A DNA stretch of 64,000 nucleotides from a virus. This document shows positions 1-64,000 of this stretch, piece by piece. A model generated the notes under the pieces. The model was not told the DNA's origin. It ran no database searches and saw only the letters and a program-made list of their open reading frames with translations. Location of the stretch: positions 1-64,000 of IMG/VR virus record IMGVR_UViG_3300033984_000205. The stretch is one strand, 5' to 3'. Position 1 is the first letter of the stretch. Each line of letters starts with the position of its first letter. A program made the position numbers and the translations under genes.

Positions 1-1107
1 GAACCCAATGCTACCTCAACAAGTCAATTAAAATCTTGGCTTTTCAGTTTGGGATGGACACCAACAGTATTTAACTATGTAAAAGAAGAAGAGTCTACAA
101 GAGCTGTACCTCAGATTCAAGATAAAGATAAAAAGCTTTGTCCTAACATATTGGTGCTAGCTGAAACATATCCTGTGCTTGAAAATCTAAAGGGATTATT
201 TATGCTTCAACATAGAATTGGTGTTCTTAAAGGTTTTCTAGAGTGTTCTAATGAGCAAGGTAAAATGCAAGCTCAAGTAGCAGGATTTACTAATACTCTT
301 AGATTTAAACATAAGAAACCTGTAGCAAATCTTCCTAGTGTAGATAAGCCTTATGGTAAGGAAATCAGAGGAGCTATTATAGCACCTGATGAGAATCATC
401 TATTTTGTGGTTCAGATATGTCTTCATTAGAAGATACTACTAAACAACATTATATGATGTTCTATGATCCTGATTATGTTACTCAAATGAGAACTCCAGG
501 ATTTGATCCACATCTTGATGTTGCTGTATTATCAGGTATGTTGACTCCTGAACAAGTAGAAGAGCACAAACTTTATGAAAGAACAGAGGGCAAAGAAGGG
601 ACATCTTACAAGAAGGTTAGAACTAAAGCTAAAGTGGTAAACTTTTCAGGTATTTATGGTGCAGGACCAGCAAAGATAGCTTTAACTACAGGTATGTCCT
701 TAGAAGAAGCTACACTACTGCATAAGATTTACTGGGAAAGAAACAAATCTGTAAAGCAAATTACTAATGATGTTGTATTCAAAGAAGTAAGAAAACAAAT
801 GTGGCTTTACAATCCTGTAAGTACTTTTTGGTATTCTTTGAGACAACCTAAAGATAGATTCAGTACTCTTAATCAAGGTACAGGAGTTTATTGCTTTGAC
901 ACTCATATTAAGAATGTTAGAGCACAAGGCATTAAGATTAGTTTGCAGTATCATGATGAGATTGGCTTTAGTTTCTTAAAAACAGAAGAACAACAAGTAA
1001 AAGATAAACTTAACAAAGCTATAAAACTTACTAACAAAGCATTAAATCTTAATGTTCCACTTGGTATTTCTATAGATATAGGCAAAAACTATGCAGAAGC
1101 CCATTAA
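1..1107 (+). CDS. polA: DNA polymerase family A, C-terminal polymerase domain (5' partial)
   Basis: Motif A GSDMSSLED, motif B RTKAKVVNFSGIYGAG, motif C QYHDEI. Frame is open back to base 1, so the gene starts upstream of the window. Confidence 0.95.
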   Translation, partial: EPNATSTSQLKSWLFSLGWTPTVFNYVKEEESTRAVPQIQDKDKKLCPNILVLAETYPVLENLKGLFMLQHRIGVLKGFLECSNEQGKMQAQVAGFTNTLRFKHKKPVANLPSVDKPYGKEIRGAIIAPDENHLFCGSDMSSLEDTTKQHYMMFYDPDYVTQMRTPGFDPHLDVAVLSGMLTPEQVEEHKLYERTEGKEGTSYKKVRTKAKVVNFSGIYGAGPAKIALTTGMSLEEATLLHKIYWERNKSVKQITNDVVFKEVRKQMWLYNPVSTFWYSLRQPKDRFSTLNQGTGVYCFDTHIKNVRAQGIKISLQYHDEIGFSFLKTEEQQVKDKLNKAIKLTNKALNLNVPLGISIDIGKNYAEAH

Positions 1108-1348
1108 TTACACAGACTTTTTTACTTTCTTTTTAGCTCAACCTATAGCAGTATTAGTAGGAGGTGCTACTGAAAAAGAAATCTTAGAAGAATTAGAATT
1201 TAATGAACTATTTCCTTTAAGCTTCATCAGAGAAAAGGATAATCCCTACTTTAAAGCTACAGCTATAGCACTAAAAGCTCAAGGAGTTACACAAAAATTA
1301 AAATTTATTATCATACCTATAGGGTATACTAAAGAGTATTTAACATGA
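1091..1348 (+). CDS. hypothetical protein
   Basis: 85-aa ORF overlapping its neighbours in the operon. Confidence 0.6.
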   Translation: MQKPINYTDFFTFFLAQPIAVLVGGATEKEILEELEFNELFPLSFIREKDNPYFKATAIALKAQGVTQKLKFIIIPIGYTKEYLT

Positions 1349-2613
1349 GAAAGTATTTTAGAGAGTTAGAGGTGCTCTTCCAAAACCCCAATTCAGTTCT
1401 TACTTACATTGATAAAATAGAAGCTTTAAGAGAACATATTACAGACCCCTTAGCTATTACTGAATTTGTAAATAAAGTTAGGGAAAAAGTTCAAATTGAA
1501 GCCATACAAGCTGTTATAGATAATGAAGGAGGAATGGTAGCTATGGCAACAGGTTCAGGTAAGTCAAGAGTAGCAGTAGAGTTAGCTAAATATTACTGTG
1601 AACCTTTTGTTTCAGATATAGCTTTATTAGTACCTACTGAAAAACTTAGAGATGAAAACTGGTTAGAAGAATTTGAAAAATGGGGAGGAATGCATCTTTG
1701 GAATGATACTCAAAGGTTATGCTATGCTTCAGCATCTAAAATTAAAATTAAAAGTTTTAGTTTAGCTATTTTAGATGAAAGTCACAATATTACAGAATTA
1801 GCTTCTGAATTCTTTTATAATAATAGAATATTGAGAACAGTGTTTCTTACTGCAACACTGCCTACTGATCCTATTAAAGTAGAAATACTTAGAAGACTAG
1901 AAGTTAACCTTGTCTATCAATTGACTTTAGACCAAGCTGTGAGACTAGGATTTGTAGCACCATATAAGATTACTGTTATTACAGTACCTTTAGATAATGT
2001 TACAAAGAATATTCCTGGTGGTAATAAAACTAATCCTTTTATGACTACTGAATCTGCTACTTATGCTTATTGGAATAAAAGAGTTCAATCTTGTATGGGA
2101 AATCAAACTCCTCAAGGTAAAGCTAAAATGAAGTTTGCTGTCCTTGGTAGAATGCAGTTTATATACAAAATTCCTTCTAAAACTGCAGTAATTAAGTTTT
2201 TACTTGATAAAGTAATCAGTAAAACAGATAGAACTATTATTTTCTGCGGTAATATAGAACAAGCTGAAGTAGTGTGTCCTACATTTTATCATTCTAAATC
2301 TACTAGTGTAGCTTATGATGATTTTAAAGCTGAGAGAATCAATAGGTTATCTTGTGTAAAAGCAATCAATGAAGGTCATAACTTTCCTGGTATTGACTCT
2401 GGCATTATAGGTCAGTTAAACTCTAAAGAAAAAGATTTGGTGCAAAGAATTGGCAGATTGATTAGGTTTAGGCCTGGACATGAAGCTCATTTGTACATAG
2501 TAATTTCTGAATCAACTCAAGATGAGAAATGGTTAGAAAATGCTACTGAAAACTTAGATCAATCTAAGATAGAATATATAAGAATTGATAACTTTAAAAA
2601 AAGATTTGTATGA
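1345..2613 (+). CDS. superfamily 2 (DExH) helicase
   Basis: Walker A MATGSGKS, motif II LDESH, motif III TAT, motif VI QRIGRLIR. Confidence 0.93.
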   Translation: MRKYFRELEVLFQNPNSVLTYIDKIEALREHITDPLAITEFVNKVREKVQIEAIQAVIDNEGGMVAMATGSGKSRVAVELAKYYCEPFVSDIALLVPTEKLRDENWLEEFEKWGGMHLWNDTQRLCYASASKIKIKSFSLAILDESHNITELASEFFYNNRILRTVFLTATLPTDPIKVEILRRLEVNLVYQLTLDQAVRLGFVAPYKITVITVPLDNVTKNIPGGNKTNPFMTTESATYAYWNKRVQSCMGNQTPQGKAKMKFAVLGRMQFIYKIPSKTAVIKFLLDKVISKTDRTIIFCGNIEQAEVVCPTFYHSKSTSVAYDDFKAERINRLSCVKAINEGHNFPGIDSGIIGQLNSKEKDLVQRIGRLIRFRPGHEAHLYIVISESTQDEKWLENATENLDQSKIEYIRIDNFKKRFV

Positions 2614-2831
2614 GATTACTAACTTATTATCAATATCTAGGTTTAGGTAAAATTAGACCTGTAGATATAGATACTATTGAAAAAACAACTAATCCAGGTG
2701 CTATTTGTACAGTGCAACAACATATGGTTATTAATGTCTTCGATAAGACTTTTAGTCTAGAAGAAATCAAAGAAATAGTTGAATTTATAACTGAAAAAAT
2801 TGAGAAAGATGAAAATAAACATACAGATTAG
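2610..2831 (+). CDS. hypothetical protein
   Basis: 73-aa ORF with ATGA overlap on the helicase stop. Confidence 0.6.
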   Translation: MRLLTYYQYLGLGKIRPVDIDTIEKTTNPGAICTVQQHMVINVFDKTFSLEEIKEIVEFITEKIEKDENKHTD

Positions 2832-3351
2832 AGCAATACTTGATACTTACAATATTCCTGTTGAAGATGGTATAGCATATCTTCTTTCAATATATTTTAA
2901 TTGTAGACCTTCTTATACTCCTCCTCTTTTAGTTCAAAGAATGAATGTTACTAACATTCTTGGCATTGATGCTAATAGAGAAGTTATGTGGCATATTCCT
3001 TTATTTGAGGAAGGCAGTCATACTAAGTGGGATTGGGTTAAAGAATGGAATCAAGAATTTGGTAACATTAACAAAAAAAGAAAAGGTCCAGACAAAGATT
3101 GTATTACAAGGATGAAAGCATTTTTTGCTGATAACCCTGATGTAAGAAAAGAAGATGTCATTGGAGCAACTAAGATGTATTTTAGAACTCTTAGCAATGC
3201 AGAATATCTTATCTCATCTCATTACTTTATAAGTAAAGGTGTAGGTAGAGATAGAACTTCAGCACTAGAAGGTTGGGTAGAAAAGTATAGAGAAGCTCTT
3301 GCTGATACCTCAACCAATGACAGTGTTGACATAACTTCAAGAATGCAATAA
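2809..3351 (+). CDS. hypothetical protein, possible replication initiator or helicase loader
   Basis: Coupled (TAATG) to the DnaB-like gene. ATG at 2809 preferred over TTG at 2800. Function inferred from position only. Confidence 0.55.
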   Translation: MKINIQIRAILDTYNIPVEDGIAYLLSIYFNCRPSYTPPLLVQRMNVTNILGIDANREVMWHIPLFEEGSHTKWDWVKEWNQEFGNINKKRKGPDKDCITRMKAFFADNPDVRKEDVIGATKMYFRTLSNAEYLISSHYFISKGVGRDRTSALEGWVEKYREALADTSTNDSVDITSRMQ

Positions 3352-4613
3352 TGAATTTTAGAGCAGCCTTTGAAGCAGGTCAGAAAGGTAGTAATAAAGG
3401 CCTTCCTATGGGGGAAGGTTTGAAGACTATCTCACAGGCAATTAATGGAATCCAAAGAGGAAGAATTTACACTGTTGGAGCTGCCCCAAAGGGAGGGAAG
3501 TCAACTTTTGTAGATGTAGGTTTTTGTATAGAACCTGCTGTCTATGTATTGGACCATAATGCCAAAATTAATGCTTCTATGGAAGCAATTGCCACTAAAC
3601 TTGAAACAATGGCTGACCCTGATACTAGAAATGCTCTCAATACAGAGTATGAAAGTCTTAATGGTAAGTTACTTGATGTTGAGTTTATCTATAACTCTTT
3701 TGAGATTGATAGAGTAAGTAAAGAATTTGATTTTGTTGCACATTTCCTCAACAAGGATTTTAACATTTATCTGATAACTTTACCTGCTGGAAAAACTTAT
3801 AAAGAGAAAAATGTTGTATCTTTATCCTCTGCCTTTTTAAAAGGCGAGTTGGAATATGATACTGCAACTCCTGATGCTCCTAAAGAAATTATTAGAGTTT
3901 CTGAAGATTTAATCTCTAAGATTAAAGTCATTTACAGAAACAGAATAGTTCCTTTATTTGGTGAGTATAATGATAAGGGAGAGAAAGTTTCTAAAGGGAT
4001 TATTAAGTTTTTGGAAATCAAAGACAATCCTACTGGAATCAGAAATTATCTTTTAGGTTATGCTAGAGAAAATGGTGAATTTTTGTATAGAACTACTGTT
4101 AAGGATGGGGTAACCTTTCAAAGAATGATTGGTTATAAACCTAATAATCCTGCTAAGTATGTTATTATCATTACTGACCATTTAAGAAAGCTATTACCTG
4201 AAAGAGGATTTAAGATGAAAGAAACTGTAGATAAATTCTCAGAATATGCTGTAGAGTTTAGAAACACTTGTAATTTCACATTTGTGCATATTATCCACCT
4301 TAATAGAGCACTGAGTGATATTGGAAGAAGGCAGTATGATGATGACAGATTGTTTCCACAATCTGATGATATTAAAGAAACAGGTAATCTAAGTGAGGAT
4401 AGTAATTATATCTTCACAATGTTTAATCCAAATGATGACAAGTTTAACTTGACTAAACACTTTGGAACTCCTATTAGAAGACCTGATAAATCTCTTTTGT
4501 ATCCATTTATGAGAACTATACATTTAGTAGAATCTAGACACAGTGTTTGTCCTCAACACTTTAGAGTCAACATGTATGGTGATGTTAAGAAATTTGAACC
4601 TTTAACTATTTAA
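3351..4613 (+). CDS. dnaB: DnaB-like (SF4) replicative helicase
   Basis: Walker A GAAPKGGKST, Walker B IIITDH, H3 HLNR, H4-like DIKETGNLSEDS. Confidence 0.85.
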   Translation: MNFRAAFEAGQKGSNKGLPMGEGLKTISQAINGIQRGRIYTVGAAPKGGKSTFVDVGFCIEPAVYVLDHNAKINASMEAIATKLETMADPDTRNALNTEYESLNGKLLDVEFIYNSFEIDRVSKEFDFVAHFLNKDFNIYLITLPAGKTYKEKNVVSLSSAFLKGELEYDTATPDAPKEIIRVSEDLISKIKVIYRNRIVPLFGEYNDKGEKVSKGIIKFLEIKDNPTGIRNYLLGYARENGEFLYRTTVKDGVTFQRMIGYKPNNPAKYVIIITDHLRKLLPERGFKMKETVDKFSEYAVEFRNTCNFTFVHIIHLNRALSDIGRRQYDDDRLFPQSDDIKETGNLSEDSNYIFTMFNPNDDKFNLTKHFGTPIRRPDKSLLYPFMRTIHLVESRHSVCPQHFRVNMYGDVKKFEPLTI

Positions 4614-4623
4614 AAGAGAAAGT

Positions 4624-5334
4624 ATGCCAAAGATTTTGGTTTTAGCCCCTAGTGGGTTTGGAAAGTCCACCAGTATTGGACAAATACCTGAGTTAGGTAT
4701 TAAAGGATTAAATCCTGAAGAAACTTATTTAATATCAGTTACTTCAAAACCTCTTCCTTTTAGAGGAAGTGGAACAGCATATCCAATTACCACAATGCCT
4801 GACTTAAAAACAGGTAGAAGAATCATTACTGATAATGCAAAAGACATAGAAGCTATCTTCTTAAATTTAGTAGCTAGTCCATTTAAGAATATTGTATGGG
4901 ATGACTCTAATTATGTAATGCAGAATTGGTTTATGGCTAATGCCTTGGCTAAGGGTTGGGATGCACCTAAGCAGATTGGTTATTTTATGGGTAAAATCTT
5001 TGATGCCATAGAAAAACTAGATGCAGCAGGTAAAAATGTGATCATTTTGGCTCATGGGGACAATGTTCCTGGTGCTGATGGTAGAATCTATATGAAGTAC
5101 AAAGCTACAGGTAAGATGGTAGATGAGTATTTGACTGTAGAGGGTAAAGTAGATGTTACTCTTATTGGTATTAGTAGATATGATGCTACTGCAAAGAAAG
5201 CTGTTAAAGAGTTCTTAACCAATGAGAATGAGCAGTATTCTTCAGCTAAATCTCCTATTGGGATGTTTGACCAACAATTTATTCCTAATGATTTAGGTTA
5301 TGTTGTTGACAAAATTGCTGAATACTATGGATAA
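4624..5334 (+). CDS. AAA ATPase (AAA_24 / Sak4-like recombination protein)
   Basis: Walker A APSGFGKST, Walker B IVWDD, ILAH motif; typical size and context. Confidence 0.8.
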   Translation: MPKILVLAPSGFGKSTSIGQIPELGIKGLNPEETYLISVTSKPLPFRGSGTAYPITTMPDLKTGRRIITDNAKDIEAIFLNLVASPFKNIVWDDSNYVMQNWFMANALAKGWDAPKQIGYFMGKIFDAIEKLDAAGKNVIILAHGDNVPGADGRIYMKYKATGKMVDEYLTVEGKVDVTLIGISRYDATAKKAVKEFLTNENEQYSSAKSPIGMFDQQFIPNDLGYVVDKIAEYYG

Positions 5335-5518
5335 TCTTCAATGGTATCTGTTAATTCTGCTAGGCATTATTGTTGGTGCTATGATAGGAATAATAACTAT
5401 TGCTTTACTAAAAAGTGGTAATCCTACTCAAAATCTTTGTCCAAGATGTTTAAATGAAACTGAAGAAGAAAGACAGTTACAAGAACAATGGGAAGAACAA
5501 CAAAAAGGTTACAATTAA
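5327..5518 (+). CDS. small membrane protein
   Basis: Hydrophobic helix WYLLILLGIIVGAMIGIITIALL followed by CPRC; likely start MDNLQ. Confidence 0.6.
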   Translation: MDNLQWYLLILLGIIVGAMIGIITIALLKSGNPTQNLCPRCLNETEEERQLQEQWEEQQKGYN

Positions 5519-5543
5519 TTTTTAATTTTTAAATTTATACATT

Positions 5544-5906
5544 ATGTCACAAGAAAATGTGCAAGCTGTTGTATCAGCACCACAAGTTTTAAGAATCACT
5601 ATTAGTGATGTTTTAGGCTTGTTAGACCAAGGTAAAAGCAGAAAAGAAATTGCTGAACACTATGGTAGAACTCAGTTAGAGATGAAGAAAATGGTTTGGG
5701 ATCACCCTAAATTAAAGAACAGAAAAGCCAAAAAGCAATATATAGGTATTGAGCTTGAGGATGATACTGAAGACATCAATGATGCAATGAGACCTCCTCT
5801 TCCTCCTGGAGAAGAAGAAACTACAACAACAGAACCTGTTGTAGAGCCTGTTGCTGTAATGGAAGAAGCTCAAGTTGAAGGTCCATCTTCATCAGACTGG
5901 AATTAA
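5544..5906 (+). CDS. hypothetical protein, possible HTH domain with acidic tail
   Basis: LLDQGKSRKEIAEHYG resembles a helix-turn-helix; acidic, Pro-rich C-terminus. Confidence 0.55.
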   Translation: MSQENVQAVVSAPQVLRITISDVLGLLDQGKSRKEIAEHYGRTQLEMKKMVWDHPKLKNRKAKKQYIGIELEDDTEDINDAMRPPLPPGEEETTTTEPVVEPVAVMEEAQVEGPSSSDWN

Positions 5907-5937
5907 GAATTTGTTTAATTAATTAAAAAGACTAAAT

Positions 5938-6711
5938 ATGTCACAATTACCTGGATACGGATTCGTATCAGATTCAGATGAATCATTAAAAACAAAAAGT
6001 GGAGCCAGATTTGGTGGTAACTTTGGAGTAGCAACTTTAGCAAAATTTGCTTACAGTCCTAATGTAGCTAAAGCTGGTCAAGAGCCAAGAGAAGCTATTG
6101 AGATTGAAGTAAAAGTTGGAGATAGAAGCTACAAAGAATGGATTAATCCTGTAACTAGAGTTGTTGATAAAAACAATGCTGAGATTACAGATAAAACTTC
6201 TGCTGAATATATCAGTGGTTTTACTCTTCTAATGAATCAGCAAAATGCTACAGTAACTCATTATTTGAAAGCTGTTGGTGTTACTGAAGACGGATTAAAA
6301 GCTGCTTTCACTACTCCTGCAGTTAGCTTTGCTGACTATGCTTCAAGAGTTTGTGCTTTATTACCTATTGGGTATGATAAAAAGCCACTTGACTTATTCT
6401 TAGAATATCAATGGAACTTTGGTAAAAAGCAAGATGGTGGTCTTAATGACAAAACCTATCCTACTTTGCCAAAGAACATGAAAGGTGGTTATTTTATTAT
6501 TCCTGCACAACCTGGAGTATTTGTTGAGAAAAGAGCTGAAGATGCTGCTTTATCTTATGAGAACTCTAATGGACAGAAACATCCTTTTGAAAGAGATGCT
6601 AACTTCATGACAGGTAACAAAGGTACTCAACAAGTATTGGGTCAAACTGCTAGCACTGGTGGAGCTATGGCAGCTCCTGCTATAGCAGGTAACCCTAATG
6701 GAACTTGGTAA
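5938..6711 (+). CDS. putative single-stranded DNA-binding protein
   Basis: Lies between the AAA ATPase and the primase; flexible Gly/Ala tail ending in an aromatic residue (NGTW). Confidence 0.5.
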   Translation: MSQLPGYGFVSDSDESLKTKSGARFGGNFGVATLAKFAYSPNVAKAGQEPREAIEIEVKVGDRSYKEWINPVTRVVDKNNAEITDKTSAEYISGFTLLMNQQNATVTHYLKAVGVTEDGLKAAFTTPAVSFADYASRVCALLPIGYDKKPLDLFLEYQWNFGKKQDGGLNDKTYPTLPKNMKGGYFIIPAQPGVFVEKRAEDAALSYENSNGQKHPFERDANFMTGNKGTQQVLGQTASTGGAMAAPAIAGNPNGTW

Positions 6712-6739
6712 TAATTAATTAAAATCTAACCTCTTTTAT

Positions 6740-7768
6740 ATGAGCCAATATCAATATAATTCAGATAACTTGCATAGAAGAGGTTTTATTAGTAAGGAAA
6801 GCATTTTAAGTTTAGTCACTCAGGAACAGATATTTGAGTTAGTATTCAATTTTATTCCTCAAGAGTTTGATTATGTGGTGTCTCCTTTAAGAAAAGATAG
6901 AACTCCAGGATGTTGGTTTAGTTACCATACTAATGGAGTTCTTTATTTTATTGATTTTGCTTATAGCAGAACTCATAGTGATTGTTTTAACCTAATTCAA
7001 GACTTTTTTAAATTTCCTAATTTCTATTTGACTTTAGAATATGTCCATAAAACCTTAATACAAGGTAAAACAGGCTTAGAGCCTATTATACAAAAAGAAG
7101 ACAGTATCAAAGTAGTCAAAGAAAAAGTTAAACTCCTAATTGAAGCAAGGCAATATACCTCTGCTGATGTGAAATTTTGGTCTCAATATGGTATTAGAAA
7201 GAAACATTTAGTTGAAGACAGGGTCTTTCCTGTACAAAAGTTATTTGCTTTGAACACTAAATCAGGTAGTCATATAATTGATTGTAAAGATATTGCATAC
7301 AGTTATAATGATTTTCCTGAATCTAGAAAGAAAGTCTATTTTCCTATGAGAGAAGGTAGTAGAAGGTTCTTAACTAATTGCACAAAGAATGATGTAGGTG
7401 GCATCAATTCCTTAATGCCTTATGGTAAAGAACTCATAATTACTAAATCTTATAAAGATTATAGGGTACTGAAGAATAGTGGCAAGAATGTGATTTGGTT
7501 TCAAAATGAAGGTATGATGCCCAATGATTTAATCTTAAATCAGTTGGTTAAAAATTTTGTTAATATCATTGTATGGTTTGATAATGATCAACCTGGTATT
7601 ATAGCTTCTGAAAAAATTAAAACTCATATTAATAATATTGTTCCAGGTAAGGCAAAGAATTTGTGGCTTCCAGAAAGAAGTCTAGAAGTAGGTATAAAAG
7701 ACCCTTCAGACTGTATTGCTAAAGACAAATCATTATTTACTCAATTCTTAAAAGATTTTACAAAATGA
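6740..7768 (+). CDS. DNA primase (Toprim)
   Basis: N-terminal SPLRKDRTPGC, Toprim IITKSYKD and WFDND DxD motif, KDPSD. Confidence 0.88.
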   Translation: MSQYQYNSDNLHRRGFISKESILSLVTQEQIFELVFNFIPQEFDYVVSPLRKDRTPGCWFSYHTNGVLYFIDFAYSRTHSDCFNLIQDFFKFPNFYLTLEYVHKTLIQGKTGLEPIIQKEDSIKVVKEKVKLLIEARQYTSADVKFWSQYGIRKKHLVEDRVFPVQKLFALNTKSGSHIIDCKDIAYSYNDFPESRKKVYFPMREGSRRFLTNCTKNDVGGINSLMPYGKELIITKSYKDYRVLKNSGKNVIWFQNEGMMPNDLILNQLVKNFVNIIVWFDNDQPGIIASEKIKTHINNIVPGKAKNLWLPERSLEVGIKDPSDCIAKDKSLFTQFLKDFTK

Positions 7769-8298
7769 ATTTTAAGCATATTCATTACTCTTGGAGACCT
7801 CTTCTGAGTGAATTTAACACAGATGCTTTCCTTTACTTCAAAAATGAATTGTTACCCAAAGAAAAATATTACCCTGAAGCTGATGAAGTCTTCAGGGTTT
7901 TTTCTATGCCTGTATCAGAAATTAAGGTTGTGCTAATAGCTAGAGAAGAAGCTTCTCCTATAGTACAAGAAGGCCTTTTCTTCTTAAGAATGTCCCTAAC
8001 TTTTGGGGCAACCACAGACCATAGTGAATATTGGGAACCATTCATTAAAAAGGTTATCTATTTTATTGCTAGGAGTAATCCTTGCATTTGGCTTTTGCCA
8101 ACAACAAAATCACAAAGTTATACAGCTAATCTACCTGCTAAAACTATATTTAATGTGATAAAGTATACTGATGAAACTATTCATCATATCCCTTTCAATG
8201 TAGATTACAACTATGTGTTTAAAGGGATATATATTAACCTTAAGCATGTAAACCTCCTTCTTAAAAAGAAAGGATTAACTGAATTAAATAATTTTTAA
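7765..8298 (+). CDS. uracil-DNA glycosylase-like protein, catalytic motif degenerate
   Basis: YYPEADEVFRVFSMPVSEIKVVLI, GLFFL..SLT and WEPFIKKVI track family-1 UNG, but GQDPY is replaced by AREEA and no HPSP motif is present. Confidence 0.7.
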   Translation: MNFKHIHYSWRPLLSEFNTDAFLYFKNELLPKEKYYPEADEVFRVFSMPVSEIKVVLIAREEASPIVQEGLFFLRMSLTFGATTDHSEYWEPFIKKVIYFIARSNPCIWLLPTTKSQSYTANLPAKTIFNVIKYTDETIHHIPFNVDYNYVFKGIYINLKHVNLLLKKKGLTELNNF

Positions 8299-8309
8299 AA
8301 ATTAAAACC

Positions 8310-8969
8310 ATGAGTGATGTACAAACTCCACAAAGAGAAATAACTATCTATGCTACTAGAGGTGGCCAAATGAAAAAAATCATGACTAATGCAAGTACTT
8401 GGGGAGAATTACAACCTCTTGTAAGAGCAGAAGGATTTGATTTAAGTTCTTTATTAGCAGCAGAAAACATTAACAAGTCTGACTTAGTAAATGATTTAGC
8501 TGTGTTGCCAGCAACAGATTTTAGATTATTCTTAAGACCAAAACAAACTAAGTCTGGTGCTTTAGACAGAAAAGAATGTTTTGCTGCTATCAAAATTTAT
8601 TTAGTAAATCATCCCCAAGATAAAGCTAAATTTACTGTTGATGGTAAAAATGTAACTCAATTGAGTACTGCTATAGTTCAAGACCTAGTTGCTAAGTATA
8701 TTGGTGGTATTAAATCTGAATCAAGTACTACTATAGCTTCTGAAACAATTAAAGAAGTTAAGTATGTTGCAGAAACTCCAACTAATGCTGATTTAACAGA
8801 CATTGAAAGAGTAGAAGAAGCTTTGTCTTTAATATCTACCTTGAAACAGTATGATGCTTATTACAAAGTTCTTAAGCATTTAGGAAAACTTCGTTTTCAA
8901 ATTTCTCCTGAAGCTAGACAATCTGAAGAAGATGAGCTAGCTAAAGAAGCTAGAGAATTAGGTTACTAG
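8310..8969 (+). CDS. putative ubiquitin-like (beta-grasp) precursor with C-terminal extension
   Basis: First 83 aa show a beta-grasp-like pattern (ITIYAT..MKKIMT..TWGELQPLV..FRLFLRPKQTKSG) ending in Gly83; lies just upstream of E2-like, JAB and E1 genes. Confidence 0.65.
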   Translation: MSDVQTPQREITIYATRGGQMKKIMTNASTWGELQPLVRAEGFDLSSLLAAENINKSDLVNDLAVLPATDFRLFLRPKQTKSGALDRKECFAAIKIYLVNHPQDKAKFTVDGKNVTQLSTAIVQDLVAKYIGGIKSESSTTIASETIKEVKYVAETPTNADLTDIERVEEALSLISTLKQYDAYYKVLKHLGKLRFQISPEARQSEEDELAKEARELGY

Positions 8970-8977
8970 TATTAATT

Positions 8978-9012
8978 AAGGGCTTATGTAATGTAAGCCC
9001 TTTAATTTCTTT
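8978..9012 (+). terminator. hairpin / probable leaky intrinsic terminator between the Ubl and E2-like genes
   Basis: AAGGGCTTA(8978-8986)...TAAGCCCTT(8994-9002) followed by T-rich TAATTTCTTT. Confidence 0.6.
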
Positions 9013-9015
9013 ATT

Positions 9016-10212
9016 ATGTCAAGAAGTATAAAAGATAATACAACAGATCCTCTTAAAAAGTTTCTAAACAATGCATGTTTACTAGGTACTCATAAGAATA
9101 AGAAGTTTTTAGGAAAACTATTTGACAAGCAATTTATTGCTATTCCTGGAGCAGATCCTACATCAGATATTCAGAAAGTAAAATCCGACTTCTTTAAGAT
9201 ATTAGACTTATTTGAAGAAAAGTATAAAGGGAAAGCTGATTTAGGTTTTTATCATGAGTCAGGTTTACAAAGGATTATTCCTTATTTTAAAGTTCTTTAT
9301 CCAAAATTTACTATTACTAATAGTCAAGGTAGAAGTCATGAAATAAGAGATTTATTTGTATACCATAGTTTTAAATTTACTAGAGGTTCTGTGCATCCTT
9401 GGAAATTAGAGGGTGGTAGGTTTTCTAAAACTGATTTAGAGATTACCTCAGGGTATCAACAAAGTCATTTAGGAAGTCACAGTGGTTGGAGTTCTAATCC
9501 TTTTTATTGTTCCTATTTTTGTGTAGGAGGAGATACTGATGTAAGTAGAATGCTAGCTGAATTTGAAGTAGAGATGGATATGGATAGGTATGAATTATTT
9601 TTATTTTGTGTAGATAGTATGATTACTTGGGAATCTTTAGAGGGTGTACCTTTTATTAGAATGGAAGTAATTAAAAATGCTAATTCTGGTAGAGTAACTA
9701 ATACTAATCCTAATTATGAAGAAGGAATAGTTCAAGCTATTCTAACTGAAAAAATACCTTTAGATGTAGATTTTTACATCTCTGATGGTATTTACAAAAT
9801 TCATCCTAATTTAAGAGCTTCTAATTTTATTAAAAAAATAGTTTTAAAACATTACACATTTAATGTAGCTAAGAGTATTATTGTTAGTAAAACTCCTAAT
9901 ACTTTTGATCATTATTTACAAATGAAAGCAGAAGGAGAAGTCTTAAAGCAAGTTAACAAAGTCACTGTACCAAAAGAATACACTATTTTTAGAGGAAGGA
10001 AACTTTATCCTAAAGTAGTTAGAGAAGATAGGAGAAAAAATACTCCTATTTCAATTGAAGATTATATTGTTTATCCTAAATTTTTAGAAAATGTCCTTAG
10101 AAAACTTGAGTCAAGAATCTATGAGAAAGCAGTTGTCAAGAATGCAACTAGACTCTATCATACCAGTAATAATGCCAGTAGAGGTATTACATCAGATACA
10201 GTATCTCTGTAA
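9016..10212 (+). CDS. putative prokaryotic E2 (UBC-like) conjugating enzyme
   Basis: YQQSHL...SYFCVGG resembles the His...fCxG catalytic region of prokaryotic E2 families (candidate Cys169); located between Ubl and JAB genes. Confidence 0.55.
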   Translation: MSRSIKDNTTDPLKKFLNNACLLGTHKNKKFLGKLFDKQFIAIPGADPTSDIQKVKSDFFKILDLFEEKYKGKADLGFYHESGLQRIIPYFKVLYPKFTITNSQGRSHEIRDLFVYHSFKFTRGSVHPWKLEGGRFSKTDLEITSGYQQSHLGSHSGWSSNPFYCSYFCVGGDTDVSRMLAEFEVEMDMDRYELFLFCVDSMITWESLEGVPFIRMEVIKNANSGRVTNTNPNYEEGIVQAILTEKIPLDVDFYISDGIYKIHPNLRASNFIKKIVLKHYTFNVAKSIIVSKTPNTFDHYLQMKAEGEVLKQVNKVTVPKEYTIFRGRKLYPKVVREDRRKNTPISIEDYIVYPKFLENVLRKLESRIYEKAVVKNATRLYHTSNNASRGITSDTVSL

Positions 10213-11275
10213 AAATATTTCAAAAGTAGAGTGGTCAGGTGCTCTATTTTATACTACTGAAGGTAGTATTGAAAAACCTGAATTTTTCAAAATTACTTTA
10301 AAAACAATCCTTCCTTTAGATATGGGTTCTCAAGCCTATACTGAATACAATCTTGATGAAAGATTTATGGATTTTATTGAAGAAGACTTTGAAGAAAGAT
10401 GCACTTGGAAACTTGGTCATATCCATAGCCATAACAGTATGGCTGTATTCTTTTCAGGTACAGATATGGCAGAGCTAAATGATAATGCTCCAGCACACAA
10501 TTTTTACTTGTCTTTGATTGTAAACAATGCTATGGATTTCTTAGCTAAAGTTGCATTTATAGGAGAAGCTAAAAAAGATATTAAAGATGTCCCTTATACT
10601 GCTAAGAATGTAGAAGGTAATAATTATATCATTGAAAGACAAGACTTTCAAGTTAATAGCCAAAAGTTATTTATTTTTGACTGTCAGATTTATAGTGACT
10701 TACAAGAACTTTCAATTACTGAACAGTTTAGAGATCAAGTGGCTAAGATTATGATACCTAAACCTGTAAAGACTTTTCCCAGACAAGAACCTTGGAACAA
10801 ACCTCAAGAGCCTTGGAAGAAACCTAGTTTACCTGCTCACACTAATAATCAGAAAAGTCTTTTTGATGATTGGGATTCTCCTTACACTCCTGGTAAACAA
10901 GCAATAGATGATTTGGCAGAGTATGACTTAAAAGCACAATCTATTTACAATTTTGCTAAAGAGTTATTTAATTACAGTACTCAAGAGTCAGATGAATTAG
11001 TAGATATAGAAGAAGTTCTTGATCTTTTAGCAGAGTATGATTTATCTCCTCAAGAGATAGCTAAAAGTGTAATTACAGACTATGCTAAAACTTTTGCTAC
11101 ACATTTTCCTAATGCTTCAGCAACTGATTTTGTAGAATACACTCATGAAACTCTAGATTTACTAGAAGATATAGTAATGATGTATCCTGAAATCAAATTG
11201 ACCATTAAAACAATTACATCAATGATTAATAATTTTATATCACATGAGACAAAGGGATACAAGTCAGCAAAGTAG
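10091..11275 (+). CDS. JAB/MPN+ (JAMM) metalloprotease with acidic C-terminal region
   Basis: Complete JAMM motif: EWSG...HSH-x7-S-xx-D (HIHSHNSMAVFFSGTD). True start may be 10121. Confidence 0.9.
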   Translation: MSLENLSQESMRKQLSRMQLDSIIPVIMPVEVLHQIQYLCKNISKVEWSGALFYTTEGSIEKPEFFKITLKTILPLDMGSQAYTEYNLDERFMDFIEEDFEERCTWKLGHIHSHNSMAVFFSGTDMAELNDNAPAHNFYLSLIVNNAMDFLAKVAFIGEAKKDIKDVPYTAKNVEGNNYIIERQDFQVNSQKLFIFDCQIYSDLQELSITEQFRDQVAKIMIPKPVKTFPRQEPWNKPQEPWKKPSLPAHTNNQKSLFDDWDSPYTPGKQAIDDLAEYDLKAQSIYNFAKELFNYSTQESDELVDIEEVLDLLAEYDLSPQEIAKSVITDYAKTFATHFPNASATDFVEYTHETLDLLEDIVMMYPEIKLTIKTITSMINNFISHETKGYKSAK

Positions 11276-11942
11276 ATTTAAAGATGCCCCATGGTTTCCT
11301 AGAAACAATGAAATTTGTTTAGTAGGTGGAGCTGGTGGTATAGGTTCTTGGTTATGTTTTTTCTTAACTAAGATAGGTTTCAAAGTCAATGTTTATGATT
11401 TTGACACTGTTGAAGACCATAACTTAGGTGGTCAGTTATTTCAACAATCAGATATTGGTAGTCCTAAAGTAACAGCAATTTATAGAATAGTACAGACTTT
11501 TTGTGGAGACAGAGTTTCTACTTTTAATGAAAGGATTACTAGTAATACACCTCATCATTACTATAGTTTTTCTGCTTTTGACAATATGGAAGCTAGAAGA
11601 ACTTTGTTTATGAACTGGAAACAGTCTTGGGGAAGTTGCCCTGATGGAGTTACAGCTATATTCATAGATGGTAGACTAGAGATAGAGCAATTACAGATAT
11701 TTTGTGTTACTCCTGAAAATGCTGATAAGTATGAAAGAGAACATCTTTTCCATGACAGTGCTGTAGAAGAAGCTCCATGTACAATGAAGCAAACTTCTCA
11801 TACTGCTGCTATGATAGGCTCTCTTATGTCAGCTTTCTTTACCAATCATATTACCAATGTTTATTTGGGTGAGACTCTCAGAGAAGTCCCATTCTATTAT
11901 GAGTTTGTAGTTCCTATGAACTTCACACAATCAGAGTTATGA
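11244..11942 (+). CDS. ThiF/MoeB/E1-family activating enzyme
   Basis: GAGGIGS nucleotide-binding loop, DFDTVEDHNL, FDNMEAR, IDGR, candidate catalytic Cys179 in EAPCT. Confidence 0.92.
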   Translation: MRQRDTSQQSRFKDAPWFPRNNEICLVGGAGGIGSWLCFFLTKIGFKVNVYDFDTVEDHNLGGQLFQQSDIGSPKVTAIYRIVQTFCGDRVSTFNERITSNTPHHYYSFSAFDNMEARRTLFMNWKQSWGSCPDGVTAIFIDGRLEIEQLQIFCVTPENADKYEREHLFHDSAVEEAPCTMKQTSHTAAMIGSLMSAFFTNHITNVYLGETLREVPFYYEFVVPMNFTQSEL

Positions 11943-13084
11943 GATTGACTTATTCCACTATAGGAGTCTTTACTCGTTCTCTATTTGATATAACTGCTGT
12001 TGCTGCTAATGAGTACATTCCTATTAATACTTTTAATAAAGAGTATACACTAGGAGATGGACTTAGATATTATAATAAACCTAGTTTACAAGATGCTAAC
12101 TATAAACCAAACACTCTTAAGAATATTAAAGATGGTTTTGAAATGGGTAATAGTACTAGAAGAATTAATATCAATAACAGAAACTATTTTATATCAAAAG
12201 GTCTCTTTCTATCAGAAAATGGTACACCATTAATGGTATGTACTATGAAGAAAGAAGCCTATATGAATGCAGAAATACCTAAATTCTCTGATACAGGGTA
12301 TCATGCAAATTTCTCCTACACCAATTACGTTTTATTTTACTCCACTTCTTTTTTCACTGACCCTGGTCTAACTCCTTTAAACAGGAGACTTCAAAAAGAA
12401 ATATTACAATCTTGTTATGAAAAAGGTATAGAAGTCAGAGTACTGTCTTCCCTAGAAATAGAAAAGAATACCTTTGCAAGATTATTTGAAGTCAAGAAGA
12501 CAAAGTCATTGACACAATTAGAAGCCTATATGGAACAAGTACTGCCAAATTTCTTACACAATAATGGGGAGGACAACTTCATTGAGCAAGAATTTGCACC
12601 AGTAACTATCCATAGAGAAGAACTTTCTGTAGAAGAAGAAGCTCTCTTATTTGATAATGAAATGAGAGATTTAATTGTTGATTCTATTCAAAGAGAAGCT
12701 GAAAACACAATTCATTCTGGTTCTAATCTTAGTCTTAGTGTTGGTAGTAATCTTACTACAAGTACAGGTACAGGTACAACTACAAGTGGTCACTTTACAA
12801 TTGACACTACAAGTTATACTCATACTAGTACAGGATTAACTATGCCACCTAGACAAATGACAGAACTAGAAGAATTAGCTGCTGAAGCTGCCCAATATGA
12901 CCCACTTGAAGAATCTTCTGATGAAGAGGAATCTTTTGATGATGATGAAAACTATGGAGAAGAGTTTCATTGGGGAGATACAGAACATGCAGTAGAAATT
13001 GAAGAAATGCTTAGAGATGAAGAAACTGCCCATACAGTTTCAACATGGCAATCAGTTATACAGCTTATTGATGACACAGAGTAG
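11939..13084 (+). CDS. hypothetical protein coupled to E1, with acidic low-complexity C-terminus
   Basis: ATGA overlap with the E1 stop; globular N-terminal half, Thr/Ser-rich linker, Asp/Glu-rich tail. Confidence 0.75.
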   Translation: MRLTYSTIGVFTRSLFDITAVAANEYIPINTFNKEYTLGDGLRYYNKPSLQDANYKPNTLKNIKDGFEMGNSTRRININNRNYFISKGLFLSENGTPLMVCTMKKEAYMNAEIPKFSDTGYHANFSYTNYVLFYSTSFFTDPGLTPLNRRLQKEILQSCYEKGIEVRVLSSLEIEKNTFARLFEVKKTKSLTQLEAYMEQVLPNFLHNNGEDNFIEQEFAPVTIHREELSVEEEALLFDNEMRDLIVDSIQREAENTIHSGSNLSLSVGSNLTTSTGTGTTTSGHFTIDTTSYTHTSTGLTMPPRQMTELEELAAEAAQYDPLEESSDEEESFDDDENYGEEFHWGDTEHAVEIEEMLRDEETAHTVSTWQSVIQLIDDTE

Positions 13085-13131
13085 TTCTTAAGGTATTTAA
13101 GTTTTTTATTATTAATCCTTAAAAATCTTAT

Positions 13132-13644
13132 ATGGGAGTTGGAGCAACAAACAAAAGAAAGGGGAGCACTGCAGAAAGATATTATGCCAAATTCTTTAGG
13201 GAACTAGGGTTTAATTTCTGTGAGACCTCTAGATTTGTAAGCAAAAAGCATGACAATGCTAAGATAGACTTGATGTATATTCCTTTTAATCTACAAATCA
13301 AGGCTGGTGTCCAACAGAATATGAATCCTGGGAAGGAATTATTTATGATGGCTACCTCTATTGCAGGCATGTTTCCCCTTGAAGATGAAGTTCATAAAAA
13401 ACCTTGTTTGTTAATTCATTACAAGCAAGGTAAACCTGGAGCCAGAAGGACTCCAGAGATGGAAATGGTGTATATGTCTATGATACAGTTTGATTTATTT
13501 AGAAGTAAAAGTCCTAGTTTAGAGTATTCAATGATGAAAGACTTTAAATTTGACCTAAACTCTGAGTTTAAAACTATTGTAGGCATGACACTTGACCATT
13601 TTAAAAGTGAAGTAATCTTAAAACAATATGTAACATGTCCGTAA
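13132..13644 (+). CDS. Holliday junction resolvase-like PD-(D/E)XK nuclease
   Basis: NKRKGSTAERYYAKFFRELGF...IDL...LQIKAG, an Hjc-like pattern. Confidence 0.75.
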   Translation: MGVGATNKRKGSTAERYYAKFFRELGFNFCETSRFVSKKHDNAKIDLMYIPFNLQIKAGVQQNMNPGKELFMMATSIAGMFPLEDEVHKKPCLLIHYKQGKPGARRTPEMEMVYMSMIQFDLFRSKSPSLEYSMMKDFKFDLNSEFKTIVGMTLDHFKSEVILKQYVTCP

Positions 13645-14804
13645 TTGTAGCAACAAAAGAAGAAGTACAAGAGTACTATGAATCTGATGCCTTAGGGCAA
13701 TCAAAATTAAAATTATTACTAGGAGATCTAGGTTCTTTTCACAAAGAATTTGACTCTTCAGCAGAACACTTTATGATAGGTTCTGCAGTAGATTGTATAT
13801 TAACTAATTCAATAGAAGCCTTTAACGAGGACTATTATATCTCAAGTGTAGAAAAACTACCTTCTGATGCAGTAATAGAAATTCTAAAGTTAGTCTATGA
13901 AGATTTATTGCAGGACTATGCTGAACATTTAGAAGTAATTACAGGACAGCAGGAATCTGTTTCTGTTACTCCATTTCATGAGTTTGTAGGAGAGCTTGGA
14001 GAGTGGAGTACTTATATTCTAGATGCATGTGAAAAAACAGGATGGCAACCTAGATGGGGTGCTGATGCTAAACTAAAGAATATTGTAGAACCTAGTTCTA
14101 GCTATTTCTTAGATATGTGTTTAGGTTTTGGTAAGACTATTATTAGTCAAACTCAGAACAACACCATCAAAAGTATTGTACATTCTTTACAAACTAATCC
14201 AAGAACAGCTAGTTTCTTTGACAGAGAATTTTATTCAGATATGCCTTTTTATACAATGTATTATCAATTTCCTATTTACTTTGAGTATAGGGGAGTAGAT
14301 TGTAAAGCATTGTTAGATATGGTGTTTATTGAAAGAGATGAAGAGGGAAAGATTCTATCTATCCTTGGTGCAGATTTGAAAACTATGAATGGAAATACAT
14401 TTTATTTCCCTAGTAGTGTTAGAGCAAGAAGATATGACATCCAAGCTGCTTGGTATAGTCTTGCTCTACAAAAACATTTTGCAGTTCCTGATGGTTCTAA
14501 TGCAATTAAACCTTTCCAATTTGTAGTAGAATCTACTTCATTTCAAGGAAAACCTTTAAATTTTGTTGTTGATAAGTCTCTCCTAAATATAGGAAGGTAT
14601 GGTAGAAAAGCTATATCTTTACATGAGTCAACTATGTTTCAAGAGCATCTTGAAGCTAGTGCCATTCTACAATATGAAATTAAAGGCTTTGAACAACTCT
14701 TAGAAATGTATGTTTACCATTGTGAAAATGGTTTTACAGAAGAAAGAGAAATTCAAGAAACAGGTTTAACTCCATTAAAACTTGATTGGGATGGTATTAT
14801 CTAA
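13635..14804 (+). CDS. PD-(D/E)XK exonuclease (RecE/ExoVIII-like)
   Basis: QSKLK, GSAVD, CKALLD, DLKT, YDIQAAWY motifs. Confidence 0.8.
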   Translation: MSVIVATKEEVQEYYESDALGQSKLKLLLGDLGSFHKEFDSSAEHFMIGSAVDCILTNSIEAFNEDYYISSVEKLPSDAVIEILKLVYEDLLQDYAEHLEVITGQQESVSVTPFHEFVGELGEWSTYILDACEKTGWQPRWGADAKLKNIVEPSSSYFLDMCLGFGKTIISQTQNNTIKSIVHSLQTNPRTASFFDREFYSDMPFYTMYYQFPIYFEYRGVDCKALLDMVFIERDEEGKILSILGADLKTMNGNTFYFPSSVRARRYDIQAAWYSLALQKHFAVPDGSNAIKPFQFVVESTSFQGKPLNFVVDKSLLNIGRYGRKAISLHESTMFQEHLEASAILQYEIKGFEQLLEMYVYHCENGFTEEREIQETGLTPLKLDWDGII

Positions 14805-15408
14805 GGTTGCAAAAGAAGGCATGGATATTCAGATTGGGAAACTTTTTATTAACAGAACTGTTAAGTATCTAGTACCTGGTTTGAACTTTTATGGACCCAC
14901 TTTAAAGACAAAATTAAATTTAGTTTTTAAATTGGCTTTTGGTGTACATGATTCTTTGATAGAAGGTTCTCATTTAGAGGGACAAAAGAATATTTTTATT
15001 CTTGTGGACAAACTTGTGAGACCTGAACTATTCCAAAACTTTATGGATTGGATAAAACATCAGGAATATTATGTTACTGATTATGCTTATGATGCAATAT
15101 TGGAAGCTCATAGTAGAAAACACATGATTGTGTTATCTTATCCTCCTACAATGGGAGATACTTATGACAAATTCTTATTAGGTAAGTACAGTAAAATGTA
15201 TACCAAGAAAGAGATTACTAGTTTTTTTGCTGAAGAAAGTAAAAAAGAAATTAGGCAAATTATTGTGAAAACAGTACATGCTAAAATGAGATTTATAACT
15301 TTAGTCAAAGAAACTTTTGGTACTCTTTTAGAAGAACAAGACTTCTTAACTGATTATTGGGAATATGATCTTCCCCCTAATAAGGAAGAAGAGTTTTTTA
15401 ACACATAG
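14782..15408 (+). CDS. hypothetical protein
   Basis: 208-aa ORF in operon; start uncertain (14791 or 14821 possible). Confidence 0.7.
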   Translation: MIGMVLSKVAKEGMDIQIGKLFINRTVKYLVPGLNFYGPTLKTKLNLVFKLAFGVHDSLIEGSHLEGQKNIFILVDKLVRPELFQNFMDWIKHQEYYVTDYAYDAILEAHSRKHMIVLSYPPTMGDTYDKFLLGKYSKMYTKKEITSFFAEESKKEIRQIIVKTVHAKMRFITLVKETFGTLLEEQDFLTDYWEYDLPPNKEEEFFNT

Positions 15409-15412
15409 AAAT

Positions 15413-15436
15413 AGGGCAGAAATGCCCTTTTCTTTT
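15413..15436 (+). terminator. intrinsic terminator
   Basis: AGGGCA-GAAA-TGCCCT stem with GNRA loop, then TTTCTTTT, directly after the stop at 15408. Confidence 0.8.
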
Positions 15437-15443
15437 AATTTTG
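15436..15443 (+). promoter_or_regulatory. Bacteroidota sigma-A -7 element (TAnnTTTG)
   Basis: TAATTTTG directly after the terminator, 5 nt before ATG at 15449. Confidence 0.5.
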
Positions 15444-15448
15444 TATAT

Positions 15449-15676
15449 ATGTCATACACACTTATAATTACAGCTTATCAACCAGTATTTAGTGATAAGT
15501 TTAAATCTTGGATAAAGAAGAATATTAATCCTTCAATGGTTAATGCAGAACCTCATGATAAAGAAGCCAGCTATTTCTTAGACACTATTCTAAGTCAATC
15601 TGATGTAATTTCTTTACAGGACTTTGAATTAATTATGGAATTACAAAATCAAAATGTAGAGTATGTCGAATTCTGA
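15449..15676 (+). CDS. hypothetical protein
   Basis: Start moved from 15365 to ATG 15449 because the longer ORF would span the terminator. Confidence 0.6.
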   Translation: MSYTLIITAYQPVFSDKFKSWIKKNINPSMVNAEPHDKEASYFLDTILSQSDVISLQDFELIMELQNQNVEYVEF

Positions 15677-16016
15677 TAAAACAAAAGCTTTCATGACTGC
15701 ACAAGAATTTGATATTCTTGTACAACAGCGTGTACAAAAAGTGCAACAAACATTAGTTGTAAAGGGTAAAGAGTATAGAAGAAACAATGACCCTCTACAC
15801 AATTTTAGGGTAGCTGCTAAAGTAAATAACACCACTGAAGAGAAAGCTCTTTGGGGATTTGCTGTTAAGCACTATGTATCATTTTTAGATATTCTAAATG
15901 ATATAGAAAGAGGAATCCTTCCTAAAGAGGAAGTTGTTGATGAAAAGGTAGGAGATTTAATCAACTATCTTATTTTATGTGAAGCAAGTATTAAAGAAAA
16001 AATTAATAATCAGTAA
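15663..16016 (+). CDS. DUF1599 / nucleotide modification-associated domain-like protein
   Basis: TLVVKGKEY...DPLHNF...K...DLINYLIL all-helical pattern. Confidence 0.6.
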   Translation: MSNSDKTKAFMTAQEFDILVQQRVQKVQQTLVVKGKEYRRNNDPLHNFRVAAKVNNTTEEKALWGFAVKHYVSFLDILNDIERGILPKEEVVDEKVGDLINYLILCEASIKEKINNQ

Positions 16017-16189
16017 TGGCAAATGATACTATCAAAACAACTTTTGATAAAGAGAAATATCAAGAGTTAAAAACTTGTTATGATTTAGCTAAAAGACAAG
16101 GTAAAAAACAATTTGTTTTTTATGGAGAAGTCTTACTGTTAGCTTATGCAAAGTATTTATTAGAATATTTAAAACCCTTAGTAAAATGA
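16016..16189 (+). CDS. small hypothetical protein (57 aa, not in the ORF track)
   Basis: MANDTIKTTFDKEKYQELK...AYAKYLLEYLKPLVK; TAATG overlap at start and ATGA overlap at end fill the gap exactly. Confidence 0.7.
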   Translation: MANDTIKTTFDKEKYQELKTCYDLAKRQGKKQFVFYGEVLLLAYAKYLLEYLKPLVK

Positions 16190-16428
16190 ATCAAAAAATT
16201 AAAATTGGAAACCTTACTGTTGATGTTTTTTTCAATGAGTATGACAAAAATCTAAAGACTAGAGTTCAAATTCCAGGTCATGAATTAACCAAACAAGATA
16301 GATTAGCTATTAATAGAGGTTTAGATGACACTGACTTTGGAGAATTTTATAGATTTGAAAACAAAGACAAAGAAATCACTGGAATGTTTAATGTTGTAAT
16401 GTCTGATGAAGAAGATGACGACTATTAG
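16186..16428 (+). CDS. hypothetical protein
   Basis: 80-aa ORF in operon. Confidence 0.6.
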   Translation: MNQKIKIGNLTVDVFFNEYDKNLKTRVQIPGHELTKQDRLAINRGLDDTDFGEFYRFENKDKEITGMFNVVMSDEEDDDY

Positions 16429-16600
16429 TGAATTAACAGTTTGGGCAAAAGGCATTGCTGAAGAACACTCATCTTCTAAAAAGCAGATATTTGAATTTGT
16501 CATATTATGCATAGGTGAGGTAGAAGAAGGAGGTTCTGAACCTCATGAAGTTCAGTTAGCTTATAGTGACATTTGTGATTTAGTTGGAATAGATGAATAA
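16406..16600 (+). CDS. hypothetical protein
   Basis: 64-aa ORF in operon. Confidence 0.55.
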   Translation: MKKMTTISELTVWAKGIAEEHSSSKKQIFEFVILCIGEVEEGGSEPHEVQLAYSDICDLVGIDE

Positions 16601-16619
16601 ACTTAAAAAATAATTAAAG

Positions 16620-16841
16620 ATGACACAAGTACAATTAGATAGGCATTCTTTTGCAAAACACACCTTTTATAAAGGGACCTATACACATAATAGTGTAGGA
16701 TATGCTTTTACCTTAACTGTAGAAGAGTCTGAAAACAGAGTTCAACCTGCTATTATAGTAGAGTTTGAAACAGAGTACAGACTTAGACCTTTTGATTATG
16801 GTAAAGCTTGTAAAGAAATTTTAGCAATTTATTTACCTTAA
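16620..16841 (+). CDS. hypothetical protein
   Basis: 73-aa ORF with AT-rich leader. Confidence 0.6.
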   Translation: MTQVQLDRHSFAKHTFYKGTYTHNSVGYAFTLTVEESENRVQPAIIVEFETEYRLRPFDYGKACKEILAIYLP

Positions 16842-16858
16842 AAGTAAAGAAAAATCTT

Positions 16859-16866
16859 TATATTTG
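16859..16866 (+). promoter_or_regulatory. Bacteroidota sigma-A -7 element (TAnnTTTG)
   Basis: Intergenic TATATTTG 21 nt upstream of the GroES-like gene. Confidence 0.55.
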
Positions 16867-16887
16867 TAAACAATTAAATTTAAACAG

Positions 16888-17196
16888 ATGAAAATCATTG
16901 GTAATAGGGTTCTTATAGAACAAACAAGTGTAAAAAATGAGTCATTAATTATTATGACTGAAAAAAATAAAGGATCTGATTTAATAATCACCTTTAAAGT
17001 CCTTCAATTAGGCAATGAATGTCCTACAGGAGAAGGGCATGTTAAAGTAGGAGATGTACCTATCTTTAGTGAAAATGTTACTTTTAGTGGTCATAAAACT
17101 ATTGATGTGACTAAAGCTCCTAATGGAGAAGTTACTAAGCTTATAGCTCACACTATTGTGTACTATGATGATATTATAGCTACAGAAAATGACTAG
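16888..17196 (+). CDS. groES: GroES/Cpn10-like co-chaperonin
   Basis: MKIIGNRVLIE...VLQLG...VKVGDVPIF...DDIIA follows the Cpn10 pattern. Confidence 0.8.
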   Translation: MKIIGNRVLIEQTSVKNESLIIMTEKNKGSDLIITFKVLQLGNECPTGEGHVKVGDVPIFSENVTFSGHKTIDVTKAPNGEVTKLIAHTIVYYDDIIATEND

Positions 17197-17398
17197 GCAA
17201 AGAATTATAATTATGGATTTTGCAACTTGTGAAGTCCATATTTATCCTTATGATACTCAAGTCTGGGGAGAAGGAGGAGAAGATTTTATAACAACTCATT
17301 ATTCAGAACAAGGACAAACTTTTAAAGAAGGAGAGTGTCATTGGATGATAGTTGATTTAGAAAGAACTGAAGAAAGATTACCAATTTATATTCACTAA
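17189..17398 (+). CDS. hypothetical protein
   Basis: 69-aa ORF overlapping the groES stop. Confidence 0.6.
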   Translation: MTRQRIIIMDFATCEVHIYPYDTQVWGEGGEDFITTHYSEQGQTFKEGECHWMIVDLERTEERLPIYIH

Positions 17399-17400
17399 AT

Positions 17401-18453
17401 ATGGAGAAAACAATCTATAAAAAAGACAGTAGTGGAAATATTAGATACTTATGTATCACTACTGAAGGCAATATAGTAGTTCAAGAGTCAGGTATATTTG
17501 GAACTAATAGTCCTGTATTCAATAGGAGTGCTTGTGAAGCCAAAAATGTTGGAAAGGCTAATGCAACTACTCCAGAAGAACAAGCTGTTTCAGAAGCCCA
17601 CTCTAAGATTAATGAAAAGATGAGGTTAGGTTATTTTAATTCAATTGAAGAGGCTCAACAAAAGGGAGGTAAGGATTTCTTACTTCCCATGTTGGCTAAA
17701 GACTTTAAGAAGGAATCTAAAAAAGTAACTTATCCTTGTTATGTTCAACCTAAATTAGATGGTATGAGGTCTTTAGGGACTGAAGATGATGGATTTATGT
17801 CAAGAACAGGTAAATCTATTGATACTCTTGACCATATAGTATTATCTGGCTTTGAAGGTGCTATTTTAGATGGAGAGTTATATGCACATGGAATCTCATT
17901 CCAAGAGACTATGAAGCTTATCAAAAAGTACAGAAGAGGAGAAACAGAGCAGATTAAGTATCATGTTTATGATATGGTTATGGATGCCCCTTTTGCACAG
18001 AGATATGAAAAACTTTGTGATATAGTGATGCATAATCCTAACATTGAAGTTGTACCTACTCATGTAATAAATAGCTTAGAGGAGTTGGCTTATTACCACA
18101 CTAAATTTCTTTCTCAAGGTTATGAAGGTACTATGGTGAGACACTCTGATGAAAATTATGCTGTAAATAAGAGAAGTTCTCAATTACTTAAATACAAAGA
18201 CTTCTTAGATGAAACTTATATAGTAATTGATGTAGTCCCTTCTGAGAGTAGACCTGAGCAAGGTGTTGTAGTTTGTAGTTCACCTAAAGGAAACTTTAAC
18301 TGTGGTATGAAGTTTAGTCACTTTGAAAGAAAGATGATACTAGAAATGAAACATGAGTATATAGGGCAAATGGCTGAAGTAAGATTTTTTGAATACACTG
18401 ATGGAGGAATCCCAAGGTTTCCTGTATGTGTAGGTTTTAGATTAGATAAATAA
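17401..18453 (+). CDS. ATP-dependent DNA ligase
   Basis: Motif I QPKLDGMR, III LDGELY, IV EGTMVR, V LLKYK, C-terminal PRFP. Confidence 0.95.
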   Translation: MEKTIYKKDSSGNIRYLCITTEGNIVVQESGIFGTNSPVFNRSACEAKNVGKANATTPEEQAVSEAHSKINEKMRLGYFNSIEEAQQKGGKDFLLPMLAKDFKKESKKVTYPCYVQPKLDGMRSLGTEDDGFMSRTGKSIDTLDHIVLSGFEGAILDGELYAHGISFQETMKLIKKYRRGETEQIKYHVYDMVMDAPFAQRYEKLCDIVMHNPNIEVVPTHVINSLEELAYYHTKFLSQGYEGTMVRHSDENYAVNKRSSQLLKYKDFLDETYIVIDVVPSESRPEQGVVVCSSPKGNFNCGMKFSHFERKMILEMKHEYIGQMAEVRFFEYTDGGIPRFPVCVGFRLDK

Positions 18454-18468
18454 CTTAATAAAAACAGA

Positions 18469-19077
18469 ATGAGTAAAATTCAATCAATTCTTGAATATCA
18501 AGAATTAGCAGTTAGAACCTGCACAGACTTAGGTCATCAAAGTACAAATGAAAGACACATGAATTTAGGTGTTATTACAGAAATTGGTGAAACTCTTGAC
18601 ATTTTCAAGAAAAACATGGCTTACAATAAGCCTATGGATTTAGTAAATTTAGGAGAAGAGTTAGCTGACATTGTTTGGTATATTGTAAACAAATGTGCTC
18701 TTGAAAACCTGCCTTTAGATGACAATTATCAAGAAGTTTTAGATCAAACAGCAGAATTGTTAGAAACTAAAATGTTTACTGTACCTGATTTAGCTGTAGA
18801 ACTTAAAACAGAAGCAATCTTAGTTTTAATATTAAATGCTTATTGTGCACCAGTAAACAATATTTTCAGTGCTCCTATTGTTCAAATAGCTTTCTTAAAC
18901 CATATTGCTAGTTGGTTTGATTTAGACTTTGGAGACTGTCTTAGTAACAATATTGACAAACTAAGAGTAAGATACCCTGAAAAGTTTACTGAAGAAAATG
19001 CTATAGAGAGAAATCTTAAAGCAGAAAGAGTAGAGTTGGAAAAAACTCCTAGTAAACCTAAAAGAAAAAGAAAGTAA
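18469..19077 (+). CDS. MazG-like nucleotide pyrophosphohydrolase
   Basis: LGVITEIGETLDIFKK...EELADIVWY and C-terminal NIDKLRVRYPEKF. Confidence 0.85.
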   Translation: MSKIQSILEYQELAVRTCTDLGHQSTNERHMNLGVITEIGETLDIFKKNMAYNKPMDLVNLGEELADIVWYIVNKCALENLPLDDNYQEVLDQTAELLETKMFTVPDLAVELKTEAILVLILNAYCAPVNNIFSAPIVQIAFLNHIASWFDLDFGDCLSNNIDKLRVRYPEKFTEENAIERNLKAERVELEKTPSKPKRKRK

Positions 19078-19083
19078 TTAACC

Positions 19084-19121
19084 AAAATGTCAAGTTTTTT
19101 ACACAGAAAACTTGACATTTT
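19084..19121. repeat. perfect 15-bp inverted repeat (terminator or operator)
   Basis: AAAATGTCAAGTTTT-ttacacag-AAAACTTGACATTTT, intergenic. Confidence 0.85.
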
Positions 19122-19135
19122 TAATATTTTGTATC

Positions 19136-19894
19136 ATGAATAAACTGTACACACAAGAATTACAAGAAGGTTGGAACAAATTTAAAATTATTCTTATAGC
19201 CTTAGGAGTTATAACAATAGTTGTTCTTTTAACAAAAGGTTGTAATGCACAACATCAGTTAGCTTCAAATGAAGTTATGAATGAAGCATTAAAAGATAGT
19301 CTAAAGACTTGGAAAGACAAAGAAGGGCTTTATGTTGCTAACATAACCCTTCTTCAACATGAGAATGTAGATTACTTTACTAAATGGACTACTGCTGATA
19401 GTACTGTTATTGTATTACAAGAACTTGTAATAAAGTATAAGGATAAGATTAGAAAAGGAGGCAGTGCCACAGTCATTAAAACTGATGCAAATATCAATAT
19501 TGTAGCTCCTAGTAAAGTCTCTGGTTTTGTTACAGTTCATGATACAGTTTATGCTAATTACAAATCTGATTTTAATATTAAAAATTGGGTTTGGGGAACA
19601 GTAGCTGCTAGTAAAGATAGTACTAAAGTTAATGTAAAGTTTAAAGAACAAATTGATGTAGTAATAGGAACTGAAAAAACAGGTTTCTTAGGTTTAGGAA
19701 AAGGAAAACCTTTTGCTGAAGTAACTCTTCATAATCCTTTCAATACAGTAAGTACTCTTAGAGCTTATAGTACTAAGCCTGTAATTAATAAAAAGTTTGG
19801 AATTGGACCTGTAGCTGCTTATGGTGTAGGACCAGGTTTTACTCCAGGAGTTTTTATAGGAGTAGGAGTTAATTGGAACATCCTTAAGTTTTAA
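19136..19894 (+). CDS. membrane-anchored protein, possible spanin-like or lysis accessory protein
   Basis: N-terminal TM helix with following Cys (LLTKGC), coiled-coil, C-terminal beta strands ending in Phe (GVGVNWNILKF); start probably ATG 19136. Confidence 0.5.
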   Translation: MNKLYTQELQEGWNKFKIILIALGVITIVVLLTKGCNAQHQLASNEVMNEALKDSLKTWKDKEGLYVANITLLQHENVDYFTKWTTADSTVIVLQELVIKYKDKIRKGGSATVIKTDANINIVAPSKVSGFVTVHDTVYANYKSDFNIKNWVWGTVAASKDSTKVNVKFKEQIDVVIGTEKTGFLGLGKGKPFAEVTLHNPFNTVSTLRAYSTKPVINKKFGIGPVAAYGVGPGFTPGVFIGVGVNWNILKF

Positions 19895-19899
19895 TACAA

Positions 19900-20046
19900 A
19901 TGGTAGAAAAGGAAAATCCAAGTTGGAAAGTTAAAAAACAACTTATTATAGATAAGATGAATGAAGGTCAAGAATTAGATGTGCCTTTATATACTTGGAA
20001 AACAATTCCTTACAGCCTTAAACACTTTTGGTATAATTTATTATAA
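19900..20046 (+). CDS. small hypothetical protein (48 aa, not in the ORF track)
   Basis: MVEKENPSWKVKKQLIIDK...HFWYNLL fills the gap between flanking genes. Confidence 0.5.
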   Translation: MVEKENPSWKVKKQLIIDKMNEGQELDVPLYTWKTIPYSLKHFWYNLL

Positions 20047-20047
20047 A

Positions 20048-20377
20048 ATGGAAAAAGAAAATATATTAGAGTTACCTGTTTTTCCCAAATACTTGGTAGA
20101 AACTTTTGGTAATGTATTTAGATACTCTAGTGCAGTATATGTGCACTATGATAAAGAAAAGTGTGTAGAAGTGTTACTACAACCTGTAGTAAACCAACAT
20201 GTAAAGTGTAAAGGAATAACTAAACAAATGTTCATAGAACACCATTTAAAAGGTTGTCTTATGGTTTCTAAATATGCATTAATTACTCCTGAATATAGAA
20301 AAGAATTACCATGTATAGACACTATATTTAAAGACAATAGAGATTTCTTAAATATATTACACCATACATATCCATAA
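20048..20377 (+). CDS. hypothetical protein
   Basis: Last gene of the + arm; start set to ATG 20048 (MEKENILE). Confidence 0.6.
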   Translation: MEKENILELPVFPKYLVETFGNVFRYSSAVYVHYDKEKCVEVLLQPVVNQHVKCKGITKQMFIEHHLKGCLMVSKYALITPEYRKELPCIDTIFKDNRDFLNILHHTYP

Positions 20378-20413
20378 AGTTGAGGCCCCTAAAGGCCTCA
20401 CTTTATTTTTTTT
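20376..20413. terminator. terminator at the convergence of the two genome arms, likely bidirectional
   Basis: TGAGGCC-cctaaa-GGCCTCA (20381-20400) extended by AAAG/CTTT pairing, followed by a T tract. Confidence 0.8.
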
Positions 20414-20419
20414 AGTTAA

Positions 20420-23400
20420 TTATTCTTCTTCTTGAGGAACTGGCTCTCCTGTTAATTCAGGAACTCCAGGATTTCTTTTCTGTTTTTCATTGTAATCTTC
20501 TCTCTCAGGATTAGGAATTAAATTTAAAGCTTCTTCTTTAGCTAGAGTTTTTCTTTCCTCTTCAGACATATCTCTAATGTCTTCATCTGTAGATTTTTCA
20601 TAATCTTTAACAAGTTGTAATCTCATTTCTTTTCTTGCTTTTTCAGCAGTAGTCTTATCTTTTTTATAGTCAGAATCAAACATACCATCCATATACTCAT
20701 CTTTATCCCATTCTGTTTCCATAGAAGACTCTAATCCTCCTCTCCAAGTATCTTGACCAATACCTCTAATGAAAGCAGGTAAGAATTCTTTTCTAAGAGT
20801 GTTTCCTAATTTAGATTGTCCTTCTCTAACTCCTTTAGATATTTCATCTTTTCCTGAAGTTGATTGCATTAAAGCAGTACAAATTTTTACTATTTTATCC
20901 ATACTATTTTGAAGACCATTTCTACTACCCAGAGTACTAGCTATAGCATAAGGGTCCATAGCTAAAGCTATCTCTTGATACATACCTGTAACTTGATTTT
21001 CTATAAAATTTTGCTTTTGTTTGTTTTCTTCTCTGTCTTTTTTTCTTTGTTCCCAAGCTGCAATTTCATCTTCATCTTCAGGTTTAGGTTCATCTTCATC
21101 ATTGTCTTGAAATAGAGCTTGAATAGCAATTTTAACTAATATAAAAGCTGCTGTAGTCTGCATATTTCTAGCCATTAATCTTACATCTTTAATCTCTTGA
21201 GGAGTTAAGTCAGCTTTATCACTAAAAGTAGGTTGTTTTACTAATTGTCTTCCTGTAGCAACATTAGCTATTTCTGCAGGAGTATAAGCTAAACTTTTAA
21301 GTACAAAAAGAGCTTGTTCTTTAATATTAATTACATCTGTAGGATCTACAATAGGGCCCTGACCCTTAGCTTTTTTATACATTGCTAAGCCTGCTGCTAT
21401 AGAACCTGCAGTTAAAAAACCTGCAACAAGTATAGGAGAAGAAGCAGCCATACCCATTATTCCTGTGGCTCCTAACATAAGTCCTCCTGCAACAGAAGTT
21501 TTCTTATTTAAGAATGTAGATAATAAATAACCTGTTTCAGTTTGTCCTGTTCTAATATTTTTTTGTTCATATCTATATCTAGAAGATATAAATCTAGGAA
21601 GCCAAGTCTTAAATACCATAAAAGGTTTAGTATAAATACTTCCTTTTATTCTAGTTATACCAGTTTTACTGTAATCTCCAGCAAGACTTTTAGTCATGTT
21701 ATCAACATCTGTTTTCCATGTTACCATATCTTCAGTGTCCATCTCTTCAAACTCAGCAATATTTTCAGGAGTTCTAAACTCTTCTTTTAATCTAAGTTTT
21801 CCTCCTGTAGTATCAGGGTCTTCATATACATTAAATGCTCCCCCATCAAATAAAGGTTCTTGGTTACCATTTTTATCTGTAACCATTTTATCCATAGCCA
21901 TAGCTAAGATACCTGAAGTCTGATTATAATATTCTACTACTTGAGTTCCATACATAGCAGAAAACCACCTAGCTCTTTTTTGTAATTTACTTTGAGCTTT
22001 TTGCAACTCATTAGTACCATCTTGTAATCTACCTAATTGTTTAATAAATAGTTCACTTTTATGCCACTCTTTTGCATAGTTAGGGTTAATAAATCTAAGC
22101 TTGTTTAAGCCAACAAAATGATTTACTGGATAAATATTACCACTACTCCAGAATTCTCCATCTCTGGATAGCAGAGCAAAGAATCCTTGAGTTCTGTTTC
22201 TAAAGTTAGCAAGAAAGTTATACCCTAATCCTACTTTTACAGTTAATTGGTTTACAACATTATCAAAAATAGCCCCAAACATATAATCTTTACCTAATAG
22301 TCTTAACCTTTGTTCAAGATCTTGTTTCTCAGAGTAAAGTTCTTCTGACTTATTAGGGTTAGTATTATTAGCAATTTCTGTTTCTAATTTTGCTAATCTT
22401 TTTATAGCAGAGTTATATATTATTTTTTCTTCTCTAGTAAAGTTTTTATAAAAGTGCTGCCCTAAAAGAGCAACATTAAAATCAGCTTTTCCAAAAGCTT
22501 TAATTAGAGCATCACTGACATTTCCTCCTAAATCTTTTTGATTTTTATTTAGAATAACTTTCTCATTAAAAAACTCTTGTCTTTCTACTTCACTTTTTCT
22601 AGTTTGTCCTTTTTTATTAAATACAGAATCTTTTTCATTTTTTATGACATTACTTTTTGCCATATATACACTCATTTCATTTTTAGCTTCTGTTCTAGCT
22701 TTGTGTTCTGCAGAGATCTCTAATAAAGCTTTAATAAGTACAGGTAAATTTAAAGTCTGAGATTGCATTACTCTTTTTTCAGAAAAAACTTTTAATTCTC
22801 CTACTTTAAAAGTGTCTTTACCTAGTTCAGTAGTAAAATCTTGAACAGTATCAACTCCTATAGAATCTAAAAAAGCTTTTTGTTGTAATGGAGGTAAACT
22901 AGAAAGAGTAATTTGAGTTTTATCAGTAATCTGATTCCCCATTATATTAGCAATTTCTGTTTTTACAATGTCAAAATCTTTTTTTATTTGATTTCCTACA
23001 GTTTTAATTTCTCCAGCTAAAACAACATCATTACTTTGATTATTATAGTTAGGTTTTTTAGCACTTATGACACTTTTGATAAACTTTTTTAAATTAATAA
23101 GATTACCTAATCCTCTTTTTACTATAGAAAAAATACTTTTGTCTACTAGTTCTTCAGCAAGTTGTTTTTCCATATAAAATATGGTATTAGCACTTACTTT
23201 TAAATCAGAATCTATAAGGTTTTCTGCAATAGCTCTTGACCCTGCTTTCATTGCACTCCAAAGATTTTTAAGAGCAGGATTTTTATCTATTACATCAAAA
23301 TCTTTATCATAAAAGTCAGTGTCTACTCCTGCTTTAGATACTGCCCTTGGCATTACAGTATTATATTTTAAGAAAGAAGGTTTCTCATTAGATTGAGTTC

Positions 23401-25351
23401 CTATTTTAAACTCAATTAAATTGTTTCCGTTACTTTGATGAGCTTTAAGAAACTCTAAAGGGTTTAATCTTTTATCAGTAATTTCTAAATTAGTCTTTGC
23501 AGCATCAGACAGATTATTATAATTACTTACATTTTCTTCTGCCATTTTAAAGTTTGTGAGAATTTTCATTTCCTCCATGTAATTGTCAAGAAAGTTTCTT
23601 TGTTGTTCAATTATATGATTGTATTCATCTTCTCCTATCTTAGAAAGAATAGAGTCTTTATATGCTTGTGCTGCAGCTGTATCAGGATTTTTAAATTGAT
23701 TATAACTAGGCCCTGTAAAAATATCATGCAACAAGGTAAAATCAATAAACTCAGAAGTATTATCTAAATTTTCATATTTTTCTGTTAAGAGTCTTTCTAC
23801 TTCTGCCCAATTTTTGTTTTCTCTAGCTTCAAAAATTGCTTTTTTAGATTTTTGAACTATGCCAGTTAAAGTAGTATTCCATTTTCTAGAAAACTTCCCA
23901 ACCATGTTAGGTTTAGTGTTACCATTCTCATCTTTTTGATAAAACATACTGTAATCATAGCCTGAATAAACAATTCTTCCTGCTTTAGCTATTATTTTTT
24001 TACCTAGTTTTTGTAGTTCTTTTTCAGCTTCTTCTATAACTGCATCAATATCAGCTATAATTTTTTGAGATTTAGCTGACTCTCTAATAGAAGCTTTTTC
24101 ATATTCTAGTACCATTAAGTCATCTAAAATATTATTCTTGCTTGAAACATTTTGACCTAATCCAAAAAACATAGATTCTCCCCAAGTAATATCTTGAAGA
24201 TTTTTTAGAAGTTCATTTTTAATTCCTTCCATATCTACTATTCTTTCTCCTGTATTAGAGTCTATAGTAACATGTTCAGGGTATAAAGAAGCTAAATTAG
24301 GAGCTTGTTTTTCTAATAAGTCCATAAAAATATTATCTAAAGCTCTATCTATTTTATCTCTAGTATCATTTATTTGACTTGCAACATTATCTATTACTTT
24401 TTTTACATCAGGCTCATAATAAGTATCACTCTTAGGAGTAAAAAGAGTGTTTTGTTTATTATCAATGCTTGTATTAGCAGAAGTCTCAATGTATTTAAAA
24501 ACTTCTTTGGCTAAGAAGATATTATCTAGTGTAGGATTAGCAAGAAATTCTTTTATTAAATCAAAATCTCTATTAAAAAAATCTCTCAATAAACTAACCT
24601 TATCTGTACTCTTAGTAAAGTTACTAATTTCTTTTTCAAGACTATCTTTTACTAAATTTAATCTTGAAATTTTAGATGTAGTGTCTGCTTGAGGTTTTAA
24701 TCTTTTTTCATTAGACAACTTTTCAATATTTATTTCAATTTTTTTAAGCAAAGCCTTTTTCTGCTCTAAGTAGTCTTCATAAGTGGGTTGCATTATTCTT
24801 GAAGCTCCTGTACCTCTAACCATACTTATACTTTCATCTATGTCTACTTCTTCAGAGTCTAATGCTTCTTGAACAGTAGGAAAAACATCTCCATTTTCAT
24901 TAACAAAACCTGACTGTGCATTAGTTTCTCTAATTTCTGCAAGAGTTTTTAATTCTTTCTCTTCATTAATTTCTCTTTGCATTTCCATTTGAGTGTTGTA
25001 TTCTCCAATAGAAATTTGATCTTCATAAATACCTAACTCTTTTCTTTTTTTATCAACAGCTTCAAAAGCAGAATCAATAGGAGTAATTCTAATAATAGTT
25101 TCTCTACCTAACTTTGCATTAGCATCTTCATTAGTTACCTTAAGTTCAGTATCAAACAAAGAAGTTAAATTTAGACCATAGTTATCATTGGTAGCTTTTA
25201 AAAGAGCAGCATGATAATCTTCAAACTCAGTTTGTTTATCTAATTTTAATTTTCTTGTATTGGTTTCTCCCTCTTCAAATATAAAAAAACCTTTATTTTT
25301 TATATCTGCAAGAGCATTACTCTTAGATTCTTTAAATTCTAGACATGCCAT
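20420..25351 (-). CDS. large virion cargo / ejection protein (crAss-like)
   Basis: 1643 aa, helical, adjacent to the virion RNAP; Gly/Ala hydrophobic hairpin VAGGLMLGATG...AAGLAMY. Confidence 0.65.
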   Translation of the reverse strand: MACLEFKESKSNALADIKNKGFFIFEEGETNTRKLKLDKQTEFEDYHAALLKATNDNYGLNLTSLFDTELKVTNEDANAKLGRETIIRITPIDSAFEAVDKKRKELGIYEDQISIGEYNTQMEMQREINEEKELKTLAEIRETNAQSGFVNENGDVFPTVQEALDSEEVDIDESISMVRGTGASRIMQPTYEDYLEQKKALLKKIEINIEKLSNEKRLKPQADTTSKISRLNLVKDSLEKEISNFTKSTDKVSLLRDFFNRDFDLIKEFLANPTLDNIFLAKEVFKYIETSANTSIDNKQNTLFTPKSDTYYEPDVKKVIDNVASQINDTRDKIDRALDNIFMDLLEKQAPNLASLYPEHVTIDSNTGERIVDMEGIKNELLKNLQDITWGESMFFGLGQNVSSKNNILDDLMVLEYEKASIRESAKSQKIIADIDAVIEEAEKELQKLGKKIIAKAGRIVYSGYDYSMFYQKDENGNTKPNMVGKFSRKWNTTLTGIVQKSKKAIFEARENKNWAEVERLLTEKYENLDNTSEFIDFTLLHDIFTGPSYNQFKNPDTAAAQAYKDSILSKIGEDEYNHIIEQQRNFLDNYMEEMKILTNFKMAEENVSNYNNLSDAAKTNLEITDKRLNPLEFLKAHQSNGNNLIEFKIGTQSNEKPSFLKYNTVMPRAVSKAGVDTDFYDKDFDVIDKNPALKNLWSAMKAGSRAIAENLIDSDLKVSANTIFYMEKQLAEELVDKSIFSIVKRGLGNLINLKKFIKSVISAKKPNYNNQSNDVVLAGEIKTVGNQIKKDFDIVKTEIANIMGNQITDKTQITLSSLPPLQQKAFLDSIGVDTVQDFTTELGKDTFKVGELKVFSEKRVMQSQTLNLPVLIKALLEISAEHKARTEAKNEMSVYMAKSNVIKNEKDSVFNKKGQTRKSEVERQEFFNEKVILNKNQKDLGGNVSDALIKAFGKADFNVALLGQHFYKNFTREEKIIYNSAIKRLAKLETEIANNTNPNKSEELYSEKQDLEQRLRLLGKDYMFGAIFDNVVNQLTVKVGLGYNFLANFRNRTQGFFALLSRDGEFWSSGNIYPVNHFVGLNKLRFINPNYAKEWHKSELFIKQLGRLQDGTNELQKAQSKLQKRARWFSAMYGTQVVEYYNQTSGILAMAMDKMVTDKNGNQEPLFDGGAFNVYEDPDTTGGKLRLKEEFRTPENIAEFEEMDTEDMVTWKTDVDNMTKSLAGDYSKTGITRIKGSIYTKPFMVFKTWLPRFISSRYRYEQKNIRTGQTETGYLLSTFLNKKTSVAGGLMLGATGIMGMAASSPILVAGFLTAGSIAAGLAMYKKAKGQGPIVDPTDVINIKEQALFVLKSLAYTPAEIANVATGRQLVKQPTFSDKADLTPQEIKDVRLMARNMQTTAAFILVKIAIQALFQDNDEDEPKPEDEDEIAAWEQRKKDREENKQKQNFIENQVTGMYQEIALAMDPYAIASTLGSRNGLQNSMDKIVKICTALMQSTSGKDEISKGVREGQSKLGNTLRKEFLPAFIRGIGQDTWRGGLESSMETEWDKDEYMDGMFDSDYKKDKTTAEKARKEMRLQLVKDYEKSTDEDIRDMSEEERKTLAKEEALNLIPNPEREDYNEKQKRNPGVPELTGEPVPQEEE

Positions 25352-25362
25352 AATTTTCTTTT

Positions 25363-28300
25363 TTAAATTGCTAGGCCTCCTTCACAGGCAGATTTATCTT
25401 CTTTCACAAAGGTATCATTTTTTTCTATAGTTGAAATACTTATATCTTCACTATTTTGGTCTCTAGGATCATTAGCAGGATTACCTAATTCAGTGTTTAC
25501 AGGATTACCATACTGTAGTTTATTGGCTTCTTCTTGTGCTAATATAAGTTGAACATCAGGAGGAATAAGATCTTCAGTGACTACTCTTCTTGCTTTTGAC
25601 TCTTCATTAATAAAATTCATAGAAGCCATGATAGCATCTTTTGCTAAAGTGTTGTCTTTTAAGTCTGGATAAATTGTTTCAACAAGATCCATAAAAAGAG
25701 CTTTAAGGTCTTCCCAAAGATTACTTTCTCCAGCAGTAGAAATTTTACTCATTTCTTGTTGGAAAGTAGGAGAAGTCATTGACACAGTCATAAATTCTCT
25801 GATATTTACTCCAGCATAAATAAGTTCTTTTTCTCTCTCTGTATATCCACCTCCTAAAGATTCTTCTTTAGAGTTTCTTTTAACTTGTAAATCTTTAATT
25901 TCATCTTTATGTAATTCTACAAATTTTCTAAAGACTTTATCTAATTTTTGTACATGAGTAGGTATAGGAATATCAGTTCTTAAGGTAGTTTTATCAGTTT
26001 GATAATAAGTCATAACCTCTTTAGAACTAACTGTATGAATTAATTCATGTATGAAAACTAAAGCAGTTTTATCTGTAGACACTTCTGTAGTATGTTCAGG
26101 ATTAATACTAATATTTCCTTTAAAAGCTTGTCCTGCTGCTGCTAGATTTCTATCTATATTAACTTTTTCATTACCATTTTTTACAATAGGTAGTAACCAC
26201 TTAGCTGCTTCACTTAAATGAGCATACTTAGGTGTTAGTACAGCATCTGCAATACTTTGAGTTAACTCTTTGATAGTAGTAACTCCTTCAACTATTCCAA
26301 AAGGTACACCATTACTACTTTTTGCTTGAGTATCAATTGTTTTAGGAGTGTTATTAATAGTTGTAGAATTCATAGCAGCAACATTACTGTTTCTGTATTC
26401 ATATTCATTAACTCCCTTATTTCCTAAAGTATCAATTTTCTGATACATTCCATTTCCAACATTTTCATATAAAGAATAAGCCTGAGCATCTCCTTTTTTA
26501 TTCTTAATAGATACAAAAGAAGGACTTTTACCAGCTTTGTTTGTATATTTAAACAATCCATTTACTTCTTTATTTCTTTCTTTATAAGAAACTTTAGGAG
26601 CTTTACTTGGATTATGTTGAAAGTATTGTTTTGTAAAAATACTTGGCCCTTGAGAGTTTACTCCAAGAGCTACCCCAAAAATATTAATGTTTGTATTCTT
26701 CTTAGAATTAAATCCTTGAAGCTTTTTATTTGCTTGTACAAAAACTTGTTTTTCAACTACTTCTCCATTTACAAATTCTTTCTGAGTTTCATAAGCACCT
26801 ACAGTTTCTAAATACTCTACAGGAACATATTTTACAAACTCTGTAGCTTTTTGAACTCCTCCTTGTAGAAAAGAATAAGAAACTAAATCTTCAGCTAAAA
26901 GCTTAGTAGAATACGGTTTACCATTTTTAGGAGGTAAAGGTGTGTCCATTAAGATTAATTCAGGAATAGAGTTGTATAACTCTTCTTCATCAAGATTATC
27001 TGTAGCAGCATTGTTATATTTAATAACAGAGAAATCACTTTCTCCTAATGAAGACTCATAGGTAAAACTTCTTACTAATGGATTTTGAGATAACACTCTA
27101 ATTCCTTTAGCAAACTCTGGATTCTTAGCCCCTACAAGATCTTTCATATAAGTAGACAAAGAAGTATTAGTGTCTGTGTCTTTAAATAACTCAAATCTTT
27201 TAGCTCTAGGATCCATTTCAAATACATTATTACCTTGTCTAGAGTAAATATATTTTTTAATGTTTTCTATAATTTCTTCAAAGTTTTCAATAATAACTGC
27301 ATCTGAAACATCTTCTTTACCTTGAATAGCAAGAATTTCTTTTACTGTATCTACAATACTTTGTTCTTGATAAGGAAAGAAATCTTGGTACATAGTATTA
27401 CCTAACCTAAGACCATTAATAACAATTTGACCTTGAGGAGTAGTAGGAGTTACATAGTACTCCCCTAACCATTCACCATCTTGTCTTTCTCCTTGACTTT
27501 TTGTAAACTCTCCAATAAGATTTTCTACCCCTTTAATTGTACCATTATCAGGTAAAGTTTTAAGAGCTTCAAATTTTAATTGAGATTCAATCATAGATTT
27601 ACCTAAAGTATTAGCATTGACAGTTTTTTGAACAGTAGAAAGAACTCTAGCTTCTTTTTCTATTTGAATATAAGTCATGAAAGCATTTAACTGTATGTTA
27701 CTATCTTCTCCACTATACTTAACTCCTTCCAATAGATTTTTACCATTTAATACTTTACCATCAGGTTGAGCAACTTGTCCTGTAGCCATATCTACAAACT
27801 GGTATTTAAGACTGTTGCCTTCTCCTACTTGTTTGTAAGCAATAGTTCCTTCAGATAGTCTATTAACAATTTCTGCAATTACTTCTTCTTGTTTTAAGAA
27901 TTCTCCTAGAATACCTTTACTTGCTTTCTTTTGACTGTTAAATTGTTTAATAACAGGTTGAGATAAAAGCATATAAGATATAGAATTTCCTAACTCATCT
28001 CTATCAAAACCTAATAAAGAGAGGTAAGCATCTACATTAATAGTGTCTTCATTAACACCTACTCTACCTAAGATTTGCTCTTTCTCATTATCTGTAGCTG
28101 TATTTTCTTTTTCAGCAAATACTTCAGCAGTACTTCTTTGATGTCTTTTAGCCCAACTAGAACTATTTGTTGTAGGAGTAAGTGTTTTTTGAATGCCTAA
28201 AGTTCCAGTAGAAATAAAATCTCCAATAGTTGTTACTTTAGGGTCTCCATTTTCATCCATTACAAAGACACTTTTACCTGATACATTTTGTTGAAGTAAC

Positions 28301-31300
28301 CCATTAAAAGTAGTGTAGTTTGCATATACTCCAATAGCAGTTTTACCAATAGAACCCAAGTCCATTTTCATTTTTTGGTAACTATTAGTAAGCATAGTAA
28401 AGTTCATTAGACTTTTTTGGTATATCTCACCTGCTTCTTTTAATGAAAGATTAGGATTGTTTTCTTTATGTTTAGCAATAGCAGCATTCTTAACTCCTTC
28501 AGCAGTCAATTCTTCTATCATATTAGCTTGTTCAGAAGCAAAATCTATAGAAAGAACTTTGTTAATTTTGTTTTGTACATTGACATCAGGATTATTAAAT
28601 ACAGCTAAGTGAGTTTTTATAAACTCATTCTCAGCAAGTTTTCTTTTTAGTTCTATTTCTACTTTACTTAATTTTTCTACAATACTAAGTTGAGGTAAAA
28701 GTAAAGTTTCTAAAGACTCTTCATCCATAAAAGAACCTGATCCTTGTATAAAACTTCTAAAAAGTTCTTGTGCAAAGTTACTCTTAGCAGAAGCTGTAAC
28801 ATTTTGTAAATTAGCCTTGTCAATTTTATCTCTTAACTCTTGTATTCTAGCTTCAGCATATTCTTTTGTAAGTACTTGAATTTTACCATCAACAGTAGTT
28901 ATATGATTTAATTGGTAAGCAGTTTCTTTATCAATATCATAATCTAAACCTTTTTGTTTAGTAAAGTTCTTAGGTACTATCATTAAGTCTCCTACTTCAG
29001 GAGGAAGAATACCAGCAATTTCAATACTTGAGCCAGAGACATGAGAAGAAGTTGGAGTTCTAAAACTAAAGTTATTAAATAAAGCAGGATCTATCATGCC
29101 TTCTTTTAATCCTAAAGTTCCATTTTCTCTCTTGATAATGTATTTACCCTCTTTGCCATTAAACCCTTCAAATAAATCAATAAGTTTTTTATCTGAACCT
29201 TTAAATTTAGAAGGTATAAAGACTTGTGCTTTTTTAAACATAGGAGTCCCATTTACATCTTCAGTGTGTACTCCTTGTAACTCTTTACCATTCCAATTAT
29301 TTAAGTAGATAACTCTTGATTTATCTACTCCTTCTAAGTTTTCTTTAAATTTAAACCCTGCTTCAGAACCAGCTACAAAACCATTGCCAGGCATTTTGTG
29401 CTTCATAATTCTGTTAGTAATGATAGCATTCAATAAAGATTCATATCTATTACTATCAGAAGATAACCATAAAGGAGTCTTAAATTCATAGTAAATTCCT
29501 GCTTTAGCTTGTAGTTGTTCTAACTTTAACCCTGCTAAAGATTTAACACTGTAACCTCTGCTAGTAGCTTCTTTAATTAATAAGTCTTGTAGCTTAACCA
29601 TAAATTGATTTTGGTCAATTACTTTTCCTTTTTCATTAAGTCCTAACTCAGAAAACAATTGAGCTTTTTTACTGTCAATAATGTCTTTAAAAGCTGTGTT
29701 ATAATGTTGATATAATTCTTTACCTGTTAATTTTTTACCATCAATTTCAAAATTGTCAGCATCTACTATACCATCTCCAAACAAAAGTTTAAAGAATTGA
29801 GTTCCCATAGAAACCTTATCATCTTGAGTCTTGTCAGATTTAAAAGGTACATCTTGTTGTATTCTAAAGTTATCTCTTTTAAGAACCATTACACTACTTC
29901 CTGTGTCAGTAGCATTATATTCTTTAATGTCATTCAAAGAGTTTACATCAAAAGGACTAATACCTTTTACAGTAGCCCCAACCTTATTGGCAGTCTGGAA
30001 AGATGCTCTGGTAAATCTACCAGTATTTTTTTCCAACTCTTCCATTTTATTTCTCAATCCTTCTAATCTTGTACCTGCAGTAAGTTGAGGTAGTAAAGGG
30101 AAAGCAGAAGACTTAATATAAACAATTCTGTTTACATCTTGTTCTTTATTGATATAACTACCTGTGTGTACAGGTTTAATAGGTTGAAAGACAACATTAA
30201 GTTCTTCTTTAGTTAAGTCTTCTCCTTTAGCTAATTTATCATTAATCACTTTTAACTCTTTATCAGAGAGTCTTCCCATTCTGTGAAGAATAGAAACATG
30301 TTCTGCAGCTGTAGAATACTCTTGAGCATCAGTAGATTCAATATCAAAATAAGCAGAAAGATCTGAAAATTCTTTAGACAAACTTTCTCTAAGTTCTTTC
30401 ATATCATTCTTAGCTTTAGCATAAAGTTCAGGAGTAATATCAACAATTCCTTGTTCATATCTATCTATTATTTTAGCAGCTACATCATGCTTTTCAAGTA
30501 AAGGAGTAGCTTTAGTTAAAGCTTCTTCTCCATAGTAGTTTTTAATTAAGTACTCAGCATTTTCAGTAATATCTATAGAGTCATTTAAGAATATCTGATT
30601 ATACTCTTCATTTCTAGAGTTAGCTATTTTATTACCAGGAGCAATAAGTAAAGCCAACCTTTTACCTAAGTTAGTACCAATTTGTTTATTGATAGAGATA
30701 TAAGACTCCTCATTAGAAAAATCCCAAGCATTGATCTTAGTTTTTTCTTGTTCATTAGTCTCTTTATTTAATCTTTGTTCTGTAAATAATTTGTCTTGAC
30801 TGTAGTTTGCTATATCTCCAGCAAACACTTTAAACATTTCAGCATTAAATAATAGATTGTTTAATACAAAATCATTTATAGCTAAATCATAATCAATAGA
30901 AGGGTCTCTTCCTGCTTCTGTAAAATAGTTTTTATCCAACATTTTAGAAGTAGTCTTACCATTTTTAGTTTCAGTATAAGGGGCCCAAGATTCTTTTTTA
31001 AACTCTACTTCTTGTTGTACTACATCTTCAATAGCATTTTGAAAAGTCTCTCTAAACTCTTCTACAGCTTCATCTATAGTATAATTTAAAGTAGGACTTG
31101 CTAATTTTTCTATAATTCTTACTCCATCTTCAGCTTTTAAAGTATTCATTATAGGAAGTAAGTGAAACAATTGAGCACCTTTGTCATAGTTTTTAATATT
31201 AGTTACTCCTACTTCTCTATGGAATTTTACAATTCTTTTAAGTTCAGGTAAAACTAATCTATCAAATAACATTTCTTTTAATTGTGTTTTAAATCCTGAG

Positions 31301-34300
31301 ATAGTACCATCTTCTTCTACTTTAAATAAAAGAGATTTATCAGCCATAAAATCAAAAACAGCAGTCTCCATAAAAAGACCTGTAGTTTTATCAGACATAG
31401 TAGGAGAAAGCATATGAGCCATTCTCATAGTTATACCATCTATTTTAGTACCTGCAGGTAGTTTATCTACTTTTCTATCTTGAAATCCTGTTAAAGCATT
31501 CATATCAAAATCTGTATCACTTAAATCAGTTAAACTTGCTTTAGTAGGGCTATCTCCTTTTTCTTTAATAGCAGTCAAAGCAACATGATGCACTTGAAAC
31601 ATGCTTTTAAATGCAGGCACATTTTTTAGTAAGTCAAGAATAACAGAATCTTCTGAAAAAGATAAAGACTGTAAGTCATCTATCAAAGTATTACTTTCAT
31701 CAACAGCAGACCTTTTTAAGTTCTGAACCATATCAGTTACATACTTTGTAGGTACAAGAGTAGAAATGTTTTTACCAGTATCTCTAAAAGATAAAGCAAT
31801 AAGATTAGGATTGTATTTAGTTTCAACAGCACTCAAAGCTTTTGTAACTCCTCCTAGATTAGAAAATACATTTGTATTCACATCAAATTTCATTCCTGTT
31901 GGATCATTTTTAGCTTTAGTTAAAAAGTCTACAATAGGTACAAATAATCCTCCTGCATTGACATTATACAAGTCTTTGAAAGGTACATCTCTTTGAGCAT
32001 TAAAAATTCCTTTTTCATATATCTGAGTCCAAGCAGCATCTTGAAAACTAAAGCCTAATTTACCTAGCCAATTTCTTAAATCTGTTTGAGGAACTGTAGT
32101 ATGATCTTTATCCCAAGATTTAAACTCTTCTATTAATTTATCTGCAAAAGCAACATCTACAGTTCCATCTTTTTTATAAAGACCTGAAACCATATTATCA
32201 TTTTTCCATTTGTTATTAATAATTCTAGAAGCTTCATTAGCATTAGTGTTGTACATTTTAAGTGTTACTCCATTAGGACCACTTTCATACATACCAAATT
32301 TAGAAGACAAAGTATGTCTAACAAAATTGTAAACAAATTCATTTTTAATTTGTTGATCAGCTTTGTCTAGTTTACTAAGTATATCTTTTACAAAAGCAGA
32401 CTCACTTTGTTTTAATTTTTCAATTAACTTATCATAGTCAGACTCTACTTCAGACCCCATACTAAGAACTTTACTTAGCTCATTGTAAACATCATTAAAA
32501 CTCATGTAAGATGGTAACCCTAAATATGTTGTTTGAGCAACACCTTTAGCATCATACCTATTTATTTTGTGTAAAAATCTTCTAAGTCTATATGAAGCCT
32601 TAGCTTTACCTGACTCTTCAATAGATTCTTTGTTATAATCTTTTACATTCTGAGTTTCTTCATCTATATTAGTACTTTCTGTTTCTTTTTCTTTTTCAAC
32701 TAACTGAGTTTGTTTTTGAATATCAGTAAAAGCTTTATCAAATAAAGGAGTAAAGTTTGCTTTAATATCTTTTATGTTTTCAAGTGTAGTTGAATAAGCT
32801 TCTTTCAATAAAGCAACTCTTTCATCTGTAGAGTTACTATTATTTAATTCAGTAAGCAAAGTTCTTAATTGAGTTTCAAGACCTACTAGTATAGGATCTA
32901 ACTCATTCTTAATATCTTCTTTTAACTTAACTTTAGAAACATTAGATTTATATTCTATACTTACTTTTTCTCCAATATTATGTACAATAAATTGTCTGAT
33001 AGCTTTTTCTTGAAGAATATTTAAGTTACCTAATGTCTTAAACAAGTTAGCTAACTTAGAAGTATTCTCAATCATATCATCTCTTAGTTCAAACTCATCT
33101 AAACTAATACCTAAATTATTTAATAACTCAACATGTTTATCAATGTCTAAAGGTTCAGCAACTAGTTCTTTAGCTAATTCTACATTTTCAGTTTGTTGAA
33201 TTTCAATTTGTTGAGGACCTGTTACTTCTACAACTGGAGTATAAGAGACAGTAAAAGTAGGTTGAGCTACAGTAGCATACACAGGTTTTTCTTCTGTACC
33301 TACATTAACAGATTTAAGATTACTTTTTAAAGTATCTTTTAAATAATCTTCATAATTTTTATTACTAGAAATTACTTTACCATTTACAATAGACACTATC
33401 TTGGCTTTTTTATTTCCAAGTAATGCTAAGTTAGTGTGTTGTTTAATATTAGGATAGTTTTCTTTATCAAATAAAACTTTCTTGTAAGATTCAAGTTTAT
33501 CCCCTTGAATTGAAGTTTGAAAAAAAGTTTTAATAAAAGATACTAATTCTAAGTGACTTCCAATATTAAATCCCATATTTTTATTAATATCTGATAAAAT
33601 CTTTTCAGCATTTTCTTTAGTCATTTCAAATTCAGTGCCTTTAATAAGATCTGTTCTTCCTTCTAAAGTCATATAGGCTGATAAAGCCCATCTTGCAGTT
33701 TCAATTTCATCATCAGGTACTGCTCTAAGCACAGGATAAGCTCTATACTGAGGTACTATTTCTCCTTTATCATTTTTAATAGTTCCTATTTGAGAAACCA
33801 TCCAAGTATGTCCATTAGTTCCATCTTTTCCAGCCATAAATAACTGTCTGTCAATTATTTTTCCTTGAAATTTGGCACTAAAAGTTGTATGTAAATCTGT
33901 CCCTCTTTGAACTACTAAGACTGCTTGAGGATTAGATTCTCTTACACTTATTGCAGGTTGAGTTTCAGGAATTTTAATAGGAGAACCTTCAGCACTCCTA
34001 GTTAATGTAACTTCTCTTAGACCATTATTAATATTATCTCTTAATGCTCTAGCATTGTCAACACCTTTCTGAATATGATTACTCCAAATAGGATCTTGTG
34101 CAGCTCTCTTAGGATTTTTAGAACTACCTGCTGGATTTTTAATAGTGTAAGCATTAAACTTATCTACTTCTTGTACATACCCTAATCTTTTACCTTTTGA
34201 GTCTGTATAAAACATAGGAACTTTATCTCTAAACTCTTGAGTCTCTTTAAAGTTGGGATTAGTTTTTTCTCTTTCAGCTAACCATTTGTCAAAAGTGGTC

Positions 34301-37300
34301 ATTATAACTTTACCTTCTGCATCTCTACCATTAGTAGCTGGGATTTGACTCCAAATAGAAGGGTCAGCAATTTCAATAGAAAGTTTAGTTCCTGTTGGAT
34401 TTAAGTTTGGATTAATTAAATCTCTTGGGTCTATTAAATCTCCTTCTTTATAAGCCAAATCAGTACCTTGAACAGTAACTTGAACACCTCCTTCAGTATT
34501 TACTGTAGTAGTACTCATAGCAGAGTAACCTATTCTAGGCGTAATATTAATGTTATTTGTTATTTCTTCTTCAGTTTGAGCAGTTTGAACTATAGCCATA
34601 TTTTCTTCATCATAACCAATAGTAGTTACATTGTTTTGTAAAACTTGCTCTTCAATTTTTTCAGACTGTTCTGAAAATTCAGTATAAGGACTTTTATCTT
34701 CTACAGGCACAACAGTTTCAAAAATGTTTTGCATGTTCTTCATATAATCAGTTACTGCAGTTTCATAGGGATTAAATAAATCATTAAATATAGCTTGAAA
34801 ATCTGTAGACTCATAACCATTTTCTTGCCATCCTCTAACCATGTGAGGAAATAAATTTCTTAAAGCTTTTTTATCTGGTGAATATTTATAAGTCTGCTCA
34901 GCAAATTCTTTAAAAGTTGGTCTTCTACCTAGTCTTTCAGAAATTGTATCTACAGAGTCCTTAGTAAAAGCTTTGATTGATGCTAATTGTTCAGGAGCAT
35001 AACTATTTTTAGTATCAATAGATGCATCAAATTCAGAGTCATCTACAATAATTCCAGTAGTATCTGACTTTTCATTTTCTAATAAAGGGGTTATTAACTT
35101 GTCGTATTTATCATAGATTTTATTAAGGCTAACATGACCCTCTTCTCCAAGTCCAGGATTGTTATCATATTCTTTTTGCTCTTCAGCTCTTAAATCAGCA
35201 ATTTGCTCTTTATTAGTTTTAGTTTCTTCTTTTGTAGAAGTATTAACTACAGGAGTAGGTAACTCTGCAGGTATAGGAAACACATCTAAAAGACTGTCTA
35301 CACTTACTCTCACAAAATTTTGATACTCTGCTTCAGCCACATCATCTATAATAGTTACAGTAGCATCACTAGGAACTACAATAGGACTTTCTTCTGTAAA
35401 ATCAGTTTCTCCTTGATAACCAGCTTGTTCTGCTCTTTTTAATAAAAGAGATTGTAGATTAGCTGCTTCAAGTTTTTCTTTATTTCTAAGTTGATTTAAT
35501 TCTAAAAGACCTTTTCTTTTATTAGCAACCTCTTCAAAAAAAGTATCTGCAACTCTGCCTTTGTATTGAGTTTTAATTCTTGCTATTGTTTCATCAACTA
35601 ATTCAGGAGTCTCTTCTAATTGATTATTATAATTATATGTAGCATTTTCAGGAGTGACTATATCATTTTGATAATCTCTTAAAGTCTGCTCATAAATTTT
35701 TTCAATTCCTTTTTTAGTTTCTAATCTTTCTTCATATTCAGGACTAGTTTCATCATTAATGTCTTTGTTTAATTGACTATTATCCATTTGGAAACCAGCT
35801 TTTTCCATAAGAAGTCCTCCAAATAAACTTACTCTTGTAAGATTTTCTTCATTTAGTCCTTGAATAAAATCATTATATTCTTGTTCTTTCTCAGGAGATT
35901 CAAACTCTTCTTTAGTTAAAAGAGTATCAATATCATAATCAATACTTAAACCTTTTCTTTGGATAAAAGCATCAATGTCTTCTTTAGCTCCTTCTTTTTG
36001 TTTTACTAACTCTTCATCAATAAGTTTTATAGTTTGATCATTAGCTAGTTTTCTTTCTGATAAATTAAAGATTGTAGCAAAATTATCTTTTTCAGAATGT
36101 TTATTATAGATTTCCATTAAACCATCAATTCTTGCTGTAGCTAAAGCAAGATTCTGTTTAGTAGAAACACTCATATCTGGATTACTTTGTATTGCTTCTA
36201 AGTTCTTTTTAAAGTTTTCTACAGTCCCTGTTCTAATAGCCATAGCTGCCAAGTTAGTAAACTTGTTTTGTTCAAGTCTATCTGCTTTAACATTGGAGTC
36301 TGCAGTGTTTTCTCTTCTTAAAGTCATAATCTTATGATCATAATCTAAAGGACTATATATAGTACCTCCAGTATTCATAAGAATATTATTAGCAACATCA
36401 TCATCAGTAACAGCAGCATCAAGAGCTTTATACATCTCTTTTAACCTAGCTTTATCATTCATGTAGTTTCTTCCTCTACCTACCATACCTATTCCTCCAA
36501 AAGCAACTCCTTGGATTAAAGTTTGTGCAACTACATCTCTATAAAAAGAGGTATCTTTTAAACTTTCTAATTGTTGAGCATAGTCTTGTTTATAAGTAGG
36601 TACAAATTGATTCCAAATTTCTTCTGCAACTTCTCCAGGAAGACTATGAATTAAACTTGCTCTACCTGTATGAGCAATAGCATTGCCTGATAACTTACCA
36701 AGAGATAAGTTATTTACAATATTTCTAGCATAGTTGTATCCTTTAATAGGTGCTGATACAGTTTTACCAAAACCACTTTGTTCAAATTTTTCAACTCCTG
36801 TTGTAATTCCTTTTGCAATTTTATTGCCAATACCTGTCTTAGCTAATTTTCTCATTAGCATATTATTGGTAATACCTGGCAAAGCACTTCCTACATATTT
36901 CTCAGAAAAGTTTTCTTTTGCATTTTCAGAAAAACCATACCATAAAGATTCTCCCCAAGTGTTAGGTTTGTAAAGAGTATCAAACTCTTCAGTAATATTT
37001 TCTAATCCTGCCTTAAGACCTTCTAGTTTTTGTTCTTCTTTATCAGTCCTTTTGTCTTTTTTCTCAAGCTCTGCAATATCATATTTTATAAGGTCTGCTT
37101 TTTTATTGAAGTCTTTTTTATAATAGTTATATCTTTGTTCTCCAACTATTAATTTTTGTTTACCATTTTCATCAGTAATAAATTCCATATTACCTGTCTT
37201 AGCTTTAGCAGCCATAGCATAAGTACCAGGAGCAAGTAAAGAAGATACACCAATATTAGCAGCTCCTCCAGCAGCTTTAGCCCCTAGATTAGATAATAAA

Positions 37301-38559
37301 AACTTACTTCCTCCTTCTCTCCATGCTTGTTTTAATGTAGTTTTAGCTGCATCTTTTATAAGAGCATTTGCAATAGTTTCTTCTGCAGCTCCTGCAATTC
37401 CTCCTGAAAGTAAAGTTGCTTCCATAAAAACAGCAGAAGTGGCTACTCCTTGTCCCCAACTGTAACCTAACTTGTTTTCAAATAGATTTTTAGCAGCTAA
37501 CTCTTGAGTGTGTCCTTCAGCTTCTAAAAGACTTTGTTCATTTTCTGAAAGTCTTTCTTTAGGTTTATAGTTAATATTTTTACTATTAAGAACTTTTTCT
37601 TTTTCAATTCTATCTGCTTTATCTTTTATCTTAGCAACAGTTAAAGCATCTCCCATACCATATAAACCTACTGTAAGAAGTTCTTTTTTCTGAGTACCAA
37701 ATCCATCCCAAAATCCTGCTTTACCTGATGTGTAATCATCAATTTGAGTAATTAAATCATTGTATTTTGCAGCAGCTCTTAAAGACATGTCCATATCTGC
37801 AGATTGCCCAGGAGCAGTATCAAAATCTGTTCTGAGTTGTCCTTTATGTTCTTGTTGCCACTTTAAATATTCAGGAGATTTAGTATGATTAAGAGTAGCT
37901 TGTTTGTGTCTTTCTTGAGCCTTTTTTGCTTCTTGTTCATATTGAACTCTAAGTTCTGTTAAAGCAGGTTGTAAATCTTTTCTTTGTTGAGCAGTAAGGT
38001 CATTATATTGTTGTTGTTCTTTTTTATTAAGTCCTATTCTAGTGTCACTAAAAGTATCATTAAAAAGATTAGAGATTTTACCAACTACAGCCATAATAGG
38101 AACTGCAAAATTCAAATTATATGTACCTTTTGGTCCACTTTTATCAATAAAAGAAGCATCAGATCTTGAGTATGCAGTGAAAGGGTTTTTTTCTTCTAGT
38201 GCTTTTATTTTTCCAGCATTGTCTAATACAGACAAAGCTTTTTCAACTCCATTCTTTTCAGCTACTTTAGTAAGAACTCTGTCTTTTTTTACAGCTTGTT
38301 CTTTAGCAAGTTGCTTCATTTCTTTCTTAGCTTCAGAAGTCTCATATTCAATTTTATCTCTTTCTCCTTTATCCACATAGGTAGAAAGTAGTTGAGCACT
38401 AATGCTATTATTAGAAGCACTTTGAGATCTTAACTCTTCAAAACTTAATCCTACTCCTGATTCAACCCCTGTACCAGCAGAAAGACTTTCAGGTTCTTGT
38501 TGAATTTCTTGTTTTGCTTTGGCAAAAGCTGATAAAATTTTTCTTGATGGAAATGTCAT
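25363..38559 (-). CDS. giant virion-packaged DNA-dependent RNA polymerase (crAss / phi14:2 gp66-like) with C-terminal zincin-like domain
   Basis: 4398 aa; catalytic GLDYDIDK (DxDxD at 28930-28944) preceded by FRTPTSSH; TDAQEY; HELIH (HExxH) at 26035-26049. Confidence 0.85.
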   Translation of the reverse strand: MTFPSRKILSAFAKAKQEIQQEPESLSAGTGVESGVGLSFEELRSQSASNNSISAQLLSTYVDKGERDKIEYETSEAKKEMKQLAKEQAVKKDRVLTKVAEKNGVEKALSVLDNAGKIKALEEKNPFTAYSRSDASFIDKSGPKGTYNLNFAVPIMAVVGKISNLFNDTFSDTRIGLNKKEQQQYNDLTAQQRKDLQPALTELRVQYEQEAKKAQERHKQATLNHTKSPEYLKWQQEHKGQLRTDFDTAPGQSADMDMSLRAAAKYNDLITQIDDYTSGKAGFWDGFGTQKKELLTVGLYGMGDALTVAKIKDKADRIEKEKVLNSKNINYKPKERLSENEQSLLEAEGHTQELAAKNLFENKLGYSWGQGVATSAVFMEATLLSGGIAGAAEETIANALIKDAAKTTLKQAWREGGSKFLLSNLGAKAAGGAANIGVSSLLAPGTYAMAAKAKTGNMEFITDENGKQKLIVGEQRYNYYKKDFNKKADLIKYDIAELEKKDKRTDKEEQKLEGLKAGLENITEEFDTLYKPNTWGESLWYGFSENAKENFSEKYVGSALPGITNNMLMRKLAKTGIGNKIAKGITTGVEKFEQSGFGKTVSAPIKGYNYARNIVNNLSLGKLSGNAIAHTGRASLIHSLPGEVAEEIWNQFVPTYKQDYAQQLESLKDTSFYRDVVAQTLIQGVAFGGIGMVGRGRNYMNDKARLKEMYKALDAAVTDDDVANNILMNTGGTIYSPLDYDHKIMTLRRENTADSNVKADRLEQNKFTNLAAMAIRTGTVENFKKNLEAIQSNPDMSVSTKQNLALATARIDGLMEIYNKHSEKDNFATIFNLSERKLANDQTIKLIDEELVKQKEGAKEDIDAFIQRKGLSIDYDIDTLLTKEEFESPEKEQEYNDFIQGLNEENLTRVSLFGGLLMEKAGFQMDNSQLNKDINDETSPEYEERLETKKGIEKIYEQTLRDYQNDIVTPENATYNYNNQLEETPELVDETIARIKTQYKGRVADTFFEEVANKRKGLLELNQLRNKEKLEAANLQSLLLKRAEQAGYQGETDFTEESPIVVPSDATVTIIDDVAEAEYQNFVRVSVDSLLDVFPIPAELPTPVVNTSTKEETKTNKEQIADLRAEEQKEYDNNPGLGEEGHVSLNKIYDKYDKLITPLLENEKSDTTGIIVDDSEFDASIDTKNSYAPEQLASIKAFTKDSVDTISERLGRRPTFKEFAEQTYKYSPDKKALRNLFPHMVRGWQENGYESTDFQAIFNDLFNPYETAVTDYMKNMQNIFETVVPVEDKSPYTEFSEQSEKIEEQVLQNNVTTIGYDEENMAIVQTAQTEEEITNNINITPRIGYSAMSTTTVNTEGGVQVTVQGTDLAYKEGDLIDPRDLINPNLNPTGTKLSIEIADPSIWSQIPATNGRDAEGKVIMTTFDKWLAEREKTNPNFKETQEFRDKVPMFYTDSKGKRLGYVQEVDKFNAYTIKNPAGSSKNPKRAAQDPIWSNHIQKGVDNARALRDNINNGLREVTLTRSAEGSPIKIPETQPAISVRESNPQAVLVVQRGTDLHTTFSAKFQGKIIDRQLFMAGKDGTNGHTWMVSQIGTIKNDKGEIVPQYRAYPVLRAVPDDEIETARWALSAYMTLEGRTDLIKGTEFEMTKENAEKILSDINKNMGFNIGSHLELVSFIKTFFQTSIQGDKLESYKKVLFDKENYPNIKQHTNLALLGNKKAKIVSIVNGKVISSNKNYEDYLKDTLKSNLKSVNVGTEEKPVYATVAQPTFTVSYTPVVEVTGPQQIEIQQTENVELAKELVAEPLDIDKHVELLNNLGISLDEFELRDDMIENTSKLANLFKTLGNLNILQEKAIRQFIVHNIGEKVSIEYKSNVSKVKLKEDIKNELDPILVGLETQLRTLLTELNNSNSTDERVALLKEAYSTTLENIKDIKANFTPLFDKAFTDIQKQTQLVEKEKETESTNIDEETQNVKDYNKESIEESGKAKASYRLRRFLHKINRYDAKGVAQTTYLGLPSYMSFNDVYNELSKVLSMGSEVESDYDKLIEKLKQSESAFVKDILSKLDKADQQIKNEFVYNFVRHTLSSKFGMYESGPNGVTLKMYNTNANEASRIINNKWKNDNMVSGLYKKDGTVDVAFADKLIEEFKSWDKDHTTVPQTDLRNWLGKLGFSFQDAAWTQIYEKGIFNAQRDVPFKDLYNVNAGGLFVPIVDFLTKAKNDPTGMKFDVNTNVFSNLGGVTKALSAVETKYNPNLIALSFRDTGKNISTLVPTKYVTDMVQNLKRSAVDESNTLIDDLQSLSFSEDSVILDLLKNVPAFKSMFQVHHVALTAIKEKGDSPTKASLTDLSDTDFDMNALTGFQDRKVDKLPAGTKIDGITMRMAHMLSPTMSDKTTGLFMETAVFDFMADKSLLFKVEEDGTISGFKTQLKEMLFDRLVLPELKRIVKFHREVGVTNIKNYDKGAQLFHLLPIMNTLKAEDGVRIIEKLASPTLNYTIDEAVEEFRETFQNAIEDVVQQEVEFKKESWAPYTETKNGKTTSKMLDKNYFTEAGRDPSIDYDLAINDFVLNNLLFNAEMFKVFAGDIANYSQDKLFTEQRLNKETNEQEKTKINAWDFSNEESYISINKQIGTNLGKRLALLIAPGNKIANSRNEEYNQIFLNDSIDITENAEYLIKNYYGEEALTKATPLLEKHDVAAKIIDRYEQGIVDITPELYAKAKNDMKELRESLSKEFSDLSAYFDIESTDAQEYSTAAEHVSILHRMGRLSDKELKVINDKLAKGEDLTKEELNVVFQPIKPVHTGSYINKEQDVNRIVYIKSSAFPLLPQLTAGTRLEGLRNKMEELEKNTGRFTRASFQTANKVGATVKGISPFDVNSLNDIKEYNATDTGSSVMVLKRDNFRIQQDVPFKSDKTQDDKVSMGTQFFKLLFGDGIVDADNFEIDGKKLTGKELYQHYNTAFKDIIDSKKAQLFSELGLNEKGKVIDQNQFMVKLQDLLIKEATSRGYSVKSLAGLKLEQLQAKAGIYYEFKTPLWLSSDSNRYESLLNAIITNRIMKHKMPGNGFVAGSEAGFKFKENLEGVDKSRVIYLNNWNGKELQGVHTEDVNGTPMFKKAQVFIPSKFKGSDKKLIDLFEGFNGKEGKYIIKRENGTLGLKEGMIDPALFNNFSFRTPTSSHVSGSSIEIAGILPPEVGDLMIVPKNFTKQKGLDYDIDKETAYQLNHITTVDGKIQVLTKEYAEARIQELRDKIDKANLQNVTASAKSNFAQELFRSFIQGSGSFMDEESLETLLLPQLSIVEKLSKVEIELKRKLAENEFIKTHLAVFNNPDVNVQNKINKVLSIDFASEQANMIEELTAEGVKNAAIAKHKENNPNLSLKEAGEIYQKSLMNFTMLTNSYQKMKMDLGSIGKTAIGVYANYTTFNGLLQQNVSGKSVFVMDENGDPKVTTIGDFISTGTLGIQKTLTPTTNSSSWAKRHQRSTAEVFAEKENTATDNEKEQILGRVGVNEDTINVDAYLSLLGFDRDELGNSISYMLLSQPVIKQFNSQKKASKGILGEFLKQEEVIAEIVNRLSEGTIAYKQVGEGNSLKYQFVDMATGQVAQPDGKVLNGKNLLEGVKYSGEDSNIQLNAFMTYIQIEKEARVLSTVQKTVNANTLGKSMIESQLKFEALKTLPDNGTIKGVENLIGEFTKSQGERQDGEWLGEYYVTPTTPQGQIVINGLRLGNTMYQDFFPYQEQSIVDTVKEILAIQGKEDVSDAVIIENFEEIIENIKKYIYSRQGNNVFEMDPRAKRFELFKDTDTNTSLSTYMKDLVGAKNPEFAKGIRVLSQNPLVRSFTYESSLGESDFSVIKYNNAATDNLDEEELYNSIPELILMDTPLPPKNGKPYSTKLLAEDLVSYSFLQGGVQKATEFVKYVPVEYLETVGAYETQKEFVNGEVVEKQVFVQANKKLQGFNSKKNTNINIFGVALGVNSQGPSIFTKQYFQHNPSKAPKVSYKERNKEVNGLFKYTNKAGKSPSFVSIKNKKGDAQAYSLYENVGNGMYQKIDTLGNKGVNEYEYRNSNVAAMNSTTINNTPKTIDTQAKSSNGVPFGIVEGVTTIKELTQSIADAVLTPKYAHLSEAAKWLLPIVKNGNEKVNIDRNLAAAGQAFKGNISINPEHTTEVSTDKTALVFIHELIHTVSSKEVMTYYQTDKTTLRTDIPIPTHVQKLDKVFRKFVELHKDEIKDLQVKRNSKEESLGGGYTEREKELIYAGVNIREFMTVSMTSPTFQQEMSKISTAGESNLWEDLKALFMDLVETIYPDLKDNTLAKDAIMASMNFINEESKARRVVTEDLIPPDVQLILAQEEANKLQYGNPVNTELGNPANDPRDQNSEDISISTIEKNDTFVKEDKSACEGGLAI

Positions 38560-38589
38560 TTTTAATTAGTGTTAAAATTTATAAATCTA

Positions 38590-40731
38590 TTAAAGACCCA
38601 TTACAACTTTTTTAATTGCTTTTATACTTAAAGCATCAGTTCTTTCTACTCCATTCATGTAAGCTTTTCCCTTATTCATAGTGTAAACATTTCCTGCTTT
38701 ATCTTTAGTTTCTTGTTTAATCATTTTCCAGTTAGTTTTAGAATTTTGATTTTCAAAATATAATGCATCATCATTTGCAGAAAACCAATTTCTAACTTCA
38801 GGACTTGAAACTTGGTTTACTCCAAGTGTAGCTCTAAAAGTATTGTTACCCATTTGTACATGAACTCCCATATTAGCTTGTCCTTGATTATCATATCCAC
38901 TTACTGCACCAAAAGTTTCTTCTGCAACATCCATTCCAATTTGTTTACCATTTTCATAGAAAACATATTTTTTCTTACCATCTTTAGTAACAGAAAGACC
39001 AGCTACACCTAATCTTTGAAGATCTGCAAAAGAGTGTTGTCCATCAGGACTATAAGCATAAGTAACCTTTTCTCCATTTCTATTTCCTACTTTTCCGTCA
39101 AGTGCTTTCTTAGTTGTAAAAGCAATCTTATCTCCTTTTTTATCTTCTAAAACTTGTTCATTTCCTTGAAGTCCTCCAAACTTAAATCTAAATTTGTCTA
39201 AATCATCTACTATAACTTTTTTAAATGACTCTTTAGTACCTTTAGATAAGTCCATACCATTTAAACTTGTGATTTGATTTTCTACAGTAACAGCATTAAA
39301 CTTTCCTTCAGCATGAGCTTTCTTTGTATACTCTTCATAAGCTTTAGCAATTTCAGTATTTGTTTGCCATCCTGGTTTATATATAATTTTTTGAAGATTA
39401 GCAGGAAGACTTTTTGCAAATGTTGCTAAACTTGAATTAGCTAGTGTACTTTCTGCTTTAGATCTTTTATATGATTTATCTAATTGATCTACAGTACTTG
39501 AAAACCCTTCTTGCTTTGCACCTGCTGCTCTTAGTGCTGTAAAATTACCATTTTTTATTTGATTATATGCAACAGAGTTTGGTTTTATACCTAACTGTCC
39601 TGCTATTTGTAAAGCAGAATTTATTGTAGAAGTCACTTTAGCAGAAGAACTGGCTCTGTTTTTTGTTAAAGAATTAAGAGTTGCGTCTCTAGTTGTAATA
39701 GGAGTTTCATCTATAGTCTCAGCAGTAACATTTTGCTCAGCTTCTTTTGCATCAGCTCTTTGCCAACCAGCTTGTGTCCAATATCCTGAATTTGTAGATA
39801 AAGTATCCTTAACCTCAGAGTTACTTACTTTATAAGTTTCTCCAGCAGCTCCCATTTTCTTAGCCCAATAATTGTTAGGATTAAGAACTTCTTTCATTTT
39901 AGGTTGTCCATTCTCTATAACAGGTTTTCCTGAAGCATCTAATACAGGAGTCTTAGTATAGACTTCATTAAGACCTACACTTTCAAAACCTGATATTCCT
40001 AAAGCATTTCTTCTTTCTAAAGCAGCTTTAGTAGCTGGATCAGCATTAGCTTGTAACATGTAGGCACTTATAATAGTATTAGGATTTAATGTTTCTGAAC
40101 TTCCTTCATGTCTATATACCCAAGGACCTCCTGGAGTGTCTTTAGTTCTTGAAATTTTTTGAGCTTTTAAATGATTTAAAAAGCTATCATCAAAATCTAA
40201 TTTATAATAAGAATCTGCAATCTCAGGAGCTCCCATAGCTTTACCTTTTTCTTGGTCCCACTCTACTCCTTTATATTTTGCTAATATTTTTTTCTTTTCT
40301 GCAGCAACATAATCTGCTTCAAATCCTTTCTCTTTAGCTAACTTATCTAAGTCATCATACTCAGCCAACACTTTCTTTTTATTAGCTTCCATAGTTCCTA
40401 CCTTACCTGAAGTACCCCAAGTATTAGTAATGTCTCTTCCAAGAGTATTTAAGTCTGGAGTATACTTTTGATAATTCATAGGGTCACTAATAATACCTTG
40501 TACAGCATTATCAATTCTAGTTTGATATCGTTGTATAGTAGCCCTTAATTCAGGAGAGTCTTGTTCTAATACATCAGCTTTTAACTTATCTAAATACCCT
40601 TGATATTGAGTAATAGTATCATCTATAGCTTTGTCTTTTTTATCAATCACAGCTCCCATTAACTCATAAGGAGCTTTGTACATCTTGTCATCAAGAAATG
40701 TGGCTTCTGTACCTTTATAAAACTGTCCCAT
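38590..40731 (-). CDS. putative virion cargo protein
   Basis: 713 aa within the cargo gene block; helical N-terminus. Confidence 0.55.
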   Translation of the reverse strand: MGQFYKGTEATFLDDKMYKAPYELMGAVIDKKDKAIDDTITQYQGYLDKLKADVLEQDSPELRATIQRYQTRIDNAVQGIISDPMNYQKYTPDLNTLGRDITNTWGTSGKVGTMEANKKKVLAEYDDLDKLAKEKGFEADYVAAEKKKILAKYKGVEWDQEKGKAMGAPEIADSYYKLDFDDSFLNHLKAQKISRTKDTPGGPWVYRHEGSSETLNPNTIISAYMLQANADPATKAALERRNALGISGFESVGLNEVYTKTPVLDASGKPVIENGQPKMKEVLNPNNYWAKKMGAAGETYKVSNSEVKDTLSTNSGYWTQAGWQRADAKEAEQNVTAETIDETPITTRDATLNSLTKNRASSSAKVTSTINSALQIAGQLGIKPNSVAYNQIKNGNFTALRAAGAKQEGFSSTVDQLDKSYKRSKAESTLANSSLATFAKSLPANLQKIIYKPGWQTNTEIAKAYEEYTKKAHAEGKFNAVTVENQITSLNGMDLSKGTKESFKKVIVDDLDKFRFKFGGLQGNEQVLEDKKGDKIAFTTKKALDGKVGNRNGEKVTYAYSPDGQHSFADLQRLGVAGLSVTKDGKKKYVFYENGKQIGMDVAEETFGAVSGYDNQGQANMGVHVQMGNNTFRATLGVNQVSSPEVRNWFSANDDALYFENQNSKTNWKMIKQETKDKAGNVYTMNKGKAYMNGVERTDALSIKAIKKVVMGL

Positions 40732-40733
40732 GA

Positions 40734-43262
40734 TTATGTTGTTTGTGTAAGTTGACTCATCATTTTTTGTAATTCTTTTGCAGAAATTTTAATTGTTCCT
40801 CCTTTACCATCAGGTATTTCTAATTGATTTTTAGTAGTTGCAACACTATTTTTATTAATCGTATTACCTTGACTATCAAGACCAAGATATTTTCCATAAT
40901 CTTTCATAAGATTTTCAATCATCTTATTTTGTTTCATAGCATTTAAGTCTTTACCTGTTTGTTGTAAAGCTAAAGACTGATCTTTAAGTCCCATTCCTTT
41001 AGCAGTATAGTAAGCATCTTTAGCAGCTTCATTAGCCATATTAGCTTGATATTGTCCTTGACCTTTTAATTGGTCTACACTTAAAGCAACATTACCTTTA
41101 GTCTTATATATATCTGCAACTTGTCCTGCAGCTCCTGCACTAATATCCATAATGTTTTGTTGTAAAGCAGTGTCATATAACCAATCTAATCCTCTCATTT
41201 GATTAACTCCTCTAGCAGCATTTCTAGCTGATTTTTTACTTCCTTGAGTATTAGTTGTTGCTTTTGTTATTGCTTGTGCTTTACTACCTTCAATAGAACT
41301 CATAGCTTTATCTAACTCTTTCTGAGTTTCTTTACCTGCATTTTTATAAACATTGGTGTGAGTTACATCAGTACTCCTAGATTCAGCAGCATTCTTAAGT
41401 CCTGCAGTTGCTCCAAGATAGTTTCCAAAGAGTCCAGCAAGATCACCTATACCTGGTATACCTCCTTGTTTACCTATTGCACCTAATCCTTTTTCAAGAC
41501 CTCTACTAAACATAGTTCCTTCAGGATTAACTTTAGTCATAGTTTCAGTCCCTTCAGGAACAAGGTTAGGTGTATAACCTATTGACTCTGGTATAGAATT
41601 TTTAAACATCTCTGGATTAGATGTTTTAAAATCTTCTGCCCAATTAGAAAATATCCCTCCTGCAGTTCCATCTGGTGAAAAAGGATCTGCAGTTTTACCT
41701 ACAGTATTTTTCACTAATTGTTTTAAATTAGGTGCTTTCAAATCTATAGTAGAAGGTATATCTTGTCCTTGATTTTTAAAATAACCTTTAGGGATACCCA
41801 CATCTTCTCCAGGAGTATAACCAACATAATCTTCTATCATATCAGTATAACCATTTAGATTTGCATCACCTTCTTGATATATCCAATCATTAGCAGGATT
41901 AGGATCAGGGTCAGTAAGATAGTCAGTTCCATTAACATATTCAGTTACTCCCATAGCACCTGTACCACTACCATATCTCATAGAGTCTCCTACAGGATTA
42001 CTTTGCAATCCTTCCATACTAGTACCAAATGCTTTTACCATAGTATCAGCCATAGCCTGCATATTGTTTACTTGCTCTTGAAACTGTAAATCAGATGCTT
42101 CTTCTTTTTGAATAGCCATCATCTTTCTTTGAGTAGCATTCTTAAGAGCAGCATCAATTAAAGGTTGAGAAGCAACTTTTTCAAGGTTAGCAATCTTTCT
42201 CTCTCTGGCTTCTTTTCTTTCAGCTAAAGTTTCTTTACCTACTTTAAGTCTATCAGAATATATCTTAGTTCCTTCTTCAACATCTTCTCCTACTTCTAAT
42301 GGAATACCTCCTTGCTCATGACTAGGGCCTTCAAACTCTCCTGTTTCTCCTTGTGGAGTTTCATACATTTCTCCTCCTTCAACTTCAACATTAGACTTAA
42401 CATTGTTCATACCATTAGCTGCTACAACTCCTGCACTATTACTTGCATCTATATCTGGAGTTGCACCTGGAGCTTTTTTGAAACTACCTGCTGCACTAAT
42501 ACCTTGTTGTAATAGTCCTCCAACTAATGAAACAATAGGGACTACAGAATTACTAGCTACTTGTTTATCAGTTTCTGCTAACATAATATTATAATCATTC
42601 AATACTTCATTAGGAGTTTGAATATAATTATTAGGACCAACACCTTGAGTATTAGTGCCATTAGCATATTTTTTTCTAGGGTTCATTCTTTTTTTCATAA
42701 TTCCTTCTTGGTTAGTTCCAAAAGCTAGTGCTTTAGGGTTATCAGTAATTTTTTCATCAACTTTATCTGTAACTTCTTCTTGAACTTTTTGACCTACACT
42801 TTCTTTTCCTAAATACTTTAAAAGCTGATTAAAAATAGGTTCTACAACAGCAGGAGCCTTCTCAAGAGCAAACCCCTTTTTTGCAGTTGCCCCTTTACCT
42901 TCAAAAGGAAAAAGAAGACTTAAAGCATCTATAGCATGATTTACAGTTTTTAATCCTTCTCTTTTTTTTAAATCTTTACTTTTATATTGATCTGCATTGT
43001 TTAAATCCATATAAGTAGCAATGTCAGAAGCTAAATGAACAGGAGAACTTAAAACTTGTCTGATAGACCTAGTAAAAAAATTAGGGTCTTGCTCTTGATC
43101 TTTAGAAATCTTATCAAATTGTTTTTGTACAGGATTTCTTTTTTGAGCTATTCTCCAATCATTATACTTTACCCTAGAGTTATAATTTTCCTTACTCTCA
43201 TTAGGTAATCTATTAGGATTTGTATCTAATTGTTGTGACCTTGATTTCTTAGGTTGTAACAT
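40734..43262 (-). CDS. putative virion cargo / internal protein
   Basis: VEVEGGE...GPSHEQGGI motif, which I associate with crAss-like virion proteins; Ala/Gln-rich C-terminus. Confidence 0.6.
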   Translation of the reverse strand: MLQPKKSRSQQLDTNPNRLPNESKENYNSRVKYNDWRIAQKRNPVQKQFDKISKDQEQDPNFFTRSIRQVLSSPVHLASDIATYMDLNNADQYKSKDLKKREGLKTVNHAIDALSLLFPFEGKGATAKKGFALEKAPAVVEPIFNQLLKYLGKESVGQKVQEEVTDKVDEKITDNPKALAFGTNQEGIMKKRMNPRKKYANGTNTQGVGPNNYIQTPNEVLNDYNIMLAETDKQVASNSVVPIVSLVGGLLQQGISAAGSFKKAPGATPDIDASNSAGVVAANGMNNVKSNVEVEGGEMYETPQGETGEFEGPSHEQGGIPLEVGEDVEEGTKIYSDRLKVGKETLAERKEARERKIANLEKVASQPLIDAALKNATQRKMMAIQKEEASDLQFQEQVNNMQAMADTMVKAFGTSMEGLQSNPVGDSMRYGSGTGAMGVTEYVNGTDYLTDPDPNPANDWIYQEGDANLNGYTDMIEDYVGYTPGEDVGIPKGYFKNQGQDIPSTIDLKAPNLKQLVKNTVGKTADPFSPDGTAGGIFSNWAEDFKTSNPEMFKNSIPESIGYTPNLVPEGTETMTKVNPEGTMFSRGLEKGLGAIGKQGGIPGIGDLAGLFGNYLGATAGLKNAAESRSTDVTHTNVYKNAGKETQKELDKAMSSIEGSKAQAITKATTNTQGSKKSARNAARGVNQMRGLDWLYDTALQQNIMDISAGAAGQVADIYKTKGNVALSVDQLKGQGQYQANMANEAAKDAYYTAKGMGLKDQSLALQQTGKDLNAMKQNKMIENLMKDYGKYLGLDSQGNTINKNSVATTKNQLEIPDGKGGTIKISAKELQKMMSQLTQTT

Positions 43263-43290
43263 CTTTCTTTAGTTTATTAAAGGTTAATCT

Positions 43291-46200
43291 TTATCTTTCT
43301 GATTCAGTTCTTTGAAGAGCTGAAAAATTAAAGATTAATCTTGTATCAGCAAAGTTATCAAATATCAGTCTTACAACCAAGAACTTATCTCTAAAACTTT
43401 CAAGTTGAGTCCAATCTTTATTAAAGTCAATAGCAGTAGGATTAACTATCTTATCTATATAGTAATTACTTTGAAGAGCAGAACCATTTTTTAAGAACAT
43501 AGGGACAGTATAATTGTCTCTTATATCTCTTAAATTATTCATAGTCCAATCTCTTTCATTTCTATCTATAGTAGCTTGAGTTAAGTTATTTGTTGTTTGT
43601 TGTAACAAGTAATTTACATTACTATCTTGTTTAGGTACTAAGTTAAGAACACCACTAATCTGCTGAGTATTATACAAAAGTATCTTATTAAAAGTTACAT
43701 ACCTTTGATCTAAGTACTCTTCAGAAACAGTATCAAATTTCTTAGCTTCAGTTTGGAATAATAAACTATCCCACACTTTAGTTGTCATAGCACTTGGATT
43801 ATCTACATACTCTACAATAAAAGGATACCTTACATTATAGAAAGTCTGATAATGATTAGGCCTATTATGTTTAAACAAGTATCTAGAATTTTCATTCCAA
43901 GAATAAAACTTCTCTTGTACATGCATATAGAAACTAGGTATATAAGGATGCCAACTTACCCATTCTTTTTTCTTTAAAGAGTAAGACATAGTGTATCCAT
44001 TATTTACAATCTGAGGTACAAATGTTGCTCCTTGACCTTGTTCAACAACAGGTACTGGTTTTGTACTAATTATTTCTATATCAATAGGAGTTTTTATAGC
44101 AGCAAGAATAGTATTCATATCTAAAGCAAATTGACAAGGAGATATAATAAGATTACTTGCAGGACAATCTATAGTTAAAGGACTTCCTACATTACTTCTA
44201 TCAGGTTTTATATACCAACCATACTGTTCTAACCCTGGTTTTCCATCTGGTCCTAGTAAAGTAGAATATGGATTGTTTAAGAGTTGACTTTTTACAGATT
44301 CCCATTCAGCATTTGAAAAGTACCTGTTTCTAGGTATAGCATTAACTTCTGCTAAAGTATAATTTCTCCCTTTTATAGCTCCTAAAGCATGTAATATAAA
44401 AGGTTTTGACTCTGCTACTGTAGCTATAGGATAATTAATACCTATAAAAGTTTCAAAAGTAGAGTGAATTCCTCCTGTTTTTGTAAAATTAAAATAATTA
44501 TTTACATACCCACCATAAGGTTGATTTGCAAAATTTAATGTTACATCATTACCAAAATTATGATAAATAGGGCGTGACTCATTAACAAATGAAATTAGTA
44601 ATACATTTTTTCTTCTCTCTATAGGAATTAAACTGGCAAGATTTAACCATCTTTCAGTCTCATCATAAAATTCTCTTAATTGTCCTATCCAACCTGAAGG
44701 TATTAAGTCATTTGTAATCCAAGAGTTTAAACTTTGTTGAATTTGACTTCTGTCATTATCATCAAAAGAACCTGTCTTATCATAATAAACCCAAAGGTCA
44801 AGATCATTAGGTACAGTAGTAAATCCTTGAACAATAGTAGTAACTTCTTGATCAACAACTTTTTCAAATTGCATTTTACAATCTTTTACTCCTATATAGT
44901 TCCAACCATCTTCAAGTCTATCTGCAATAATTTGAGCAGGGTTAATAAAGATTACAGAGTCATCTCCTTCAGTACATAATTGATGAGGTACAGAAGGAAG
45001 ATTAACAATTTGCTTATCTTTTTTTGTAATAATTAATCTTTCTTTATTGCTATCATAAGTAGAAAGAAAACCTGTTCCTATTGGATTTGAAGGGTTGTTT
45101 CTATATGGATAAGGTACAAGATTAGTATTATAATATTGTTGATCTACTGAAAAGTCCATGTGAGTTTTAAAGTAGTTACTATTCCCATTATCACTTACAG
45201 GTTCTAATTGTTGACCATTAAATAGATACCATTTCTTTTCTTTCCAAGAAGGGAAAAATACTCCAAACTTAGTCTTAGTTCTTGCCCACTTATGAATATT
45301 TCCAGCAGAAGAATTTGCATCATCTACAATCTTTCTAGGAGGTACTGAGAAGTATTCTCCTGTACCAATAAAAGATATAATATCAGAAGTGATTCTTTCT
45401 TGGAAAGTCTGAGGACAATGCCATAACCCTTCTTCAGTGTGTATATACAAATTATTTTGTATTCTGAATATGTCTGTTATTCTTCCTGTTTCAGCTTCAA
45501 GGTCTTTATAATTATTAGGTAAAAAAGCTCTAAAATTATCTGTAAGTTCTTCTTGAAAGGCTTGTTCAGACCAATGAAATCTATGAGGAAAGGTTTCTAC
45601 ACAATCTGAACAACAATCATATTCTAATCCTAAATGATTATATGCTTTTTGACGATTTCTTCTTTTATAGTCAGGGTTAAGTGCATATACTTCTGCACCT
45701 GCTACTCCATAATAACCTCTTCCTCCTTTTCTATTAGCATCTAAATAAGTTAATTTCTTAACCATGTGAAAATCTAAAGCAGTTGTAGGTTCTATCTCTT
45801 CAGTTCTTACAGACCAAATATCAAAATACTCACGATTTCTTTCAACTACAGTAGAACCTGTTTCAATTAAACCTGGAGCATTTAAGAAGTCAGGAGTATT
45901 ATCTGAAGCTCCATGTCTTAACCCTACATTAACTGCAGACTCAAACCATAAATTAGCACAATCTCCTAACCACTGAATTTCATCATCTGATGGATTTTTT
46001 TCAAATCCTCTTTGATCTCCTGAAACTGGGTCTATATCATATTGTACATAATCATCTTTAATAGTATCTCTAAGTCCTTGATTATAAAGAACATTGTAAG
46101 CTTTATTCCAAGCTTCTTGATTAAGTCCTGATATAGTTAAAGTAGTTGCTATACCTACTGCAGCTCCTGCTACTGCTAAACCTGCTGCTGCAACTATTAA

Positions 46201-49152
46201 AGGAGTACCTGCTCCAAGAGAAAATATAGTTAATACTACTGCACCAATTAATAATAGTCCAGCCCCAATAAATTTCCAAACAGAAGTTTTACCTGCTCTC
46301 TGTTTCATTCTAATGTCATGATAAATACTATTTACATATCTCATAGAACTTACATAAGTATCTCCATTCCAAATAGCAGTAGTCCCTGTATTTGTAAGAT
46401 TATCAAATACTTCAGGATTTTTACTTTCTTTATAATATGGAGTTAACCTAAAATTAGAATAAGGTTCAAAGTTATCTCTATATAGATATACATAAGGAAG
46501 ACTTGATACAGTTTCAAAAGAATAGTTTTGAAGTAATTGTATAATACCTACTTTATTATCACATGCTAAGTTAAATACATCTACTCCTTTATTAGCACTG
46601 TCTTTAGTCAACTTATCCTCTAAAGCAGATAAATAATAAAGGTCTTTAATATTAGAAGGACTAAGAGTAAAAGAAGTAGAAGAAGCAAACTCAGTTATGT
46701 TATCTCTAGTTTTTATATGAAGACTTAGTCCATCATCATCACTTTCTCCTTTTTTATGTTTACCTGATACATATCCACTACCATCAACTATATCTCTAAT
46801 TTTAGCCATACTTTTAATGACTTGAGTCTTATTAAATTGTCCTTGTTGAACAATTTTACTAAAAGTAGCATATTTTTTATCATTAAATTTATGTTCAGGA
46901 TATATTAATCCTAAAGTATCCTTTTTAATCTTAGAAGCTATTGTACCATATTGAGGAAATAAAAGTCCTTGTGCTACAAAATTCTTTTGTTGAGTTGTAG
47001 AAGTTAGTACAGCACTATCAATAACAGTTTTATCTGATTCTGTTCTTTCATTTCTTACTATGTAATATCCTGTAATTTTTAATCCATTAGTATCAATTAA
47101 AGAAGGTCTATAAATATTAGAGAAATTAAGACCAAAAACTTCAGTAGTATATAAAGGATCTGAATTTTCTCTTATTCCTACTCCTATAACAATAGTATAA
47201 GTAACTTTTGTTACAGTAGAAGTTCCTGTATACTGATACATTCCTGAAGTAGGATTTAAAGTAGGGCCAGTTAGTACAACTGTATTAACATCAGAAGGAA
47301 TAGGTGCAACTTGAGGATAAGTACCATATGCAAAGTTTTCTACAAGACTAGTTACAAGAGGAGCTGTATCACCATACAAGTTTCCTGAATTAGTAGTATA
47401 ACTTACATTTGCAGTAGTATTGTTTCCTACTTCAACAGCATAATCATAAGGATCTACTACACCAGTAAAAGTACTTTGTGTAGAATCTTCAGTATATTTT
47501 AAAGTAAAATCATAAGCTTCAAAAGTTACTGGATTTCCAAAATCAGCAAGAGTTGCTGTACAATTTTCAGGGTCAGAACATTCTGCAGGAACTTTGGCTC
47601 CTGTCCTTGTAGTAAGAACAGATATATTTTTTACAAAACTTGGTGCTTGATTATCAGGGACTTTAGTTATAAAAGGAATATTATGATCTGTTCTTAAAGG
47701 AAACCTATGATGTCTTATAGATCTACCATTTAAAGGGTCTCCTTTAGAGTCTGTCCCCCAATAATCTTCTACTCCACAAAGACTATTATCAGTGTAATTT
47801 GTCTCTTCACAACTGTTATTAGTATTACTCATAGGATAAATCTCATCACCTGTGGCAAACTTTAAATCTGAAGCATAGTTATTATTTTTTCCAGGGATAT
47901 GAAATACAGGAGTTGTTGTATTGTCTTCAAAAATATAAACAATACCTAAAGAATATATTTCTCCTGGCATATATCCAAGGCCATTAAAATGAGCTGCAGG
48001 ATCTTTAGCATTACTCTTATCAGGTTCAGAGACTATTACAGTTTTAGTAATTAAATCTGTATTGATTTTACTTGCATACTTTTGAAGTTTACAATAGTTT
48101 ACTTGTTTACCTTCTACATCTCCAAGTATTAGTCTATTTTCAATCTGTTCTATACTTTGAGCTTTCTCAATAATATTATTAAACATTGTAATCTCTGCCT
48201 GAGTACCTGTGCTTTCATAATTAGAACCTGTATAATAAAATACATTATTTCTTGTAGAAATTTCAGCAGTATATTTAGTATCACTAATTTCTCCATTACC
48301 TGCTGCAGCTTCAGTAACAGCTAATCTATAAAAAGGAAAAGTAGTATCTAAACTATTAATATCAAAAGTTATTTTGATAGCTTTATTACTAACTTCAAAG
48401 TTTAAATAACTATCATTTCTTTCCATAGTAACTCCTCTCTTATCTCTATAAGATATAGTAGAAGGAGTGTTATAAATAGAAATAGTTTCAGTGCTTGTAA
48501 CAAACTCTGTAGGGTTAAAGTCTTCATCAAGATACTGAATAGAAAAGTTATAAGAACCTGGAGCCAAAGTCCCTGCTCCATCTACAACTGTAATATCATC
48601 TACAATTGGAATCTTTTTGTAAGTCTTAAATAAGTTAAATTTAGAAATATCCCAATTCCCTGAAGGATCTTGAAACTCTTCTTCTTTATCAAAAATAAAT
48701 ATTCTAGGTTTTGGATCAACCCAATATATAACTCTTTCACATCCTCTTCTTAATCTAAAGGTTGCATCAATTTGTTGAGTAACCTTAAAACCTAATTTTT
48801 CTAACTGGTCATGGTCACTTACAGCAACAGTAGAATTACATTCTTTATCAACAATAATTATAGCAGAGTCTCCATTAGAGTGGGCTAAGAATATTGCATT
48901 ATTTTCTTCACCTATGTAACACTTACCTATAGGAATATATCCTGAAGGTAATAGTCCATCAACAGTTAAATCATAACACTCTTGGTTAGACTCTTCATTT
49001 GCAATAAAACCATAATCTCCTTCTTTAGTTTCATTTACTCCTGTAAGAACAAATCTAGTTGTTCCTTCAGGTTGATTTACTAAAGAGGAATCTGTATTTA
49101 ATCCTCCAGGAATGTTTACACTAACTCCTCCTTGTTGTTTTTCTTTAGCCAT
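43291..49152 (-). CDS. tail stabilization / muzzle protein (P22 gp10-like, crAss-type) with insertions
   Basis: N-terminal GGLNTDSSLVNQPEGT, IYWVD, ENRLILGD, and C-terminal WVSWHPYIP and RDKFLVVRL; position between ring and cargo genes. Confidence 0.75.
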   Translation of the reverse strand: MAKEKQQGGVSVNIPGGLNTDSSLVNQPEGTTRFVLTGVNETKEGDYGFIANEESNQECYDLTVDGLLPSGYIPIGKCYIGEENNAIFLAHSNGDSAIIIVDKECNSTVAVSDHDQLEKLGFKVTQQIDATFRLRRGCERVIYWVDPKPRIFIFDKEEEFQDPSGNWDISKFNLFKTYKKIPIVDDITVVDGAGTLAPGSYNFSIQYLDEDFNPTEFVTSTETISIYNTPSTISYRDKRGVTMERNDSYLNFEVSNKAIKITFDINSLDTTFPFYRLAVTEAAAGNGEISDTKYTAEISTRNNVFYYTGSNYESTGTQAEITMFNNIIEKAQSIEQIENRLILGDVEGKQVNYCKLQKYASKINTDLITKTVIVSEPDKSNAKDPAAHFNGLGYMPGEIYSLGIVYIFEDNTTTPVFHIPGKNNNYASDLKFATGDEIYPMSNTNNSCEETNYTDNSLCGVEDYWGTDSKGDPLNGRSIRHHRFPLRTDHNIPFITKVPDNQAPSFVKNISVLTTRTGAKVPAECSDPENCTATLADFGNPVTFEAYDFTLKYTEDSTQSTFTGVVDPYDYAVEVGNNTTANVSYTTNSGNLYGDTAPLVTSLVENFAYGTYPQVAPIPSDVNTVVLTGPTLNPTSGMYQYTGTSTVTKVTYTIVIGVGIRENSDPLYTTEVFGLNFSNIYRPSLIDTNGLKITGYYIVRNERTESDKTVIDSAVLTSTTQQKNFVAQGLLFPQYGTIASKIKKDTLGLIYPEHKFNDKKYATFSKIVQQGQFNKTQVIKSMAKIRDIVDGSGYVSGKHKKGESDDDGLSLHIKTRDNITEFASSTSFTLSPSNIKDLYYLSALEDKLTKDSANKGVDVFNLACDNKVGIIQLLQNYSFETVSSLPYVYLYRDNFEPYSNFRLTPYYKESKNPEVFDNLTNTGTTAIWNGDTYVSSMRYVNSIYHDIRMKQRAGKTSVWKFIGAGLLLIGAVVLTIFSLGAGTPLIVAAAGLAVAGAAVGIATTLTISGLNQEAWNKAYNVLYNQGLRDTIKDDYVQYDIDPVSGDQRGFEKNPSDDEIQWLGDCANLWFESAVNVGLRHGASDNTPDFLNAPGLIETGSTVVERNREYFDIWSVRTEEIEPTTALDFHMVKKLTYLDANRKGGRGYYGVAGAEVYALNPDYKRRNRQKAYNHLGLEYDCCSDCVETFPHRFHWSEQAFQEELTDNFRAFLPNNYKDLEAETGRITDIFRIQNNLYIHTEEGLWHCPQTFQERITSDIISFIGTGEYFSVPPRKIVDDANSSAGNIHKWARTKTKFGVFFPSWKEKKWYLFNGQQLEPVSDNGNSNYFKTHMDFSVDQQYYNTNLVPYPYRNNPSNPIGTGFLSTYDSNKERLIITKKDKQIVNLPSVPHQLCTEGDDSVIFINPAQIIADRLEDGWNYIGVKDCKMQFEKVVDQEVTTIVQGFTTVPNDLDLWVYYDKTGSFDDNDRSQIQQSLNSWITNDLIPSGWIGQLREFYDETERWLNLASLIPIERRKNVLLISFVNESRPIYHNFGNDVTLNFANQPYGGYVNNYFNFTKTGGIHSTFETFIGINYPIATVAESKPFILHALGAIKGRNYTLAEVNAIPRNRYFSNAEWESVKSQLLNNPYSTLLGPDGKPGLEQYGWYIKPDRSNVGSPLTIDCPASNLIISPCQFALDMNTILAAIKTPIDIEIISTKPVPVVEQGQGATFVPQIVNNGYTMSYSLKKKEWVSWHPYIPSFYMHVQEKFYSWNENSRYLFKHNRPNHYQTFYNVRYPFIVEYVDNPSAMTTKVWDSLLFQTEAKKFDTVSEEYLDQRYVTFNKILLYNTQQISGVLNLVPKQDSNVNYLLQQTTNNLTQATIDRNERDWTMNNLRDIRDNYTVPMFLKNGSALQSNYYIDKIVNPTAIDFNKDWTQLESFRDKFLVVRLIFDNFADTRLIFNFSALQRTESER

Positions 49153-49154
49153 AA

Positions 49155-50171
49155 TTATCTCATATAAGATGAGTTACCTGATGTATATCTATATTTGTTT
49201 GTAAAGTTAGGATCATTAAAGATTCTATCTTCTGCTTGTCCAAGTTTTCCAAAGAAACCATAGTATCTTTTTCTTCTTGGTAATAAGTAGTTACTACCTT
49301 CCATAAGGTCTTCATACTCATCAGTTCCCCAAGGCATCTTGGCTTTGTTCTTAAATTGCTTAATGTATTTTAACCACCTTGCTTCAGCTACTTGAGCTAT
49401 TTGCATAGCCCCTTCTCTGTGATTCCAAGCTTCTCTTTCTTTAGTTTTCCAACCTAAGTAATAAGTAATAGCAGCCTTAGCAGATTCATCATCAGGAATC
49501 ATAGGATAACCTGTTTCTTGATCTACTCTTTGTCTTAAGTAAGCTACTGCTACATATCCTTCTTTAAAACTAAATCTAAGTTGGTCTCCAACAATAGTAT
49601 ATTCATCTGAAAGACTTGAAGTATTCTCATTATACAATCCTGCATTACATTCTGTCTGACAAACTAGACTATTAAAGAAACTATGATTAGCTAATCTAAC
49701 AGGAGTAAATTTAGTTCTGTAAGCTTTAGAATGAACCCAACCTAAGTATTCATATTGTAAATCAAAATAAGGTCTGTAATAACCTATTTCTTGATCTCCA
49801 ATTAATTCTCCTTGGCAATCTACAGCAACTAAATCATCTGTCCAGCCACCACAACAAGAATCTGGAGAACTAATAGGTACTAACTCTTCAGCAATAACTT
49901 GTGGTGTACAAGATACAACATCAGTAGGAGACCAAGCATTATTCTTGGCAACCTGAATAATATAATGTAATCCATTAGGTAAAGCTGCTTGATAATTTCT
50001 AACTTCAAGAAAGGCAATACCTTCTTCAGAAGCAGAAGCCATTTGCATAAATCCTAGTGCCTCTCCTATCCATTCTATAGCCTCATCTTCATTAAGTTCA
50101 ACCCCTCTGAAGTCTCTCATATACTTAGATAGTATAGTGTCTACTGTAACATATTGAAATCTATCTTGCAT
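49155..50171 (-). CDS. tail ring / tubular adaptor protein
   Basis: IEWIGEAL, FSFKEGYVAVAY, GYPMIPD pattern typical of crAss ring proteins. Confidence 0.65.
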   Translation of the reverse strand: MQDRFQYVTVDTILSKYMRDFRGVELNEDEAIEWIGEALGFMQMASASEEGIAFLEVRNYQAALPNGLHYIIQVAKNNAWSPTDVVSCTPQVIAEELVPISSPDSCCGGWTDDLVAVDCQGELIGDQEIGYYRPYFDLQYEYLGWVHSKAYRTKFTPVRLANHSFFNSLVCQTECNAGLYNENTSSLSDEYTIVGDQLRFSFKEGYVAVAYLRQRVDQETGYPMIPDDESAKAAITYYLGWKTKEREAWNHREGAMQIAQVAEARWLKYIKQFKNKAKMPWGTDEYEDLMEGSNYLLPRRKRYYGFFGKLGQAEDRIFNDPNFTNKYRYTSGNSSYMR

Positions 50172-50185
50172 AATCTTTTATTTAT

Positions 50186-51202
50186 TTAAGGTACACAAAT
50201 ATAAGTACCATTTATATATATTTTACTATTAGTAGTAAATATAACTGGAGTTCCTTGAATTAGTAAACTTTCAATTAAAGGTTTGGGAGTTGCTGTAGTT
50301 TCTTTTAACCAATGCAAATCTAACACTAAAGAATTAGGCAAATGATCAGCAACCATTTGTATATGTCCATTTAATTCATCAGGAGGTAAGGCTGTATTAA
50401 CCCAAGACCATGCAGAAAAATGATTTGCTGCTGTAGGTATAGGTAAAAATGGAAGTTCTGTTTTAAACTGTCCTGTCCCAAAATTAGTAACAGTAGACAA
50501 ATCTATAACAATATTAAATGAAACCATTTGTCCAAACCTTACATAATAAGAATTATAGGTAGGATATGTTCCATTACTTCCTGTAAAAGTTAAACCTGTT
50601 GCTTGAAATACAGGAGACCAACTAGTAGTAACTGGTCCAATAGTAGAAGCATCTGCCCAAGTTGTATTATAATTAGAACCATTAACTTTTACTAAGACTT
50701 GTCCAGCAGTTCCTCCTATAGCAACTCCTGGTCCAACTGCTCCTTGTATTCCTTGGTCACCTTTGTCACCAGTATTTCCTGTGTCTCCTTTTATTCCCTG
50801 AATACCTTGTTGACCTTGTATCCCCTGTATTCCTTGAATTCCTTGTATTCCTTGCAATCCTTGAGGTCCTTGTAGATCTCCTACATCATCCCAAGTATTA
50901 GTTATTGTATGCCATACATATAAAGAGCCATCAGAAATAAGTAACCAAGCTTCTCCAGGATTTCCAGGAGCACTTCCAGCTCCAACTTGAAATGCTGCAA
51001 GATCAGGGTAAGAACCAAGCACTGTTAAAGCTGCTCCTACTTCTCCTTGAATCCCTTGTGTACCCTGAATTCCCTGAGTTCCCTGAGGACCTTGGATTCC
51101 TTGTGGTCCTGGAGTAGTCTCTACTTCAGCCACCTTGTGATAAAGATCAACAATTCTTTGTTCAGCTTTACTTATTCTTGGTAATATCTGTCTTTCTTGC
51201 AT
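50186..51202 (-). CDS. collagen-like tail fibre protein
   Basis: Two (GxQ)n collagen tracts, GGTAGQVLVK module, C-terminal beta-sandwich receptor-binding-like domain. Confidence 0.8.
   Translation of the reverse strand: MQERQILPRISKAEQRIVDLYHKVAEVETTPGPQGIQGPQGTQGIQGTQGIQGEVGAALTVLGSYPDLAAFQVGAGSAPGNPGEAWLLISDGSLYVWHTITNTWDDVGDLQGPQGLQGIQGIQGIQGIQGQQGIQGIKGDTGNTGDKGDQGIQGAVGPGVAIGGTAGQVLVKVNGSNYNTTWADASTIGPVTTSWSPVFQATGLTFTGSNGTYPTYNSYYVRFGQMVSFNIVIDLSTVTNFGTGQFKTELPFLPIPTAANHFSAWSWVNTALPPDELNGHIQMVADHLPNSLVLDLHWLKETTATPKPLIESLLIQGTPVIFTTNSKIYINGTYICVP
50740..50870 (-). repeat. collagen Gly-X-Y tandem repeats
   Basis: 9-nt periodicity encoding (QGI)n and GDKGDQG. Confidence 0.85.
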
Positions 51203-51208
51203 GGTTTA

Positions 51209-54200
51209 TCATGTTATTATTGTTGTTATTCCTCCATCTGCTATTCTCCAATTATTTGGTGCTGCTTCTAGTTCTCCTCTTTTTATACTTGAGTTTGCTG
51301 TATACCTAGCTGATCCAAAACTTATGTTTGTTGCAAGTGGCGATGATATATTTGGTTGTACACCATTTACTATCCATCCATTATATATTGCATCTAGGTT
51401 AGTTGATGAGAATGTGGCTGGTGTTTTGCCAGTCATAAAATTAGTAAAATTAGTTACTCCAAAAACATTCCACGAACCTATATTTTGGTTAAAATTAGTA
51501 ACACTATAGGTGCTACTAGCAAACATACTAGACATATTAGTCACTTTACTCACATCCCAATTTTCAAGAGACTCATTAAAAGCAAAAGCACCCTGAAACA
51601 TAGCACTCATATTAGTAACATTACCAACATTCCAAGTTCCAATAGGTTGGTTAAAGGTACTAACTGGTGCATTGTCATTATAGAACATAAATGACATATT
51701 AGTTACCTTACTTGTATTCCACATACTTATGTCTTGATTAAAATAACCATTTCGTAAAAACATTGAACTCATATTTATTGTTGTTACTGATGCATCTCCA
51801 CCAATGTTCAATAAGTTTAATGGTTGGTTGTATCTGCTTGCAGTAAACATACTTCCAAAATTATTAACTTTAGGCACATTCCAACCACTTATTGTCTGAT
51901 TAAATGCATTATTATATGTAAACATACTATTCATAGTAGTAACATTGCTAACATTCCAGTTACTAATATCTTGGTTAAAAGTAGTAAAACCAACATTAAA
52001 AAAGCCAGCAAACATATTACTCATATCAGTCACATTACTCACATTCCAATTTCCAATAGGTCTATTGAATAAGAAAGCTTGATGAAACATTTTGCTCATA
52101 GTGGTAACACTACTTAAACTAGAAACATTTGGTGTAATTCTTTCCCATCCAGCAAGAGGTTGATTAAATGCTCTAGCATTTTCAAACATACTTACCATAT
52201 TAGTTACCTTACTCACATTCCAAGAGTCAATAAGTCGATTAAAAGCAGAAGCACCATTAAACATATCAAACATACTAACTGATGTTGCAGTGGTATTTAT
52301 GTTCCAACCATTTATTCCTATTGGTCTCGGTACTGGATTCTCTGGATTCTCTTGATTGTTGTCTCCATTATTAAAGGCAGTAGCACCAGCAAACATTTTT
52401 ACAAATGCTGTTACTTTAGATACGTTCCACTTACTAATATCTTGATTGAAATTAGGGGCAACCCAAAACATAGCAGTCATATCAACTGATGCTGCTTCAG
52501 TGTTTATGTTCCAATCTCCAATATATTTATTAAAGTCTCTAGCACCTTGGAACATACCATAAAATGACGTCACCTTATTTACATTCCATAGATTAATATC
52601 TTGATTAAATGCTAAACTATATTGGAACATGGTACCCATATTAGTAATATTGCCCATTGTAGATACATTACCTGGTGTACTTCTTTCCCAATTGCCAATA
52701 GGTTGATTAAAGGCAGAAGCATAAGCAAACATACTATTAGTACTAGTCGCCTTACTTACATTCCAACTACTAATATCTCTGTTGAAAACAGATGCACTAG
52801 CAAACATACTATTTAAACTAACTGATGTTACACTTCCTCCTATATTCCAATTATTTATTTTAGATTTTGTAATATCATCTTCATTTCCATTATTAAATCT
52901 AGATGCTCCATTAAACATACTTGTAAAATTATTAACTTTACTAACATCCCATGGTGTAGCCCCTGTTCCTAAATTAGAGTTAAATGCAGGAGCAGGAGAA
53001 AACATAGAATCCATATTAATTGGACCTGTTATATTACCACCTATATTCCAAGGTAATTGATTTCCTACTCCATCTCCAAGTGCAAATCCATTATTAAAAG
53101 TATTACAACCGTAGAACATTTTATTAAAGGTTGTCACTTTAGATACATTAAATAATGATATGTTAGAGTTAAATGCAGGAGCACTTACAAACATACCAGC
53201 CATTGTAGTACAAGAAGATGTATCCCAATTTAATTGGTTTCCTGTTCCAACACCAGGAGCAAATCCATTATTAAATACTATACAGCTATCAAACATGCCT
53301 GACATTATAGTCACGTTAGATGTATTCCAATCACCTATATATCTATTGAATTTTTTACAAAGAATAAATGGATAGTTTAATGACACTGATGATGTTGTAC
53401 TAAATCTCCAATCATTTAATGGTGTACTATTATCCCCATTGTTAAATTCCCAACAATTATAAAACATTCCTTCAAAAGTAGTAACATTAGATACATTCCA
53501 ACCACCTATACATTGATTAAATAAAACACAACCATTAAACACAGCGCCCATAATAGTAACACCACTAGTATTCCATTCATTCATTCTACCAACAGTAGTA
53601 ATTTTAGAACAATTTAAAAATGCACTACTAAGACTAGTCACTCCAGTTAAATCAATCACATCAGTTATTCCAGACATGGTCATATTAGAACATCCATTAA
53701 AAGAAGCTTGAGATATTTTTAATTTACCCCAACTAGATATAGACTTTATTTTTAATCTATCATTGACACTATTAGTATTCCCAAATCCAAAATTGAAATT
53801 ATCTCCAAGTATCCTTACTGTATATTCTCCTGGTGTTGTATATGTGTGTATTCTATTTGCAACAATATTAGTACTATTCATAGTACTATACTGATTATCA
53901 CCCCAGTCTATCCATATTGATTTTCCAACAGGAATACTAGTTATTGGTAATTGTATTTGATTAGCAGCTGATGAACTTTGTAATATACTTAACTTTACAT
54001 TTCCAACAAAACCTACTGGTGTAATTCTGAAATTAGCTGGAAGGGTTGTTGTTGTTGTTAAATTTATTGTGGTGCTAAGATTGTTAGTAGACACTGTAAC
54101 ACTAGGTGCATCCCCGAAGTTAATTATAACCTCACCTGTTGAGCCTGCAGAAAATGTACATATTATTTGCCAACTCTGCCCCGCAGTCATAGCCATGCCA

Positions 54201-54418
54201 AATAGTAATGGATTTGAACCTGATGCATTATGAGTGTATCCAGCATTGTTTAGAGTTGTTCCACCCCCAGGTCCAAGTGCCCAATCAGAAGGTACTGGTG
54301 CTGACGCTCCTCTAGCTGCTTGGTCACCTCCTCCAGTACTAGTAGTATCTGTCTTCCAAACAGATTGAAAGGGAGCTGCTTTTTTTGTTCCGTATATTTG
54401 GAATGCTAAGTTATTCAT
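51209..54418 (-). CDS. DUF285 / BspA-like leucine-rich repeat surface protein
   Basis: About 20 repeats of W(N/D)VSxVTxMxxMFxxAxxFNQxIxx, preceded by a PKD-like IDWGD...HTYTTPGEYTVRI module. Confidence 0.9.
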   Translation of the reverse strand: MNNLAFQIYGTKKAAPFQSVWKTDTTSTGGGDQAARGASAPVPSDWALGPGGGTTLNNAGYTHNASGSNPLLFGMAMTAGQSWQIICTFSAGSTGEVIINFGDAPSVTVSTNNLSTTINLTTTTTLPANFRITPVGFVGNVKLSILQSSSAANQIQLPITSIPVGKSIWIDWGDNQYSTMNSTNIVANRIHTYTTPGEYTVRILGDNFNFGFGNTNSVNDRLKIKSISSWGKLKISQASFNGCSNMTMSGITDVIDLTGVTSLSSAFLNCSKITTVGRMNEWNTSGVTIMGAVFNGCVLFNQCIGGWNVSNVTTFEGMFYNCWEFNNGDNSTPLNDWRFSTTSSVSLNYPFILCKKFNRYIGDWNTSNVTIMSGMFDSCIVFNNGFAPGVGTGNQLNWDTSSCTTMAGMFVSAPAFNSNISLFNVSKVTTFNKMFYGCNTFNNGFALGDGVGNQLPWNIGGNITGPINMDSMFSPAPAFNSNLGTGATPWDVSKVNNFTSMFNGASRFNNGNEDDITKSKINNWNIGGSVTSVSLNSMFASASVFNRDISSWNVSKATSTNSMFAYASAFNQPIGNWERSTPGNVSTMGNITNMGTMFQYSLAFNQDINLWNVNKVTSFYGMFQGARDFNKYIGDWNINTEAASVDMTAMFWVAPNFNQDISKWNVSKVTAFVKMFAGATAFNNGDNNQENPENPVPRPIGINGWNINTTATSVSMFDMFNGASAFNRLIDSWNVSKVTNMVSMFENARAFNQPLAGWERITPNVSSLSSVTTMSKMFHQAFLFNRPIGNWNVSNVTDMSNMFAGFFNVGFTTFNQDISNWNVSNVTTMNSMFTYNNAFNQTISGWNVPKVNNFGSMFTASRYNQPLNLLNIGGDASVTTINMSSMFLRNGYFNQDISMWNTSKVTNMSFMFYNDNAPVSTFNQPIGTWNVGNVTNMSAMFQGAFAFNESLENWDVSKVTNMSSMFASSTYSVTNFNQNIGSWNVFGVTNFTNFMTGKTPATFSSTNLDAIYNGWIVNGVQPNISSPLATNISFGSARYTANSSIKRGELEAAPNNWRIADGGITTIIT

Positions 54419-54420
54419 AA

Positions 54421-57015
54421 TTATAGGTTTCCTGTTGCTATGAATGTGTTTGCAGCTATCATTCTCTTTAATGTAAAACTTAATTGTGGTGGTAGTACAT
54501 TATTTCCAGTAGGGTTTGGTGCATTGTTTAATGTATTACCTGTAGAAACAACTGTTAATGTTACACCAGCCAAAGTAACAAATGTACACTCAAATCCAGC
54601 TACAAGTCCTGTTGGTATTGTTAGTGTTGCAGATGCTGTAAATATGATTACACTTCCACTATCTGCATTTACTAGTGGGTAGTTCCCTGACTTTTCTGAT
54701 ACTACTCTATCATTTAATACTGTTTCAAAAAGAAAAGTTGTATAGTTGTAATTTTTAGTAACAGTATTAAAAGGACTTGCTACATTTACATTTTGATAGT
54801 ATAAAGCAGAACTATAATCTGAACGTATTATCCCACCATTTGTACTTTCAGATATTCTTATTTGTTTTGTAGAAAGAATTAGATTATCTGCAGTTTGATT
54901 TTGTCCAAAGTAATTATTGTAATTTACATTTGTAAGTTTTGAACTAAATAACTTAAACTGATTGTAATCTGTCTCATTTTCAGGACCATTAGAATAAGTA
55001 AATAATCCTCCTCCTGAAATAGTAGAATTATTTAATTGCATACTAGCTACTCCACATCCAATTAAACAGTTTTTAAGACTTGACATTTGACCATTTAAAG
55101 TCAACCATCTAACAGGAGTATTAGCTGGAACAGAACCCATCCCACTAAATGCAGTACCATAAGGTAAAGAACCTATTATTGTATTTGAAATACTTACATC
55201 AAGGAAACTTATATATAGATAACTTAATGCATTTATATTTGATAATGATATATTGGTACCAAACATCTCTACTTTATCAAGTAAAACTACATTATTAAGA
55301 TTTGTTCCTGAACATTTAATATTAGGGTATCCAAAAAAAGTACTATTAAAAAAGTTTATGTCATTACCTACCTTTAGATTTCCTTTTTGAGTAGCATCTG
55401 TGTTTATAAATATTGTATTTTCTAAATTATCTATTATACAATTTTCTACTTCAACAGGTTCTAAAAATGAGTCTAACTCAAATATTGCATAATCTCTAAA
55501 TTTTACAATACTTTCTGTAGAATTTAATCCTCCAGTTCCATCTATTACTATTGGAAAAGAAGTTGAGGAACCTGTAATTCCAGCAGTCAAACTAGTAGTT
55601 TCAATCTTTCTACAAATATACATATACGAAGTACTATTAACATTTAATAGTTCACTTGTATAAAGATACTTACTTTGAAATGCTAGATATGTATTTGTGT
55701 TTGGAAGATCTATATTAAGTAATTTTTTTCTGTAGTCAGAGTCAACTGTAGCTACAGGAACCATCCATCTTCTGTATCTTTGAACTCTCCAATCTTTATC
55801 AATATCTATATTAATATCTTTATTAAATCTTCTTTTTATAAAACCATTTCTTGTTCCAATTTGTTCTTTATTATCATTATAAACAATATTAGAAGTAAAG
55901 TCATAAATTAACTCATCATTTAGATACGTTAAACTATAACAATTTTCATAAAAAGCATTTGTACTTTTTGCTTTTAACACTATACTTTCAACAGGAGCAG
56001 GGAAGTTTTCACTACCATTTAAATCTCCATATGGAGTACCATCATGCACATCAGTATTTAAGACTCCTCCTGGTTTTAGTATTACTTTATTATAAGCATC
56101 ATATACAGTTGCATTATTTAAATCTGTACGAGTAGCAAATCTTGCATATGAATAGGATATTTCTACTCCTAAAATGCTTGGATCCCAGTTCATACCATTA
56201 GCAAATCTATAGTAATAGTTATATTGTTGTTCACTAACTGTTGTAGTATTTCCTACTACTAATCCTCCTGTATATGTTGGAGGTAAGTATTCTATAGTTA
56301 CAACAGTTCCTACATTTAAGTCATAAGCATTGTCATCATCAAAAACTAAAAAATTAGCAATTTTAGATGTAACTGTTTTAAATACTTTTTTTGCAGAAGT
56401 ATTACTCTCATCTATACAATACTTGTGTTGATAGTCAGTAATAGCATAATATCTTTCAGGAAGTAGTGCATTATTATTAATTTTTTCAACATATTCTGCA
56501 TAAGTTCCACTTTCAATCCTATCTACATATTGTTTTGTAGCAGCACCTAAAGCAGTGTCAGGATCTGCATTAAGTATCAAGTCTCCAAACATTGTATCAC
56601 CAGCTTTGTTAATTGGTGTATATCCTAAGTCTGTCCCTCCATTACCACCTGTGCCAGCAGGACCTTGAGGTCCAGTAGGGCCCTGCTCTCCTTGTATACC
56701 TTGTGCACCTTGAGAAGCAAGTAATGCCCAATGTGTTGTATCTAAGTCTGGAGTTGTAGTTCCTGATGTAGCCAATATACAAAACCAAGAAGCTCCATCA
56801 TATCCCACAGCATCATCTGCAACATAAGATGTCTCTGAAACCCAAGAACCTTGCCACTCTAATCCAGCAGGACCAACAGCACCTGCTGTTCCTGGAATAC
56901 CTTGTACTCCTTGAGGACCTATTGGGCCTTGAGGTCCTTCATTGCCCTCTGAACAACATAGACCTCTTACTTTTCTTTCTACAGATGTTACTCTTTCTTG
57001 TATTGACTTTGCCAT
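54421..57015 (-). CDS. tail fibre / spike with collagen repeats, carbohydrate-binding-like module and beta-helix
   Basis: GPQGPIGPQG repeats, WQGSW...YVADDAVGYDGASWFC, AATKQYVD, Asn/Ile-rich beta-solenoid; start set at MAKSIQ (57015). Confidence 0.75.
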   Translation of the reverse strand: MAKSIQERVTSVERKVRGLCCSEGNEGPQGPIGPQGVQGIPGTAGAVGPAGLEWQGSWVSETSYVADDAVGYDGASWFCILATSGTTTPDLDTTHWALLASQGAQGIQGEQGPTGPQGPAGTGGNGGTDLGYTPINKAGDTMFGDLILNADPDTALGAATKQYVDRIESGTYAEYVEKINNNALLPERYYAITDYQHKYCIDESNTSAKKVFKTVTSKIANFLVFDDDNAYDLNVGTVVTIEYLPPTYTGGLVVGNTTTVSEQQYNYYYRFANGMNWDPSILGVEISYSYARFATRTDLNNATVYDAYNKVILKPGGVLNTDVHDGTPYGDLNGSENFPAPVESIVLKAKSTNAFYENCYSLTYLNDELIYDFTSNIVYNDNKEQIGTRNGFIKRRFNKDINIDIDKDWRVQRYRRWMVPVATVDSDYRKKLLNIDLPNTNTYLAFQSKYLYTSELLNVNSTSYMYICRKIETTSLTAGITGSSTSFPIVIDGTGGLNSTESIVKFRDYAIFELDSFLEPVEVENCIIDNLENTIFINTDATQKGNLKVGNDINFFNSTFFGYPNIKCSGTNLNNVVLLDKVEMFGTNISLSNINALSYLYISFLDVSISNTIIGSLPYGTAFSGMGSVPANTPVRWLTLNGQMSSLKNCLIGCGVASMQLNNSTISGGGLFTYSNGPENETDYNQFKLFSSKLTNVNYNNYFGQNQTADNLILSTKQIRISESTNGGIIRSDYSSALYYQNVNVASPFNTVTKNYNYTTFLFETVLNDRVVSEKSGNYPLVNADSGSVIIFTASATLTIPTGLVAGFECTFVTLAGVTLTVVSTGNTLNNAPNPTGNNVLPPQLSFTLKRMIAANTFIATGNL

Positions 57016-57026
57016 CTTATTATTAT

Positions 57027-57830
57027 TTAATTGTATACTCTTATTTCTATTGATACTGGATAAACCCAATCATTTTCAGAAGCACCACTATCAGTAGTTT
57101 GGATTAAACTTACTCTTGTTGAAGATATTCTAGAAGCTGCTAGAACTACTCCAAAAGATCCAGTGGGTTGCACTTGTACAAAAACAGCAGTTTTATCTGC
57201 AGTAAATAACCCTGATGAGTCTATATTATATATACCAATACCATCATAACTAAGTGTAATTGTACCTAGTGTATTTTCTAAAACAATTGGAGGTTCTACA
57301 GAAGCACCTGTTCTTTTTAATAAAGCTGTATACACTTTATATGGTCTTGAATCTACAGGTACTTGCAATTCCCAAACAGCATTTTCTTCTGTATTATCAG
57401 TACATACATAAATATCCCCATTGTCTAATATCCATCTACTACTAGATACAAATCCTCTAGTAATATCATCATTAACTCCTGGAGTAAGTGTAAAGTTATG
57501 ACTCACTTCTCTAATAGTAAATCCGTCTTGTTGCATAACATACTGTCTTCCTGCTTCCCATTTTAATTCGTAGTCTATAGAACATACTTGAGCAATACCA
57601 CCATTACCACCAGTTTCACTATTAGTAGTTCCTTTTTGTAATCTTGAGCCATTATCAAAAAGAATTTTAGCTCCATCATTAAACTCTACATTATTTGTAG
57701 TTGTACTACCTTGAGTTGTAACTGCTTGTAAGTCTCCTGCTGAAGATATATTTATGTTTTTTATTTTAGAATAGAGGTCTACTACTCTTTGTTCTAAATT
57801 TTTAATTGCATAAAGAATTTGATTGTTCAT
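57027..57830 (-). CDS. putative tail fibre-associated protein
   Basis: LQAVTTQGSTTTN fibre motif, YKVYTALL...LENTLG domain; N-terminus shared with neighbouring fibres. Confidence 0.6.
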   Translation of the reverse strand: MNNQILYAIKNLEQRVVDLYSKIKNINISSAGDLQAVTTQGSTTTNNVEFNDGAKILFDNGSRLQKGTTNSETGGNGGIAQVCSIDYELKWEAGRQYVMQQDGFTIREVSHNFTLTPGVNDDITRGFVSSSRWILDNGDIYVCTDNTEENAVWELQVPVDSRPYKVYTALLKRTGASVEPPIVLENTLGTITLSYDGIGIYNIDSSGLFTADKTAVFVQVQPTGSFGVVLAASRISSTRVSLIQTTDSGASENDWVYPVSIEIRVYN

Positions 57831-57834
57831 GATA

Positions 57835-58305
57835 TTAAGTTTTAATTATATATTCTTTTCCCTGTTTTATCTGATTGTAGATATTTCTTTTATTCTCTCT
57901 TGTTAACCTAAAACTATAAAATAATTTATTCTCTATTGGTACTCTGTTTTTAGACCAATGTAACTTATAAACTACACCATTTGTTTCTTCATTAAGACAA
58001 TAAACTATTTTTTTTGTTGCTTTAGCATCAGGACTTCTTTCCCATAATTTCTTAGTCTCACCCCAATTAGGTGGAAGCATTGGTACACCATCTTTATTAA
58101 AAGTGAGTTTCTTTTTTACTCCTTGTATAAATAAGGTTCCAAGTTTTGCTGGCAGAGTAACTTCTTCTCCTGCAATAACTTTCTTCATTAGAAAATCCAT
58201 ATACCCATTAGCAATAGGAATAAAAGTATCAATCTCAATAGGTTTCTTTACTTCTTTAGAATACCTTTTAAAAGAACTTCTTATATTTAGATTTGTTTTC
58301 TCCAT
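57835..58305 (-). CDS. IHF/HU-like DNA-binding protein
   Basis: KKVIAGEEVTLPAKLGTLFI matches the HU/IHF core; such genes are usual in crAss-like structural modules. Confidence 0.7.
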   Translation of the reverse strand: MEKTNLNIRSSFKRYSKEVKKPIEIDTFIPIANGYMDFLMKKVIAGEEVTLPAKLGTLFIQGVKKKLTFNKDGVPMLPPNWGETKKLWERSPDAKATKKIVYCLNEETNGVVYKLHWSKNRVPIENKLFYSFRLTRENKRNIYNQIKQGKEYIIKT

Positions 58306-58316
58306 TATCTATTACC

Positions 58317-59003
58317 TCACTCAGACCTTTGAGTATCTTTTGATTTATTTTCTTTTTTCTGACCAAAGATAACAATAATTTCTTGAACACAGATGTCAAT
58401 TAATGGTTCAATTAAATCACCATCAATATCAAAAGTGTGGTCAGGAGTTGGAATACAATCTAAACATTCTTGGCACTCTTCACACATAGAAGGATAGTAA
58501 TGTGCTTTTAAAGGATCTTCAGCAAGAAGTTTAATCTTTACTATTCCTGGATTTTTCTTTAGGGGAAAGTAAAGGTAACCATTCTCAAATAAGTACTTAG
58601 GTTTAGTCCCTGTGTACTTGTTTCCTTTTAAATAAAGAACACCTTGTCTTGTTACTTCTTCTATTCTAATACTGTTTTCTATAGACATAACATATTCAAT
58701 GTAGTGTCTATTAGAATCTGTTAATATTCTTGGTATTTTAAATTTAGTTCTATAAACATCACAACCTAAATCTCCAAGACAAGGGCACTCATGATTAGGT
58801 ACTTTAATTAGTTCAACACAAGGAAGAACAGTATAGTTCCAATCACTAAGTCTTTGTTTCTTTTTTAATTGTTGAGAAAGTAATTGCATTCTAACAGACA
58901 ATGCTTTATTATAAACATGTCTGTCAGATAGTCTAGATTCATCACTAGACACCCCTTTAGAATAAAGAGATTGAATTCTTTCTACTATTTCAGCTATTAA
59001 CAT
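58317..59003 (-). CDS. putative tail ring / adaptor protein
   Basis: DESRLSDRH, LPCVELI, YLFENGYLY, EDP pattern of crAss ring proteins. Confidence 0.55.
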   Translation of the reverse strand: MLIAEIVERIQSLYSKGVSSDESRLSDRHVYNKALSVRMQLLSQQLKKKQRLSDWNYTVLPCVELIKVPNHECPCLGDLGCDVYRTKFKIPRILTDSNRHYIEYVMSIENSIRIEEVTRQGVLYLKGNKYTGTKPKYLFENGYLYFPLKKNPGIVKIKLLAEDPLKAHYYPSMCEECQECLDCIPTPDHTFDIDGDLIEPLIDICVQEIIVIFGQKKENKSKDTQRSE

Positions 59004-59004
59004 A

Positions 59005-59343
59005 TTAAACTATTTCTATAATGATACCATCATCTTCTTTTATTTCAGCAGCAAAAGAAATAGCTGAACTTCTAAAAGAAGAATTAATGTTGTATATAAT
59101 TACTTTAGGGTAATCCCCTTCTTTAACAAATGCTGTAGCTTTCTTTACAGTCCAATCTGTAAAAGTTCTAATGTAGTTTACAGCAGCAGTTTGTTTCCCT
59201 ACAGGAACAGAAACTAAAACTAAATCATATTGTTTTCCAATACCATGTTTTTGTTCTAATCTTTTATTTTCATTAGGAAAAAAAAGTTTAAAAATACTGT
59301 TACCTATAATCTTTTTAAATCTGTGTAATTGTAAATGTTTCAT
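59005..59343 (-). CDS. ribosomal protein L7/L12 C-terminal domain-like protein
   Basis: YDLVLVSVPVGKQTAAVNYIRTFTDWTVKKATAFVKEGDYPKVI...AISFAAEIKEDDGIIIEIV aligns by eye with the bL12 CTD (FDVVL..KI.VIK.VR.ITGLGLKEAK.LVE..P...A..LE.AGA.VE). Confidence 0.65.
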   Translation of the reverse strand: MKHLQLHRFKKIIGNSIFKLFFPNENKRLEQKHGIGKQYDLVLVSVPVGKQTAAVNYIRTFTDWTVKKATAFVKEGDYPKVIIYNINSSFRSSAISFAAEIKEDDGIIIEIV

Positions 59344-59346
59344 GAC

Positions 59347-60051
59347 TTAATTGTTTAATGTTAATTTTAAAATACTTGTTACATCATCAGTTTGAATACT
59401 AGTAAATTTACCATCTAAACCTAACCATATAATTATCCTTTTACTAACTCTTACTCCTATTTGTTCTAGCAGTAATTGATAGTAAGAAAGTTGAACTACA
59501 TAATGATTTAAAGGACAATCTAATAATGCTTCAAAAGGAGCTAACATAGTCTTGTTTTTATAATTCTTAAACAAGTCTTTATTGGTCTTGTAATCTGCAA
59601 TTATATATGATTGTGTTTTAGTGTCAAATAGGATGATGTCTGCTGTACCTGCAAACATGTACTTAAAGTGGTACATTCTAAGTTCTGCAGCTACTGGAAT
59701 AATGTGTTCTGGTACACTTTCCCAAAAGGCTACAAGAGCTTCTTCTTGAGGACAGGAAGGTTTTAAACTTCTGTTAAATTGGTAGAGTTCTCCAAAGGCA
59801 TGTACTCTATGTCCTCTATCCCTAGACTCTTGGTTTATGTCAGCCCATTGTTTTAGGACTTCTTCTGTGGTAATCCCTAATTTTCTAGCAGAATAAGGGG
59901 CAATTGCTTCAGCATCAAAATGCTCATAATACTCTGAAATTAAACCTGAGACAGATGTCTTAATAGGTTTATCTTCAACAAAGTACCTATGCTTTTTTTC
60001 TTCAAAAGTCAAGGCACTAAAAGGCTTTGTTATTTTTTCTAATAAATCCAT
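59347..60051 (-). CDS. PD-(D/E)XK (Cas4-like) exonuclease
   Basis: RGHRVH, AGTADII, IADYKT, QLSYY. Confidence 0.85.
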   Translation of the reverse strand: MDLLEKITKPFSALTFEEKKHRYFVEDKPIKTSVSGLISEYYEHFDAEAIAPYSARKLGITTEEVLKQWADINQESRDRGHRVHAFGELYQFNRSLKPSCPQEEALVAFWESVPEHIIPVAAELRMYHFKYMFAGTADIILFDTKTQSYIIADYKTNKDLFKNYKNKTMLAPFEALLDCPLNHYVVQLSYYQLLLEQIGVRVSKRIIIWLGLDGKFTSIQTDDVTSILKLTLNN

Positions 60052-60055
60052 ATCA

Positions 60056-60063
60056 CAAAGATA
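60056..60063 (-). promoter_or_regulatory. Bacteroidota sigma-A -7 element (TAnnTTTG)
   Basis: TATCTTTG on the - strand, 4 nt before the ATG at 60051. Confidence 0.55.
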
Positions 60064-60073
60064 TGGTTTTATT

Positions 60074-60658
60074 TTATTTCTCTACTTGAAAGACAATCTT
60101 TTTTATACTGTTAACTACTTTAAGAAATCTTTTTGCAATATCAAATCCCATCTTTTTAAAATTCTCAAATACAATAGAGTAGAACTCTATTGCACAACAG
60201 AAACCAGTAAAGATTAAAGTTACAGTTAGATCTTCTGTACTTACATTATCAAACTTAAAAGTCTTTATAAAGAAGACCTTTTCAATTCCCCAAACTCCTA
60301 AGATAGCACTAGCATAAGTGAAGGCTTTTACAGCTGAGAGTTTAAGTTTATCTGAAGAAATTAAAGCTGTACCTTTAAGGGAAGGGTCTAATTTTTCTTC
60401 ATCTTTTTTAATTTTCCAAGATGCTATTATACCTGTTATAAAATCTAGTATAAAAAATAATAATAAAAGTAACAAAGCTTTTTGGATTGAAGTTAAAACA
60501 GAAGCTACAACTATTGTACTTCCTGATATAACTCCTGATGGACTTGATGCCATTGCTTTTAAGTTAATTCCTAACTTAAGAAAATACTTAGTGTATAGAC
60601 TTAACCATTCCATAATGCTGCTTTTTAATATTATTATAATGTTGTATGACTTTTTCAT
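60074..60658 (-). CDS. holin (Phage_holin_4-like)
   Basis: Multiple TM helices; ILDFITGIIAS and IEFYSIVFEN motifs. Confidence 0.75.
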   Translation of the reverse strand: MKKSYNIIIILKSSIMEWLSLYTKYFLKLGINLKAMASSPSGVISGSTIVVASVLTSIQKALLLLLLFFILDFITGIIASWKIKKDEEKLDPSLKGTALISSDKLKLSAVKAFTYASAILGVWGIEKVFFIKTFKFDNVSTEDLTVTLIFTGFCCAIEFYSIVFENFKKMGFDIAKRFLKVVNSIKKIVFQVEK

Positions 60659-60672
60659 AGTAATAGTCTTTA

Positions 60673-60680
60673 CAAAAATA
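60673..60680 (-). promoter_or_regulatory. Bacteroidota sigma-A -7 element (TAnnTTTG)
   Basis: Intergenic TATTTTTG on the - strand upstream of the holin. Confidence 0.45.
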
Positions 60681-60691
60681 GTTAAAATATT

Positions 60692-60829
60692 TTACCTTCC
60701 TTGTCCTTTATAAAGTTTTTTATAGTTTTTTGAAGATTTAAGTTTAGATACTTTAGACTTTGCGTGAACTCCTGGTCTACTTACTTTAATTTTTACTTTC
60801 TTTTCTACTGTGTTAGTTTGTTTTGCCAT
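60692..60829 (-). CDS. small highly basic protein (45 aa, not in the ORF track)
   Basis: MAKQTNTVEKKVKIKVSRPGVHAKSKVSKLKSSKNYKKLYKGQGR fills the intergenic gap. Confidence 0.7.
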   Translation of the reverse strand: MAKQTNTVEKKVKIKVSRPGVHAKSKVSKLKSSKNYKKLYKGQGR

Positions 60830-60841
60830 GATTTATAGTAT

Positions 60842-61099
60842 TTATATTTGTATTGCAGCTCCTATAAGTGTGCAGTCTAAAAATGCAACTGCACTTTTTG
60901 GAACTAGTTGATTAGATGCATATGCATTAAGATTAGTTGAACCTAAATTATACTTTGCAAGTACTTGTGCTTTAGTCATACATTGATTAGCAGCAGGAAG
61001 AGTTACAAGATGAGATTGACCTGCTAGTAGAGGAAGTCCACTAGTTGATATATCTAAATGACTAATCATTTGATTTGCTAATAAATCATTCCAAGCCAT
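60842..61099 (-). CDS. hypothetical protein, tail fibre-associated
   Basis: 85 aa, coupled (TAATG) to the fibre gene. Confidence 0.6.
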   Translation of the reverse strand: MAWNDLLANQMISHLDISTSGLPLLAGQSHLVTLPAANQCMTKAQVLAKYNLGSTNLNAYASNQLVPKSAVAFLDCTLIGAAIQI

Positions 61100-64000
61100 T
61101 ATTTCTCTAATTGTTTTATTCTATTCTCTAATTCTTGAATCTTAGCAACAAGTACTTCTATATAATTTACAGATAACATTTTATTTTCTCCTTCAGATAC
61201 TTGATCAGGATATTTTTCTTGAATTTCTTGTGCAACATATCCTATGTGTACTTTGTCATCTCTCTTGTCTTTCCAAGTAAATTTAATAGTATCACCATCT
61301 TGTTCTATAATATCTTTTAGTCTAGCATCAGAAGAATTAAAAAATCCTAAAGCTGTTACATTTCCAACATTAGAAACTGTAAAAACAGTACCACTTTGTT
61401 TTATTACTCCATTTAAAACTGTTTCAGTTATTTGGTCATTACCTAAAACAGCTTGGTTGTTTTTAGTTGTAAATGAATTATACCCTATAGCAATACTATT
61501 GCTAACAGTGGTTACTTGTGGGGATATGGTATTATCATCTTGTGATCCAAGAAAAGTATTTCTAGCACCAGTTACAGTATAACCTGCTTTGTAACCAAGT
61601 CCTGTGTTTAAGCTTGAATTTATATTAGCTTTAAGTGAATCTACACCTATTGAAGTGTTATATGTACCACCAAAATTTGAATATGATGCATATCTACCAA
61701 CAGCAGTGTTTTGATACCCAGCAACATTACCTTGAAGTGCACTTGAGCCAACAGCAGTGTTCCAATTTGCATCAGTATTCTGTCTAAGTGCATCTTTACC
61801 AACTGCTGTATTTTCTTCTCCACTATTGTTTGTTTTAAGTGCTTCAGATCCTATTGCAGTATTTTGAAAACCTATTGTATTAGCTGTAAGTGTTCCTATA
61901 CCAAGTGCTGTATTGTTATTTCCAGTGTTAAATTTAAGAGACTCAAACCCTACTGCTGTATTATAAATGCCAACAAAAGGTATTGTAGGATCTACAGAAC
62001 TAGATTCTCCTACATTATTTAAAAGAGCATTTACTCCAATAGCTGTATTTTGAAAACCTCCAACATTATTTGCTAGAGCACTTTTACCAATTGCTGTATT
62101 ATTATTTGCAGTATTTACTTTAAGAGCATCTATTCCAATTGCTGTATTATTAACTGCGCTATTGGGTACAGTTGATCCCTTACCAACAGTTAAACCATTA
62201 ACTACTAAGTCTTCAGTAAAACTTTTTATTCCTGCAAATGTTTGTGGATCAATTGTTACTACTCCTCCAAAATTAAGTGAAGCAGGTTGTAAGTTTAAAA
62301 CACTTCCTGTTATTGTAGCTCCATTTACATTAGGTGCAGAACCTATAGGATTTAATGTTATTGTTCCTCCAGTCCCAACACCAATAGCAGTTCTGAAATC
62401 TGCAGCACTTAAAAGACTTACTGTATTATTTGCATTAGCTCTTAAGAATGTTATTGCTCCAGGATTTGTTACTGTAAAAATATTTGATCCAATTGTAGTT
62501 GCTCCTAAATTGGTTCTTGCTCCTGTTGCAGTAGTTGCACCTGTTCCTCCATTTGCAATAGCTAAAGTACCAGCTAATGTAATTATTCCAGATGTGGCTG
62601 TACTTGGAGTTAATCCTGTTGTCCCTCCTGAAAATGAAGTAACTGCTGAAGTCAAGTATGTACTTGTATCATAACTAATAACACCAGCAGTAGATTTTAC
62701 AAACCCTGTTCCTGATAAAGTATTTTGTTTAGATGTTGCTAAACCACTATATAAACTATTTACTGCATTATCTCCTGAGTTGTTGTTAGTTGTATTATTA
62801 AGAACAACTAATTTTGCATCAGTAACATATCTTCTATTTGTTGAATCAGCTATATCAGCAGTAGTTGCATCTGCTCCTACTGTAACTAATCCCTTAGAGT
62901 CATAAGTAATTTTTGTTTTAGTTGCTCCTGTTATTGCAGTATTTGGAGTAAGTTTATCATTAAATGTTGTCCAATCACTAGCTGTCAATAAACCTCTTCT
63001 ATTTGTTGCAGAAGATGCATTTGGAATATTAAATGTATGAGTAATATCAGTTGAATTAATATTAAAATCGTTACCTAATGCTCCTGTTGCAAATAATTGT
63101 GATGCAGATGTCAAACCATTTAATGAAGCAAGACCTGTTGTAAATGTACTTTGTATTGAACTTAAGTTAGAATTTTGTGTATATAATGTAATAGTATTTC
63201 CTGAACTTAAATTTTTAGGGTAAAACCTAATAGCAATTCTGTCAGAAGTTGTTAATGGTGCATACTCTGGTACAGCACATGTAAATGTATATAAATCAAC
63301 TGTTGTTCCATTTGTTATAACCTCAACTAAAGAGGTGGCTAAAACATAAAATGTAGATCCATTATAAACTTCAACAGTTGCATAAACTTGTAAAACATTA
63401 GAAGCAGATGCAGATAAATAACACTGAAAAAGCCAAACTCCTGCAGGTACAACTTCTTGAGTTGGTTTACCTATATCTGTAATAAAGTTTGCAAATGCAA
63501 CATCATTTACAGTTCCTGATGTAAAATTAGCACTAGTACCTAAATTTGCTCCAGTAGATAATTGATAAAAGTTATTTGCATCTATAGTTCCTTGAGATGT
63601 TCCTCCATTACAATAGTAAACTTGTCCTCCACCTCCTCCTGCTATTTCAGGAAAGGAAGCTAGCTGACCATCCCCTCTTATATATTGTGAAGCTAATCCT
63701 GCCCCTGTTACTGTAAGAGTATCACTTGATGTTACAGGACTATTAGTAACTTGAAATGCACTTGGCATACTTAGTCCTACAGATGTTACTGTTCCACTAG
63801 TAAGAGTTGGAAATGTTGCAAGTGTACCATTACCTCTTAAATATTGAGAGATAGTACCTATTGGATATGGGTAATATGCAGTAGAATCTGTTGAACCATT
63901 AGCCTTTAAAAACTGAGATGACGTGCCACCTACTACCTTATCCACTTTTAATGCATCTTGAGTGTCAACATAACTTGTTGTAGCTAATCCATTAGTAGAT
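61099..64000 (-). CDS. long tail fibre with beta-roll repeats and C-terminal peptidase S74 intramolecular chaperone (5' partial)
   Basis: Many NTA(I/V)GxxALxxN 14-aa repeats; SSDARLKDI...GYVAQEIQ...VNYIEVLVAKIQEL chaperone. Frame stays open to the window end. Confidence 0.85.
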   Translation of the reverse strand, partial: STNGLATTSYVDTQDALKVDKVVGGTSSQFLKANGSTDSTAYYPYPIGTISQYLRGNGTLATFPTLTSGTVTSVGLSMPSAFQVTNSPVTSSDTLTVTGAGLASQYIRGDGQLASFPEIAGGGGGQVYYCNGGTSQGTIDANNFYQLSTGANLGTSANFTSGTVNDVAFANFITDIGKPTQEVVPAGVWLFQCYLSASASNVLQVYATVEVYNGSTFYVLATSLVEVITNGTTVDLYTFTCAVPEYAPLTTSDRIAIRFYPKNLSSGNTITLYTQNSNLSSIQSTFTTGLASLNGLTSASQLFATGALGNDFNINSTDITHTFNIPNASSATNRRGLLTASDWTTFNDKLTPNTAITGATKTKITYDSKGLVTVGADATTADIADSTNRRYVTDAKLVVLNNTTNNNSGDNAVNSLYSGLATSKQNTLSGTGFVKSTAGVISYDTSTYLTSAVTSFSGGTTGLTPSTATSGIITLAGTLAIANGGTGATTATGARTNLGATTIGSNIFTVTNPGAITFLRANANNTVSLLSAADFRTAIGVGTGGTITLNPIGSAPNVNGATITGSVLNLQPASLNFGGVVTIDPQTFAGIKSFTEDLVVNGLTVGKGSTVPNSAVNNTAIGIDALKVNTANNNTAIGKSALANNVGGFQNTAIGVNALLNNVGESSSVDPTIPFVGIYNTAVGFESLKFNTGNNNTALGIGTLTANTIGFQNTAIGSEALKTNNSGEENTAVGKDALRQNTDANWNTAVGSSALQGNVAGYQNTAVGRYASYSNFGGTYNTSIGVDSLKANINSSLNTGLGYKAGYTVTGARNTFLGSQDDNTISPQVTTVSNSIAIGYNSFTTKNNQAVLGNDQITETVLNGVIKQSGTVFTVSNVGNVTALGFFNSSDARLKDIIEQDGDTIKFTWKDKRDDKVHIGYVAQEIQEKYPDQVSEGENKMLSVNYIEVLVAKIQELENRIKQLEK

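Follow-up and report, generated by a model that had tools for sequence, protein, structure and literature searches.

Our analysis indicates that a 219-aa protein encoded among the replication genes of a crAss-like phage is likely to be made as a precursor, from which a ubiquitin-like (Ubl) modifier corresponding to residues 1-83 would be freed when the JAB metalloprotease encoded nearby cuts directly after Gly83. We favour this as the best explanation of the whole because the glycine is invariant, because the extension that follows it is variable and dispensable, because split and stand-alone forms of the gene exist, and because the set of genes around it is fixed.

The stretch of DNA analysed (the window) covers positions 1 to 64,000 of an IMG/VR virus record that is 94,105 bases long and judged to be complete; the relevant features of the window are collected in Table 1. 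All genes near the Ubl gene lie on the + strand, within a replication module. Upstream, this module contains genes for a DnaB-like helicase and a Sak4-like ATPase, two genes of unknown function, a primase gene and a short gene resembling that of uracil-DNA glycosylase (UDG); after the Ubl gene come those for the 398-aa, 394-aa, 232-aa ThiF-family and 381-aa proteins, a RusA-like resolvase and an exonuclease. The gene order is common to Flavobacterium phage FpV4 and to the Crassvirales phages cr111_1, cr128_1, cr106_1, cr126_1 and crAss001, and the E2-fold protein, the JAB with an intact JAMM motif and the ThiF-type E1 follow one another in this constant order at every locus with enough downstream DNA. 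A megablast search of the region against a phage collection gave no match. Where homologues are annotated in phage records, they are called hypothetical, 'contains metalloprotease domain' or 'thiamine biosynthesis protein'.

Table 1. The Ubl gene, its parts and the enzyme genes that follow it in the window
Feature	Position	Strand	Basis or remark
Ubl pre-protein gene, P0001, 219 aa	8310..8969	+	ORF, ATG to TAG; family n=940
Beta-grasp (ubiquitin-like) core, residues 9-77	8334..8540	+	AlphaFold2 pLDDT 96-98; fold matches to Ubl chains
Ubl C-terminal tail, residues 78-83	8541..8558	+	PKQTKSG ending at Gly83; predicted cut between 8558 and 8559
Extension part 1, three-helix module (87-100, 102-108, 120-131), with GKNxTQL	8559..8702	+	AlphaFold2, conservation
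Variable linker, probably disordered, residues 132-163	8703..8798	+	Low pLDDT, many gaps
C-terminal helices 164-178, 184-198, 206-216	8799..8966	+	AlphaFold2; end in acidic motif E..LAxEAxELG-Y
Hairpin, 11 bp, then T-rich stretch	8978..9002	+	Separates the Ubl gene from four overlapping enzyme genes
Probable E2/UBC-like core protein, 398 aa	9016..10212	+	Core at about residues 47-222; fold match
JAB/JAMM metalloprotease, 394 aa	10091..11275	+	Candidate processing enzyme; JAMM conservation, Prok-JAB, PADLOC
ThiF-type E1 adenylating enzyme, 232 aa	11244..11942	+	Pfam ThiF, E 7e-16
381-aa protein, role unknown	11939..13084	+	Overlaps E1 stop; usually in the set; phrog_15446

Two further reading frames lie at this locus. 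At 7765-8298, a 177-aa protein occupies the position of the FpV4 gene annotated as UDG (750 nt, ~250 aa) and matches phrog_12143 over its back half only; possibly it is a UDG-like protein that has been shortened and altered. On the - strand, an 81-aa ORF with a TTG start (8348-8593) runs antisense to part of the Ubl coding sequence and is most likely spurious, since the + frame is the conserved one.

The ubiquitin-like domain and its terminal glycine

The Ubl pre-protein belongs to phrog_15560, a family of unknown function, and matches no Pfam or NCBIfam family. Its AlphaFold2 model, built from 142 diverse homologues (mean pLDDT 87), places strands at residues 9-15, 20-26, 48-52 and 71-77 and a helix at 31-40, which is the beta-grasp order. 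Foldseek and VIA-align matched it almost exclusively to ubiquitin, UBX, SUMO, ISG15 and other Ubl chains, along with a few other beta-grasp domains, with VIA Z scores of 7.8-8.6 against Ubl chains and an rmsd of ~2-3 Å over 68-78 aligned residues. The region of residues 9-77 is confidently predicted to be a ubiquitin-type beta-grasp. In alignments with a full ubiquitin chain, the chain's residues as far as 76 are matched to residues of the model as far as 82-84, which puts Gly83 at about the position of ubiquitin Gly76. Codon 83 is GGT at 8556-8558, within AAG TCT GGT GCT (K81 S82 G83 A84), and 136 of the 219 residues follow it. The sequence-only reading of this DNA had proposed a beta-grasp ending at Gly83 and continuing into a helical extension, and the ORF, the AlphaFold2 model and the fold matches all bear this out.

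Searched with a profile, 1.84 billion cluster representatives yielded 940 relatives at E<=1e-3, and the alignment used here consists of the 142 full-length sequences among the best 150 of these (representatives at 50% clustering). Only two of its columns, K81 and G83, are invariant, the mean column identity being 17%. The glycine is kept in 142 of 142 representatives, and also at 73 of 73 IMG/VR loci where the motif could be located, a DNA-pattern scan of IMG/VR having yielded 74 loci. Mean identity to the window's protein is 52% over the Ubl core (residues 9-83) and 74% over the tail (76-83); it is 31% over residues 84-131, 14% in the linker (132-163) and 20% in the C-terminal helices (164-219). 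The residue that follows the glycine is unconstrained (A in 57 sequences, L in 19, S in 14, G in 14, I in 9, V in 8, and others), and between the glycine and the first conserved helix behind it neither length nor sequence is constant. The earlier prediction that an alignment of homologues would reveal an invariant glycine followed by a variable extension thus proved correct: the extension ranges from 1 to 221 residues across the IMG/VR loci and representatives, and takes unrelated forms.

The same five residues, TKSGA, as in the Ubl tail also occur at residues 19-23 of a 257-aa protein (phrog_15339) encoded at 5938-6711 of the window. They are not conserved in its FpV4 or crAss relatives, and we therefore regard this occurrence as chance. 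The 257-aa protein has an invariant C-terminal Trp, and Trp motifs likewise close several of the short Ubl extensions.

Extensions, stand-alone Ubls and a gene split at the glycine

Extensions of 110-211 aa are found in the representatives, and the usual range is 64-221 residues; extensions of 1-2 residues are confined to rare stand-alone forms. The forms seen include the window's type, short helical extensions with terminal Trp motifs, strongly acidic ones, lysine-rich ones and one carrying a bL12 domain. This last form occurs in cr126_1 (L079:1323-2249), where the first helical module and the C-terminal helices are separated by a Ribosomal_L12 C-terminal domain (Pfam E 5e-12, which passes the cut-off). 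In the first part of the window's type of extension (residues 84-131), N114 and T116 are nearly invariant; the pLDDT of the linker falls below 50 at 135-144 and 150-157; and at the far end G218 is present in 101 of the 142 representatives, followed by F, Y or L. The acidic C-terminal motif is absent from the other extension classes. Pfam searches with all 142 members detected no relative of the extension, a profile search of the PDB returned coiled-coil noise only, and none was found in the Atlas. A helix-extended-helix (SAP/Rho-N-like) reading of residues 86-131 was a pattern impression gained from cr106_1 and was set aside, Pfam giving it no support.

Two lineages have no extension. Their stand-alone Ubls are 77-79 aa long and end in KSG followed by K, E or EK: one protein of 79 aa (L071) ends in QTKSGE before a TAA stop, and one of 77 aa (L045) ends in KTKSGK before a TAG stop, with a TAA five codons further on. 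Read-through of this TAG was considered and rejected, since the TAA follows after five codons and then comes the hairpin. At both loci the hairpin is the next feature, and it is followed by the gene for the 398-aa homologue. The 79-aa protein occurs on 5 contigs, and the cluster of the 77-aa protein holds eight variants of 77 or 78 aa from more than 30 contigs and several sources, with KSGK, KSGE or KSGEK ends; the stand-alone Ubls are not one-off assemblies. A fixed KSG motif, behind which the trailing residues drift even in number, is the pattern expected if these residues are trimmed off. The stand-alone forms were found solely through the DNA-pattern scan of IMG/VR; word-indexed searches, whether started from one protein or from the alignment of 142 sequences, returned no shorter homologue.

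A third lineage has the two parts in separate genes. In cr106_1 (L078:725-1928), the first gene after the primase encodes a 92-aa protein that ends in KIKSG-KF-stop and is 82% identical to residues 1-90 of crAss001 gp79. Exactly between this Ubl and a separate extension ORF lies an HNH endonuclease gene (1005-1520), flanked by ~1-2 nt of non-coding DNA upstream and 15 nt downstream. The extension ORF has its own ATG and encodes 130 aa, the C-terminal part of which matches the end of gp79 (38% identity, E 3e-8). We looked for a group I or group II intron at this position and discarded the idea, there being no Rfam match (E<=1) and little non-coding DNA, although an unusual intron is conceivable. 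The arrangement is most simply explained by a free-standing homing endonuclease gene having split the Ubl gene at the glycine, with both halves then kept separately, which implies that the two halves need not stay joined.

Since the extension is absent from two lineages and detached in a third, it appears to be accessory, and we read it as cargo or a pro-part rather than as a core component. A function beyond capping the glycine is nevertheless suggested by the conservation of the first module and of the acidic C-terminal helix across most of the family. The conservation of residues 84-131 is more than a mere pro-peptide would need, and to that extent counts against the pre-protein reading.

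The same set of forms bears on the possibility that the protein is not cut at all, its beta-grasp serving as a permanent N-terminal adaptor of the UBX or Rad23 kind, with TKSG as a binding or hinge motif, while the E1, the E2-like protein and the JAB act elsewhere. Nearly all members are indeed fused, the fused form being by far the commonest, and linkage itself may matter given that the word-indexed searches found no short form; the closest structural matches also include UBX domains, which are not conjugated. An adaptor would not, however, be expected to leave stand-alone Ubls that keep the motif with one or two variable residues behind it, or a gene split at the glycine, and the sequence after the glycine is the most variable part of the protein, in length as well. 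The invariant glycine also lies about where ubiquitin has Gly76, and the conserved gene set holds no other Ubl candidate on which the enzymes could act. We consider an uncut adaptor unlikely.

The hairpin behind the Ubl gene is itself a recurrent feature: a comparable one is found at the same place in 43 of 50 distinct relatives (L004-L077), and also behind both stand-alone Ubl genes. It may terminate or weaken transcription, which would yield more tag than enzyme.

Neighbouring enzymes and a proposed processing pathway

The closest solved relative of the E1 is Uba5. Its conserved residues include R11 (the Arg finger), the G29xGG motif, D52 and D54 (DxD), K75, D113, R118 and D142, and 44 of the 46 sequences have Cys179. 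The E1 reads NLGGQ where MoeB/ThiF-type enzymes have NLxRQ, with the Gly in at least 97% of 46 orthologues, and has no CxxC zinc pairs. Weaker matches to this E1 (31% identity, E 5e-11) were seen in the ~227-229 kb Xanthomonas and Erwinia phages Ep026, Ep032, PhiXhv-15 and PhiXhv-16, so that enzymes related to it may occur beyond the crAss-like phages.

The 398-aa protein is probably an E2, an assignment made from its predicted fold. Its AlphaFold2 model (pLDDT 83) consists of N-terminal helices, a four-strand meander, a long loop bearing H151 and C169, and further helices. Compared, independently of Foldseek, with 48,161 solved chains, the model found UBC, UEV or RWD folds in most of its best 50 matches, among them the bacterial BubB complex; the Z scores of these fold matches are only 4.3-6.3, the best (Z 6.3) having an rmsd of 3.8 Å over 133 residues. 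The invariant residues are S150, H151, C169, G171, E206, S207 and G210. At the level of sequence there is no match to an E2, nor any match in the PDB, and one Atlas cluster with Prok-E2_D on 13% of its members provides a lead only.

These two enzymes bear on a second alternative, in which the protein is cut after Gly83 but the freed Ubl acts as a sulphur carrier or adenylated intermediate, in the manner of ThiS, MoaD, CysO or QbsE, with the JAB trimming it like QbsD or Mec+. The E1 is as small as a minimal ThiF/MoeB enzyme and is matched best, in NCBIfam, by ThiF models; the E2 was assigned from its fold; and sets of JAB, Ubl and E1 genes for sulphur transfer have been described (PMC1779556). 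A carrier of this type would not account for the protein with a UBC-type fold and invariant Cys169 and His151 that is always encoded between the Ubl and the JAB. Moreover, the phage tail reads KSG where ThiS and MoaD have Gly-Gly, and the conserved set lies among replication genes, with no rhodanese, sulphurtransferase or cofactor-synthesis gene seen in it. We consider a sulphur-carrier role unlikely as well.

The candidate processing enzyme is the 394-aa JAB. In its 50 orthologues, the residues of the JAMM pattern (E47, H112, S113, H114, S122 and D125) are at least 97% conserved. Of 34 members, 32 match Pfam Prok-JAB, none of them reaching the gathering score (best E 1.9e-4), while each other Pfam family is matched by at most one; PADLOC gives a JAB match at E 0.014, and the PDB holds no sequence relative. 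The JAB is tied to the Gly83-Ala84 bond by gene neighbourhood alone, and in Bub systems a second, non-JAB peptidase, BubE, is present (PMC11601596), so that a host protease or self-cleavage might make the cut and leave the JAB only to remove the tag from targets. Against this, the JABs of both studied bacterial systems carry out pre-processing, and no other protease was recognised within the conserved gene set; we judge the involvement of a different protease to be very unlikely. Least likely of all is a reactive end at the very C-terminus, Gly218-Tyr219, from which a single residue would be removed, Gly83 then being a mere domain boundary: close relatives all end in G-Y or G-Y-R, FpV4 gp53 ends in ...MFG and G218 is widespread among the representatives, but this reading fails because the G-Y end is not conserved across the family, failing to be kept in cr111_1, cr128_1 and a large number of other classes and missing from the stand-alone Ubls, and this glycine is moreover preceded by helices rather than a beta-grasp and followed by two to three or more residues in many members.

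We therefore return to processing after Gly83 by the neighbouring JAB, for which the following pathway can be proposed. Within the 219-aa pre-protein, residues 1-83 would be the Ubl modifier, with Gly83 as its reactive C-terminus. The adjoining JAB would cut the Gly83-Ala84 peptide bond, and the ThiF-type E1 would then adenylate Gly83 of the freed Ubl, which would probably pass as a thioester via Cys179 of the E1 to Cys169 of the E2-fold protein, and from there to targets. The same cut would free a 136-aa helical polypeptide comprising the three-helix module, the variable linker and the acidic C-terminal helix, and this second product may have its own function. Tagging might in addition be undone by the JAB. 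Counting against this pathway are the sub-threshold Prok-JAB matches of the protease and its lack of a sequence relative in the PDB, the assignment of the E2 from fold matches of modest Z, and the Gly that stands in the E1 for the Arg of NLxRQ.

As for the remaining member of the set, a homologue of the 381-aa protein follows the E1 in 45 loci, and no family other than phrog_15446 was found for it. At two loci the set is interrupted by ~1.2-1.3 kb of extra DNA, lying in one case between the JAB and E1 genes, where the E1 match starts late (L015, ~10041-11307), and in the other between the E1 and 381-aa homologue genes (L043, ~10428-11727). These are possibly mobile insertions or introns.

Significance and comparison with known systems

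If the Ubl is indeed freed by a cut at the internal glycine, these phages would run a ubiquitin-type tagging pathway of their own among their replication genes. Such pathways have so far been studied in bacteria, where Bil and CBASS are known anti-phage defences. In the human gut, the Crassvirales rank among the most abundant phages, and the cultured crAss001 and DAC15 carry the same gene set; gp79 of crAss001 provides a culturable test system. The predicted cut site also gives the active form of the tag (residues 1-83), which is needed to trap E1 and E2 intermediates and to find targets. A search of a literature library found no paper on the Ubl, E1 or JAB system of crAss-like phages. The mechanism itself is already known from Bub and Bil; what appears from the sequences to be new is that the system is borne by phages, that its cargo is not an E2, that the JAB and E1 are separate genes and that the cysteines are conserved.

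Eukaryotic ubiquitin-ribosomal protein fusions consist of an N-terminal tag on an unrelated protein, from which a deubiquitinase releases two products in equal amounts. The phage protein likewise has an N-terminal tag fused to an unrelated protein, and the extension of cr126_1 even carries a bL12 domain, but the proteases and the cargo are different, and nothing indicates common descent of the fusion. It is possible, although we hold this only tentatively, that the cleavable Ubl is a general N-terminal carrier in crAss-like phages, with which diverse cargo is co-produced in equimolar amounts and from which it is freed by cutting. Candidate cargo seen includes the helical module, the bL12 C-terminal domain and the acidic or lysine-rich tails. 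Were this true, the phage genes would be a counterpart of the eukaryotic ubiquitin fusion genes, and the phage JAB would time the release of cargo that works in replication or host takeover.

Among phages, release of a Ubl from a C-terminal domain by a JAB was predicted for the TAPI proteins of lambda and T1 (Iyer, Burroughs and Aravind 2006; PMC1779556). TAPI and the JAB of TAPK resemble the present case in combining a phage Ubl, a conserved Gly at the end of the beta-grasp, a C-terminal domain and a neighbouring JAB. They differ from it in that TAPI belongs to the tail module, has a Gly-rich linker and is accompanied by neither E1 nor E2, and in that the TAPK JAB is fused to an NlpC/P60 peptidase.

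The BilABCD system likewise has four parts, Ubl, E2, JAB and E1, of which the E2 is a probable one in the phage. BilC cleaves the Gly97-Ala98 bond of BilA and does the same to a BilA-GFP fusion (Chambers et al.; PMC10557695), and thus a JAB exposes the reactive Gly at a Gly-Ala bond and accepts a large fusion, just as is predicted here for Gly83-Ala84. BilA has one extra residue, whereas the phage protein usually has 64-221 and is reduced to 1-2 only in its stand-alone forms. The PADLOC Bil models gave no match to the phage proteins apart from a negligible one to BilD at E 0.067.

A comparable architecture is that of type I Bub, whose BubAB is cleaved by the JAB domain of BubCD just behind an internal glycine, the conserved Gly229, into two functional proteins (Ye et al., 2024; PMC11601596). 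Sequence comparison revealed no similarity between type I Bub and the phage set. In both, a Ubl fronts a longer protein, a conserved internal Gly ends the beta-grasp, and an E1 and an E2-fold protein, a probable one in the phage, are encoded in the same operon; the cut that frees the Ubl and a second protein is made by the operon's JAB in Bub and is predicted here. The second part of the Bub fusion is the E2 itself (BubB), whereas in the phage it is a helical protein with no E2 fold and the E2-fold protein has a separate gene. The JAB and E1 form a single fused protein in Bub but are encoded separately in the phage, and the Bub E1 and E2 have no catalytic Cys, in contrast to the conserved Cys179 and Cys169 of the phage enzymes. 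Finally, Bub is bacterial and linked to defence regulators, while the phage set lies in a replication module.
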